Part shown: piece after piece, positions 1-15,775 of the stretch
How positions within the stretch are numbered: position 1 is the stretch's first letter
Layout of the letters: the number at the start of each line of letters is the position of its first letter
Virus record (IMG/VR): IMGVR_UViG_2693429635_000019
Location: 1-15,775 of that record
DNA from: a virus
Taxonomy: Duplodnaviria; Heunggongvirae; Uroviricota; Caudoviricetes
Reading direction: 5' to 3' (one strand)
DNA: 15,775 nucleotides
Program-made: the position numbers and the translations under genes
The notes under the pieces: generated by a model
The model's database searches: none
What the model saw: the letters and a program-made list of their open reading frames with translations, nothing else
What the model was told of the DNA's origin: nothing

Positions 1-1248
1 ATGGCACTGAATATTCCATTCAGAAATGCGTACTATCGTTTTGCATCCAGTTACTCATTTCTCTTTTTTATTTCCTGGTCGCTGTGGTGGTCGTTATACG
101 CTATTTGGCTGAAAGGACATCTAGGGTTGACAGGGACGGAATTAGGTACACTTTATTCGGTCAACCAGTTTACCAGCATTCTATTTATGATGTTCTACGG
201 CATCGTTCAGGATAAACTCGGTCTGAAGAAACCGCTCATCTGGTGTATGAGTTTCATCCTGGTCTTGACCGGACCGTTTATGATTTACGTTTATGAACCG
301 TTACTGCAAAGCAATTTTTCTGTAGGTCTAATTCTGGGGGCGCTATTTTTTGGCTTGGGGTATCTGGCGGGATGCGGTTTGCTTGATAGCTTCACCGAAA
401 AAATGGCGCGAAATTTTCATTTCGAATATGGAACAGCGCGCGCCTGGGGATCTTTTGGCTATGCTATTGGCGCGTTCTTTGCCGGCATATTTTTTAGTAT
501 CAGTCCCCATATCAACTTCTGGTTGGTCTCGCTATTTGGCGCTGTATTTATGATGATCAACATGCGTTTTAAAGATAAGGATCACCAGTGCGTAGCGGCA
601 GATGCGGGAGGGGTAAAAAAAGAGGATTTTATCGCAGTTTTCAAGGATCGAAACTTCTGGGTTTTCGTCATATTTATTGTGGGGACGTGGTCTTTCTATA
701 ACATTTTTGATCAACAACTTTTTCCTGTCTTTTATGCAGGTTTATTCGAATCACACGATGTAGGAACGCGCCTGTATGGTTATCTCAACTCATTCCAGGT
801 GGTACTCGAAGCGCTGTGCATGGCGATTATTCCTTTCTTTGTGAATCGGGTAGGGCCAAAAAATGCATTACTTATCGGAGTTGTGATTATGGCGTTGCGT
901 ATCCTTTCCTGCGCGCTGTTCGTTAACCCCTGGATTATTTCATTAGTGAAGTTGTTACATGCCATTGAGGTTCCACTTTGTGTCATATCCGTCTTCAAAT
1001 ACAGCGTGGCAAACTTTGATAAGCGCCTGTCGTCGACGATCTTTCTGATTGGTTTTCAAATTGCCAGTTCGCTTGGGATTGTGCTGCTTTCAACGCCGAC
1101 TGGGATACTCTTTGACCACGCAGGCTACCAGACAGTTTTCTTCGCAATTTCGGGTATTGTCTGCCTGATGTTGCTATTTGGCATTTTCTTCTTGAGTAAA
1201 AAACGCGAGCAAATAGTTATGGAAACGCCTGTACCTTCAGCAATATAG
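1..1248 (+). CDS. cscB: MFS oligosaccharide:H+ symporter (LacY family), sucrose permease-like; host chromosomal gene
   Basis: 415-aa ORF, ATG at 1, stop TAG 1246-1248; hydrophobic 12-TM-like profile with LacY-family layout; from memory matches E. coli CscB (415 aa, begins MALNIPFRNAYYRF); csc locus is known to lie near argW. Confidence 0.8.
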   Translation: MALNIPFRNAYYRFASSYSFLFFISWSLWWSLYAIWLKGHLGLTGTELGTLYSVNQFTSILFMMFYGIVQDKLGLKKPLIWCMSFILVLTGPFMIYVYEPLLQSNFSVGLILGALFFGLGYLAGCGLLDSFTEKMARNFHFEYGTARAWGSFGYAIGAFFAGIFFSISPHINFWLVSLFGAVFMMINMRFKDKDHQCVAADAGGVKKEDFIAVFKDRNFWVFVIFIVGTWSFYNIFDQQLFPVFYAGLFESHDVGTRLYGYLNSFQVVLEALCMAIIPFFVNRVGPKNALLIGVVIMALRILSCALFVNPWIISLVKLLHAIEVPLCVISVFKYSVANFDKRLSSTIFLIGFQIASSLGIVLLSTPTGILFDHAGYQTVFFAISGIVCLMLLFGIFFLSKKREQIVMETPVPSAI

Positions 1249-1689
1249 ACGTAAACTTTTTCCGGTTGTTGTCGATAGCTCTATATCCCTCAACCGGAAA
1301 ATAATAATAGTAAAATGCTTAGCCCTGCTAATAATCGCCTAATCCAAACGCCTCATTCATGTTCTGGTACAGTCGCTCAAATGTACTTCAGATGCGCGGT
1401 TCGCTGATTTCCAGGACATTGTCGTCATTCAGTGACCTGTCCCGTGTATCACGGTCCTGCGAATTCATCAAGGAATGCATTGCGGAGTGAAGTATCGAGT
1501 CACGCCATATTTCGCTATCAGGATTCTGTGTGATGGTTACATCGCCCGGCTCAGGGCTGTTTAGTCATCAGCGCTTTCTGACAGTGCTGAGATTTCAACC
1601 TGTTGCAGTAAAAATGAGTAGATATAAGGCAAGTGTGCTGCCAAACCCATCTTTTACGGGGTGAAGGTAGATTTCGTTTGAAGGGTATC

Positions 1690-1704
1690 TGGTGTCCCCT
1701 GCAG
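1690..1704 (-). other. tRNA-Arg (argW-type) 3'-terminal fragment CTGCAGGGGACACCA; candidate prophage att core at the host junction
   Basis: Minus strand reads CTGCAGGGGACACCA, equal to the last 15 nt (end of T-stem, acceptor 3' strand, CCA) of argW as I recall it; no tRNA 5' part upstream. Confidence 0.5.
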
Positions 1705-1761
1705 ACATCTACTTGACGAGGCAGGGGATTGATTGGAATGGTGTTTTTTAGATATGAGAAA

Positions 1762-1783
1762 TATTTTACCCGCTATTTTACCC
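1762..1783. repeat. Tandem direct repeat TATTTTACCC x2 (spacer GC) between att core fragment and torI 3' end; candidate recombinase/RDF arm-type binding sites
   Basis: tattttaccc at 1762-1771 and 1774-1783 seen directly; position inside putative attR arm. Confidence 0.35.
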
Positions 1784-1978
1784 ATTGGCGCGGCTTAAGA
1801 GCTTATTTTTGAATTCACAATGGTCACGATATAACCATCTTGCTCGCCCGTGGATAACTTTGGCTTTAGGCAGGTCCCCGGACTTAATCCGGTCATAGAT
1901 GAAGGTTTTACCGAAGCCAGTATCGGCCATGATGAATTTCAAATCAACCAGTGAATCAGGCTGTAGTTCGTGTTGCAT
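1778..1978 (-). CDS. torI: AlpA/TorI-family excisionase (recombination directionality factor)
   Basis: 66-aa ORF, ATG at 1978 with GGAGA RBS 6 nt upstream; sequence MQHELQPDSLVDLKFIMADTGFGKTFIYDRIKSGDLPKAKVIHGRARWLY has AlpA-like winged-helix pattern and matches my recollection of E. coli KplE1 TorI (66 aa). Confidence 0.7.
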   Translation of the reverse strand: MQHELQPDSLVDLKFIMADTGFGKTFIYDRIKSGDLPKAKVIHGRARWLYRDHCEFKNKLLSRANG

Positions 1979-1997
1979 GAGTGCTATCTCCGAATAG

Positions 1998-2013
1998 GGA
2001 ATCGAACCTGCAA
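1998..2013 (-). other. tRNA-Arg (argW-type) T-arm fragment TTGCAGGTTCGATTCC (16 nt), second att-related remnant
   Basis: Minus strand TTGCAGGTTCGATTCC equals argW variable/T-stem/T-loop segment; diverges exactly where fragment 1690-1704 begins in the tRNA. Confidence 0.5.
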
Positions 2014-2023
2014 ATCAGGCAAT

Positions 2024-2044
2024 AAAAAAACCGCATTGATGCGG
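2024..2044 (-). terminator. Rho-independent terminator closing the leftward early operon
   Basis: Minus strand CCGCATCAATGCGG stem-loop followed by TTTTTTTAT; lies 60 nt downstream of the stop of CDS 2104-2448. Confidence 0.6.
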
Positions 2045-2103
2045 CAATGGCAGGTCTGGATATCTTGAGAAATGAACAGGCCTCATCGAGTGTGAGGCTG
2101 TGG

Positions 2104-2448
2104 TTAGTCCTTGCGTAACTCGCTAATTCTTCTGTAAGTCTCTGGTGCTTTGTTTCCGTGTATCTTCATTTCAGACTTCAACAGAGCAACGAGGGAATCC
2201 CATTCGTTGAGGATGCCTTTGAATGCCGGAACGCGCTTTGCAACCTTGTCGAATGAATCTCTGATTTCTGGGATCTGCTCAACAAGTGCAACGCATCGTC
2301 GGAAATCGGCTGCGTCATGTGGAGCGCCGAAGTGATGACCATAGATATTCTTTTTCAGTCCACATGCGATTGAGGCAAGAGTTGCGCTACTGATGCCGAC
2401 ATCGCCAGTCGATTGCCATTTCAAAACCTTCATAGCCAAATCTGACAT
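2104..2448 (-). CDS. Hypothetical protein, 114 aa (moron-like, flanked by hairpins)
   Basis: ORF track 2104-2475 trimmed to internal ATG at 2448 preceded by GGAGA RBS (spacing 6); the upstream part of the longer ORF overlaps a terminator-like hairpin. Confidence 0.6.
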   Translation of the reverse strand: MSDLAMKVLKWQSTGDVGISSATLASIACGLKKNIYGHHFGAPHDAADFRRCVALVEQIPEIRDSFDKVAKRVPAFKGILNEWDSLVALLKSEMKIHGNKAPETYRRISELRKD

Positions 2449-2460
2449 TTCTTGTCTCCA

Positions 2461-2485
2461 ATAAAAAACCGCCATCAGGCGGCTT
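2461..2485 (-). terminator. Terminator-like hairpin (CCGCC-TGAT-GGCGG + T-tract) between Zn-ribbon gene and CDS 2104-2448
   Basis: Minus strand AAGCCGCCTGATGGCGGTTTTTTAT; GC stem followed by T6. Confidence 0.4.
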
Positions 2486-2548
2486 GGTGTTCTTTCAGTT
2501 CTTCAATTCGAATATTGGTTACATTGTTTTCATATATGAATAAATAAA

Positions 2549-2728
2549 TTAGCTTTTTTCGTTGCCTTCGCGTTCTTTATTAATTTTGACAAACTCGTTT
2601 TTACCACGCTCTCCAAATGCGTCTTTAGAGTCGTTGTATCCGCAATCGCAGCACACATAATCACCAGACCATCCACGCATTGTTTTTTCTTTTGCAATAT
2701 TTCCAGAACCGCATTTTGGACAAGACAT
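2549..2728 (-). CDS. Small zinc-ribbon protein (CPKC...CCDC), 59 aa
   Basis: ORF track 2549-2761 (TTG start) trimmed to ATG at 2728 with strong GGAGGT RBS; two Cys pairs CxxC and CCxC; AT-rich surrounding sequence. Confidence 0.55.
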   Translation of the reverse strand: MSCPKCGSGNIAKEKTMRGWSGDYVCCDCGYNDSKDAFGERGKNEFVKINKEREGNEKS

Positions 2729-2824
2729 ATCACTACCTCCAAAGCATGAGTGAGATGACAACGTAACATTGATTGGAGATTAACAATAGATTGCTGATGT
2801 AAAAGATATGTATAAGCTTCGCTT

Positions 2825-3445
2825 TCAAAGTGGAGGCTCTGGTAGCGGCATCCAGTGTGACGGCTCACATACCCCCTCAACACCATTCATGTAAAAGAAT
2901 TGAAATAACCCTTTACCTTTGTGAAACCCTACCATCTGCTCTTTTGTGTCTGAGCAATAAACCAAAACATCTTCTTCGTTTGGCATTCGATCACTACAGC
3001 TTATCCAACCATCCGGAGTTACCGGAGAGTTGCCAGATAGCTCGTTCAACTTGTAAGTTTGGCTTACAGGTTCGGCACCATGAAGCATGGCGTCGCGGCA
3101 GGAGTTCCAGCCTCTCACCTCTGCAATAGCGGCAACAGCATCGACCGCGTACATTTTAAGAGGGTTAGGCATTGGTTTTTCTTCAGGTACTACTGGCACT
3201 GGAGGGGCGGCATAAACAGGAATAACGTCCGATTGCTCTTTATTGCTTTCATCCGTTAAAGCCCAGAATAATTTCCCAGCCGGATGTTTGAAAATATAAG
3301 CAACCGGTTCTGCTTCCAGCGATGCCAGAGCAATTCGTGCCAGTTCTTCCGCTTCTTCTGCTGGCAGTACAACGTTGCTACCCGGTCCGTATGTTTCGCG
3401 CCACTGCTTGATTGTCAGCAGTCGCTCTTTGGTTATAGTGGTCAT
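2825..3445 (-). CDS. DUF551-domain phage protein, 206 aa
   Basis: ATG at 3445 overlapping upstream stop (ATGA), AAGGA RBS; C-terminus ...WISCSDRMPNEEDVLVY...HWMPLPEPPL matches the DUF551 signature as I remember it. Confidence 0.75.
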   Translation of the reverse strand: MTTITKERLLTIKQWRETYGPGSNVVLPAEEAEELARIALASLEAEPVAYIFKHPAGKLFWALTDESNKEQSDVIPVYAAPPVPVVPEEKPMPNPLKMYAVDAVAAIAEVRGWNSCRDAMLHGAEPVSQTYKLNELSGNSPVTPDGWISCSDRMPNEEDVLVYCSDTKEQMVGFHKGKGLFQFFYMNGVEGVCEPSHWMPLPEPPL

Positions 3446-3957
3446 GCCGCGTTTCCTTCTTTCTTATTAACAATTACACCGTCATATATTTCATTAAGGT
3501 GCCCTCTCAACTCCATGCGCCTTAATGCAGATAACATGTAATCGCATTCAACCTGCTTATTTCCAGTAAATGGCTTATCGTCAGGATTACCCCAACAGCA
3601 ATTACCCTTGGGCCACCCATGTACTTTCCGTACTCTTCCGTTAACAACGTGAAGTAATCCCCAGCCAGGTGGTAAATCCTCAATTGAAATAATTCCCGGC
3701 TCACTAATAAAGAATCGCCAGTCGCCCATGCCAAGTGAGGGATTTTTACGGAAACGCTTTTTTCTATCTGCCAACAAATCAGCACGAGAACACTTCGCCT
3801 CTATCAGGCATGATGCTGAATTTCTGAATCCCATAGCATCTGGCTGTTCTCCGGTACTGGTTACAGCTATAAAGCGGTCATGAAAACAAACCTTGAACCC
3901 GTTGCGCTTAAGGAACTTGTACGCAATCTGACAGAGTTCGCTGTGTGTTAACGCCAT
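3442..3957 (-). CDS. Hypothetical phage protein, 171 aa, with PD-(D/E)XK-like D...EAK signature
   Basis: ORF track 3442-4008 trimmed to ATG at 3957 (upstream extension overlaps preceding gene); motif PDAMGF...CLIEAKCSRADL resembles restriction-endonuclease-fold core. Confidence 0.65.
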   Translation of the reverse strand: MALTHSELCQIAYKFLKRNGFKVCFHDRFIAVTSTGEQPDAMGFRNSASCLIEAKCSRADLLADRKKRFRKNPSLGMGDWRFFISEPGIISIEDLPPGWGLLHVVNGRVRKVHGWPKGNCCWGNPDDKPFTGNKQVECDYMLSALRRMELRGHLNEIYDGVIVNKKEGNAA

Positions 3958-3961
3958 ATCC

Positions 3962-4363
3962 CTAATTCCCCTTGATGCTGACTTTGACGCCAACCTTGCG
4001 AATCTCATCGGCGCATCTGTTCACGATACTCCGGTGAAACTCACAAAAAATTTTCGCCGACTGCGGCCCTAATGGGTGAACATCGTGCGCACGCGGCAGT
4101 ACAACCTCCCGCGCCTCCATGTCAGCAATCCGCTTGTCTTTGGCTTCCAGCTCATCCAGCAGCGCCCGAACTACATCAGCGGTTTTCTGGCACTGGTCAA
4201 CAATGCTAACGTCACAACCAGTATCGAAACCGTCCTCAGTTTCAAAGCGGAGCTCTACAGAGTCGCCGTCGATATCAGATGGTTCGAACCCGGCAATGTT
4301 TTCCAGAATGCCGATTATGCTTTCTGCGCTATGACGTAATGCGCGTTTGTCGATGTTGCTCAT
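3962..4363 (-). CDS. Hypothetical phage early protein, 133 aa (possibly Ea22-like; coiled-coil segment)
   Basis: ATG at 4363 overlapping stop of upstream gene; LDELEAKDKRIADMEA coiled-coil-like stretch; family assignment from memory only. Confidence 0.6.
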   Translation of the reverse strand: MSNIDKRALRHSAESIIGILENIAGFEPSDIDGDSVELRFETEDGFDTGCDVSIVDQCQKTADVVRALLDELEAKDKRIADMEAREVVLPRAHDVHPLGPQSAKIFCEFHRSIVNRCADEIRKVGVKVSIKGN

Positions 4364-4641
4364 TGGGCGGCCTCCGGTATTTTTCTTGCGCTGAATTGAG
4401 GTACATGTTCCATTTCAACCGTGAATACACCTACGCTCTCACCGTCAATGAATAGCTCGATATCCAACGGCCAGTCAGATTCCAAGCCGTCATGATTGTC
4501 AAAATAATCAAGGGAGGCATCCTGAGACAAGCATTCCAATTCCCACTCAGAAATGAGCTCATCGATGTGTCGAGGATCGAGAAAAAACGCATCCTCAGGA
4601 AACGTGCCTGCATCTCTAACTACGTACTGGATTACGCTCAT
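4360..4641 (-). CDS. Strongly acidic small protein, 93 aa
   Basis: ORF track 4360-4695 trimmed to ATG at 4641 with AAGGAGG RBS and ATGA overlap with upstream stop; about 22 Asp/Glu versus 4 Arg/Lys. Confidence 0.65.
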   Translation of the reverse strand: MSVIQYVVRDAGTFPEDAFFLDPRHIDELISEWELECLSQDASLDYFDNHDGLESDWPLDIELFIDGESVGVFTVEMEHVPQFSARKIPEAAQ

Positions 4642-4985
4642 TGGTTGCCTCCTTTGCGAAGCTGGGCAGCAATACTTACGCATATCTCTGCGCATCTAAT
4701 CAGCCCCGGAACGTTCTTGTTTGGCCCAACTTCACCATCAACAAAATCAATCATCGCGTTACGAGCCATCTCCACACCCTGCGCCCGCACTTCAGCCAGG
4801 AAGGCGTCGGTGGCTGGGGTTCCCTCTACCACTAACCCTACTGGAGCTAGATATTCTTTCATCCCCGCATTCTCCACAGCCAGCGCCGCGCACTTGGCCT
4901 CAAGGTTATCAATCGTGATTCCAGCAGAACGACACTCACGCAACGCTGTTTCTAGTTTTGATTCAAGTTCACCGAACTTACGCAC
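4638..4985 (-). CDS. Hypothetical protein, 115 aa (GTG start, no clear RBS; possibly 3' part of a frameshifted gene)
   Basis: Only in-frame start upstream of internal Met is GTG at 4985, immediately after a stop; overlaps a 42-aa ORF (4952-5080) in another frame. Confidence 0.45.
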   Translation of the reverse strand: MRKFGELESKLETALRECRSAGITIDNLEAKCAALAVENAGMKEYLAPVGLVVEGTPATDAFLAEVRAQGVEMARNAMIDFVDGEVGPNKNVPGLIRCAEICVSIAAQLRKGGNQ

Positions 4986-5076
4986 CAGATATCAGCGTTT
5001 GTTTCGTTAACCTTTAAATCACTTGGGATGCATTTACCTTTCAGAAATCCATCCATCTCAATTAGTGACATTTGTT

Positions 5077-5241
5077 TCATTTCTTCCCACTCCGCCACAT
5101 CGCATTCAGATATTTGTTTTGATTCACTGATGGAAAAGAATTTCTCTTAAGCAATTCCTCTCTCGATGGCATTGGCTTTACGCGTTGGCGAATAATCATT
5201 TCTGCCGGAAGAATGCCGGGATTGTATGCAAGACCTCTCAT
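5077..5241 (-). CDS. Small hypothetical protein, 54 aa (not in ORF track)
   Basis: ATG at 5241 overlapping stop of upstream gene (ATGA), GGAGAG RBS 8 nt upstream, stop TGA 5077-5079; hand-translated. Confidence 0.4.
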
Positions 5242-5528
5242 GATTTACTCTCCACGAACTGGTCAATAGCCATGCTAAGTGACACACCTAAAGTCTCGAT
5301 ATGCTGCTGAATATCCTGTAGCGTCTGCGCCTGAGATAACAGGATTTCACGGTTGCATAACTCTTTAACCAGATGCTCAAACTTGCTGTAATAACCGATA
5401 CGGCTTAGTGTTTCTTTCCCTGCATTCTCGCCTTCTTTGATAATTCCTCTTTCGCTAAGAATCAGATCGTGTTTTGTTCCGGTAATAACGTATTTTCCGA
5501 GGTCGATGTTTAGCTTCATTGTTTTCAT
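5238..5528 (-). CDS. Hypothetical phage protein, 96 aa
   Basis: ORF track 5238-5678 trimmed to ATG at 5528 preceded by GAGGAA RBS; longer version would overlap upstream gene. Confidence 0.6.
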
Positions 5529-5538
5529 TGTTAATTCC

Positions 5539-5832
5539 TCAGTCATTACTGATAGCGCCATAGCGTGAGCGGTAATTACGCAGGCGCGGGTCGATTTCAG
5601 GGAAGTGGGTATATGTGGCTTTGCGGAATGGTCGGATTGATGTCTGGTAAATTCGCTCTCGTTCTTCTTTCTCTGCAAGCCATATGCAGTGGCGAAACTC
5701 CTTTTCCTCTTTCGTTTCCTGCGGTAGAGACATTATTCGATCGTAGTTTTTTCTGAATTTATCCAGCACCTCCGATACGGAATTGCCGGAACAGCGGCGC
5801 GGGTCATCCGCACCATACAGAGGCGCTGGCAT
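5539..5832 (-). CDS. Hypothetical phage protein, 97 aa (sits where P22 has abc genes; unverified)
   Basis: ATG at 5832 with AAGGA RBS; basic/charged composition; position downstream of erf/ssb-like. Confidence 0.6.
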   Translation of the reverse strand: MPAPLYGADDPRRCSGNSVSEVLDKFRKNYDRIMSLPQETKEEKEFRHCIWLAEKEERERIYQTSIRPFRKATYTHFPEIDPRLRNYRSRYGAISND

Positions 5833-5855
5833 AATGGAATCCTTATTTTGCTAAT

Positions 5856-6239
5856 CTAGAAGGGAATTGAATCGTCGTATTCAGGATGATTTTGATGATT
5901 GCTACTTTGCTGCTGTTGGCTGTTTCCTGAAGTTGCAAATCCAATCTTTGCATTCAGTAATTCAAGAGTGATTGATTGACCATTTTGCCCCTGATAAACA
6001 TCAACCCTGATGTTTTCTCCGGTAATTTCCACAATGCCACCTTCAACAAGAACACTACGGTAGTAATCCGCTTGCGCTCCCGGCTTGGCAAATACAACGG
6101 CGCTGTAGTTTGTCCATTCTTTCTTTTTTGTCTGGCGATCGTAATACTGAACGCCAGCACGGATGTTGAATCCGATATTTTCCCCGGCCTGAAACTCTCT
6201 TGCGGGCTTGTTTAGTCTTACAGTAATCGAATGTGCCAT
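5856..6239 (-). CDS. Phage single-stranded DNA-binding-like protein with SSB-type C-terminal tail (...EYDDSIPF)
   Basis: ORF track 5856-6329 trimmed to ATG at 6239 (TAATG overlap with erf stop); OB-fold-like N-terminus, Gln/Ser-rich linker, C-terminal DDSIPF resembling E. coli SSB DDDIPF. Confidence 0.65.
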   Translation of the reverse strand: MAHSITVRLNKPAREFQAGENIGFNIRAGVQYYDRQTKKKEWTNYSAVVFAKPGAQADYYRSVLVEGGIVEITGENIRVDVYQGQNGQSITLELLNAKIGFATSGNSQQQQSSNHQNHPEYDDSIPF

Positions 6240-6844
6240 TAAGCAGCCGCTCCTTCTAATTCGTCTCGTCTGATGTTGTAAACGTCCTGTGCTTTGTGCT
6301 GCTCCGGTGTGCCTTCGAGCATCTTCCACGCTTTGGCGAACGCCTGTTTAAGCTCTTCTACGGTGTTTTTCTGCAATGCTGCGTCAGTGAATGCTTTTAG
6401 AACCTGTTCAGGTGTAGGTGATGGTTTTGATTGCTTTGCTGCTGCGTTCTGCTGATGTTTATGCTCGTCGGTATCTGCATCTTTCGCATCATCAATGCCG
6501 AACAAACCATTGAGGCAATACTTGCGTGCATAAGAGCTTGTAGCTCCCGTAACTTGTGCAGAATCCATTCCTTTCTTGCTTTCTTCCTCTCGTGCAAGAG
6601 CGGTTGCCGTATGGCTGTTTTCGCCATCGGTAATAGTTGCCGTGGCTTTCACGTAATACCGATCACCAATCAGCACAACTTCATCGCTGATTGATAAAAA
6701 CAGGCCATTCAGTAACGGCTTAACGCCTTCAAGAATGTCTTCGCAGCTTCTGTATTTATATTTGCCGAATGAGTTGTACTGATTCTTTGGCGCGTTCAGA
6801 TTCTCCTGAATAGCTGCCAGTCTTGCGTAAAATTCTTTGCTCAT
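6239..6844 (-). CDS. erf: Erf-family single-strand annealing recombinase
   Basis: ORF track 6239-6874 (TTG) trimmed to ATG at 6844; N-terminus MSKEFYARLAAIQENLNAPKNQYNSFGKYKYRSCEDILE matches my recollection of P22 Erf; about 201 aa. Confidence 0.75.
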   Translation of the reverse strand: MSKEFYARLAAIQENLNAPKNQYNSFGKYKYRSCEDILEGVKPLLNGLFLSISDEVVLIGDRYYVKATATITDGENSHTATALAREEESKKGMDSAQVTGATSSYARKYCLNGLFGIDDAKDADTDEHKHQQNAAAKQSKPSPTPEQVLKAFTDAALQKNTVEELKQAFAKAWKMLEGTPEQHKAQDVYNIRRDELEGAAA

Positions 6845-7103
6845 ATGATTGTTCTCAGAATGGACATGGCCCAAGGAAATAACGCTGATTTAATACTTCG
6901 ACTCGGGACAAATTAAGGCATACCCGCATTCCTTCGCGGTCGCCATTATGGCGATACCAGAGAGCTTTCTGCGTGTACATGCGTCTCTGTAACTTGCTCT
7001 CCTTCACTGTGGTTGCAAGTGACATGCATATCTCCTTCGTTACCGATTAATTCTTTCATCTGACGAATGAATTCTTTGTCTGACCAGTTATCTTTGACAT
7101 CCT

Positions 7104-7123
7104 CCACGCCCTAAAGGGCGTGG
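7104..7123 (-). repeat. Perfect 8-bp stem hairpin (CCACGCCC-TTTA-GGGCGTGG) containing the tnpB stop codon; candidate IS right-end / omega-RNA structural element
   Basis: Inverted repeat seen directly; TAG stop of tnpB at 7111-7113 lies in the loop/stem. Confidence 0.6.
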
Positions 7124-8202
7124 ATTCCTCCTTCGAGACGGCGATGTCCCGCCGCGAGAATGTTCTTTGCCGCGTTTACGTCGCGGTCGTGGAGTTCACC
7201 ACATTCCACGCAGATCCATTCTCTTATTCCAAGGCCTACCCTACCCTTCGGACTACTGCAGCTAATAGCTCCGCAGCACGAGCAAGTCTGGGTGGTGTAC
7301 GCTTCATCTACGACCTCAAAAACCACACTCCGCGCAATCGCTTTATACTGAATCTGATTTTTTAGCTGACACCAGCCGGCGTCGTAGATACTTTTTGCCA
7401 AATTTGTTTTTGATAACTTTTTACTGCTTACGTCGCCTACAAAAATAGCGGCGTATTTATTAACCAGCGCCGTAGAAAACTTATGGTGTGCATCTTTACG
7501 GCGATTTTTGATTTTTGCGTGGATAGCTCTAACACGTTTTTTATTATGGGCACGTTGAGCAATTTTTAATTTGCCTTCTAATTCACGATACCAACGTTTA
7601 GCAGGAAGTTTTTCACCATCCGAAGTGGTGGCAATGTCTTTCAGACCAAGATCGATACCCACGTCGGCAGTGCCTTTAGTTGGTTCGCATTCGTATTCAA
7701 CTGCAACATTGAAATACCAGCGACCGCGCGCATCTTCTGCAAAGTTACCAGCACGGAATTTAAAGCCATTTAATCCATAGCTATCCCACACTTTGAAATA
7801 GTGCCCGGCAAACTTGATGCAGCCGTTTACCCATTTCACTTGAGCACCTTTGAACGGAACCCAACCAAGACTACGCCCAGCACCGCCACTTTTACGCCAG
7901 CGCAGCTTACTGCGTTTAAACTGTTTACGCGCTTTAGCGTGATGTTTTGAGATTTCCTGACAAGTAGCTGCTTGTATGTGGTATCCGCGCTCCTTTTGAA
8001 TACCAGCAATGCGTTTATCTACGTCAAATTCAGTTAACCAAACTCTTTGTTTTGGTCCGTATTCGCTGACAGTGCTGTATTCAGTCGCAGTCATTTCATT
8101 GATAAAGTTAAAAACTTGGTTCACTTCAAAGGCCATCTGACGCAACAAGGCGGCGTGGCGGTCTTTGACGCGTACCTGCAATGTTTTAGTCTGAATAGCC
8201 AT
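7111..8202 (-). CDS. tnpB: TnpB-like protein (IS200/IS605 OrfB family, RuvC-like + zinc finger), 363 aa; RuvC-II catalytic position apparently substituted
   Basis: ATG at 8202 with AAGGGGAG RBS; GIDLGLKD (RuvC-I), AYTTQTCSCCG...CVECG zinc finger, HDRDVNAAKNILAAG (RuvC-III); expected hhhEDLN motif reads AIFVGDVSS. Confidence 0.9.
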   Translation of the reverse strand: MAIQTKTLQVRVKDRHAALLRQMAFEVNQVFNFINEMTATEYSTVSEYGPKQRVWLTEFDVDKRIAGIQKERGYHIQAATCQEISKHHAKARKQFKRSKLRWRKSGGAGRSLGWVPFKGAQVKWVNGCIKFAGHYFKVWDSYGLNGFKFRAGNFAEDARGRWYFNVAVEYECEPTKGTADVGIDLGLKDIATTSDGEKLPAKRWYRELEGKLKIAQRAHNKKRVRAIHAKIKNRRKDAHHKFSTALVNKYAAIFVGDVSSKKLSKTNLAKSIYDAGWCQLKNQIQYKAIARSVVFEVVDEAYTTQTCSCCGAISCSSPKGRVGLGIREWICVECGELHDRDVNAAKNILAAGHRRLEGGIHAL

Positions 8203-8228
8203 TTACTTGCTCCCCTTATTGGTAAAAC

Positions 8229-8399
8229 TCATGGACGGCCTTGTTGTTTCAAAATATCCCAAAGCTTTTCGAGCAAGCTTTTCATTCTTGGTTGTTTAAA
8301 GTCTGCTCCGGTTAAAATATTTTTTCGTGAATGCTGTACCGATAAAATCGGGTTGAAAGGGCGAACCGATGCCGCCCCTGCAATAGCGAACTGTTGCAT
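8229..8399 (-). CDS. cIII: CIII-like small protein (FtsH inhibitor homolog), 56 aa
   Basis: Internal ATG at 8399 of ORF 8229-8504 with AAGGAG RBS; MQQFAIAG... and ...LLEKLWDILKQQGRP resemble lambda CIII (MQYAIAG...RLIDILNQPGVP) from memory; followed upstream by a terminator as in lambda tL1-cIII. Confidence 0.55.
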   Translation of the reverse strand: MQQFAIAGAASVRPFNPILSVQHSRKNILTGADFKQPRMKSLLEKLWDILKQQGRP

Positions 8400-8605
8400 A
8401 GGATGCTCCTTCTGTTTGATTGCATAACGAAAACGCCTCGAGTGAAGCGTTATTGGTATGCATATAAAAAGGCCCTCACACTGGAGGGCAAAGAAGATTT
8501 CCAATAATCAGAACAAGTCGGCTCCTGTTTAGTTACGAGCGACATTGCTCCGTGTATTCACTCGTTGGAATGAATACACAGTGCTGTGTTTATTCTGTTG
8601 TTTAT

Positions 8606-8634
8606 GCCAAAAATAAAGGCCGACTATGCGGCCT
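8606..8634 (-). terminator. Rho-independent terminator (tL1-like) between membrane-protein gene and cIII-like gene
   Basis: Minus strand AGGCCGCATAGTCGGCCT followed by TTATTTTTGG; 5 nt downstream of stop at 8639. Confidence 0.6.
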
Positions 8635-8638
8635 GAAA

Positions 8639-9004
8639 TTACTTAACCAATGATGCCGCATATTCGATAAGGTAAAGTTTTGGAGCAAGCCAAATCTTCA
8701 GCCAGTCGAAATAATTGAAAAAAACAATAACAGAAGTAATCTCTATTCCTGATGTGACAAGTAGCGATAAGATCACAATATCCGCATCATCTCCTTTATT
8801 CCATGCAAAAATCATCAGATAAACACACGCTATAATCACCAATACACAGATAGCCTGAATTCCAGCTGATGATACGGCGTGCCACATCAAAAGCTGATGG
8901 ATGACATCAGGAATCTGTGCCTGGCTAAATGAAACAGCCGCGTCTATTCCATTGCTGGCTTTTTGCAGTAGTTCTACGAGAATCTTGTTTGCTTGTTCTT
9001 CCAT
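8639..9004 (-). CDS. Small membrane protein (2-3 predicted TM helices), 121 aa; candidate superinfection-exclusion-type protein by position
   Basis: ATG at 9004 with AAGGTGA RBS; long hydrophobic segments (AGIQAICVLVIIACVYLMIFAW, IVILSLLVTSGIEITSVIVFF); occupies the sieB position of lambda. Confidence 0.6.
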   Translation of the reverse strand: MEEQANKILVELLQKASNGIDAAVSFSQAQIPDVIHQLLMWHAVSSAGIQAICVLVIIACVYLMIFAWNKGDDADIVILSLLVTSGIEITSVIVFFNYFDWLKIWLAPKLYLIEYAASLVK

Positions 9005-9063
9005 ATATCACCTTGATTGTAATAAGCATGAAATTATTTACGGCTAAAAAATAAAGGCCACCA

Positions 9064-9315
9064 TCAGGCAGCCTTGTTGTAAATGTTGCAGGTATCAAGT
9101 AAGTAATTAGATGGAGCGCCATAAATTATGAATTCATCGTTTGTCGGATCCATCTCCATCTCTTGGCCTATTGCCACTCTTGCGTCAGTGTCATCAGCGG
9201 CGAAGCATAAAACAGCCCACGCTCCCATTGTTTTAAAAAGAACTGCAATTGGCTGTGGTTTTACTGAATTTGCGTTAGCGCGAAAATCACAAATCGCACT
9301 TTCATGAAATTCCAT
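9064..9315 (-). CDS. Hypothetical protein, 83 aa, immediately downstream of N
   Basis: ORF track 9064-9372 trimmed to ATG at 9315 with GAGGT RBS; longer form would overlap N. Confidence 0.55.
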   Translation of the reverse strand: MEFHESAICDFRANANSVKPQPIAVLFKTMGAWAVLCFAADDTDARVAIGQEMEMDPTNDEFIIYGAPSNYLLDTCNIYNKAA

Positions 9316-9323
9316 ATCTAACC

Positions 9324-9650
9324 TCAAATAAGTGGTTTGCTGCCTAATTTCATTTTCTGGCGACCAACACAAGTCACACCCATTTCACTGCGTGGCTTGC
9401 TGTACCATGTGCGCTGATTCTTGCGCTCAATACGTTGCAGGTTGCTTTCAATCTGTTCGTGGTATTCAGCCAGCACCGTAAGGTCTATCGGATTCAGTGC
9501 GCTTTCTACTCGTGATTTCGGTTTGCGATTCAGCGAGAGAATAGGGCGGTTAACTGGTTTTGCGCTTACCCCAACTAACAGGGGATTTGCTGCTTTCCAT
9601 TGAGCCTGTTTCTCTGCGCGACGTTCGCGGCGGCGTGTTTGTGCATCCAT
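9324..9650 (-). CDS. N: Antitermination protein N (lambda-type)
   Basis: ORF track 9324-9782 trimmed to ATG at 9650 with GGAGA RBS; MDAQTRRRERRAEKQAQWKAANPLLVGVSAKPVNRPILSLNRKPKSRVESALNPIDLTVLAEYH... near-identical to lambda N as remembered; arginine-rich N-terminal motif. Confidence 0.9.
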   Translation of the reverse strand: MDAQTRRRERRAEKQAQWKAANPLLVGVSAKPVNRPILSLNRKPKSRVESALNPIDLTVLAEYHEQIESNLQRIERKNQRTWYSKPRSEMGVTCVGRQKMKLGSKPLI

Positions 9651-9807
9651 CTGGATTCTCCTGTCAGTTAGCTTTGGTTGTGTGTGGGAGTCGTAGTCCT
9701 GAACGAAAACACCCCGCAATGGCACATTGGCAGCTAATCCGGATTCGCACTTCCGGCCAATGCTTCGTTTCGTATCACACACACCAAAGCCTTCTGCTTT
9801 GAATGCT

Positions 9808-9838
9808 GCCCTTCTTCAGGGCTTAATTTTTAAGAGCC
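9808..9838 (-). promoter_or_regulatory. nutL site (boxA GCTCTTA, boxB GCCCTGAAGAAGGGC)
   Basis: Minus strand GCTCTTAAAAATTAAGCCCTGAAGAAGGGC identical to lambda nutL as remembered; located between PL and N. Confidence 0.85.
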
Positions 9839-9871
9839 TCACCTTCATGGTGGTTAGTGCGTCCTGCTGAT

Positions 9872-9900
9872 GGCTAAATAGTACGATTTGTACTTTATCG
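9872..9900. promoter_or_regulatory. Candidate OL operator sites (GTAC-centred 17-bp motif) overlapping PL
   Basis: cgatttgtactttatcg (9884-9900) in the PL spacer closely matches OR site tctaaaagtacatatcg (10754-10770) when read on the minus strand; second GTAC at 9881-9884 over the -10. Confidence 0.45.
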
Positions 9901-9906
9901 AGTCAA
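9878..9906 (-). promoter_or_regulatory. PL promoter (-35 TTGACT, 17-bp spacer, -10 TACTAT)
   Basis: Minus-strand hexamers with consensus spacing; downstream sequence from ATCAGCAGGACGCACT onward matches the lambda PL leader. Confidence 0.7.
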
Positions 9907-9969
9907 TACAAAATGTTCTAAATATGATTAGTTTTTTATAACGCTTTGTATTTAATGGGTTTATGTTTT

Positions 9970-10001
9970 GGAAAAAGAAAACCCGACGCTAAGGTCGGGT
10001 T
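9970..10001 (-). terminator. Rho-independent terminator downstream of the repressor gene
   Basis: Minus strand AACCCGACCTTAGCGTCGGGTT stem-loop followed by TTCTTTTTCC; resembles lambda terminator distal to cI/rex. Confidence 0.6.
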
Positions 10002-10031
10002 ATTGTTGTGTGTTTTAGAGTTGTGAGGCTG

Positions 10032-10691
10032 TTAACTAAATGTCTCTTCAGGCCACTGGCTGGCGATAACTTTCCCTACTACGGAACAGCTATCATTGCA
10101 TGGAATCATTGGATATTGCGGGTTTAGTGGCTGTAGGAACACCTGACCGCTATCCCTGATCAGTTTCTTGAAGGTAAACTCGTCACCACCAAGTCTGGCT
10201 ATGCAGAAATCACCTGGCTCAACAGCCTGCTCAGGGTCAACGAGAATTAACATCCCGTCAGGAAAGCTTGGCTTGGATCCTGTTGGCGCGGTCATGGAAT
10301 TACCTTCAACTTCAAGCCAGAACGCACAATCACTGGCTTTTTTGGTTGTGCTGACCCATCTCTCCGCATCACCTTTGGTAAAGGTTCTAAGCTCAGGCGA
10401 GAACATCCCGGCCTGAACATGAGAAAAAACAGGGTACTCATATTGTTTTTTAACGGGGGCAGATGAGTATTCGCCAACAGGTGAAAATGTACCGTCGTGG
10501 TTGAATGAGACGTTATCAATACCAAGGTATTTAAACACCACACCAATCTCGTCAAGAGATGGATGACGAGATCCGCGCAACCAGTGACCAATTCCACCCT
10601 GCGTCATACCAAGCTCTTCAGCTAACTTCTCTTGAGTTATGCCGAGCTCTTTCATTCTGGATCTAGCCAGTTCATACCATTTCATTTTCAT
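10032..10691 (-). CDS. cI: CI-type phage repressor, hybrid: heterologous XRE-type HTH N-domain + lambda-identical C-terminal S24 autopeptidase domain
   Basis: C-terminal 140 aa ([39 protein letters not shown]...[15 protein letters not shown]) match lambda CI from memory; N-terminus differs; start chosen at ATG 10691 (AAGGG RBS), alternatives ATG 10727 or TTG 10733. Confidence 0.85.
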
Positions 10692-10703
10692 ACCCTTATT
10701 ATT

Positions 10704-10770
10704 ACGCTCTGTACTAAAACCATCCATGCACAAGATGTATTTTTTGTTTGCATTCTAAAAGTACATATCG
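10704..10770. promoter_or_regulatory. OR operator region: three candidate sites about 25 bp apart (10704-10720, 10729-10745, 10754-10770) sharing an AAAGTACA-like core
   Basis: GTAC-centred 17-mers at the two outer positions, degenerate middle site; outer site fills the PR spacer, inner site abuts the repressor start. Confidence 0.45.
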
Positions 10771-10776
10771 TATTAT
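10748..10776 (+). promoter_or_regulatory. PR promoter (-35 TTGCAT, 17-bp spacer, -10 TATTAT)
   Basis: Hexamers and spacing seen directly, 27 nt upstream of cro ATG. Confidence 0.6.
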
Positions 10777-10802
10777 TGTTTCATGGTTACTATGGAGGGC
10801 AT

Positions 10803-11018
10803 ATGAGCAACCTACGAAAATATCGAGAGTCACTGAATATCTCTCAAACAACACTTGCTAAGGCAGTTGGATGCACACAGGGAGCTATCGGACATTGGGA
10901 ATCTGGTCGTCGCTTCCCAGACCTTAAAACATGCCGTGCTCTTGTTGAGTGCCTAAACAAGTTAGGCGCAAAAGTCAGTCTTGATGACGTGTTCCCGCCG
11001 GAACACAAAGCCGCTTAA
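10803..11018 (+). CDS. cro: Cro-like repressor (XRE-family HTH), 71 aa
   Basis: ATG at 10803 with GGAGGG RBS; HTH ISQTTLAKAVGCTQGAIGHWESGRR similar to the repressor recognition region; divergent from repressor gene; ORF track extension 10632-10802 is non-coding. Confidence 0.8.
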   Translation: MSNLRKYRESLNISQTTLAKAVGCTQGAIGHWESGRRFPDLKTCRALVECLNKLGAKVSLDDVFPPEHKAA

Positions 11019-11026
11019 GACATTCT

Positions 11027-11058
11027 AGCTCTTACACATCCCCGCCCTGAAAAAGGGC
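11027..11058 (+). promoter_or_regulatory. nutR site (boxA AGCTCTTA, boxB GCCCTGAAAAAGGGC)
   Basis: boxB identical to lambda nutR boxB as remembered, boxA one mismatch; immediately downstream of cro. Confidence 0.85.
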
Positions 11059-11134
11059 ATTACCAGAAACAAATCTCTATGGTTTTGCGTTTCTTTGCGA
11101 AGCCAACTCTATCTAATCATTAAGGAAATTATCT

Positions 11135-11416
11135 ATGGTTACTATTGCAACTAAAAGCAAGAAAGCGGCTCGCATCGAGTCGGCCTTGCTGAACAAACTG
11201 GCACTGATGGGGCAGAAGACATTCGCTCGAGCAATGGGGGTTCCTGAATATCAGGTAAGCCGATGGAAGAATGGTTTCTTCTCGCAGGTAAGCATGATGC
11301 TTGCTGTTCTGGAATACGGAATCGAAGACGATGAAATGGCTGAATTGACTAAGCGGCTTGCCGATTACCTGACAAAAGAAAAAGCCCCGAAGAACGGCGA
11401 ATTCTTCGAGGCCTGA
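11135..11416 (+). CDS. cII: CII transcriptional activator (lambda-type)
   Basis: 93 aa; ARIESALLNKLALMG...SRWK...MLAVLEYGIEDDEMAEL aligns to lambda CII; AAGGA RBS. Confidence 0.9.
   Translation: MVTIATKSKKAARIESALLNKLALMGQKTFARAMGVPEYQVSRWKNGFFSQVSMMLAVLEYGIEDDEMAELTKRLADYLTKEKAPKNGEFFEA
11384..11412 (-). terminator. Antisense intrinsic terminator inside 3' end of cII (oop-like RNA terminator candidate)
   Basis: Minus strand GCCTCGAAGAATTCGCCGTTCTTCGGGGC stem-loop followed by TTTTTCTTTT; lambda oop terminates at the equivalent position. Confidence 0.4.
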
Positions 11417-11450
11417 TGTAGAAAGACTGGATCAATCCACAGGAGTAATT

Positions 11451-11612
11451 ATGACAAAACGTCGTAAGAAATACCAGGAAAAAGAAGAGATTCGACACCC
11501 TGATTCACCTGAGGGATTAGTGGTAGCCGCAGCAAATAACAGGGCGTTCGCAGAGCGCCTTGTTGGTGTTTACAGACTAGCCAAAGCAGGAGTGAAACAT
11601 GGGCGTCGTTAA
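11451..11612 (+). CDS. Small basic protein, 53 aa (not in ORF track)
   Basis: ATG at 11451 with AGGAG RBS 5 nt upstream; stop TAA 11610-11612, overlapping the start of the replication initiator by 14 nt. Confidence 0.35.
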   Translation: MTKRRKKYQEKEEIRHPDSPEGLVVAAANNRAFAERLVGVYRLAKAGVKHGRR

Positions 11613-12489
11613 GTTAGCTGATTACAGGCATAACCCTGTACAACATCAGGAGGCATCCAGTATGGGGTATGTCTCTATACACCGCCAGTTTATGGACAGC
11701 AGGCTCTATAAGGACTCTCAGGCAGTACATCTTTGGCTTCACTTAATCCTCAAGGCTAATCACGAATCTACTGTCGTCAATACGGATATCGGTCCGATAA
11801 CTGTTGATCGCGGTCAGATGATAACTGGACGCCCGTCGCTGGTCAGAGAAACATTCATCCCCGACAACAAAGTTCGGAGCTTATTACGGACTTTTGAGTC
11901 GAAAGGGATGCTTAATATTTCCTCGATGGGGAAGAAATTTAGCCTGTTTACAATCGTTAAATATGACGATTTTCAGGCAAAAAATTGTCCAACGGTTGTC
12001 CAACGGTTGTCCAACGCAAACACCAGTAATGGCGCGGCTCTCAGCGGAGATTGTCCAACGGTTGTCCAACGGTTGTCCATAAACAATAATATAAATAATA
12101 TCTCTAATACTGACGTATTAGGGAGTGCCACAGCAGACAAAAAGTCTGACAAGAAAAAACCTTCCGTTAGCTGTCAGGATGTTGTCGATGCTTACCACGA
12201 AATCCTTCCTGAAGCGCCAAGAATCCGCGCACTGAATGACAAGCGTAAAAACCAGATCCGAACGTTCTGGCGCAAAGCCGGAGTGATAACCCGCCAGCTT
12301 GACGGGCATGGGTTCACGATGCAGGACTGGAGAAATTATTTGAGCTACGTAGGAGAAAATTGCCGATGGATGTTCGAAGAGCGCCCAAACCATCAACGCG
12401 GAACTGTCTGGCACAAAAAGGGATTTGATTTCCTGCTTAACGATAATACCTACCTGAAAGTTCGTGAGGGTGAACACGATGACCGATAA
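11599..12489 (+). CDS. Replication initiator protein (lambda O / P22 gp18 functional analogue) containing the origin iterons
   Basis: 296 aa, ATG 11599 with GGAG RBS; internal direct repeats plus AT-rich tract typical of lambdoid ori inside the initiator gene; followed by DnaB-like helicase. Confidence 0.8.
   Translation: MGVVKLADYRHNPVQHQEASSMGYVSIHRQFMDSRLYKDSQAVHLWLHLILKANHESTVVNTDIGPITVDRGQMITGRPSLVRETFIPDNKVRSLLRTFESKGMLNISSMGKKFSLFTIVKYDDFQAKNCPTVVQRLSNANTSNGAALSGDCPTVVQRLSINNNINNISNTDVLGSATADKKSDKKKPSVSCQDVVDAYHEILPEAPRIRALNDKRKNQIRTFWRKAGVITRQLDGHGFTMQDWRNYLSYVGENCRWMFEERPNHQRGTVWHKKGFDFLLNDNTYLKVREGEHDDR
11985..12080 (+). repeat. Origin iterons: two clusters of TTGTCCAACGG direct repeats (11985-12016 and 12051-12080) followed by an AT-rich unwinding tract (12081-12120)
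   Basis: Repeats read directly: ttgtccaacggttgtccaacggttgtccaacgc ... ttgtccaacggttgtccaacggttgtccat then aaacaataatataaataatatctctaatac. Confidence 0.75.
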
Positions 12490-13915
12490 TTTTTATGCGC
12501 CGCCCCATAGCATCGAGGCAGAGCAGGCGGTGATTGGTGGATTGCTTCTGGATGATGACAGCAGTGAGCGCGTCCAGAAAGTTCTGGCGATGCTGAAGCC
12601 TGATTCATTTTACAGCCGACCACACAAAATCCTTTTCGAAGAAATAACCAGAATGCACCGGGAGCAAAAGCCAGTAGATGGCCTGACGCTTTTCGATGAA
12701 CTGGATCGCAAATCGTTAACGGTGTCTGTTGGCGGTTTTGCTTATATCGCTGAGATCGCAAAGAACACGCCAAGCGCCGCAAACATCGTTGCCTATGCAA
12801 TGCAGGTTCGCGAAACCGCAATGGAACGCTACGCCATCAACCGCATGACTGAAGCGACGGAATTGCTCTATTCCCGCAACGGAATGACTGCAACGCAGAA
12901 GTACGAAGCTATTCAGGCGATTTTCACGCAACTGACAGACCATGCAAAAACCGGATCGCGTCGCGGCCTTCGCTCATTTGGTGAGGTAATGGAAGACTGG
13001 GTTAGCGACCTTGAGAAGCGATTTGACCCGTCAGGCGAACAACGAGGAATGAGCACAGGGATCCCATCGCTGGACAGGATGCTGTCACCGAAAGGTCTGG
13101 TGAAAGGCTCTCTGTTTGTCATTGGCGCTCGCCCTAAGATGGGGAAAACGACGCTATACAGCCAGATGGCAATCAACTGCGCAGTGCATGAGAAAAAGCC
13201 CGCTCTGATGTTCAGCCTTGAAATGCCCGGTGACCAGATACTGGAAAAACTGGTAGGACAGAAGTCAGGTGTTAACCCGAATATTTTTTACCTTCCGGCG
13301 ACAAATGACGCTGATGACGGCTATCAGGGTGATTACGATGGTGACTTCAACAGGGCGATCGAAACAGCCAATCGCTTGAGTGAAATCGACATGCTTTACA
13401 TCGACGACACGCCGGGATTATCTCTGGCTCAAATCGTCAGCGAAAGCCGTCGAATCAAGCGAGAAAAAGGATGTGTTGGCATGATTCTGGTCGATTACCT
13501 GACACTAATGACCGCTGAGAAGGCCGATCGCAACGACCTTGCTTACGGCATGATCACCAAAGGACTGAAGAACCTTGCCAAAGAGCTTGATTGCGTTGTT
13601 GTGCTTCTGACGCAGCTTAACCGCGCACTGGAAAGCCGAACCAATAAACGCCCACTACCAAGTGACTCACGAGATACAGGGCAGATTGAACAGGATTGCG
13701 ATTATTGGGTGGGGATCCATCGTGAAGGTGCTTTTGATGACAGTGTTCCACCTGGTGAAACCGAACTAATCCTTCGTCTCAATCGTCATGGCAATACCGG
13801 CACGGTGTATTGCATTCAGGCAAATGGCGCTATTTATGACACAGACCAACAGTCTGCTGAAATGCGCCGCCGTGAACGCGAGGAACCGCAGTCCAAGAAG
13901 AAAGGAGGATTCTGA
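12479..13915 (+). CDS. Replicative DNA helicase, DnaB family (P22 gp12-like)
   Basis: 478 aa from ATG 12479 (GAGGGTG RBS; GTG 12464 alternative); DnaB N-terminal motif PPHSIEAEQAVIGGLLLD, Walker A GARPKMGKT, RecA-like C-domain. Confidence 0.9.
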   Translation: MTDNFYAPPHSIEAEQAVIGGLLLDDDSSERVQKVLAMLKPDSFYSRPHKILFEEITRMHREQKPVDGLTLFDELDRKSLTVSVGGFAYIAEIAKNTPSAANIVAYAMQVRETAMERYAINRMTEATELLYSRNGMTATQKYEAIQAIFTQLTDHAKTGSRRGLRSFGEVMEDWVSDLEKRFDPSGEQRGMSTGIPSLDRMLSPKGLVKGSLFVIGARPKMGKTTLYSQMAINCAVHEKKPALMFSLEMPGDQILEKLVGQKSGVNPNIFYLPATNDADDGYQGDYDGDFNRAIETANRLSEIDMLYIDDTPGLSLAQIVSESRRIKREKGCVGMILVDYLTLMTAEKADRNDLAYGMITKGLKNLAKELDCVVVLLTQLNRALESRTNKRPLPSDSRDTGQIEQDCDYWVGIHREGAFDDSVPPGETELILRLNRHGNTGTVYCIQANGAIYDTDQQSAEMRRREREEPQSKKKGGF

Positions 13916-13943
13916 TGACCATCTACATCACTGAGCTAATAAC

Positions 13944-13975
13944 AGGCCTGCTGGTAATCGCAGGCCTTTTTATTT
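13944..13975 (+). terminator. Rho-independent terminator-like hairpin after helicase gene
   Basis: AGGCCTGC-TGGTAATC-GCAGGCCT followed by TTTTTATTT; overlaps a possible 27-aa ORF (13915-13998). Confidence 0.5.
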
Positions 13976-13990
13976 GGGGGAGAGTAAATC

Positions 13991-14197
13991 GTGGCTGAGT
14001 TTATGCTCGTCGCATTCAAATGCGTTGGCGTTGGATGGATTCTTCTGACGTTTTTTATTGTTCTGCGTAGCTACATTCGTCTTGTGAATGACGGCAAAGA
14101 CCCATGGTATACGTTGTTTGGCGCTGCATTTGTCTGGGTGATTATCGGTGTTATGCCTGTTGTCGTAGCAAAAATGGCGTGGCGTTTTGTGAGTTGA
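13991..14197 (+). CDS. Small membrane protein 1 (2 TM), 68 aa
   Basis: GTG at 13991 preceded by GGGGGAGAG (ATG 14003 alternative); two hydrophobic helices. Confidence 0.45.
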   Translation: MAEFMLVAFKCVGVGWILLTFFIVLRSYIRLVNDGKDPWYTLFGAAFVWVIIGVMPVVVAKMAWRFVS

Positions 14198-14214
14198 ACT
14201 GAGGGTAAGTATCG

Positions 14215-14481
14215 ATGGACGAATCAAGAAAGCAGTTTGAAGAATGGTTTGAAAATTACACCGGATGTGATCCTAAAAATAAAATATACGCCAATATGGT
14301 TGAGATGTATTGGCAAGCGTGGCAGGCATCGCGAGCAGCTATCGAGATTGAGTGTCCTGGAAAAAGAGAGCGTGAGGCATTTTCTACCGATTTCGAGGAT
14401 GGGGTCACATTTGGTTATAACGACGCAATTAGTGAATGCGAAGGACGGATTCGCGCTGCTGGAGTCAAAGTGAAGGGGTGA
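14215..14481 (+). CDS. Hypothetical protein, 88 aa, paralog A (N-terminus MDESRKQFEE, motif WQASRAAIE)
   Basis: ATG 14215; shares start sequence and internal motifs with CDS 14939-15295. Confidence 0.6.
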   Translation: MDESRKQFEEWFENYTGCDPKNKIYANMVEMYWQAWQASRAAIEIECPGKREREAFSTDFEDGVTFGYNDAISECEGRIRAAGVKVKG

Positions 14482-14483
14482 GC

Positions 14484-14669
14484 ATGAGTCGACGAAGTAG
14501 CTTTTTGGGGTTTGTAATATTCCTGTTCTGCACTGGTTACATCGTAATCTGGTCAATTTCGAACATTGACCGTGGCGGGGAATATCTCATTGTAATGTTC
14601 TTTCCTTTGTTTCTTGGGTGGTACGCCGCAAGGTTGCTGGAAGAATGGGGTTACAGGCATAAAAAATAA
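14484..14669 (+). CDS. Small membrane protein 2 (2 TM), 61 aa
   Basis: ORF track 14436-14669 trimmed to ATG 14484 with AAGGGG RBS, directly after stop of paralog A. Confidence 0.5.
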   Translation: MSRRSSFLGFVIFLFCTGYIVIWSISNIDRGGEYLIVMFFPLFLGWYAARLLEEWGYRHKK

Positions 14670-14728
14670 AGGAGTGTTCAGTGAAGCAAACCCTTTTTTA
14701 TTGGATTAAGAGCGAGTGGTAAGTACCG

Positions 14729-14911
14729 ATGGTAAATGCATTTATTTGTAGTTTATTTCTTGTCGCGATTTTTCATGGATTCCTTCTGATGATGAGTTTT
14801 GTTCTCTGGAATAATGGATATCGCATATTGGGAGTAGGTTTTGTTTTACGGTTTTCAGTTGTCTGCGCGTTGCTACCGATAATTATGGCGACTATCAAAT
14901 ATTATTGGTAA
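14729..14911 (+). CDS. Small membrane protein 3 (2 TM), 60 aa
   Basis: ATG 14729; hydrophobic; upstream sequence GGTAAGTACCGATGG repeats the sequence preceding paralog A (GGTAAGTATCGATGG). Confidence 0.45.
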   Translation: MVNAFICSLFLVAIFHGFLLMMSFVLWNNGYRILGVGFVLRFSVVCALLPIIMATIKYYW

Positions 14912-14938
14912 CCCAAAAAATCATCGATGGAGAGTGAT

Positions 14939-15295
14939 ATGGACGAATCAAGAAAGCAGTTTGAGGAATACGTTGCCAAAAAATTGAGATTACCATTCGA
15001 GATGATAACCGAGGCAAGAAATGGTGATAGGTACTTCGCATTTTCAAGCATGGATATTCGTCACTCCTTAAATGAGTGGTGGACTTTATGGCAGGCATCG
15101 CGAGCAGCTATTGAACTGGATATCGACTGGCCAGAATCGAATGACGACTTTTGGAAAGATGGTGAAGAAGGTGCTTATGCGATGGGTTATGAGGATGGGC
15201 GTGACAAAACGGTAATTGCAGTAATGAAAGCTATCAGAGCCGCTGGAATTAAAGAGAAGAATTTCGATGAAGCAAACAATCTTCCTCCGAAGTAA
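14939..15295 (+). CDS. Hypothetical protein, 118 aa, paralog B (N-terminus MDESRKQFEE, motif WQASRAAIE)
   Basis: ORF track 14927-15295 trimmed to ATG 14939 (GGAGAG RBS) where nucleotide identity with paralog A start begins. Confidence 0.6.
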   Translation: MDESRKQFEEYVAKKLRLPFEMITEARNGDRYFAFSSMDIRHSLNEWWTLWQASRAAIELDIDWPESNDDFWKDGEEGAYAMGYEDGRDKTVIAVMKAIRAAGIKEKNFDEANNLPPK

Positions 15296-15677
15296 GCAAC
15301 AACAGCAAGCCGCAATAAATGCCATCCTCGCAACACCACTCGATAAAGACAAGCCAGTCACCATCCGCATTACTGACTACAAGCGCAACCTTGACCAGAA
15401 CGCAAAATTTCACGCGATGCTGGCGGATATCGCTCGTCAGGTTCAATGGTGCGGCAAATGGTTAAAACCGGAACAATGGAAGGTTTTGTTGATCAGCGGT
15501 CATGCAGTGGCAACAAAACAGGAAGCTGATGTTTTGCCCGGGCTTGAAGGCGAATACGTCAACATTCGCGAAAGTAGCGCGCAGATGAGTGTGAAGCGTA
15601 TGGCAAGTCTGATTGAGTACACGACAGCATGGGCTATTGGTCAGGGTGTCAGATTTACCGACAGGAGGTACGAATGA
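15267..15677 (+). CDS. ninB: NinB-family recombination protein
   Basis: 136 aa; pattern [32 protein letters not shown]...EQWK matches lambda NinB (ERNRSLDQNRKLWACLGDVSRQVEWHGRWL) from memory; overlaps preceding gene by 29 nt. Confidence 0.8.
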
Positions 15678-15775
15678 GACGACAGCGACGAAGTTTCACC
15701 GACATCATCTGCGAAAACTGCAAATACCTTCCAACGAAACGCTCCAGAAATAAACGCAAGCCAATCCCAAAAGAA
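15674..15775 (+). CDS. NinE-like protein, 5' partial (truncated by window end)
   Basis: ATG 15674 overlapping ninB stop (ATGA), AGGAGG RBS; [34 protein letters not shown] resembles NinE as I recall it. Confidence 0.5.

Follow-up and report, generated by a model that had tools for sequence, protein, structure and literature searches.

The region at positions 1249-2103 of the window, by which we mean the whole stretch of 15,775 nucleotides that was analysed, is in our estimate with a probability of about 0.88 the attR end of a P22-like (Lederbergvirus-type) prophage, which used the KplE1/HK620/Sf6 module to enter the 3' end of argW. Both the junction and the module are already known for this phage family, and the region holds no new kind of system. 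It does hold a small curiosity, namely a conserved copy of the argW T arm that is carried by the phage itself upstream of the excisionase gene torI. The coordinates of all features are collected in Table 1.

The attR junction and the prophage behind it

The real argW sequence that served as reference, GTCCTCTTAGTTAAATGGATATAACGAGCCCCTCCTAAGGGCTAATTGCAGGTTCGATTCCTGCAGGGGACACCA, comes from the E. coli genome L004, whose site is empty, and positions in it follow standard tRNA numbering. Alignment with this intact locus demonstrates that the two minus-strand tRNA pieces which the first-pass annotation had reported are real, and that both match the true 3' sequence of argW exactly: the 15-mer CTGCAGGGGACACCA (1690-1704) equals positions 62-76 and the 16-mer (1998-2013) equals positions 47-62. 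The annotation had placed a clean split of the 3' 30 nt between positions 62 and 63. The two segments do abut, but they share C62, so that 16 + 15 = 31 nt cover the 30-nt tRNA stretch. These 31 nt in two pieces are all the tRNA-like sequence at the locus, and a tRNA gene or split tRNA gene was rejected, with 0 genes predicted by ARAGORN and no tRNA-like match in Rfam up to E = 10.

Only the 15-mer is a junction between host and phage. Positions 1249-1704 (query 1-456) have 95-100% matches in thousands of E. coli genomes, and in genomes with an empty site this homology stops at the tRNA-Arg 3' end. Host homology stops at 1704 and phage homology begins at 1690, and in this overlap the core CTGCAGGGGACACCA(T) is found exactly, coinciding with the 3' end of argW as well as with the attP core of HK620/Sf6. 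The core published for the module reads CTGCAGGGGACACCAT, with int and xis at opposite prophage ends (PMC2951348; PMC8787464), and MG1655 has these 15 nt under the name of a pseudogene, pawZ. Of the boundary proposed earlier, the 15-mer therefore stands and the 16-mer does not, as it lies inside phage DNA, 293 bp from the core and about 30 nt upstream of the torI start codon. The interval of about 290 bp that had been described between the pieces is confirmed as 293 bp (1705-1997), containing torI and the repeat GGGTAAAAT.

Table 1. Features at the attR end of the prophage (window coordinates)
Feature	Position	Strand	Basis or remark
Host cscB-type oligosaccharide/sucrose MFS transporter, 415 aa	1-1248	+	ORF
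Host spacer, cscB to argW attachment site	1249-1689	.	E. coli genome homology
Small ORF, 43 aa, homologue of HK620 hkaB / Sf6 gene 17	1654-1785	-	ORF list; crosses core
attR core CTGCAGGGGACACCA	1690-1704	-	Identical to argW 3' end; equivalent to K-12 pseudogene pawZ
Putative 7-bp overlap TGCAGGG	1697-1703	-	Next to putative half-site (C)
Putative phage core-type half-site (C) GTAGATGTC	1704-1712	-	Adjoins putative 7-bp overlap TGCAGGG
Conserved P-arm block AATCAATCCCCTGC, possible IHF-type site	1721-1734	-	Kept across lineages in alignments
Two candidate IntS arm-type sites GGGTAAAAT	1775-1783, 1763-1771	-	Invariant; TAAA motif; same as the first-pass repeat TATTTTACCC
torI, excisionase (recombination directionality factor), 66 aa	1778-1978	-	100% identical to K-12 TorI
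torI Shine-Dalgarno GGAG	1988-1991	-	Sequence reading; kept in all lineages compared
argW T-arm copy TTGCAGGTTCGATTCC = argW 47-62	1998-2013	-	Exact argW match; phage-borne
Putative cII-binding site TTGCCTGATTTGC of integration promoter pI, as annotated in HK620	2010-2022	-	HK620 record features
Intrinsic terminator, GCCGCATCAATGCGG then T7, ends upstream early-left gene	2024-2045	-	Terminator prediction

The host side of the junction agrees with its occupied and empty counterparts. Genomes with an empty site have the order cscB, 441 bp, argW, and an 'oligosaccharide MFS transporter' is annotated beside the empty argW site in L004 as well as beside attR in the related genome L003. The latter has the full arrangement of about 40 kb, argW-intS ... 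torI-attR-cscB, and attL of a related genome reads argW-core-TTTATCAG...intS. IntS-type integration duplicates the last 15 nt of argW and has left the copy at 1690-1704 at attR beside the host csc locus, with torI and the two IntS arm-type sites just inside this copy. The integrase gene is expected at the far prophage end (attL), beside the rebuilt argW. As the first-pass annotation had stated for this end, no integrase was found in the window, where ORFs of at least 250 aa are limited to those for the cscB-type transporter, a TnpB-like protein, a replication protein and a DnaB helicase.

The early genes recognised with Pfam in the window are P22-like (ERF recombinase, cI/LexA-type repressor, cII, replication protein and DnaB helicase), and the best phage matches are HK620, Sf6, IME10 and their relatives. 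This P22/HK620-type early region adjoins the module; the window ends inside the prophage and the late genes lie outside it. The homologues of the small ORF that crosses the core, hkaB in HK620 and gene 17 in Sf6, span the attP core, and in the prophage host DNA has taken the place of the 3' end of this frame.

The sequence next to the core deserves attention because of what it says about the 16-mer. GTAGATGTC (1704-1712) is a putative IntS core-type half-site. The same position in relatives reads TTCGATGTA, directly followed by TGCAGGG; it is T-loop-like and resembles the tRNA side, TTCGATTCC. In L192 the arrangement is CAGGTTCGATTATGCAGGGGACACCA, and its pre-core site continues as CAGGTTCGATTA, giving CAGGTTCGATTATGCAGGGG. 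Since the core-adjacent phage site of relatives is itself T-loop-like, the 16-mer is a second copy and not the missing half of a divided tRNA end.

The module compared with known systems

The torI ORF lies 73 nt from the core, immediately inside attR, and the matching genomes annotate the same gene as torI. The repeat GGGTAAAAT fits IntS arm-type sites, for which a conserved TAAA has been described (PMC2951348). Over 8 lineages the two sites retain the invariant runs ATGGGTAAA and CGGGTAAAA, and the site at 1775-1783 overlaps the torI stop codon. A 135-bp attR that is functional in vitro begins just upstream of the arm-type sites, and the name of the primer 'attR-IHF2' hints at IHF sites in attR (PMC3509656); AATCAATCCCCTGC is possibly one of them. 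The intrinsic terminator is found in the same position in several lineages, with differing stem sequences. A sub-threshold isrK-like Rfam match was also seen at 2024-2098. According to Menouni et al. 2013 (PNAS), Rho-dependent termination reportedly keeps torI silent in KplE1.

Alignment with KplE1 (CPS-53) of K-12, the system studied by Panis, Ansaldi and co-workers, bears out the earlier attribution to a KplE1-type recombination module. TorI is 100% identical, the core, the GGGTAAAAT arm-type repeats and the pre-core sequence are the same, and the same 16-mer lies 20 nt upstream of torI; the homology break also matches KplE1/HK620/Sf6. Integrase and excisionase are at opposite ends of KplE1 (PMC2951348), the integrase end being the expected one here. 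There are differences as well. The K-12 element is a 10-kb defective remnant flanked by dsdC, whereas the element in the window lies beside the csc sucrose locus and has early genes that are P22-like. K-12 has a different base after the attB site, which is why its duplication is 16 nt long and that of the window prophage 15 nt. In MG1655, pawZ corresponds to this 15-nt copy of the 3' end of argW at attR, but its annotation is limited to the core copy, and the upstream T-arm copy, outside it, carries no annotation in that genome.

The attP of HK620 and Sf6 (also CUS-3, Kapi1 and IME10) belongs to the same type of module, and over the whole stretch that comprises the core, torI (hkaC / gene 18), the 16-mer and the terminator its nucleotide identity is 96-97%. 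The HK620/Sf6 records annotate the attP core, the arm repeats, the promoters pI and pX and a 'boundary sequence' bsq2. In these genomes, which are circular or from virions, torI-attP-int is uninterrupted, while the module in the window is split by integration. Different genes lie upstream of the terminator, which is what one expects of mosaic phages.

In lambda, the cII-activated pI lies inside xis and the Xis sites are in the P arm. The logic of lambda int/xis control recurs in the module: its recombination directionality factor has phased direct-repeat sites, its integrase has sites of the arm and core types, and a cII-dependent promoter has been proposed at a position that would allow expression of int but not of xis (HK620 annotation). 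The module differs in its order, xis-attP-int, such that integration separates the two genes, in carrying the directionality factor sites on the P' arm (attL), and in its putative cII site, which is N5-spaced and poorly conserved. Unlike in the lambda scheme, intS has its own autoregulated promoter (PMC2951348).

The suggestion that the prophage is a full-length relative of KplE1 is reasonable, given the TorI identity, the matching core, arm repeats and homology break, the P22-like early genes and the arrangement in L003. In L003, HK620 and Sf6, intS is found beside argW (rebuilt in the prophage) with GTTCG-type TorI sites over the intS promoter. This argW-intS/torI-attR arrangement is well described already (PMC2951348, PMC3509656, PMC8787464), and TorI- and IntS-dependent excision has been shown for KplE1 and HK620 substrates (PMC2951348, PMC3509656).

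A conserved T-arm copy upstream of torI

HK620 and Sf6, both deposited phage genomes, have an identical 16-mer, as does K-12 KplE1, and it is nearly invariant over 51 distinct E. coli contexts. Its invariant core, GGTTCGATT, equals each arm-type site in length, holds a TorI-type pentamer GTTCG at 2003-2007 and is conserved in at least 7 genera, where it precedes the torI homologues by about 30 nt. The motif is found in Escherichia, Serratia, Citrobacter, Pantoea, Edwardsiella, Hafnia, Salmonella phage g341c and Erwinia phage Midgardsormr38, the last of which has two tandem copies. Pairwise identity of the motif is 96%, compared with 58% at the third codon (synonymous) positions of torI, 64% in the non-coding P arm and 34% just upstream. 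Judged from these alignments, the T-arm copy is evidently under purifying selection in the argW-targeting modules of several genera. We found no description of a T-arm copy ahead of torI in the open-access literature searched.

The motif is absent from the modules of Dryocola, Tatumella, Rouxiella, the Pantoea 'MELRED' type, Cronobacter, Klebsiella phage Chronis and Erwinia phage Eho49, and the T-arm copy must therefore be dispensable for at least some functional modules. Excision in vitro does not need it either, as the 135-bp attR recombines without the 16-mer (PMC3509656). We also looked for torI/IntS-type modules aimed at another tRNA, and all torI relatives recovered target the argW-type core. 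This includes the divergent directionality factor types of L239 and of Salmonella phage g341c, the latter with an integrase that shares 61% identity with IntS.

Two simple extensions of the observation were rejected. A duplication reaching beyond the T-loop motif was sought in the 26 nt upstream of the 16-mer, which match the pre-core region at 27.8%, the chance level. An RNA hairpin does not serve as a general explanation, since a stem is possible for the T-arm copy of the Edwardsiella type (ACAGG...CCTGT) and not for that of E. coli.

Among the other explanations for the 16-mer, the one that survives best, though we regard it as unlikely, is that it forms part of a cII-activated integration promoter pI, with TTGC repeats that bind cII and the remainder serving as promoter spacer. 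The HK620 record has a 'promoter: phage integration' and a 'cII protein' site that overlap the first 4 nt of the 16-mer, Sf6 has the same pI annotation, and the phage in the window possesses both a gene for a cII homologue and a pRE-type site, TTGC-N6-TTGC. The lambda pI bypasses xis, and by analogy a start just downstream of the 16-mer would bypass torI translation. However, the conserved TTGC-N6-TTGC typical of lambda pI/pRE-type sites was not found in the 16-mer region: the spacing is N5, against N6 at this phage's own pRE-type site, and conservation is poor, the first TTGC being TTAC in 19 of the 51 E. coli contexts, K-12 among them. The TTGC repeats are missing altogether in Serratia, Edwardsiella, Hafnia, Pantoea and Midgardsormr38, where GGTTCGATT is nevertheless invariant. 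A promoter spacer would moreover have no reason to copy a tRNA, and a sigma-70 promoter scan of 1600-2500 detected none.

It is quite improbable that the 16-mer is a neutral relic, the displaced left half of a continuous ancestral tRNA segment in attP into which the torI cassette and P arm were inserted. Phage attP sites often contain long tRNA 3' segments, and an ancestral attP that reached into the T-loop is evident from the pre-core sequence of relatives; the exact identity with argW and the abutting boundaries would follow naturally. But T-loop-like sequence still lies directly beside the core in relatives, for example CAGGTTCGATTATGCAGGGG in L192, and it occurs together with the upstream copy in Serratia, Citrobacter, Pantoea and Midgardsormr38. 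The boundaries do not abut everywhere: in Serratia and Pantoea, whose cores start at T63, the upstream copy extends to ...CCTG and overlaps the core copy by 2 nt (T63-G64). Nor is the 16-mer decaying, because the motif is far more conserved than neutral sites. An insertion of torI into the tRNA segment is thus unsupported, the 16-mer being a second copy.

A scar private to this genome, left by tandem integrations at argW and a later deletion that split the tRNA end around torI, had been offered in the first-pass annotation and is now hardly tenable. The exact abutment of the pieces (47-62, 62-76) does look like a rearrangement breakpoint, but the 16-mer occupies the same position in HK620, Sf6, K-12 KplE1 and nearly all of the 51 E. 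coli contexts, it is conserved in other genera, and host homology ends at 1704, not 2013. The reading of the region as a composite junction is likewise unsupported, the 16-mer being part of the phage itself.

Coincidence can practically be dismissed: GGTTCGATTCC-like T-loops are common sequence words, but an exact 16-nt match in the same orientation, to the very tRNA segment that abuts the core, and conserved across genera, is no chance event when each piece's pattern occurs once in the window even allowing up to 2 mismatches and 0.03 occurrences are expected. A pattern scan of viral contigs (GGTTCGATTCC...GGAG...ATG) did match many places. These were mostly genuine phage tRNA genes, the matches without a downstream torI lying for the most part inside ARAGORN-predicted tRNA genes, and the only useful result was L239.

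Possible roles of the T-arm copy and its meaning for the phage family

Having set these explanations aside, we return to a conserved, phage-borne T-arm copy. We tentatively suggest, at somewhat less than even odds, that it is a protein-binding site in the torI control region, because it holds the TorI-binding pentamer GTTCG and equals the tRNA-side core half-site for IntS, which the integrase has to recognise in attB. TorI and/or IntS may bind it and thereby tune torI expression or the assembly of the attP complex. Known TorI sites read GTTCG, GATCG or GTCCG (PMC2951348), and in five phages such pentamers recur at +21, +31, +41, +84, +94 and +104 from the overlap. The GTTCG of the 16-mer (minus strand) has the same orientation as the attL sites I1-I5. 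Its flanks are G-GTTCG-A, against a TorI-site consensus of A-GTTCG-C/T (32 sites); an A at -1 is present in g341c and in one E. coli variant. Some lineages have a second TorI-like pentamer 12 nt downstream of the motif, where the sequence is GTTCG in P. stewartii, GTCCG in Edwardsiella and ATTCG in E. coli.

This leads to a further idea, which is possible and rather doubtful: phages that target argW might deliberately keep an exact copy of the target's T arm, the attB-side half-site with the pentamer GTTCG of the directionality factor, in the excisionase gene's ribosome-binding region, where it would mimic the target site. Bound by IntS and/or TorI, such a mimic would make expression of the excisionase, or assembly of the attP complex, depend on the state of the recombination proteins.

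The prophage itself adds one more probably full-length, mosaic P22-like element to those at the argW/csc hotspot. Elements at this site are carried by thousands of sequenced E. coli genomes, and 3682 of 5426 E. coli genomes match some part of the region. The T-arm copy is of wider interest. If the mimic reading were true, it would add a hitherto undescribed regulatory site to an integration module that is among the best studied, that of K-12 included. As an operator for IntS or TorI, the T-arm copy would fill the torI control region that is called 'non-characterised' in the KplE1 model (PMC2951348), and the attachment target's sequence would be serving the phage a second time, in regulation.

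An attR junction in a known argW module

Across 5426 complete E. coli genomes, we find that window 1249-1704 is host DNA, which at the empty site joins cscB directly to the tRNA-Arg 3' end, and that phage DNA runs from 1690 onwards. HK620, Sf6, IME10, Kapi1 and other phage genomes match from 1690 inwards at 96-98%. Since host homology extends to 1704 and phage homology starts at 1690, the 15-nt overlap is, judged by homology, the attR core and the sole junction. The first-pass annotation had placed a composite junction at both tRNA-like pieces, but the 16-nt piece (16-mer) lies inside the phage, separated from the core by 293 bp that hold torI and the direct repeat already seen in that annotation. 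A related genome (L003) gives the full order: yfdC, argW, intS, a P22-like prophage of about 40 kb, torI, core and cscB.

Alignment against the intact argW locus of an E. coli genome with an empty site (L004; gene sequence GTCCTCTTAGTTAAATGGATATAACGAGCCCCTCCTAAGGGCTAATTGCAGGTTCGATTCCTGCAGGGGACACCA) bears out that both pieces match the argW 3' region. They reproduce tRNA positions 47-62 and 62-76 exactly, with C62 common to both, and each occurs once in the window at up to two mismatches (expected 0.03). ARAGORN detects no tRNA gene in the window and Rfam no tRNA-like match. As had been claimed, no integrase is encoded here: the only long ORFs of the window encode a cscB-type transporter, a TnpB-like protein, a replication protein and a DnaB helicase.

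Features of the window and of related records
Feature	Record	Position	Strand	Detail
attR core	window	1690-1704	-	CTGCAGGGGACACCA
Direct repeat, two copies	window	1763-1771 and 1775-1783	-	GGGTAAAAT
torI ORF	window	1778-1978	-	66 aa
16-mer (T-arm copy)	window	1998-2013	-	TTGCAGGTTCGATTCC
Two hairpins	window	2024-2103	-	GCCTCACACTCGATGAGGC and intrinsic terminator
ORF	window	2104-2475		123 aa
TnpB-like gene	window	7111-8202	-	363 aa
cII homologue	window	11135-11416	+	93 aa
pRE-type cII site	window	11147-11160	-	TTGCTTTTAGTTGC
16-mer	K-12 KplE1 (L194)	10776-10791		identical
Tandem T-arm-like motif	Erwinia phage Midgardsormr38 (L005)	2306-2334		CAGGTTCGATTCCCGT CAGGTTCGATTCCCAC
Divergent excisionase	L239	~4640-5010	-	MRELRDDSLID...
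Divergent excisionase	Salmonella phage g341c (L315)	1850-2190		MRELRDDSLID...
attL	L003	7231-7480		

The feature is thus the already known KplE1/HK620/Sf6 recombination module, at the attR/torI end of an argW prophage. This type had been proposed from the sequence, and TorI identity (100% to the K-12 protein), the core, the arm repeats and pawZ all agree with it. The attP core and arm repeats appear with the same annotation in the records of HK620 and Sf6, and the K-12 MG1655 annotation already lists these 15 nt of attR as the pseudogene pawZ. PMC2951348 gives the KplE1 core as CTGCAGGGGACACCAT and a conserved TAAA in the IntS arm-type sites. Excisionase and integrase genes stand at opposite prophage ends (PMC2951348, PMC3509656 and PMC8787464) because attP sits between both genes in the phage circle.

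What remains of the window is an early region of P22-like type, which encodes ERF, a cI-type repressor, cII, DnaB and a replication protein. The TnpB-like protein, with Pfam OrfB_IS605 and a Cas12f1-like TNB domain, is encoded inside the early-left operon, with the ERF recombinase on one side and the immunity region on the other; the annotation of a related prophage in strain A2 includes an 'RNA-guided endonuclease InsQ/TnpB family protein'. Enterobacterial-type torI modules also occur on short contigs of the MAGs L012 ('Actinomycetes bacterium') and L027 ('Parachlamydiaceae bacterium'), most likely as binning contaminants.

A conserved T-arm copy ahead of torI

Tandem integrations followed by deletion had been offered as an origin of the split pieces. 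Since an identical 16-mer stands at equal distance to the torI start in HK620, Sf6 and K-12 KplE1, and is near-invariant across 51 distinct E. coli contexts, we reject this origin and exclude a scar private to this genome. Outside E. coli, torI homologues (70-85% identity) of Serratia, Citrobacter, Pantoea, Edwardsiella, Hafnia and an Erwinia phage retain the motif core (C)AGGTTCGATTCC, about 29-36 nt ahead of their start codons. The motif also precedes far more divergent excisionases with other arm-type repeats (GGGCATA) and argW still as target, in L239 and in g341c, which reads AAGTTCGATTCC.

Similarity between lineages starts at the motif, the flanks further upstream being unrelated. In an eight-lineage alignment the pairwise identity is 96% for the motif, 64% for the non-coding P arm, 58% for torI third codon positions and 34% directly upstream of the motif, and the invariant run GGTTCGATT equals each of the two arm-type sites in length. 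This pattern indicates purifying selection on the motif, and its conservation relative to third codon positions speaks against a decaying relic. The motif is absent from Dryocola, Tatumella, Rouxiella, one Pantoea type, Cronobacter, Klebsiella phage Chronis and Erwinia phage Eho49, and so it is not indispensable.

Does the 16-mer represent the other half of a split tRNA segment? In relatives the phage sequence left of the core, presumably the C core-type site, is T-loop-like (consensus TTCGATGTA followed by TGCAGGG, where the tRNA has TTCGATTCC followed by TGCAGGG; CAGGTTCGATTATGCAGGGGACACCA in one Klebsiella-type element), which rules this out. These sites argue that a contiguous, partly decayed T-arm copy still adjoins the core and that the piece ahead of torI is an additional copy, better preserved. 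Beyond the T-loop motif the two copies show no likeness (27.8% identity over 26 nt upstream, chance level). The pieces do abut in E. coli, as the claimed split at 62/63 requires, but in Serratia and Pantoea the second copy extends to ...CCTG and, since the core begins at T63 there, shares 2 nt (T63-G64) with the core copy. Hence the E. coli split is a coincidence of the endpoints of two separate similarities.

The T-arm-like motif is present in two tandem copies with a 16-nt period in Midgardsormr38, and likewise in L147, just upstream of the excisionase gene. L239 and g341c have different arm-type repeats (GGGCATAAA twice) and retain the argW core, the T-arm-like motif upstream and, on the P' arm, GTTC(G/T)-type sites. 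The terminator-motif-SD block of L239 is near-identical to that of a Citrobacter element while the excisionase genes are unrelated at the DNA level, which places a mosaic joint at the start codon. The hairpin GCCTCACACTCGATGAGGC, between the 123-aa ORF and the T-arm copy, is kept in g341c and K-12; in Rfam this gap matches the sRNA isrK of Salmonella prophages weakly and below threshold (14.3 bits, with the gathering score at 50; E = 2.1).

Possible roles of the second copy

Our best guess, at a probability of about 0.4, is that the T-arm copy is a putative TorI and/or IntS binding site in the region controlling torI, termed "non-characterised" in PMC2951348. TorI sites on attL are GTTCG, GATCG or GTCCG pentamers according to the same paper. 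TorI-type pentamers lie in one orientation at +21, +31, +41, +84, +94 and +104 from the overlap (positions from HK620, Sf6, Midgardsormr38, Chronis and Eho49), and the 16-mer contains GTTCG in this attL orientation. In some lineages another such pentamer, 12 nt further downstream, overlies the ribosome-binding site; it is GTTCG in P. stewartii and GTCCG in Edwardsiella. In the 16-mer, GTTCG is flanked by G and A, at odds with the A and C/T of the TorI-site consensus.

The motif also equals the tRNA-side half-site in attB. As the integrase must recognise this half-site there, the motif may be an IntS half-site; if true, this would account for the preservation of the tRNA sequence itself and for the association of the motif with the argW target despite differing excisionases and arm sites. 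Excision in vitro proceeds without the T-arm copy, as a 135-bp attR starting at the torI 3' end recombines (PMC3509656).

On attL of L003, 31 bp or about three helical turns separate TorI site I1 from the argW T-loop GTTCG upstream of it, and both have the same orientation. In the P' arms of HK620, Sf6, Midgardsormr38, Chronis and Eho49 (5/5), position +31, between I1 and I2, is occupied by a weaker pentamer (ATCCG or CTCCG). The pentamers around +31 would form a 10-bp phased triplet, which is not among the sites in the accessible text of PMC2951348.

A cII-dependent integration promoter, annotated at this place in the HK620 record, is an improbable reading of the region, as the spacing of the putative cII site is N5 instead of N6, its sequence varies (TTAC in 19 of the 51 E. 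coli contexts) and most lineages keeping GGTTCGATT have no such site. The dimorphic base of its first TTGC is window 2019 (-42 from the torI ATG; G in 32 contexts, A in 19), and K-12 KplE1 reads TTAC. A pRE-type site with N6 spacing lies antisense in the first codons of the cII homologue, as it does in lambda.

In the accessible literature we found no description of a phage-borne, conserved and selected argW T-arm copy ahead of torI. It is carried, unannotated, by E. coli K-12 as well, and we regard it as a modest curiosity.

Follow-up and report, generated by a model that had tools for sequence, protein, structure and literature searches.

The stretch of DNA analysed here (the window, 15,775 nucleotides) comes from a lambdoid, P22-like prophage of E. 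coli, whose N-dependent early-left operon contains genes for N, ERF, Abc2, DUF2737, Ea22-like, DUF551 and TorI-like xis proteins. Transcription of this operon proceeds from ERF (6874-6239) through Abc2, DUF2737, a gene encoding a small acidic protein, and DUF551 to the TorI-like xis (1978-1778), and no terminator-like site was seen on the minus strand between 6704 and 3320. The gene for the anti-RecBCD protein Abc2 is found three genes upstream of the acidic gene. The latter occupies positions 4360-4641 of the minus strand, with its ATG at 4641-4639 and its TGA at 4362-4360, and its 93 codons were assigned as a coding sequence on the basis of translation, composition, homologues and dN/dS. It is preceded by a Shine-Dalgarno sequence, AAGGAGG (4648-4654, minus strand), located 6 nt ahead of the ATG, and E. 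coli CFSAN061770 has exactly the same junction between this sequence and the start (...CGCAAAGGAGGCAACCAATGAGCGTAATCC). The start shares an ATGA with the TGA that ends the upstream ORF (4640-4638), and the stop shares another with the ATG (4363-4361) of the downstream gene. Thus, the ORF, the perfect ribosome-binding site and the two overlaps described in a first-pass annotation of this DNA can all be read in the sequence.

A mechanical list of ORFs also gives a longer version of 111 residues, beginning at ATG 4695, which was rejected; all homologues begin at MSVIQY, and therefore the 93-residue start is the correct one. Comparison with six homologues (dS 0.3-0.65) gave dN/dS values of 0.11-0.26, indicating purifying selection, and for this reason the ORF is taken as a real gene. 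From these sequence comparisons, it is a conserved phage gene under constraint.

Both direct neighbours are Ea22-like. The downstream gene (3962-4363, minus strand) encodes an ead/Ea22-like protein matching PF13935 (Ead_Ea22, E 1.4e-8). The upstream gene encodes an Ea22-like coiled-coil protein and has homologues in 16 loci, but in the window it is split by a 1-nt deletion near 4991/4992, as seen against CFSAN061770, where the gene is intact and encodes 143 aa. The C-terminal two-thirds (PHROGs 492/614/368) are encoded at 4638-4985, and translation reveals the N-terminal fragment in another frame at 4952-5098, both on the minus strand. Searches of the PDB with the two neighbours gave no match. 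This frameshift bears on the translational coupling proposed in the first-pass annotation, which holds as far as the overlaps on both sides are concerned, but not for the upstream side in the window: ribosomes translating the upstream gene would terminate some 310 nt short of the ATGA, and so the strong Shine-Dalgarno sequence of the acidic gene itself must drive its initiation.

The protein contains 11 Asp and 11 Glu (22 acidic residues) against 1 Lys and 3 Arg (4 basic residues), together with 3 His, and has a computed charge of -18.2 at pH 7 and a computed pI of 4.05. These values reproduce the earlier count of about 22 Asp/Glu against 4 Arg/Lys and a net charge near -18. It is the most acidic product among the 17 likely genes of the window, and its net charge per residue (-0.19) lies about 2.9 standard deviations under that of 128 proteins encoded next to members of its family in phages (mean -0.006, sd 0.065), none of which is as negative per residue. 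A charge of -0.19 per residue is within the range of Ocr and Ugi.

The protein belongs to PHROG 20438 (E 4e-44, with residues 3-90 aligned to profile positions 1-92 of 92), as do all 72 diverse relatives tested. This is its own family, from which it differs in no feature, and which lacks annotation, a Pfam or NCBIfam model, or a structure. A profile search collected relatives in 484 clusters at 50% identity, nearly all of them single-domain proteins of 80-100 aa. Longer relatives are extended by about 20-90 residues at the N terminus or by a tail at the C terminus, neither of which is informative; one relative of 144 aa resembles a read-through with a DUF551-like neighbour. The acidity is family-wide: the 175 relatives retrieved have a mean net charge of -12.8 and none is at zero or above, with the proviso that an acidic query profile may skew retrieval toward acidic sequences. 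The acidic positions are column-specific, since those on one helix face (columns 34, 36, 40, 41, 44, 45 and 48) are each 41-79% acidic in the family alignment, and further columns are acidic in 93% (D51), 95% (E54), 73% (D66), 78% (E76) and 93% (E78) of members. Arg and Lys are nearly absent from the family except in the C-terminal tail.

The members share the motif A..DY..N-H-D-G-W-E-x-x-W-P ... G.F.VE.E..P.FSA. Its signature, N-H-D-G-(W)-E-x-x-W-P, defined by column conservation, corresponds to codons 49-58 (4468-4497, minus strand) and follows a predicted helix at residues 32-49. Among 172 sequences, the conservation of its residues is 81% for H50, 91% for D51, 99% for G52, 86% for W53, 91% for E54, 95% for W57 and 98% for P58. 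The second conserved block, F.VE.E..P, corresponds to codons 72-81 (V-F-T-V-E-M-E-H-V-P; 4399-4428, minus strand) on a predicted beta-hairpin strand, and shows, in the same 172 sequences, conservation of 74% for F73, 87% for V75 and 99% for P81, positions 76 and 78 being acidic in the proportions given above. AlphaFold2 (AF2) models reached pLDDT values of 81-82 and the same topology with alignments of 7 and 72 sequences, including a strand at residues 68-79. The models thus predict a small alpha+beta fold in which a single helix packs against an antiparallel sheet. The compact cluster of His/Asp/Gly/Trp/Glu/Trp/Pro and Glu-x-Glu suggests, as far as conservation indicates, a specific site and not a distributed phosphate-like array.

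The conserved aromatic, Gly and Pro residues and the compact H/D/E cluster could instead represent a metal or ligand site. Under such an explanation, the product would be a small binding protein that either sequesters its ligand as a sponge or acts as a mini-enzyme, the conserved His50/Asp51/Glu54/Glu76/Glu78 and Trp53/Trp57 together lining its pocket and its acidity being secondary. The most conserved polar residues are indeed H, D, E and E-x-E, the cluster is bordered by aromatic residues, and the pairing of the hairpin with the post-helix loop, as deduced from the predicted secondary structure, should gather H/D/E at one end of the sheet; moreover, phage proteins that act as sponges for immune signals have a comparable size. 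However, no enzyme or sponge family was matched in Pfam, NCBIfam or the PDB, known nucleotide sponges use basic pockets while this family is almost free of Arg/Lys outside its tail, and W53 is replaced by Leu in a copy present on 35 contigs. Such a metal- or ligand-binding role is thus considered very unlikely.

The family and structure searches were broadly negative. The Pfam scan of the protein returned no family at E <= 0.1, the NCBIfam scan no match, and the PADLOC defence-system HMMs no family at E <= 0.1; the Pfam scan of the 72 relatives gave a single weak and spurious match, to DUF309 (E 0.005). Against all PDB chains, phmmer with the single protein and hmmsearch with the 72-sequence profile yielded only chance hits, none with an E value under 0.9. 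These family and structure searches thus linked the protein to no family of known unrelated function, a link that would have spoken against the DNA-mimic role put forward in the first-pass annotation. The members of the family are all named 'hypothetical', and a full-text literature search for the motif, the accessions and the PHROG identifier found no paper. The motif does not appear either in the text supplements of the accessory-gene screen of Silas et al. 2025 or in those of the EVADES anti-defence catalogue, files that in both cases may omit some sequences.

The copy in the window departs from the family in its signature, N-H-D-G-L-E-S-D-W-P. Codon 53 (4483-4485, minus strand) is TTG, for Leu, where 86% of the family have Trp (TGG) and 94% an aromatic residue, and Trp is present in the CFSAN061770 copy and in loci L003-L010 of our comparison. 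This replacement has to be considered together with the frameshift in the translationally coupled upstream gene, the IS200/IS605 TnpB element that separates the N-like gene from ERF in the early-left operon, and the lack of an integrase beside the TorI-like xis, which is next to cscB. Taken together, these features might indicate that, whatever the family does, the gene in this prophage is a decaying, non-functional remnant. Nevertheless, the ORF is intact and has a perfect Shine-Dalgarno sequence, exactly the same protein is found on 35 contigs, and Leu is a conservative replacement for a Trp that is probably buried, which makes decay decidedly unlikely. The window copy and the near-identical CFSAN061770 copy differ by 3 synonymous and 4 non-synonymous changes, too few to judge.

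PHROG 20438 is essentially confined to phages and prophages. Family members were detected in only 5 of the 185,579 GTDB species-representative genomes scanned, and the plasmid search gave one weak match only, on which ground a leading-region plasmid gene was rejected. In E. coli, the flanks of the slot occupied by the acidic gene are present in 1787 of 5426 complete genomes and the gene itself in only 2 of them. The equivalent slot of other E. coli prophages holds either Lar restriction alleviation together with another acidic ORF of 69 aa, or DUF7739, and it is Lar that is found in E. coli 88-3493. Over 26 dereplicated loci no gene neighbour is constant, the surrounding genes being of replication, recombination or Ea22-like type, and the family occupies variable early accessory slots. 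The rare and patchy occurrence of the gene in its E. coli slot is the kind of cassette pattern typical of arms-race accessory genes. Neither methyltransferases nor known anti-defence genes are enriched among the neighbours in the 26 loci. An aca-type HTH regulator was not found beside the acidic gene, whose neighbours in the window are Ea22-like, DUF551, DUF2737 and Abc2, and no HTH family is among the 25 commonest of the 62 Pfam families found in the neighbours of the 26 loci. The role of antitoxin or immunity protein for an adjacent nuclease was discarded, taking into account that no nuclease is a constant neighbour.

The position of the gene between two Ea22-like genes raises the question of whether the protein acts only within this three-gene module, as a subunit that partners the adjacent coiled-coil proteins, or as their chaperone or regulator. 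All enterobacterial loci (L001-L013 and the window) carry an upstream gene of the Ea22 C-terminal type with overlapping stop and start, an arrangement that persists where the module follows O/DnaB in the nin-side region, outside the early-left operon, and in 10 loci an ead/Ea22-like gene follows downstream. However, among the 128 neighbour proteins scanned in the 26 dereplicated loci, only 6 have a match to Pfam Ead_Ea22 and 10 to PHROG 368; the Acinetobacter, Vibrio-type, Providencia and Marisediminitalea loci lack Ea22-like neighbours, and the window combines an intact acidic ORF with a disrupted Ea22-like gene upstream. Furthermore, the Ea22-like flanks occur without the acidic gene in the E. 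coli genomes counted above, and because of this they look like the recombination boundaries of a cassette slot. A function restricted to the module is consequently regarded as improbable, at the same low level as metal or ligand binding.

A related explanation is that the protein is a developmental modulator of the exo-xis/ea region, which would adjust the choice between lysis and lysogeny, the induction of the prophage, or the replication and cell cycle of the host, like lambda Ea22, Orf63, Orf61, Orf60a and Ea8.5, and would not act in counter-defence. Like the genes of these lambda proteins, the acidic gene lies between the recombination genes and xis; it has Ea22-like genes on either side, and in more distant phages it is located among replication and recombination genes. 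In lambda and Stx phages, both lysogenisation and induction respond to genes of the exo-xis region (PMC7093339, PMC3824215, PMC6213356). However, the sequence of the protein is unrelated to those of the characterised exo-xis proteins, Orf73/TraR included, and gave no hit to PF13935 or any other family, whereas its neighbours do match PF13935. Unlike those proteins, the family is also found outside lambdoid phages and outside the exo-xis region. Homologues exist in an apparently virulent Klebsiella phage with primase, helicase and terminase genes, where no integrase is present in the 9.6-kb stretch examined, and a role in lysogeny makes little sense in such a phage. Conserved acidity of this degree is not known from the characterised exo-xis regulators. 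A developmental function thus appears unlikely, although it is less so than the module-restricted and metal- or ligand-binding functions.

Among known systems, the protein resembles DNA-mimic inhibitors such as T7 Ocr, ArdA, T4 Arn, Ugi/p56, T7 gp5.9, lambda Gam and AcrIF2/AcrIIA4, which are likewise small, early, stand-alone and dense in Asp/Glu, and to which it is similar in having conserved acidic positions that line one face of the helix and one of the sheet. However, its sequence showed no relation, and its predicted fold no clear match, to Ocr (PF08684), ArdA (PF07275), Arn, Ugi, other solved DNA mimics or anti-CRISPRs, and its strongly conserved aromatic/His/Gly/Pro motif is atypical of mimics such as Ocr, in which many carboxylates share the function (PMC3439906). 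AcrIF9 (PDB 7bb5/7chr) and the T4 Dmd antitoxin (5hy3_B) are also counted among the nearest known systems.

The restriction-alleviation and anti-nuclease genes of lambdoid phages, ral, lar and abc2, belong to the same type of operon as the acidic gene, and a Ral gene is present in the sister prophage of CFSAN061770. In this case, the analogy is positional only, with no homology between the proteins. Lar is a Zn-ribbon protein, and neither Ral nor Abc2 is an acidic mimic. The acidic protein matched no Lar (TIGR03655/PF14354) or Ral family in Pfam or NCBIfam; a weak, sub-threshold Lar-like signal in the window comes from a separate ORF (2549-2761).

Several features that a counter-defence function predicts have been found at this locus and in the family, namely family-wide acidity, restriction to phages, location in an early operon with Abc2, a variable slot that can hold Lar, and no constant partner; the lack of a constant gene partner is as expected for a protein acting on a host target. 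It is tentatively proposed, as the reading we prefer but hold at somewhat short of even confidence, that the product is an early accessory inhibitor that binds the nucleic-acid-binding surface of a host protein. According to this proposal, a stand-alone phage accessory protein would be made early from the N-antiterminated leftward operon and would bind stoichiometrically to the positively charged, nucleic-acid-binding surface of its target, candidates for which include defence nucleases, restriction-modification complexes, enzymes of DNA repair or processing, and nucleoid proteins. The interface would comprise the acidic helix face, the open side of the sheet, which is likewise acidic, and the conserved cluster at one pole (His50-Asp51-Gly-Trp53-Glu54 / Trp57-Pro58 / Glu76-x-Glu78). 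The net effect would be that of a nucleic-acid-mimicking or charge-complementary inhibitor serving counter-defence or host takeover. We infer the binding of a host protein, the nature of this target and the use of the acidic surface as the interface from the features described above. The original suggestion of a DNA mimic or anti-restriction factor is consistent with the evidence, and is reasonable as a candidate role.

A broader and more doubtful possibility is that PHROG 20438, with its roughly 480 clusters at 50% identity, constitutes an unrecognised and widespread family of phage nucleic-acid-mimicking inhibitors, whose fold would be unrelated to those of solved DNA mimics and anti-CRISPRs, and whose H-D-G-W-E/W-P/E-x-E hot spot would dock on a host DNA-processing or defence protein. 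This would be a new anti-defence family in lambdoid, T1-like, Acinetobacter and marine phages.

If the protein proves to be a developmental modulator or a metal-binding protein, it would be one more conserved hypothetical early gene. At present, its value is that of a well-defined, testable candidate and not that of a discovery. If it is an inhibitor of host defence or DNA processing, it would be a compact (about 90 aa) and fold-novel addition to the anti-defence catalogue; in that event, the conserved motif would ease its recognition over hundreds of phage lineages, and the slot flanked by Ea22-like genes, which roughly one in three complete E. coli genomes carries, would be a place to mine for counter-defence genes.

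The acidic gene runs on the minus strand from an ATG at 4641-4639 to a TGA at 4362-4360 (93 codons), and its product, MSVIQYVVRDAGTFPEDAFFLDPRHIDELISEWELECLSQDASLDYFDNHDGLESDWPLDIELFIDGESVGVFTVEMEHVPQFSARKIPEAAQ, contains 11 Asp, 11 Glu, 3 Arg and 1 Lys, with a calculated charge of -18.2 at pH 7 and a pI of 4.05. An AAGGAGG Shine-Dalgarno sequence (4654-4648) lies 6 nt ahead of the ATG. Start codon and upstream stop overlap in an ATGA, and an overlap of the same kind joins the gene's own stop to the start of the downstream gene. When sequence, composition, Shine-Dalgarno and both overlaps were re-read, all the figures of the first-pass annotation proved correct. A 111-aa version, obtained when a mechanical ORF list lengthens the frame to ATG 4695, is ruled out, since every homologue begins at MSVIQY, and the 93-aa start is thus the real one. 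The protein is the most acidic among the 17 likely genes of the window, and of 128 neighbouring phage proteins (mean net charge per residue -0.006, sd 0.065) none reaches its value of -0.19. With dN/dS values of 0.11-0.26 against six homologues (dS 0.3-0.65), the gene is under purifying selection, and its acidity is no chance trait of a random ORF.

Only close relatives, 76-100% identical and each 93 aa long, were recovered by a word-indexed search; they were found in E. coli, Enterobacter and Citrobacter, and every one is named 'hypothetical protein'. An exhaustive profile search over 1.84 billion cluster representatives gave 484 clusters at E <= 0.001 (34 at E <= 1e-10), nearly all of 80-100 aa, and PHROG 20438 ('unknown function') was matched by the acidic protein and by 72/72 diverse relatives tested. 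The 175 relatives retrieved are all acidic (mean net charge -12.8, 127 below -10, none at or above zero), although an acidic profile may favour acidic sequences. In the alignment of 172 family sequences, non-acidic residues mark out the family no less than acidic ones do, the signature being A..DY..NHDGWE[SA]xWP ... G.F.VE.E..P.FSA. The conserved positions are Y6 (95%), A43 (91%), D45 (76%), Y46 (91% aromatic), H50 (81%), D51 (91%), G52 (99%), W53 (86%), E54 (91%), W57 (95%), P58 (98%), G71 (81%), F73 (74%), V75 (87%), E76 (78% acidic), E78 (93% acidic), P81 (99%), F83 (99%) and A85 (81%).

AF2 predictions gave a mean pLDDT of 81.1 and pTM of 0.76 with a 7-sequence alignment, and a pLDDT of 82.0 and pTM of 0.67 with a 72-sequence alignment, whose five models span 71-82. 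Both share one topology (strand 4-8, short strand at about 19-21, helix 32-49, hairpin 59-65/68-79), an extra strand at 82-87 appearing in the first. When conservation is laid on this topology, the buried face of the helix would comprise A39, A42, A43 and Y46, with L35/L38, and its exposed face positions 34, 36, 40, 41, 44, 45 and 48, each 41-79% acidic; in the hairpin, hydrophobic positions 59/61/63 and 73/75/77 would face the core and acidic positions 60/62 and 74/76/78 would point outward. The predicted register puts E76 and E78 across from W57 and S55/E54, adjoining the H50-D51-G52-W53-E54 loop, which should bring the most strongly conserved polar residues together at a single pole of the domain. 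This conserved cluster (H/D/G/W/E-W-P and E-x-E) points to docking through a defined hot spot, whereas the mimicry described for Ocr is robust and distributed (PMC3439906). That the protein is instead a binder of a metal or ligand seems improbable.

The acidic protein has no match in Pfam, NCBIfam or PADLOC, nor among PDB sequences by phmmer or by profile, and Pfam gave nothing on the 72 relatives except one weak DUF309 match. Foldseek found nothing significant in the PDB (best E 0.7) and, in BFVD, a single significant match to an unnamed 92-aa viral protein of 24% identity, presumably a family member. Structures have been solved for Ocr, ArdA, Arn, Ugi, p56, Gam, gp5.9 and the DNA-mimicking anti-CRISPRs, so that the sequence and fold searches of the PDB took in all of these, and the acidic protein belongs to none of them. 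The searches of Pfam, NCBIfam, PADLOC and the PDB thus returned no significant homology to a family of known unrelated function, which would have spoken against the DNA-mimic or anti-restriction role first proposed. A literature text search found neither the motif nor the accessions nor the PHROG id, and the motif does not occur in the text supplements of a 200-gene phage accessory-gene screen (PMC12373910) or in those of the EVADES catalogue of 268 anti-defence proteins.

Among phage records, matches were found to three Klebsiella (one phage present in both GenBank and RefSeq, and a second phage), two Vibrio and one Bordetella entries; in Klebsiella phage VLCpiS13d the gene lies within a run of small ORFs, with primase/helicase on one side and terminase on the other. 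Forty family loci occur in IMG/VR, one weak match in 72,556 plasmids, and five loci in 185,579 species-representative genomes (Kluyvera, Acinetobacter, Xenorhabdus, a Shapirobacteria MAG and Pseudothauera). The gene itself is present in 2 of 5,426 complete E. coli genomes, and its flanks in 1,787. These counts point to a phage-restricted, patchy and rare cassette.

The window is the junction of the E. coli csc sucrose locus with a lambdoid/P22-like prophage. ORF 1-1248 is the counterpart of the 'oligosaccharide MFS transporter' beside cscA in the csc locus of E. coli CFSAN061770, whose sister prophage carries a near-identical acidic gene. Only about 530 bp (1249-1778) separate this ORF from the TorI-like excisionase gene; as in CFSAN061770, this gap holds a DUF4942-type remnant and no integrase, and the prophage either lacks an adjacent int or has it at its other end. 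On the minus strand, in transcription order, an S24/HTH repressor gene (10733-10032), on its own separate transcript, is followed by genes for a protein with a lambda N arginine-rich N36 peptide (9782-9324), an IS200/IS605 OrfB/TnpB (8202-7111; PF01385 and a Cas12f1-like TNB domain), an ERF recombinase (6874-6239), a putative SSB-like protein (5856-6329), Abc2 anti-RecBCD (5832-5539, E 6e-64), DUF2737 (5241-5077) and an Ea22-like coiled-coil protein (4985-4638). The acidic gene comes next, directly followed by an ead/Ea22-like gene (4363-3962), the gene at 3442-4008 (second after the acidic one; its 188-aa product falls in PHROG 9263/631, 'unknown function'), a DUF551 gene, a 70-aa CxxC...CxxC zinc-ribbon ORF (2549-2761; PHROG 2945, 'unknown function'), a PHROG 1229 gene and, last, the excisionase gene (1978-1778). 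CII and DnaB lie on the other side. Since no minus-strand terminator-like site was found between 6704 and 3320, this is read as an N-dependent leftward operon, and the 'early operon' of the first-pass annotation was right.

Several of these products deserve a comment of their own. ORF 5856-6329 gave no Pfam SSB match at E <= 0.001; its C-terminus (...EYDDSIPF) resembles an SSB-type acidic tail, and the product may be a phage single-strand-binding protein of divergent sequence. In the 3442-4008 product, inspection by eye reveals a PD-(D/E)XK-like signature (D...E-A-K), and there is a weak match to a 'DNA repair protein' PHROG, making a nuclease possible. The zinc-ribbon ORF has a sub-threshold likeness to the restriction alleviation protein Lar (PF14354, E 1.2e-4, 22.7 bits against a cut-off of 28.6; TIGR03655, E 0.036).

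When same-strand ORFs within 5 kb of the family gene were clustered across 44 loci, an Ea22 C-terminal-type gene recurred directly upstream in 16, essentially all enterobacterial, a DUF551-type gene in 14 and an ead/Ea22-like gene directly downstream in 10, with no other recurrent neighbour. A family scan of 128 neighbouring proteins from 26 dereplicated loci gave Ead_Ea22 (6), DnaB (3), DUF551 (3), Replication protein O (2) and HNH (2), with RecT, SSB, NinB, lambda P, DNA polymerase A, dCMP deaminase and others once each. In a Providencia locus the order is exonuclease, SSB, C5 methyltransferase, family gene and integrase; in Marisediminitalea, DNA polymerase A, ThyX, family gene and serine recombinase; and in another contig the gene lies between DUF1376 and HNH/NinB. 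Thus, what stays constant is a location in a variable run of accessory genes within an early replication/recombination operon, with no fixed partner, and a partnership with the Ea22-like neighbours, recurrent as these are in enterobacteria, is very unlikely. As a single case, in a 137-kb IMG/VR contig the ORFs 5950-7345 and 8736-10115, which a family member directly precedes, have N-termini that resemble, by eye, NMN adenylyltransferase and nicotinamide phosphoribosyltransferase (NAD+ salvage).

The equivalent slot in E. coli 88-3493 (L049 2959-3403), bounded by the same upstream Ea22-type and downstream ead/Ea22 genes, holds a Lar gene and a 69-aa acidic ORF (13 D/E, 6 K/R), which is another uncharacterised candidate; in strain E10 (L050 2964-3263) it holds a DUF7739 gene. 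A 42-nt junction containing the Shine-Dalgarno and first codons is repeated at many Ea22-like gene boundaries, and stretches of 42-64 nt (4631-4672 and 3900-3963) recur there at 95-98% identity in both E. coli prophages and phage-plasmids, enclosing sequence that differs. These stretches look like module-exchange sequences flanking a cassette slot. In the classical picture of lambdoid phages, short conserved boundary sequences mediate module exchange, and the recurring 42-nt junction fits it. A modulator of lysis-lysogeny or host physiology, like other genes of the lambda exo-xis region (PMC7093339, PMC3824215), is an unlikely reading.

In this copy, the Ea22-like gene upstream has lost one base near 4991/4992 (GCTG-ATATC against GCTGAATATC in the intact 143-aa CFSAN061770 homologue), leaving a 48-codon fragment (5098-4952) and a 115-codon remainder (4638-4985) on the minus strand, and is probably a pseudogene. 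Therefore, of the translational coupling first described, the ATGA overlaps at both ends stand, but coupling from upstream is broken here and the acidic gene must depend on its own Shine-Dalgarno. Codon 53 (4483-4485, minus strand) is TTG (Leu), one base from TGG; Trp53, within the motif N-H-D-G-W-E, is found in 86% of the 172 sequences, in the CFSAN061770 copy (97.5% identical) and in every other close relative. The identical L53 protein occurs on 35 contigs, and it is thus a circulating allele and no sequencing error. In addition, the IS605-family tnpB (window 7111-8202) lies within the operon between the N-like gene and ERF, where the CFSAN061770 prophage has kil, cIII, Ral and small ORFs, and its insertion may be polar on all downstream genes. 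Three signs of decay thus surround an intact ORF; that this copy is itself decaying, a question separate from the function of the family, is judged quite unlikely.

Taking into account the lack of a constant partner, the restriction to phages, the patchy cassette distribution, the presence of Abc2 in the same operon, the Lar gene in the slot elsewhere, and an acidity that is family-wide, position-specific and on two exposed faces, the protein would be an early stand-alone accessory factor with a host component as its target. Inhibition of a host protein that binds DNA or RNA, by charge complementarity or nucleic-acid mimicry, is tentatively put forward as the likeliest single mechanism. This reading is broader than restriction enzymes: known targets of acidic phage mimics include RecBCD-type nucleases, BREX, SMC/MukBEF, nucleoid proteins and Ung (PMC11317158, PMC7617805, PMC10303552). 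The mimic or anti-restriction interpretation is a fair hypothesis, which survived the tests applied but gained only circumstantial support, and it is somewhat doubtful that the family is a new DNA-mimic or anti-defence family. Although not yet a finding, these uncharacterised, moderately widespread phage proteins, having no known fold relative, are for that reason a good and cheap candidate for an anti-defence or host-takeover screen.

Follow-up and report, generated by a model that had tools for sequence, protein, structure and literature searches.

Positions 9840-10802 of the 15,775-nt stretch of viral DNA analyzed here (the window) very probably constitute the immunity (lysis/lysogeny) module of an E. 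coli lambdoid prophage with the immunity type of VT2-Sakai/Sp5. PL/OL, a cI-type repressor gene and OR/PR were all found within this interval. The module is most likely a patchwork of segments joined by recombination at short shared sequences, with one of the joints lying within the cI linker. In order, the segments are an HK544/lambda-type N gene with nutL and leader, a Sakai-type OL, t_imm, the lambda-type 3′ part of cI, the Sakai-type 5′ part of cI with OR and cro, a lambda-type nutR, and a cII of a third type. The original prediction for the interval, which combined lambda-type C-terminal/cleavage machinery and N/nut with a non-lambda DNA-binding domain, cro and operators, and placed a junction in the repressor linker, is therefore confirmed as an observation, with the corrections given below. 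The repressor and operator type itself is already described for the Shiga-toxin phage VT2-Sakai, so that the region is real but ordinary. The hybrid make-up of the VT2-Sakai (VT2-Sa) CI, with a lambda-like C-terminal part and a divergent N-terminal part, was reported by Fattah et al. in 2000, as cited in PMC10742460, and was noted again in PMC2629481 and in PMC8951638, where clade I holds the Sakai CI together with that of lambda.

The repressor gene falls into two segments of different affinity:

10032-10691 (or 10685), minus strand: cI, starting with MKMKWYEL at 10691 or with MKWYEL at 10685
10032-10442, minus strand: lambda-type segment of cI, comprising the linker with the Ala-Gly cleavage site and the Peptidase_S24/oligomerisation domain (DNA identity, Pfam)
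10443-10691, minus strand: VT2-Sakai-type segment of cI, comprising the HTH_3 DNA-binding domain and the first part of the linker (DNA identity, Pfam)

The lambda-type segment has DNA identities of 93.0% to lambda, 94.6% to HK544 and 91.3% to Sakai, and the Sakai-type segment of 95% to Sakai and 43% to lambda. Identity to lambda holds at 93.0% over 10032-10443 and steps down to 43% from 10444, within a few bases and without a gradient, which bears out a breakpoint in the repressor linker. It falls between the codons for Q and for YEYPVF, at about lambda residues 100/101 and 11 residues before the Ala111-Gly112 cleavage site. From YEYPVF to its end, CI is about 98% identical to lambda CI in protein and 93% in DNA; three residues differ, and the C-terminal domain is thus nearly identical to that of lambda, not fully so as had been proposed. 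Pfam finds HTH_3 at residues 11-58 (E=8.3e-11) and Peptidase_S24 (E=8.9e-29), and the motifs VQAGMF, GNSM and FKK, which carry the AG site, the Ser and the Lys, are invariant in an alignment with the repressors of lambda, Sakai, epsilon34 and L. The protein accordingly has the N-terminal HTH, S24 domain, Ser/Lys dyad and Ala-Gly site of a LexA/CI-type (Peptidase S24) repressor. Its N-terminal domain matches the lambda repressor N-terminal domain 1lli weakly (E=7e-4) and, judged by sequence, is a distant HTH_3 homologue of it; homology can be taken to settle the fold. Compared with the VT2-Sakai (Sp5) CI, 209 of 216 residues are identical (97%) and the HTH is unchanged, the three substitutions in the N-terminal domain (D/S, E/D and V/I) all lying outside it.

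Six operators and three promoters surround the gene, together with a terminator:

9878-9906, minus strand: PL, -35 TTGACT (9906-9901), 17-nt spacer, -10 TACTAT (9883-9878); consensus scan
9879-9895: OL1, TAGTACGATTTGTACTT (reverse complement AAGTACAAATCGTACTA), covering the PL -10 and spacer; matrix score 19.8, the best in the window; 16/17 identical to VT2-Sakai OL1
9904-9920: OL2, CAATACAAAATGTTCTA, covering the PL -35; matrix score 16.2; 15/17 identical to Sakai, both differences central
9937-9953: OL3, TATAACGCTTTGTATTT; matrix score 13.95; 16/17 identical to Sakai
9980-10001, minus strand: t_imm-like intrinsic terminator directly after cI; terminator scan
10698-10726, minus strand: predicted PRM, -10 AATAAT (10703-10698), weak -35 TGGATG (10726-10721); geometry inferred
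10700-10716: OR3, TATTACGCTCTGTACTA, covering the PRM -10; matrix score 14.4; 16/17 identical to Sakai
10726-10742: OR2, ATGCACAAGATGTATTT, abutting the PRM -35 and 5 bp upstream of the PR -35; matrix score 10.8, the weakest; 15/17 identical to Sakai, both differences central
10748-10776, plus strand: PR, -35 TTGCAT, -10 TATTAT (10771-10776); consensus scan
10759-10775: OR1, AAGTACATATCGTATTA, covering the PR spacer and -10; matrix score 18.0; 15/17 identical to Sakai

The operators were scored with a weight matrix built solely from the six 17-bp operators annotated, with the label ‘putative’, in VT2-Sakai (AP000422). All six sites rank within the top seven matches in the 15.8-kb window. Five of them reach 13.9 or more, where shuffled sequence gave a mean maximum of 11.8, and OR2 lies at about the chance maximum. 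A further match at 9285-9301 (score 11.6) was rejected as an operator, since about 0.7 such matches are expected by chance and it lies inside an open reading frame downstream of N. Across the six homologous pairs, 93 of 102 positions are identical to Sakai; six of the nine differences occupy the central positions 9-11, two are at position 17 and one is at position 3, with the contact positions preserved. When OL of the window is compared with that of Sakai, conservation is 92% in the operators and about 54% in the spacers between them. The sites are two-fold symmetric with a half-site consensus of (T/A)A(G/A)TAC(A/G), i.e. TAC-N5-GTA. Earlier, two operators (OL1 and OR1) had been seen, and the 17-bp motif said to be common to PL and PR is borne out by these two, which agree at 14/17 positions and each overlap a promoter spacer and -10. 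Their description as ‘GTAC-centred’ is inexact, as TAC and GTA are half-site elements around a 5-bp centre.

The half-site of the window, TA(G/A)TAC(A/G), shares A2, A5, C6 and the 17-bp layout with the lambda half-site TATCACCG and differs from it at positions 3, 4, 7 and 8, position 4 being an invariant C in lambda. The distances from OR1 to OR2 and from OR2 to OR3 are 33 and 26 bp, and those from OL1 to OL2 and from OL2 to OL3 are 25 and 33 bp, compared with 24/23 and 24/20 in lambda. OR2 is 33 bp away from OR1 and, unlike its lambda counterpart, clear of the PR -35; this position and its weak score make the cooperative pairing and the geometry of PRM activation uncertain. The weight-matrix list held no candidate for an alternative OR2 at the lambda-like distance of about 24 bp from OR1. 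PL and PR are homologous in position to the promoters annotated in VT2-Sakai, as is PRM to the one annotated in AP000422. The predicted PRM +1 coincides with the A of the first ATG (10691), so that the transcript, like that of lambda, would have no leader. The terminator is homologous to t_imm of both lambda and Sakai, with a compensatory G:C to A:T change in its stem. Between cI and OL we found neither rexAB nor other cargo, and no Rfam family matched anywhere in the window at gathering thresholds.

On the left, the module is bounded by antitermination functions:

9324-9650, minus strand: N antiterminator gene (108 aa); translation, Pfam N36 E=1.5e-26
9808-9838, minus strand: nutL, boxB GCCCTGAAGAAGGGC (9822-9808) and boxA GGCTCTTA (9838-9831; lambda boxA, CGCTCTTA); lambda alignment
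9859-9872: left mosaic junction, the 14-nt GCGTCCTGCTGATG at about PL +1, common to lambda, VT2-Sakai and the window

N is identical to lambda N at 98 of 108 residues: the first 64 are identical, the first 85 almost so, and the last 22 or so diverge. This C-terminal stretch is of the HK544 type, and the DNA is 98.4% identical to the wild phage HK544 over 9310-9684. The arginine-rich, boxB-binding N-terminus is the same as in lambda N and boxB is identical to that of lambda in both nut sites (nutR is given below), the features of an N/nut system of lambda specificity; both boxA sequences differ at the first base (7/8 match). Over 9648-9872 the leader is 95.6% identical to lambda. That N, the nut sites and the PL leader match lambda ‘almost exactly’ stands for the leader, the two boxB elements and the first 85 residues of N, and does not extend to the HK544-like end of N or to the first base of boxA. 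Lambda homology stops at 9859-9872, where the Sakai-type OL begins, and homology to the HK544 annotation puts PL +1 at about 9871.

To the right of OR the following elements were found:

10803-11018, plus strand: cro (71 aa), HTH_3-type; Pfam E=1.4e-12
11027-11058, plus strand: nutR, boxA AGCTCTTA (11027-11034) and boxB GCCCTGAAAAAGGGC (11044-11058); three-way alignment
11135-11416, plus strand: cII of a third type, 49% amino acid identity to lambda CII (43/88); Pfam Phage_CII E=3e-30
11147-11160, minus strand: CII-type TTGC-N6-TTGC site, predicted PRE; direct reading

Cro is identical to VT2-Sakai Cro at 70 of 71 residues, and its HTH is similar to the one in the CI of the window (35% identity). 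It matches only HTH_3-type families in Pfam and does not resemble the cro region of lambda, whose Cro protein folds differently. The statement that the DNA-binding elements are unrelated to lambda is therefore fair for Cro, and is too strong for the N-terminal domain of CI, with its match to 1lli, and for the operators, with A2, A5 and C6 in common.

We consider it hardly credible that the two halves of cI reached their present similarities through vertical divergence of repressors, with no recombination in the gene and much stronger purifying selection on the C-terminal domain. S24 domains are in general better conserved than HTH domains, and the epsilon34 repressor looks like an intermediate (N-terminal domain 54% and C-terminal domain about 85% identical). 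Yet the drop from 93% to 43% includes synonymous sites, and its abruptness argues for recombination rather than differential divergence; beyond it, the alignment with lambda over 10444-10685 (N-terminal and linker part) needs 46 gap positions, and the junctions of the flanking modules are equally sharp. A survey of C-terminal partners, using tblastn against phages and an exhaustive representative search, found that relatives with an N-terminal domain 45-55% identical usually carry C-terminal domains that are just 32-48% identical or without detectable similarity, so the near-identity of the C-terminal part to lambda points to exchange and not to co-descent. When the 83-aa N-terminal domain was searched against word-indexed proteins, all matches were pieces of this same protein, with no alternative C-terminal partners among them.

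Given recombination within cI, the specificity might be a previously unrecognised one, made by a natural domain swap unique to this element, as the original prediction had proposed. The N-terminal domain, cro and operators do differ from those of lambda, 434, P22 and 933W, and the intragenic junction is real. However, VT2-Sakai, Stx1 phages, Nil2 and phage 2851 all have this chimeric CI together with its Cro and operators (about 93% identity in DNA and 97-99% in protein), the hybrid was published in 2000, and copies 99-100% identical are carried by the plaque-forming phages Dewey, Louie, vB_EcoP-683R2, vB_EcoP-720R6 and phi458, an identity range that applies to the part spanning the cI N-terminal region, OR and the start of cro (10410-10830) as well. 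At least 80% of the region is present in 776 of 5,426 complete E. coli genomes (about 14%). The specificity is thus already known, the outcome that the original prediction had itself named as refuting it, and an origin peculiar to this element is extremely improbable. It is also very improbable that the prophage is cryptic and the region a decayed, non-functional remnant whose switch no longer operates. A solo TnpB gene sits within the PL operon (7111-8202), and the interval separating the host gene from the xis-like gene at the left end contains no integrase. Against decay, the open reading frames of cI, cro, N, cII, O and P are all intact, the six operators and both promoters are intact, and plaque-forming phages carry an identical immunity region; a torI-type xis located apart from int is, moreover, a known prophage layout (KplE1).

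Assignment to the VT2-Sakai immunity type (Sp5; AP000422; common to Stx1 phage Sp15-type, Nil2 and phage 2851) follows from the identities of CI (97%) and Cro (99%) and from an operator set of three sites at OL and three at OR, whose order is unchanged and whose half-sites are conserved. As a rule of thumb, repressors and Cro proteins of the same specificity are at least about 92% identical (PMC2629481, Table 1). The two regions also share the junction to the lambda-like C-terminal domain and a homologous t_imm. They differ by about 7% in DNA, in the OR1-OR2 distance (32 bp in Sakai, 33 bp in the window), in H0092 and H0093, which only VT2-Sakai has between cI and OL, in N, nutL and nutR, which in VT2-Sakai are of another type, its nutR being unlike that of lambda and the window, and in cII. 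With lambda (NC_001416) and imm-lambda phages such as HK544 (EF120455) the window shares N (91% identical in protein to lambda), the boxB elements, the PL leader, t_imm, the linker and C-terminal domain of cI (93-95% in DNA) and the layout PL-OL, cI, OR-PRM-PR, cro, nutR and cII. In contrast to that group, it lacks rexAB, TATCACCGC-type operators and a lambda-type Cro, and its N-terminal domain has few identities to that of lambda (43% in DNA, with indels). The Salmonella P22-like phages epsilon34 (gp46) and L (c2) have an N-terminal domain of the same family as the window. Their specificity is probably different from that of the window, because this domain is just about half identical (about 54%). 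In the epsilon34 repressor it is joined to a lambda-like C-terminal domain (about 80-85%), in that of L it is not; hosts and flanking modules of both phages differ from those of the window. The epsilon34 operators predicted in 2008, WTACRAWWTGTAT, have the same TAC-N5-GTA core (PMC2629481).

On the reading as a functional module of the VT2-Sakai type, we infer binding, cooperativity, autoregulation and RecA-dependent cleavage from what the sequence itself shows: its anatomy, its homologies and where the operators sit with respect to the promoter hexamers. CI dimers, each subunit with HTH_3, linker and Peptidase_S24 parts, would bind the six operators, with OL1 and OL2 shutting off PL and OR1 shutting off PR. 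OR2 beside the weak PRM -35 and OR3 over the PRM -10 could provide positive and then negative autoregulation of PRM in the manner of lambda. In lambda CI the activation patch is part of the N-terminal domain, the very domain that is replaced in the CI of the window; this counts against PRM activation as in lambda. Cro, with its similar recognition helix, may compete for the same sites. Dimerisation and cooperativity are likely to be lambda-like. RecA-stimulated autocleavage, and with it induction, is expected from the Ala-Gly cleavage site, the Ser/Lys dyad and the near-lambda linker and C-terminal domain. After induction, N of lambda specificity would act at the lambda-type nutL and nutR.

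The near-lambda linker and C-terminal domain is common to the lambda/HK544, Sakai and, more distantly, epsilon34 immunity types, so that mixed oligomers are conceivable. We regard it as rather unlikely that co-resident heteroimmune prophages form mixed CI dimers, tetramers or octamers and that the operator spacing shifts the cooperative pairs relative to lambda, altering the logic of the switch. If they do, mixed oligomers would couple the immunity and the induction of co-resident prophages, and would be one possible basis for the cross-immunity between lambda and VT2-Sa reported by Fattah et al. (as relayed in PMC10742460). Binding of lambda CI to VT2-Sa operators was rejected as evidence of a common specificity: the apparent Kd is 3.7-6.4 µM, weaker than even for lambda OR3 (PMC10742460), and the half-sites differ at positions 3, 4, 7 and 8. 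These micromolar values for lambda CI are the only binding data on VT2-Sa operators that we found in the literature. We found no report of footprinting of the cognate Sakai-type CI or Cro on these operators. As a discovery the region has small value, being a clean textbook case of lambdoid mosaicism, known from the literature since 2000, in which the recombination joint falls within a gene, at the linker between two domains. Its modest practical value lies in placing the prophage in the Sp5/VT2-Sakai immunity group, relevant to superinfection immunity against Stx phages, and in exact coordinates for six operators and the module junctions.

Among the plaque-forming phages, Dewey matches the window in a single 98.5% block from PL/OL through nutR (9785-11098), with an equally close N gene. 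Dewey and phi458 have a replacement in the N leader, where the window is lambda-like over some 100 bp (9677-9784). The downstream replication genes of Dewey, Louie, 683R2, 720R6 and phi458 all differ from those of the window.

The window is a portion of an E. coli lambdoid prophage. After a host MFS-transporter gene come the early-left genes, among them erf and an anti-RecBCD gene, then the immunity region and finally replication genes of the O/P type together with nin genes.

Landmarks of the window
1-1248, host MFS-transporter gene
9324-9650, minus strand, N
9808-9838, nutL
9878-9953, PL and OL
9980-10001, intrinsic terminator
10032-10691, minus strand, cI
10698-10776, OR, PRM and PR
10803-11018, cro
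11027-11058, nutR
11135-11416, cII

Three-way alignments of the window with lambda (NC_001416) and the Stx2 phage VT2-Sakai (also Sp5 or VT2-Sa; AP000422) confirm that the region is a mosaic and that the original prediction had its anatomy right in outline.

DNA identity by segment (HK544, EF120455, is a wild imm-lambda phage)
9324-9391, N 3' end: lambda 55%; HK544 98.4% over 9310-9684
9392-9647, N coding: lambda 98.4%
9648-9872, PL leader: lambda 95.6%
9873-9960, OL: lambda 45%; VT2-Sakai 76%
10032-10443, cI 3' part: lambda 93.0%; VT2-Sakai 91.3%; HK544 94.6%
10444-10685, cI 5' part: lambda 43% (46 gap positions); VT2-Sakai 95%
10686-10802, OR: lambda, no significant match; VT2-Sakai 86%

The predicted near-exact match of N, the nut sites and the PL leader to lambda holds for most of their length. 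The N protein is identical to lambda N at 98 of 108 residues and the boxB hairpins of nutL and nutR are both identical to those of lambda, but the last ~22 codons of N (minus strand) diverge and match HK544 instead. The boxA elements at nutL (9831-9838, minus strand; GGCTCTTA) and nutR (11027-11034, plus strand; AGCTCTTA) each begin with a base other than that of the lambda consensus CGCTCTTA. A stretch of about 100 bp in the N leader (9685-9777), lambda-like in the window, is replaced in HK544 and in the isolated coliphages Dewey and phi458. Homology to lambda ends at 9872, within a 14-nt string (GCGTCCTGCTGATG, 9859-9872, at about PL +1) common to lambda, VT2-Sakai and the window. Since the lambda-type leader gives way to the Sakai-type OL exactly at this string, which is thus the left boundary, it is likely a recombination joint. 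Another switch lies 3' of the cro stop codon, where nutR is lambda-like and differs from that of VT2-Sakai.

Within cI, the breakpoint falls in the linker as predicted, at the Q|YEYPVF codons (about lambda CI residues 100/101); the Ala111-Gly112 cleavage site (lambda CI numbering) follows 11 residues downstream. The C-terminal domain, originally described as lambda-identical, is near-identical rather than identical. Three lines of sequence evidence support the reading of this junction as a recombination joint: DNA identity changes abruptly, the junctions flanking other modules are equally sharp, and repressors whose N-terminal domains are 45-55% identical to that of the window CI carry C-terminal domains that are only 32-48% identical or undetectable. 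Because of this last comparison, co-descent cannot explain why the C-terminal domain is nearly identical to that of lambda; the recombinant would be either the Sakai-type lineage or lambda itself.

The VT2-Sakai record already annotates 17-bp ‘putative operators’, three in OL and three in OR. We built a weight matrix from only those six and scanned the whole 15.8-kb window. The six homologous sites were within the top seven hits, five of them scoring at least 13.9, against a mean maximum of 11.8 in shuffled sequence.

Operator homologs in the window
OL1, 9879-9895, TAGTACGATTTGTACTT
OL2, 9904-9920, CAATACAAAATGTTCTA
OL3, 9937-9953, TATAACGCTTTGTATTT
OR3, 10700-10716, TATTACGCTCTGTACTA
OR2, 10726-10742, ATGCACAAGATGTATTT
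OR1, 10759-10775, AAGTACATATCGTATTA

An operator-like sequence at 9285-9301 (AATCACAAATCGCACTT, score 11.6), in the ORF just downstream of N, is at chance level (~0.7 hits per window). The 17-bp motif originally noted at PL and PR is real and corresponds to OL1 and OR1, two of the six sites. Its description as GTAC-centred does not stand: half-site conservation (A2 in 11/12, T4 in 9/12, A5 and C6 each in 12/12) shows that the operator is a TAC-N5-GTA dyad whose center spans 5 bp. Of 102 operator positions compared between the window and VT2-Sakai, 9 differ (six within the central positions 9-11, two at 17 and one at 3), whereas the OL-region inter-operator spacers are only ~54% identical, a phylogenetic footprint consistent with operator function.

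PL (-35 TTGACT, -10 TACTAT) is overlapped by OL2 and OL1. PR has a -35 of TTGCAT, not overlapped by OR2, and a -10 of TATTAT overlapped by OR1. PRM is predicted by homology to the Sakai annotation; its -10, AATAAT (10703-10698), is overlapped by OR3, and its weak -35 lies directly next to OR2. Of two in-frame cI ATGs (10691 and 10685, minus strand), the second is the start annotated in VT2-Sakai; transcription from PRM is predicted to start at the first, so that, as in lambda, the cI mRNA would be leaderless. Center-to-center spacing is unusual and asymmetric (OR1-OR2 33 bp, OR2-OR3 26 bp; OL1-OL2 25 bp, OL2-OL3 33 bp), in contrast to 24/23 and 24/20 in lambda, and its pairing with a lambda-type cooperativity domain is mildly interesting. 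The OL1-OR1 distance is only 880 bp, compared with ~2.4 kb in lambda. The ‘rex slot’ (9954-10031) is empty, with a terminator directly after cI that is homologous to lambda t_imm and whose stem shows a compensatory G:C to A:T change. The cII gene is of a third type, 49% identical to lambda CII in amino acids and different from Sakai cII. A CII-type site (TTGC-N6-TTGC, 11147-11160, minus strand) occurs at the cII 5' end, at the PRE -35 position.

CI comprises HTH_3 and Peptidase_S24 domains and keeps the VQAGMF cleavage site and the catalytic-dyad Ser and Lys. Cro is of the HTH_3 type, and the HTHs of Cro and its own CI are 35% identical. This arrangement is known from 434 and P22, in which CI and Cro recognize a common set of sites. 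Under the lambda paradigm, from which the binding and cleavage steps are drawn, CI dimers on OL and OR would be expected to shut PL and PR and autoregulate PRM; RecA-stimulated autocleavage would inactivate CI, and N of lambda specificity would then antiterminate at the lambda-type nut sites. The N-terminal domain and operators do differ from those of lambda, but ‘unrelated’ was too strong: the domain weakly matches the lambda repressor N-terminal domain (1lli, E=7e-4), BLASTP aligns helices 2-3 of the two repressors (20 letters each side), and the operator half-sites share the 17-bp layout, A2, A5 and C6. Position 4 is an invariant C in lambda and T in the window, and positions 7-8 also differ.

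The predicted new immunity specificity is not new. Judged by CI (209/216 identical, HTH identical) and Cro (70/71, 99%), it is of the VT2-Sakai type, to which Stx1 phages, Nil2 and phage 2851 also belong. The variant in the window occurs at 99-100% in the isolated coliphages 720R6, Dewey, 683R2, Louie and phi458, with Dewey sharing the cI-t_imm-OL arrangement and lambda-like N. Among 5,426 complete E. coli genomes, 776 contain at least 80% of positions 9840-10830, and 88 records match at 99% or more. As summarized in PMC10742460, Fattah et al. described the hybrid make-up of VT2-Sa CI and reported cross-immunity. Being well-populated and previously described, this real immunity type is already known. 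Lambda CI binds VT2-Sa operators with an apparent Kd no better than 3.7-6.4 uM (PMC10742460), and Sakai and lambda CI both fall in clade I (PMC8951638). The repressor of the Salmonella P22-like phage epsilon34 has a C-terminal domain ~80% identical to lambda and HK97 and an N-terminal domain ~50% identical to L (also P22-like), VT2-Sa and Nil2, with WTACRAWWTGTAT operators predicted (PMC2629481); our alignment bears out the epsilon34 and L relationships. Our literature search found no cognate repressor-operator biochemistry for the VT2-Sakai type, which is mildly interesting for one so common.

Elsewhere in the window, at 1249-2475, a torI-like excisionase gene adjoins the host MFS-transporter gene without an integrase in between, a layout similar to that of KplE1; many E. 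coli share this junction sequence, which has at least 80% coverage in 372 genomes. A solo gene for TnpB (InsQ, IS200/IS605 family, of the RNA-guided endonuclease family) lies within the early-left (PL) operon at 7111-8202 (minus strand), with no tnpA nearby and no associated RNA detected by Rfam at the gathering threshold. E. coli strain A2 carries this insertion as well.

Follow-up and report, generated by a model that had tools for sequence, protein, structure and literature searches.

A probable tandem of two accessory-gene slot versions between the helicase gene and ninB of an Escherichia coli lambdoid prophage

The nin region of lambdoid phages (ren and ninA to ninH in lambda; ninA, B, D, E, X, F and others in P22) has been described as 'typically mosaic' and 'exceptionally tightly packed' (PMC8022706, PMC2629481). 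In the window analysed here, which is the whole stretch of 15,775 nucleotides of viral DNA, 1.27 kb with five extra genes is inserted between ninA and ninB: two copies of a catalogued small phage protein and three mutually unrelated tiny membrane proteins. How did these genes come to stand side by side, and what may they do? A preliminary description, made from the sequence alone, had read the interval as the duplication of a two-gene module. We consider a different account likely, namely that the helicase-ninB interval of this E. coli lambdoid prophage consists of two alternative versions of a hypervariable accessory-gene slot in tandem. This grading is a joint one, covering the slot, the tandem join, the shuffling of modules and the reading of the soluble proteins as lytic-phase binding proteins.

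Genes of the interval

The genes and the terminator of the interval are listed here.

13915..13998, + strand: ninA-like hydrophobic ORF of 27 aa (MTIYITELITGLLVIAGLFIWGRVNRG; phrog_5907, E 1e-18; translation)
13944..13967, + strand: tR2-type intrinsic terminator hairpin, then a T-run (terminator scan; HK620 has tR2 at the homologous place)
13991..14197, + strand: TM1, 68 aa, two transmembrane segments, PHROG 1165 (phrog_1165, E 1.7e-38)
14215..14481, + strand: solA, acidic protein of 88 aa, PF26207 / PHROG 343, N-module type 2, C-module type 3 (phrog_343)
14484..14669, + strand: TM2, 61 aa, two transmembrane segments, narrow family (hydrophobic segments, dN/dS)
14729..14911, + strand: TM3, 60 aa, two transmembrane segments (hydrophobic segments, context)
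14939..15295, + strand: solB, acidic protein of 118 aa, PF26207 / PHROG 343, N-module type 0, C-module type 2 (phrog_343)
15267..15677, + strand: ninB, Orf-family recombination mediator, right border of the slot (Pfam NinB, E 1e-55)

The run ninA, TM1, solA, TM2, a mini-ORF, TM3, solB and ninB is tightly packed, with intergenic gaps of -29 to +27 nt, and is probably translationally coupled. GC content is 37-45% in the slot vs ~50% in the flanks. The first ORF shares 1 nt with the helicase stop and 8 nt with the start of TM1. It was this 27-aa ORF, not TM1, that we compared with NinA of P22 and HK620 (~26 aa), and like these it is hydrophobic, starts where the helicase gene stops and has the tR2 hairpin inside it. 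The surroundings are those of a nin region. As there, the place is behind tR2 in the delayed-early operon read from pR, the genes are small and non-essential and overlap or abut at their stops and starts, mosaicism is pervasive, and the terminator lies within a ninA ORF. No Rfam family matched at the gathering score, and matches at E up to 1 were at chance level, a tRNA search found none, and the four minus-strand ORFs overlapping the region had no PHROG match.

The three small ORFs with two transmembrane segments named in the preliminary description are present (GRAVY 0.46-1.52). Two hydrophobic segments each were scored in the window copies of TM1 and TM3, and for TM2 in copies 98-100% identical elsewhere, the window copy having been missed by the survey. 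Homology among TM1, TM2 and TM3 was rejected, as pairwise comparison shows no similarity. The proposed HMM searches of the soluble and membrane proteins returned phrog_343 twice and phrog_1165 for TM1, and found no family for TM2 or TM3 in Pfam, NCBIfam or PHROG. PHROG 343 has no assigned function and PHROG 1165 carries no functional category, in keeping with the earlier statement that no function could be assigned from the sequence. Class II holin genes would be expected beside an endolysin gene in a lysis cassette; the TM genes lie in the nin region, and Pfam gave sub-threshold, non-holin matches only for their products.

Are all three membrane ORFs genes? Judged by dN/dS, TM1 and TM2 are. 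TM1, found in 107 phage records, has values of 0.30-0.33 against 57%-identical variants, and TM2 a value of 0.19 against a 72%-identical variant at dS near 1, vs 0.79 and 1.9 in the other frames. For TM3 the ratio, calculated from too few substitutions to be decisive, is 0.55-0.85 and no different from the other frames. This last result, the lack of family matches, the very narrow distribution (four clusters in a database of 5.8 billion for TM2, and three clusters for TM3) and the fact that PGAP leaves both unannotated are what one would expect if TM2 and/or TM3 were chance hydrophobic ORFs in an AT-rich spacer and only TM1 and the two PF26207 genes were functional. We regard this as unlikely: besides the constraint on TM2, both ORFs remain open in all variants, are equipped with ribosome-binding regions and lie close to their neighbours (TM2 begins 2 nt past the solA stop), and the substitutions in TM3 are conservative hydrophobic swaps. 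TM3 is probably coding.

The PF26207 family and its invariant patches

The soluble genes solA and solB are paralogs, as first proposed, with a common MDESRKQFEE start, a common WQASRAAIE motif and 35% identity (BLASTP, E 2e-13). By profile comparison (phrog_343, E 5.4e-29 for solA and 5.2e-31 for solB), both are members of Pfam PF26207 (Phage_phiTE_015) / PHROG 343, a large family in phages of Enterobacterales. PF26207 is precomputed on a protein 99% identical to solB (P0001) and on 120 of the 120 homologues listed, and PGAP names a gene identical to solB 'phiTE_015 family protein'. A Pfam-A scan, with a set that is without the PF26207 model, gave no match for the five small proteins or for 109 family members; NCBIfam likewise had no match for the five.

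A profile search found 891 representatives of 50%-identity clusters, and a search of genome contigs with a shallower alignment returned eight loci. Family examples are gene 48 of Sf6 and hypothetical proteins of 933W, HK022, mEp213 and mEp235. The family is acidic (median pI 4.9; solA 4.74), and solA and solB share its length of 88-118 aa, its motifs (N-terminal SRxxFE, central WxAWQASR, C-terminal AAG(I/V)KVK) and its location between the replication genes and ninB, which is kept in Hafnia, Atlantibacter, Shimwellia, Erwinia and Pseudocitrobacter. In alignments A1 and A2, F8, W36 and G83 are invariant, and R5, E9, W33, A38, S39, R40 and K87 are conserved at 90% or more. In solB, IKEK replaces the IKVK of the C-terminal motif. 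Unlike the family at large, solB carries a tail of 10 residues that is the 5' end of ninB read out of frame, the two genes overlapping by 29 nt; an alternative in-frame ATG of solB lies at 14927.

The AlphaFold2 model of solA is confident (pLDDT 94.8), and that of solB, built on a shallow alignment, mediocre (pLDDT 68). Searches of the PDB and BFVD with the solA model gave insignificant matches only, so that no enzyme fold was recognised, and no nucleic-acid-binding fold was detected in them. The solB model had nothing in BFVD at E <= 0.001 (Foldseek), and the best return of a sequence-profile search of the PDB had an E of 3.2. We rejected, on comparison, a kinship of the family to the DUF551 protein of the window or to its 188-aa early-left ORF (3442-4008). 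P22 EaD, an Ead/Ea22-like early-left protein, has a C-terminal stretch of ~70 residues ending in AGIKVKGE that is weakly similar to the C-terminal half of solA (pairwise E 0.002; hhalign probability 24%). This similarity is marginal and does not reach beyond the tail module, and EaD differs in its length (197 aa), its coiled-coil N-terminal part and its place in the early-left operon. Those who annotated phage Gally have also pointed out the EaD resemblance.

At the DNA level, the two genes share one patch at their starts (14215-14245 and 14939-14969, 30 of 31 nt matching) and another inside them (25 of 26 nt).

14320..14345, + strand: 26-nt invariant patch encoding WQASRAAIE, second copy at 15089-15114 (repeat comparison, module typing)

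The patches are nearly invariant even at synonymous sites; one identical 27-mer encodes WQASRAAIE in 65 of the 81 family genes that were typed. These 81 genes fall into 6 N-types and 9 C-types in 15 combinations, and solA/solB chimeras exist in both reciprocal forms. The typing suggests that each soluble protein is composed of a variable N-module and a variable C-module, flanked and separated by near-invariant DNA, and that homologous recombination at the patches would reassort modules and whole genes. On this sequence evidence, the WQASRAAIE patch is the crossover point between N- and C-modules. The earlier view of an interval reshuffled by recombination, with short conserved junction sequences taking part, holds.

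Slot occupancy, expression and possible roles

The tR2-ninB interval is a variable slot in lambdoid and P22-like phages. In P22 it is empty, and ninA, likewise with the terminator inside, abuts ninB, whereas the window would hold two alternative fillings in tandem. HK620 has TM1 followed by ninB without a soluble gene, and its ninA is annotated at the position of our 13915-13998 ORF. In lambda, only ren is known to stand before tR2. Among 80 IMG/VR loci we found at least eight arrangements; since the loci were picked by similarity to solB, the frequencies of these arrangements are biased. Further occupants of the slot belong to PHROGs 1785, 7185 and 5903, which have no functional assignment, and PF26207 genes are combined with two NinB types just 35% identical to each other. 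The catalogued nature of these nin-region families answers only in part to one outcome that the preliminary description had said would count against it; the established function that it had named along with this is not attached to them.

A simple consensus scan of 13700-15775 found no sigma-70-like promoter on the + strand, a crude test that leaves room for a weak internal one, and tR2, upstream of the slot, was the only confident terminator. Located past tR2 in an operon under repressor control, the genes are not expected to be expressed in the lysogen. Transcription would start from pR alone and pass tR2 by N-mediated read-through, i.e. during lytic growth. Our best guess for the PF26207 proteins, held with low confidence, is a lytic-phase binding protein: small and acidic, they would bind a protein of the host or of a competitor, and their specificity would lie in the exchangeable modules. 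This binding or anti-host idea draws only on how small, acidic and variable the proteins are and on when they would be made. The membrane proteins would be independent accessory proteins rather than toxin partners. A literature search on PF26207/PHROG 343, the protein motif and the accessions returned nothing on function, and these genes go unmentioned in the phage accessory-gene screen of Silas et al.

A bolder version, which we find doubtful, makes the PF26207 proteins two-module specificity proteins (e.g. inhibitors of host defence or of rival phages) with the patches as built-in crossover points and the tandem as a live intermediate. The putative crossover patches, invariant at synonymous sites, are the initial 27-31 nt and the 26-27 nt that encode WQASRAAIE. 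If this were true, the tandem would be reduced to single-copy arrangements and chimeras when its 31-nt or its 26-nt repeats, which lie 724-769 nt apart, recombine, and a conserved partnership of TM3 with the soluble gene would add a membrane-linked variant. Products of the collapse type, TM1-solB-ninB and the N-module of solA fused to the C-module of solB, are actually observed.

The preliminary description had put the duplicated membrane-soluble module forward as a candidate superinfection-exclusion, abortive-infection or toxin-antitoxin-like pair. An ORF with two transmembrane segments does immediately precede each soluble gene in the window and about half of those surveyed, and in every locus seen TM3 lies directly upstream of a PF26207 gene, so that a functional link between these two may exist. 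However, no two of the three membrane proteins are homologous, TM2 sits after a soluble gene and not before it, TM1 occurs alone in HK620, and the upstream neighbour of the soluble gene, where it is not TM1 or TM3, is often one of three non-membrane ORFs (66-73 aa). The pairing is therefore largely not conserved across phages, an outcome that the description itself had set against its proposal. Toxin-antitoxin or abortive-infection genes should form an obligately linked, conserved pair or match a known defence family, and none of the five proteins had a PADLOC match at E up to 1. Because the pairing is not obligate, no defence match or + strand promoter-like site was found and the genes lie behind tR2, all three functions are unsupported, and we consider the proposal improbable.

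Improbable too is the idea that PF26207 proteins assist the NinB/Orf recombination pathway as accessory factors. It would explain both the overlap of solB with ninB and the position of the gene immediately, or one small gene, upstream of ninB in E. coli, Salmonella, Hafnia and others. Against it, P22 and HK620, and to our knowledge lambda as well, have NinB without a PF26207 gene, the family is combined with two divergent NinB types, and the fold searches pointed to no nucleic-acid-binding fold; lambdoid operons in general keep their gene order.

The join and the probable origin of the tandem

Three further features of the interval are the following.

14204..14218, + strand: start-region motif, copy 1 (GGTAAGTATCG-ATGG; whole GGTAAGTATCGATGG), ribosome-binding region and ATG of solA
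14681..14722, + strand: 13-codon fusion ORF (VKQTLFYWIKSEW and stop; junction alignments, translation compared with loci L001 and L011)
14718..14732, + strand: start-region motif, copy 2 (GGTAAGTACCG-ATGG; whole GGTAAGTACCGATGG), carrying the TM3 start

The 15-nt motif recurs as first described, at the coordinates given here and not from 14203 and 14717, and none of 200 window shuffles gave a match to it. A fourth repeat, overlooked before like the ninA-like ORF and the fusion ORF, is the ninB start (14677-14691 and 15263-15277). In the fusion ORF, ninB codons 1-4 (GTG start, AAGGAG ribosome-binding site) are in frame with the last nine codons of a variant ninA, and from 14692 the DNA continues as the 3' half of a variant tR2 terminator. 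In single-copy phages, TM2 is followed by GTGAAGCAAACAATATTCC (ninB), and TM3 is preceded by tR2' with GTAGCCCTTTTTTATTGG. Aligned to these, the window reads GTGAAGCAAAC up to 14691 and CCTTTTTTATTGG from 14692.

A 141-nt probe spanning the join matched over its full length in 56 of the 5426 complete E. coli genomes and, among the records listed, partial matches break at query nt 62, which is window position 14691. The same double order occurs in independently assembled DNA, namely the complete genomes SJC33 and OkiPb01684 and two IMG/VR contigs (L008, L044). Several related prophages per E. coli genome are frequent, and up to five matching places per genome can mislead short-read assembly, but these recurrences make it very improbable that the tandem is an artefact in which assembly merged two lambdoid prophages of the same host. 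The survey of copy number that had been suggested found single- and double-copy arrangements; two copies per operon are rare in the family (2 of the 5426 genomes).

Returning to two slot versions in tandem, the parents would be a tR2-TM1-sol-TM2-ninB phage and a tR2'-TM3-sol-ninB phage. An illegitimate, out-of-register crossover with at most 1 nt of microhomology would have joined nt 11 of ninB from the first parent to the T-tract half of the terminator from the second. This would have destroyed that terminator and left the in-frame ninB'::ninA' ORF, which ends 6 nt before TM3. Since the membrane proteins are mutually unrelated, the duplication covers the soluble gene only. It is not a two-gene module that was doubled; two whole tR2-ninB versions joined head to tail account for two soluble copies and three membrane proteins. 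The order of events, a single join and then swapping of the flanks, is what we infer from present-day arrangements.

Morons of lambdoid phages, reportedly described by Juhala et al. in 2000, are likewise extra genes of lower GC content between conserved genes that vary among related phages, and arrival by illegitimate recombination is probably a further likeness to the slot genes. Classical morons, each with a promoter and a terminator of its own, are expressed in the prophage state. In contrast, the slot showed no + strand promoter-like site, and its sole confident terminator is the upstream tR2.

Aside from the detail of the join and the PF26207 family, the locus is an ordinary case of phage mosaicism. 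The family is large, confidently foldable, acidic and modular and has no PDB or BFVD relative, and for this it may reasonably be put forward for screens of anti-host or anti-defence activity. The locus offers a base-resolved example of how lambdoid mosaicism arises, in which an illegitimate join exactly at a gene start and a terminator would be followed by homologous shuffling at patches between and within genes.

Gene content of the helicase-ninB interval

The window represents the left half of a P22/HK620-like lambdoid prophage of E. coli. Behind the excisionase gene, the early-left genes include an ERF recombinase gene and a TnpB gene, and they are followed by N, an S24-type repressor gene, cII, a replication protein gene and a DnaB-type helicase gene. 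The region under study is the 1.3 kb separating the helicase gene from ninB. All elements named in the preliminary description (ORFs, repeats, junction motif, hydrophobic ORFs) were found in the window; it had missed a ninA-like ORF, a 13-codon ORF and a fourth repeat, which is the start of ninB.

Features of the window
1-1248, host MFS transporter gene (oligosaccharide)
1778-1978, minus strand, torI-like excisionase gene, directly after the transporter gene
12464-13915, DnaB-type helicase gene
13915-13998, ninA-like hydrophobic ORF, 27 aa, phrog_5907
13991-14197, TM1, two hydrophobic segments scored in the window
14215-14481, solA, soluble protein of 88 aa
14484-14669, TM2, two hydrophobic segments scored in 98-100% identical copies of other loci
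14677-14691 and 15263-15277, fourth repeat
14681-14722, 13-codon ORF
14729-14911, TM3, two hydrophobic segments scored in the window
14939-15295, solB, soluble protein of 118 aa
15267-15677, ninB

No integrase gene lies between the transporter and excisionase genes (window 1-2000); presumably it either lies at the opposite end of the prophage or is absent. Within the early-left operon, the ERF recombinase gene and N flank a gene (7111-8202, minus strand) for a 363-aa TnpB/Cas12f1-like protein with OrfB_IS605 and TNB domains; a related prophage of E. coli strain A2 has this gene in the corresponding position. Minus-strand ORFs of the region gave no family match, and Rfam families and tRNAs were absent.

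The ninA-like ORF runs through the tR2 hairpin (13944-13967) and shares 1 nt with the helicase stop and 8 nt with the start of TM1. Where a phage has the variant terminator, the ORF stops 6 nt short of TM3. It resembles a leader peptide coupling translation across the terminator.

The two soluble proteins both match PHROG 343 (E 5e-29 for solA, 5e-31 for solB), and for all their close homologues the precomputed Pfam assignment is PF26207 (Phage_phiTE_015); PGAP calls an identical gene 'phiTE_015 family protein'. The family is large (891 representatives of 50%-identity clusters in a profile search) and includes Sf6 gene 48 and hypothetical proteins of 933W, HK022, mEp213 and mEp235. In Hafnia, Atlantibacter, Shimwellia, Erwinia and Pseudocitrobacter the family gene again lies past the replication genes, just before ninB. 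The proteins are acidic, with pI 4.74 (solA) and 4.77 (solB) against a family median of 4.9, and 81% of members fall below pI 6. No function for PF26207 or PHROG 343 was found in the literature and databases searched.

TM1 belongs to PHROG 1165, a family without assigned function found in 107 phage records, and its dN/dS of 0.30-0.33 indicates purifying selection. TM2 has only four clusters in a database of 5.8 billion clusters. Its dN/dS of 0.19 at a dS near 1 (against a 72%-identical variant) shows that it is a real gene. For TM3, with three clusters, coding status is probable rather than proven, because its dN/dS of 0.55-0.85 is uninformative. Comparison of the three membrane proteins with one another revealed no similarity.

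A combinatorial slot and the join of two of its versions

The nin region has been described as typically mosaic and exceptionally tightly packed (PMC8022706, PMC2629481). The proteins of the window were mapped onto 80 IMG/VR loci that we collected, as well as onto a number of annotated phages and genomes; the interval from tR2 to ninB proves to be a combinatorial slot.

Arrangements between tR2 and ninB
P22: ninA then ninB directly (empty slot)
HK620: TM1-ninB
Many loci: TM1-sol-ninB
Some loci: TM3-sol-ninB
Phage Gally: TM3-sol-TM2-ninB
vB_EcoP-611R6: TM1-sol-TM2-ninB
O26 and O103 prophages: DUF7301 protein, then TM2-TM3-sol-ninB
Many loci: non-membrane ORF of 66-73 aa (PHROG 1785 or 7185) ahead of the sol gene

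The complete double arrangement is rare, occurring in 2 of 5426 complete genomes and in two IMG/VR contigs (L008 and L044), one of which (L008) has the same order as the window with all products 92-100% identical. Its presence in independent assemblies rules out an assembly artefact. Near-identical copies of this enterobacterial phage slot also stand on two contigs assigned to Collinsella and Bacillota MAGs (L096, L097), for which mis-binning of phage contigs is the probable explanation.

Single-copy phages have TAAAGGAGTGTTCA-GTGAAGCAAACAATATTCC after TM2 (ninB, starting with GTG), and TM3 in such phages is preceded by the variant terminator ...AGGGGCTATTTACACAGTAGCCCTTTTTTATTGGATTAAGAGCGAGGGGTAAGTACCG-ATG. 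The window reads GTGAAGCAAAC|CCTTTTTTATTGG... at the corresponding place; from this comparison we conclude that ninB contributes its first 11 nt, and the variant terminator its 3' half, to a fusion at 14691|14692. The join is in frame, and the resulting 13-codon ORF, VKQT-LFYWIKSEW*, is made up of ninB codons 1-4 and the terminal nine codons of the variant ninA (MTIYITELITGAIYTVALFYWIKSEG*), stopping 6 nt upstream of the TM3 start. A 141-nt probe spanning the join matched over its full length in 56 of 5426 complete E. coli genomes, and partial matches among the records listed break at query position 62, which is window position 14691. The window thus contains two alternative whole-slot versions in head-to-tail order, connected by an illegitimate crossover that involved no more than 1 base of microhomology, and not the duplicated two-gene module proposed earlier.

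Module exchange within PF26207 genes

solA and solB share the MDESRKQFEE start and WQASRAAIE and are 35% identical (E 2e-13). Their likeness at the DNA level consists of near-identical patches of 30/31 nt (14215 and 14939) and 25/26 nt (14320 and 15089). Across the 81 PF26207 genes of the collected loci, the first 27 nt are identical in 73 and differ by a single base in five more, and one identical 27-mer encodes WQASRAAIE, synonymous sites included, in 65. The N-terminal variable segment is of six types and the C-terminal one of nine, in 15 combinations. Both reciprocal chimeras occur elsewhere: P0016-P0031 join a solB N-part (94-100% identical) to a solA C-part (94-98%), and P0010, P0018 and P0024 join a solA N-part (97-100%) to a solB-like C-part (84-87%). 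Given these near-invariant patches, recombined modules and chimeras, the repeats noticed initially are recombination anchors of PF26207.

The junction motif (14204-14218 and 14718-14732; no matches in 200 shuffles of the window) recurs as GGTAAGTAYCG-ATGG, a shared translation-start region. A diverged TM3 variant (L061) retains it as GGGTAAGCACTG-ATGG, and a shorter piece, ATCGATGGA, recurs at an alternative solB start at 14923. Out-of-frame reading of the first 29 nt of ninB (15267-15295) supplies the final 10 residues of solB; since other members stop at ...AAGIKVK(E/G), this tail is a by-product of fusion to this ninB type.

A 59-aa protein (MTEELCRSKFEEWQ...WIGWQAAW; L089 3829-4008) resembles the PF26207 N-terminal half standing alone, and its gene adjoins a full-length member on the upstream side. 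Roughly one in ten family members (e.g. P0070, P0131, P0162) has a Cys-rich N-terminal extension of ~35 residues (CxxCxGxG...CxC) that resembles a zinc ribbon and is included in the PHROG 343 profile (positions 1-35). The ~70 C-terminal residues of P22 EaD (L104 24906-25499, minus strand; ending ...GFTQCMSAYSTRAGIKVKGE) are weakly similar to the solA C-module and have the AGIKVKGE tail in common with it, which hints at a tail module common to early-left and early-right accessory proteins.

Expression and possible roles

The slot genes lie directly behind tR2, no promoter-like site for them was found on the plus strand, they are closely spaced (intergenic distances of -29 to +27 nt), and their GC content is 37-45% compared with about 50% in the flanks. 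These features point to transcription from pR after N-dependent read-through, in lytic growth. Together with the lack of PADLOC matches and the non-obligate pairing of the genes, they argue against toxin-antitoxin, abortive-infection or prophage-expressed exclusion functions. A weaker alternative, that the PF26207 protein is a NinB cofactor, conflicts with the presence of NinB without a PF26207 gene in P22 and HK620, and with the occurrence of the family beside two NinB types only 35% identical.

Both gene families of the slot with a wide distribution already have PHROG entries, and one of them has a Pfam entry too. Specific to this case are the uncommon tandem state, an explanatory junction resolved to the base, and clear evidence for module shuffling within PF26207. 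It seems improbable that invariant patches and tandem state work together as a system that shuffles cassettes for a specificity protein. Somewhat less doubtful, and still of low confidence, is our best functional guess: PF26207 proteins would be small binding proteins of the lytic phase whose specificity modules can be exchanged and whose targets may be host or rival-phage factors, and the 2-TM proteins would be independent accessory membrane proteins.
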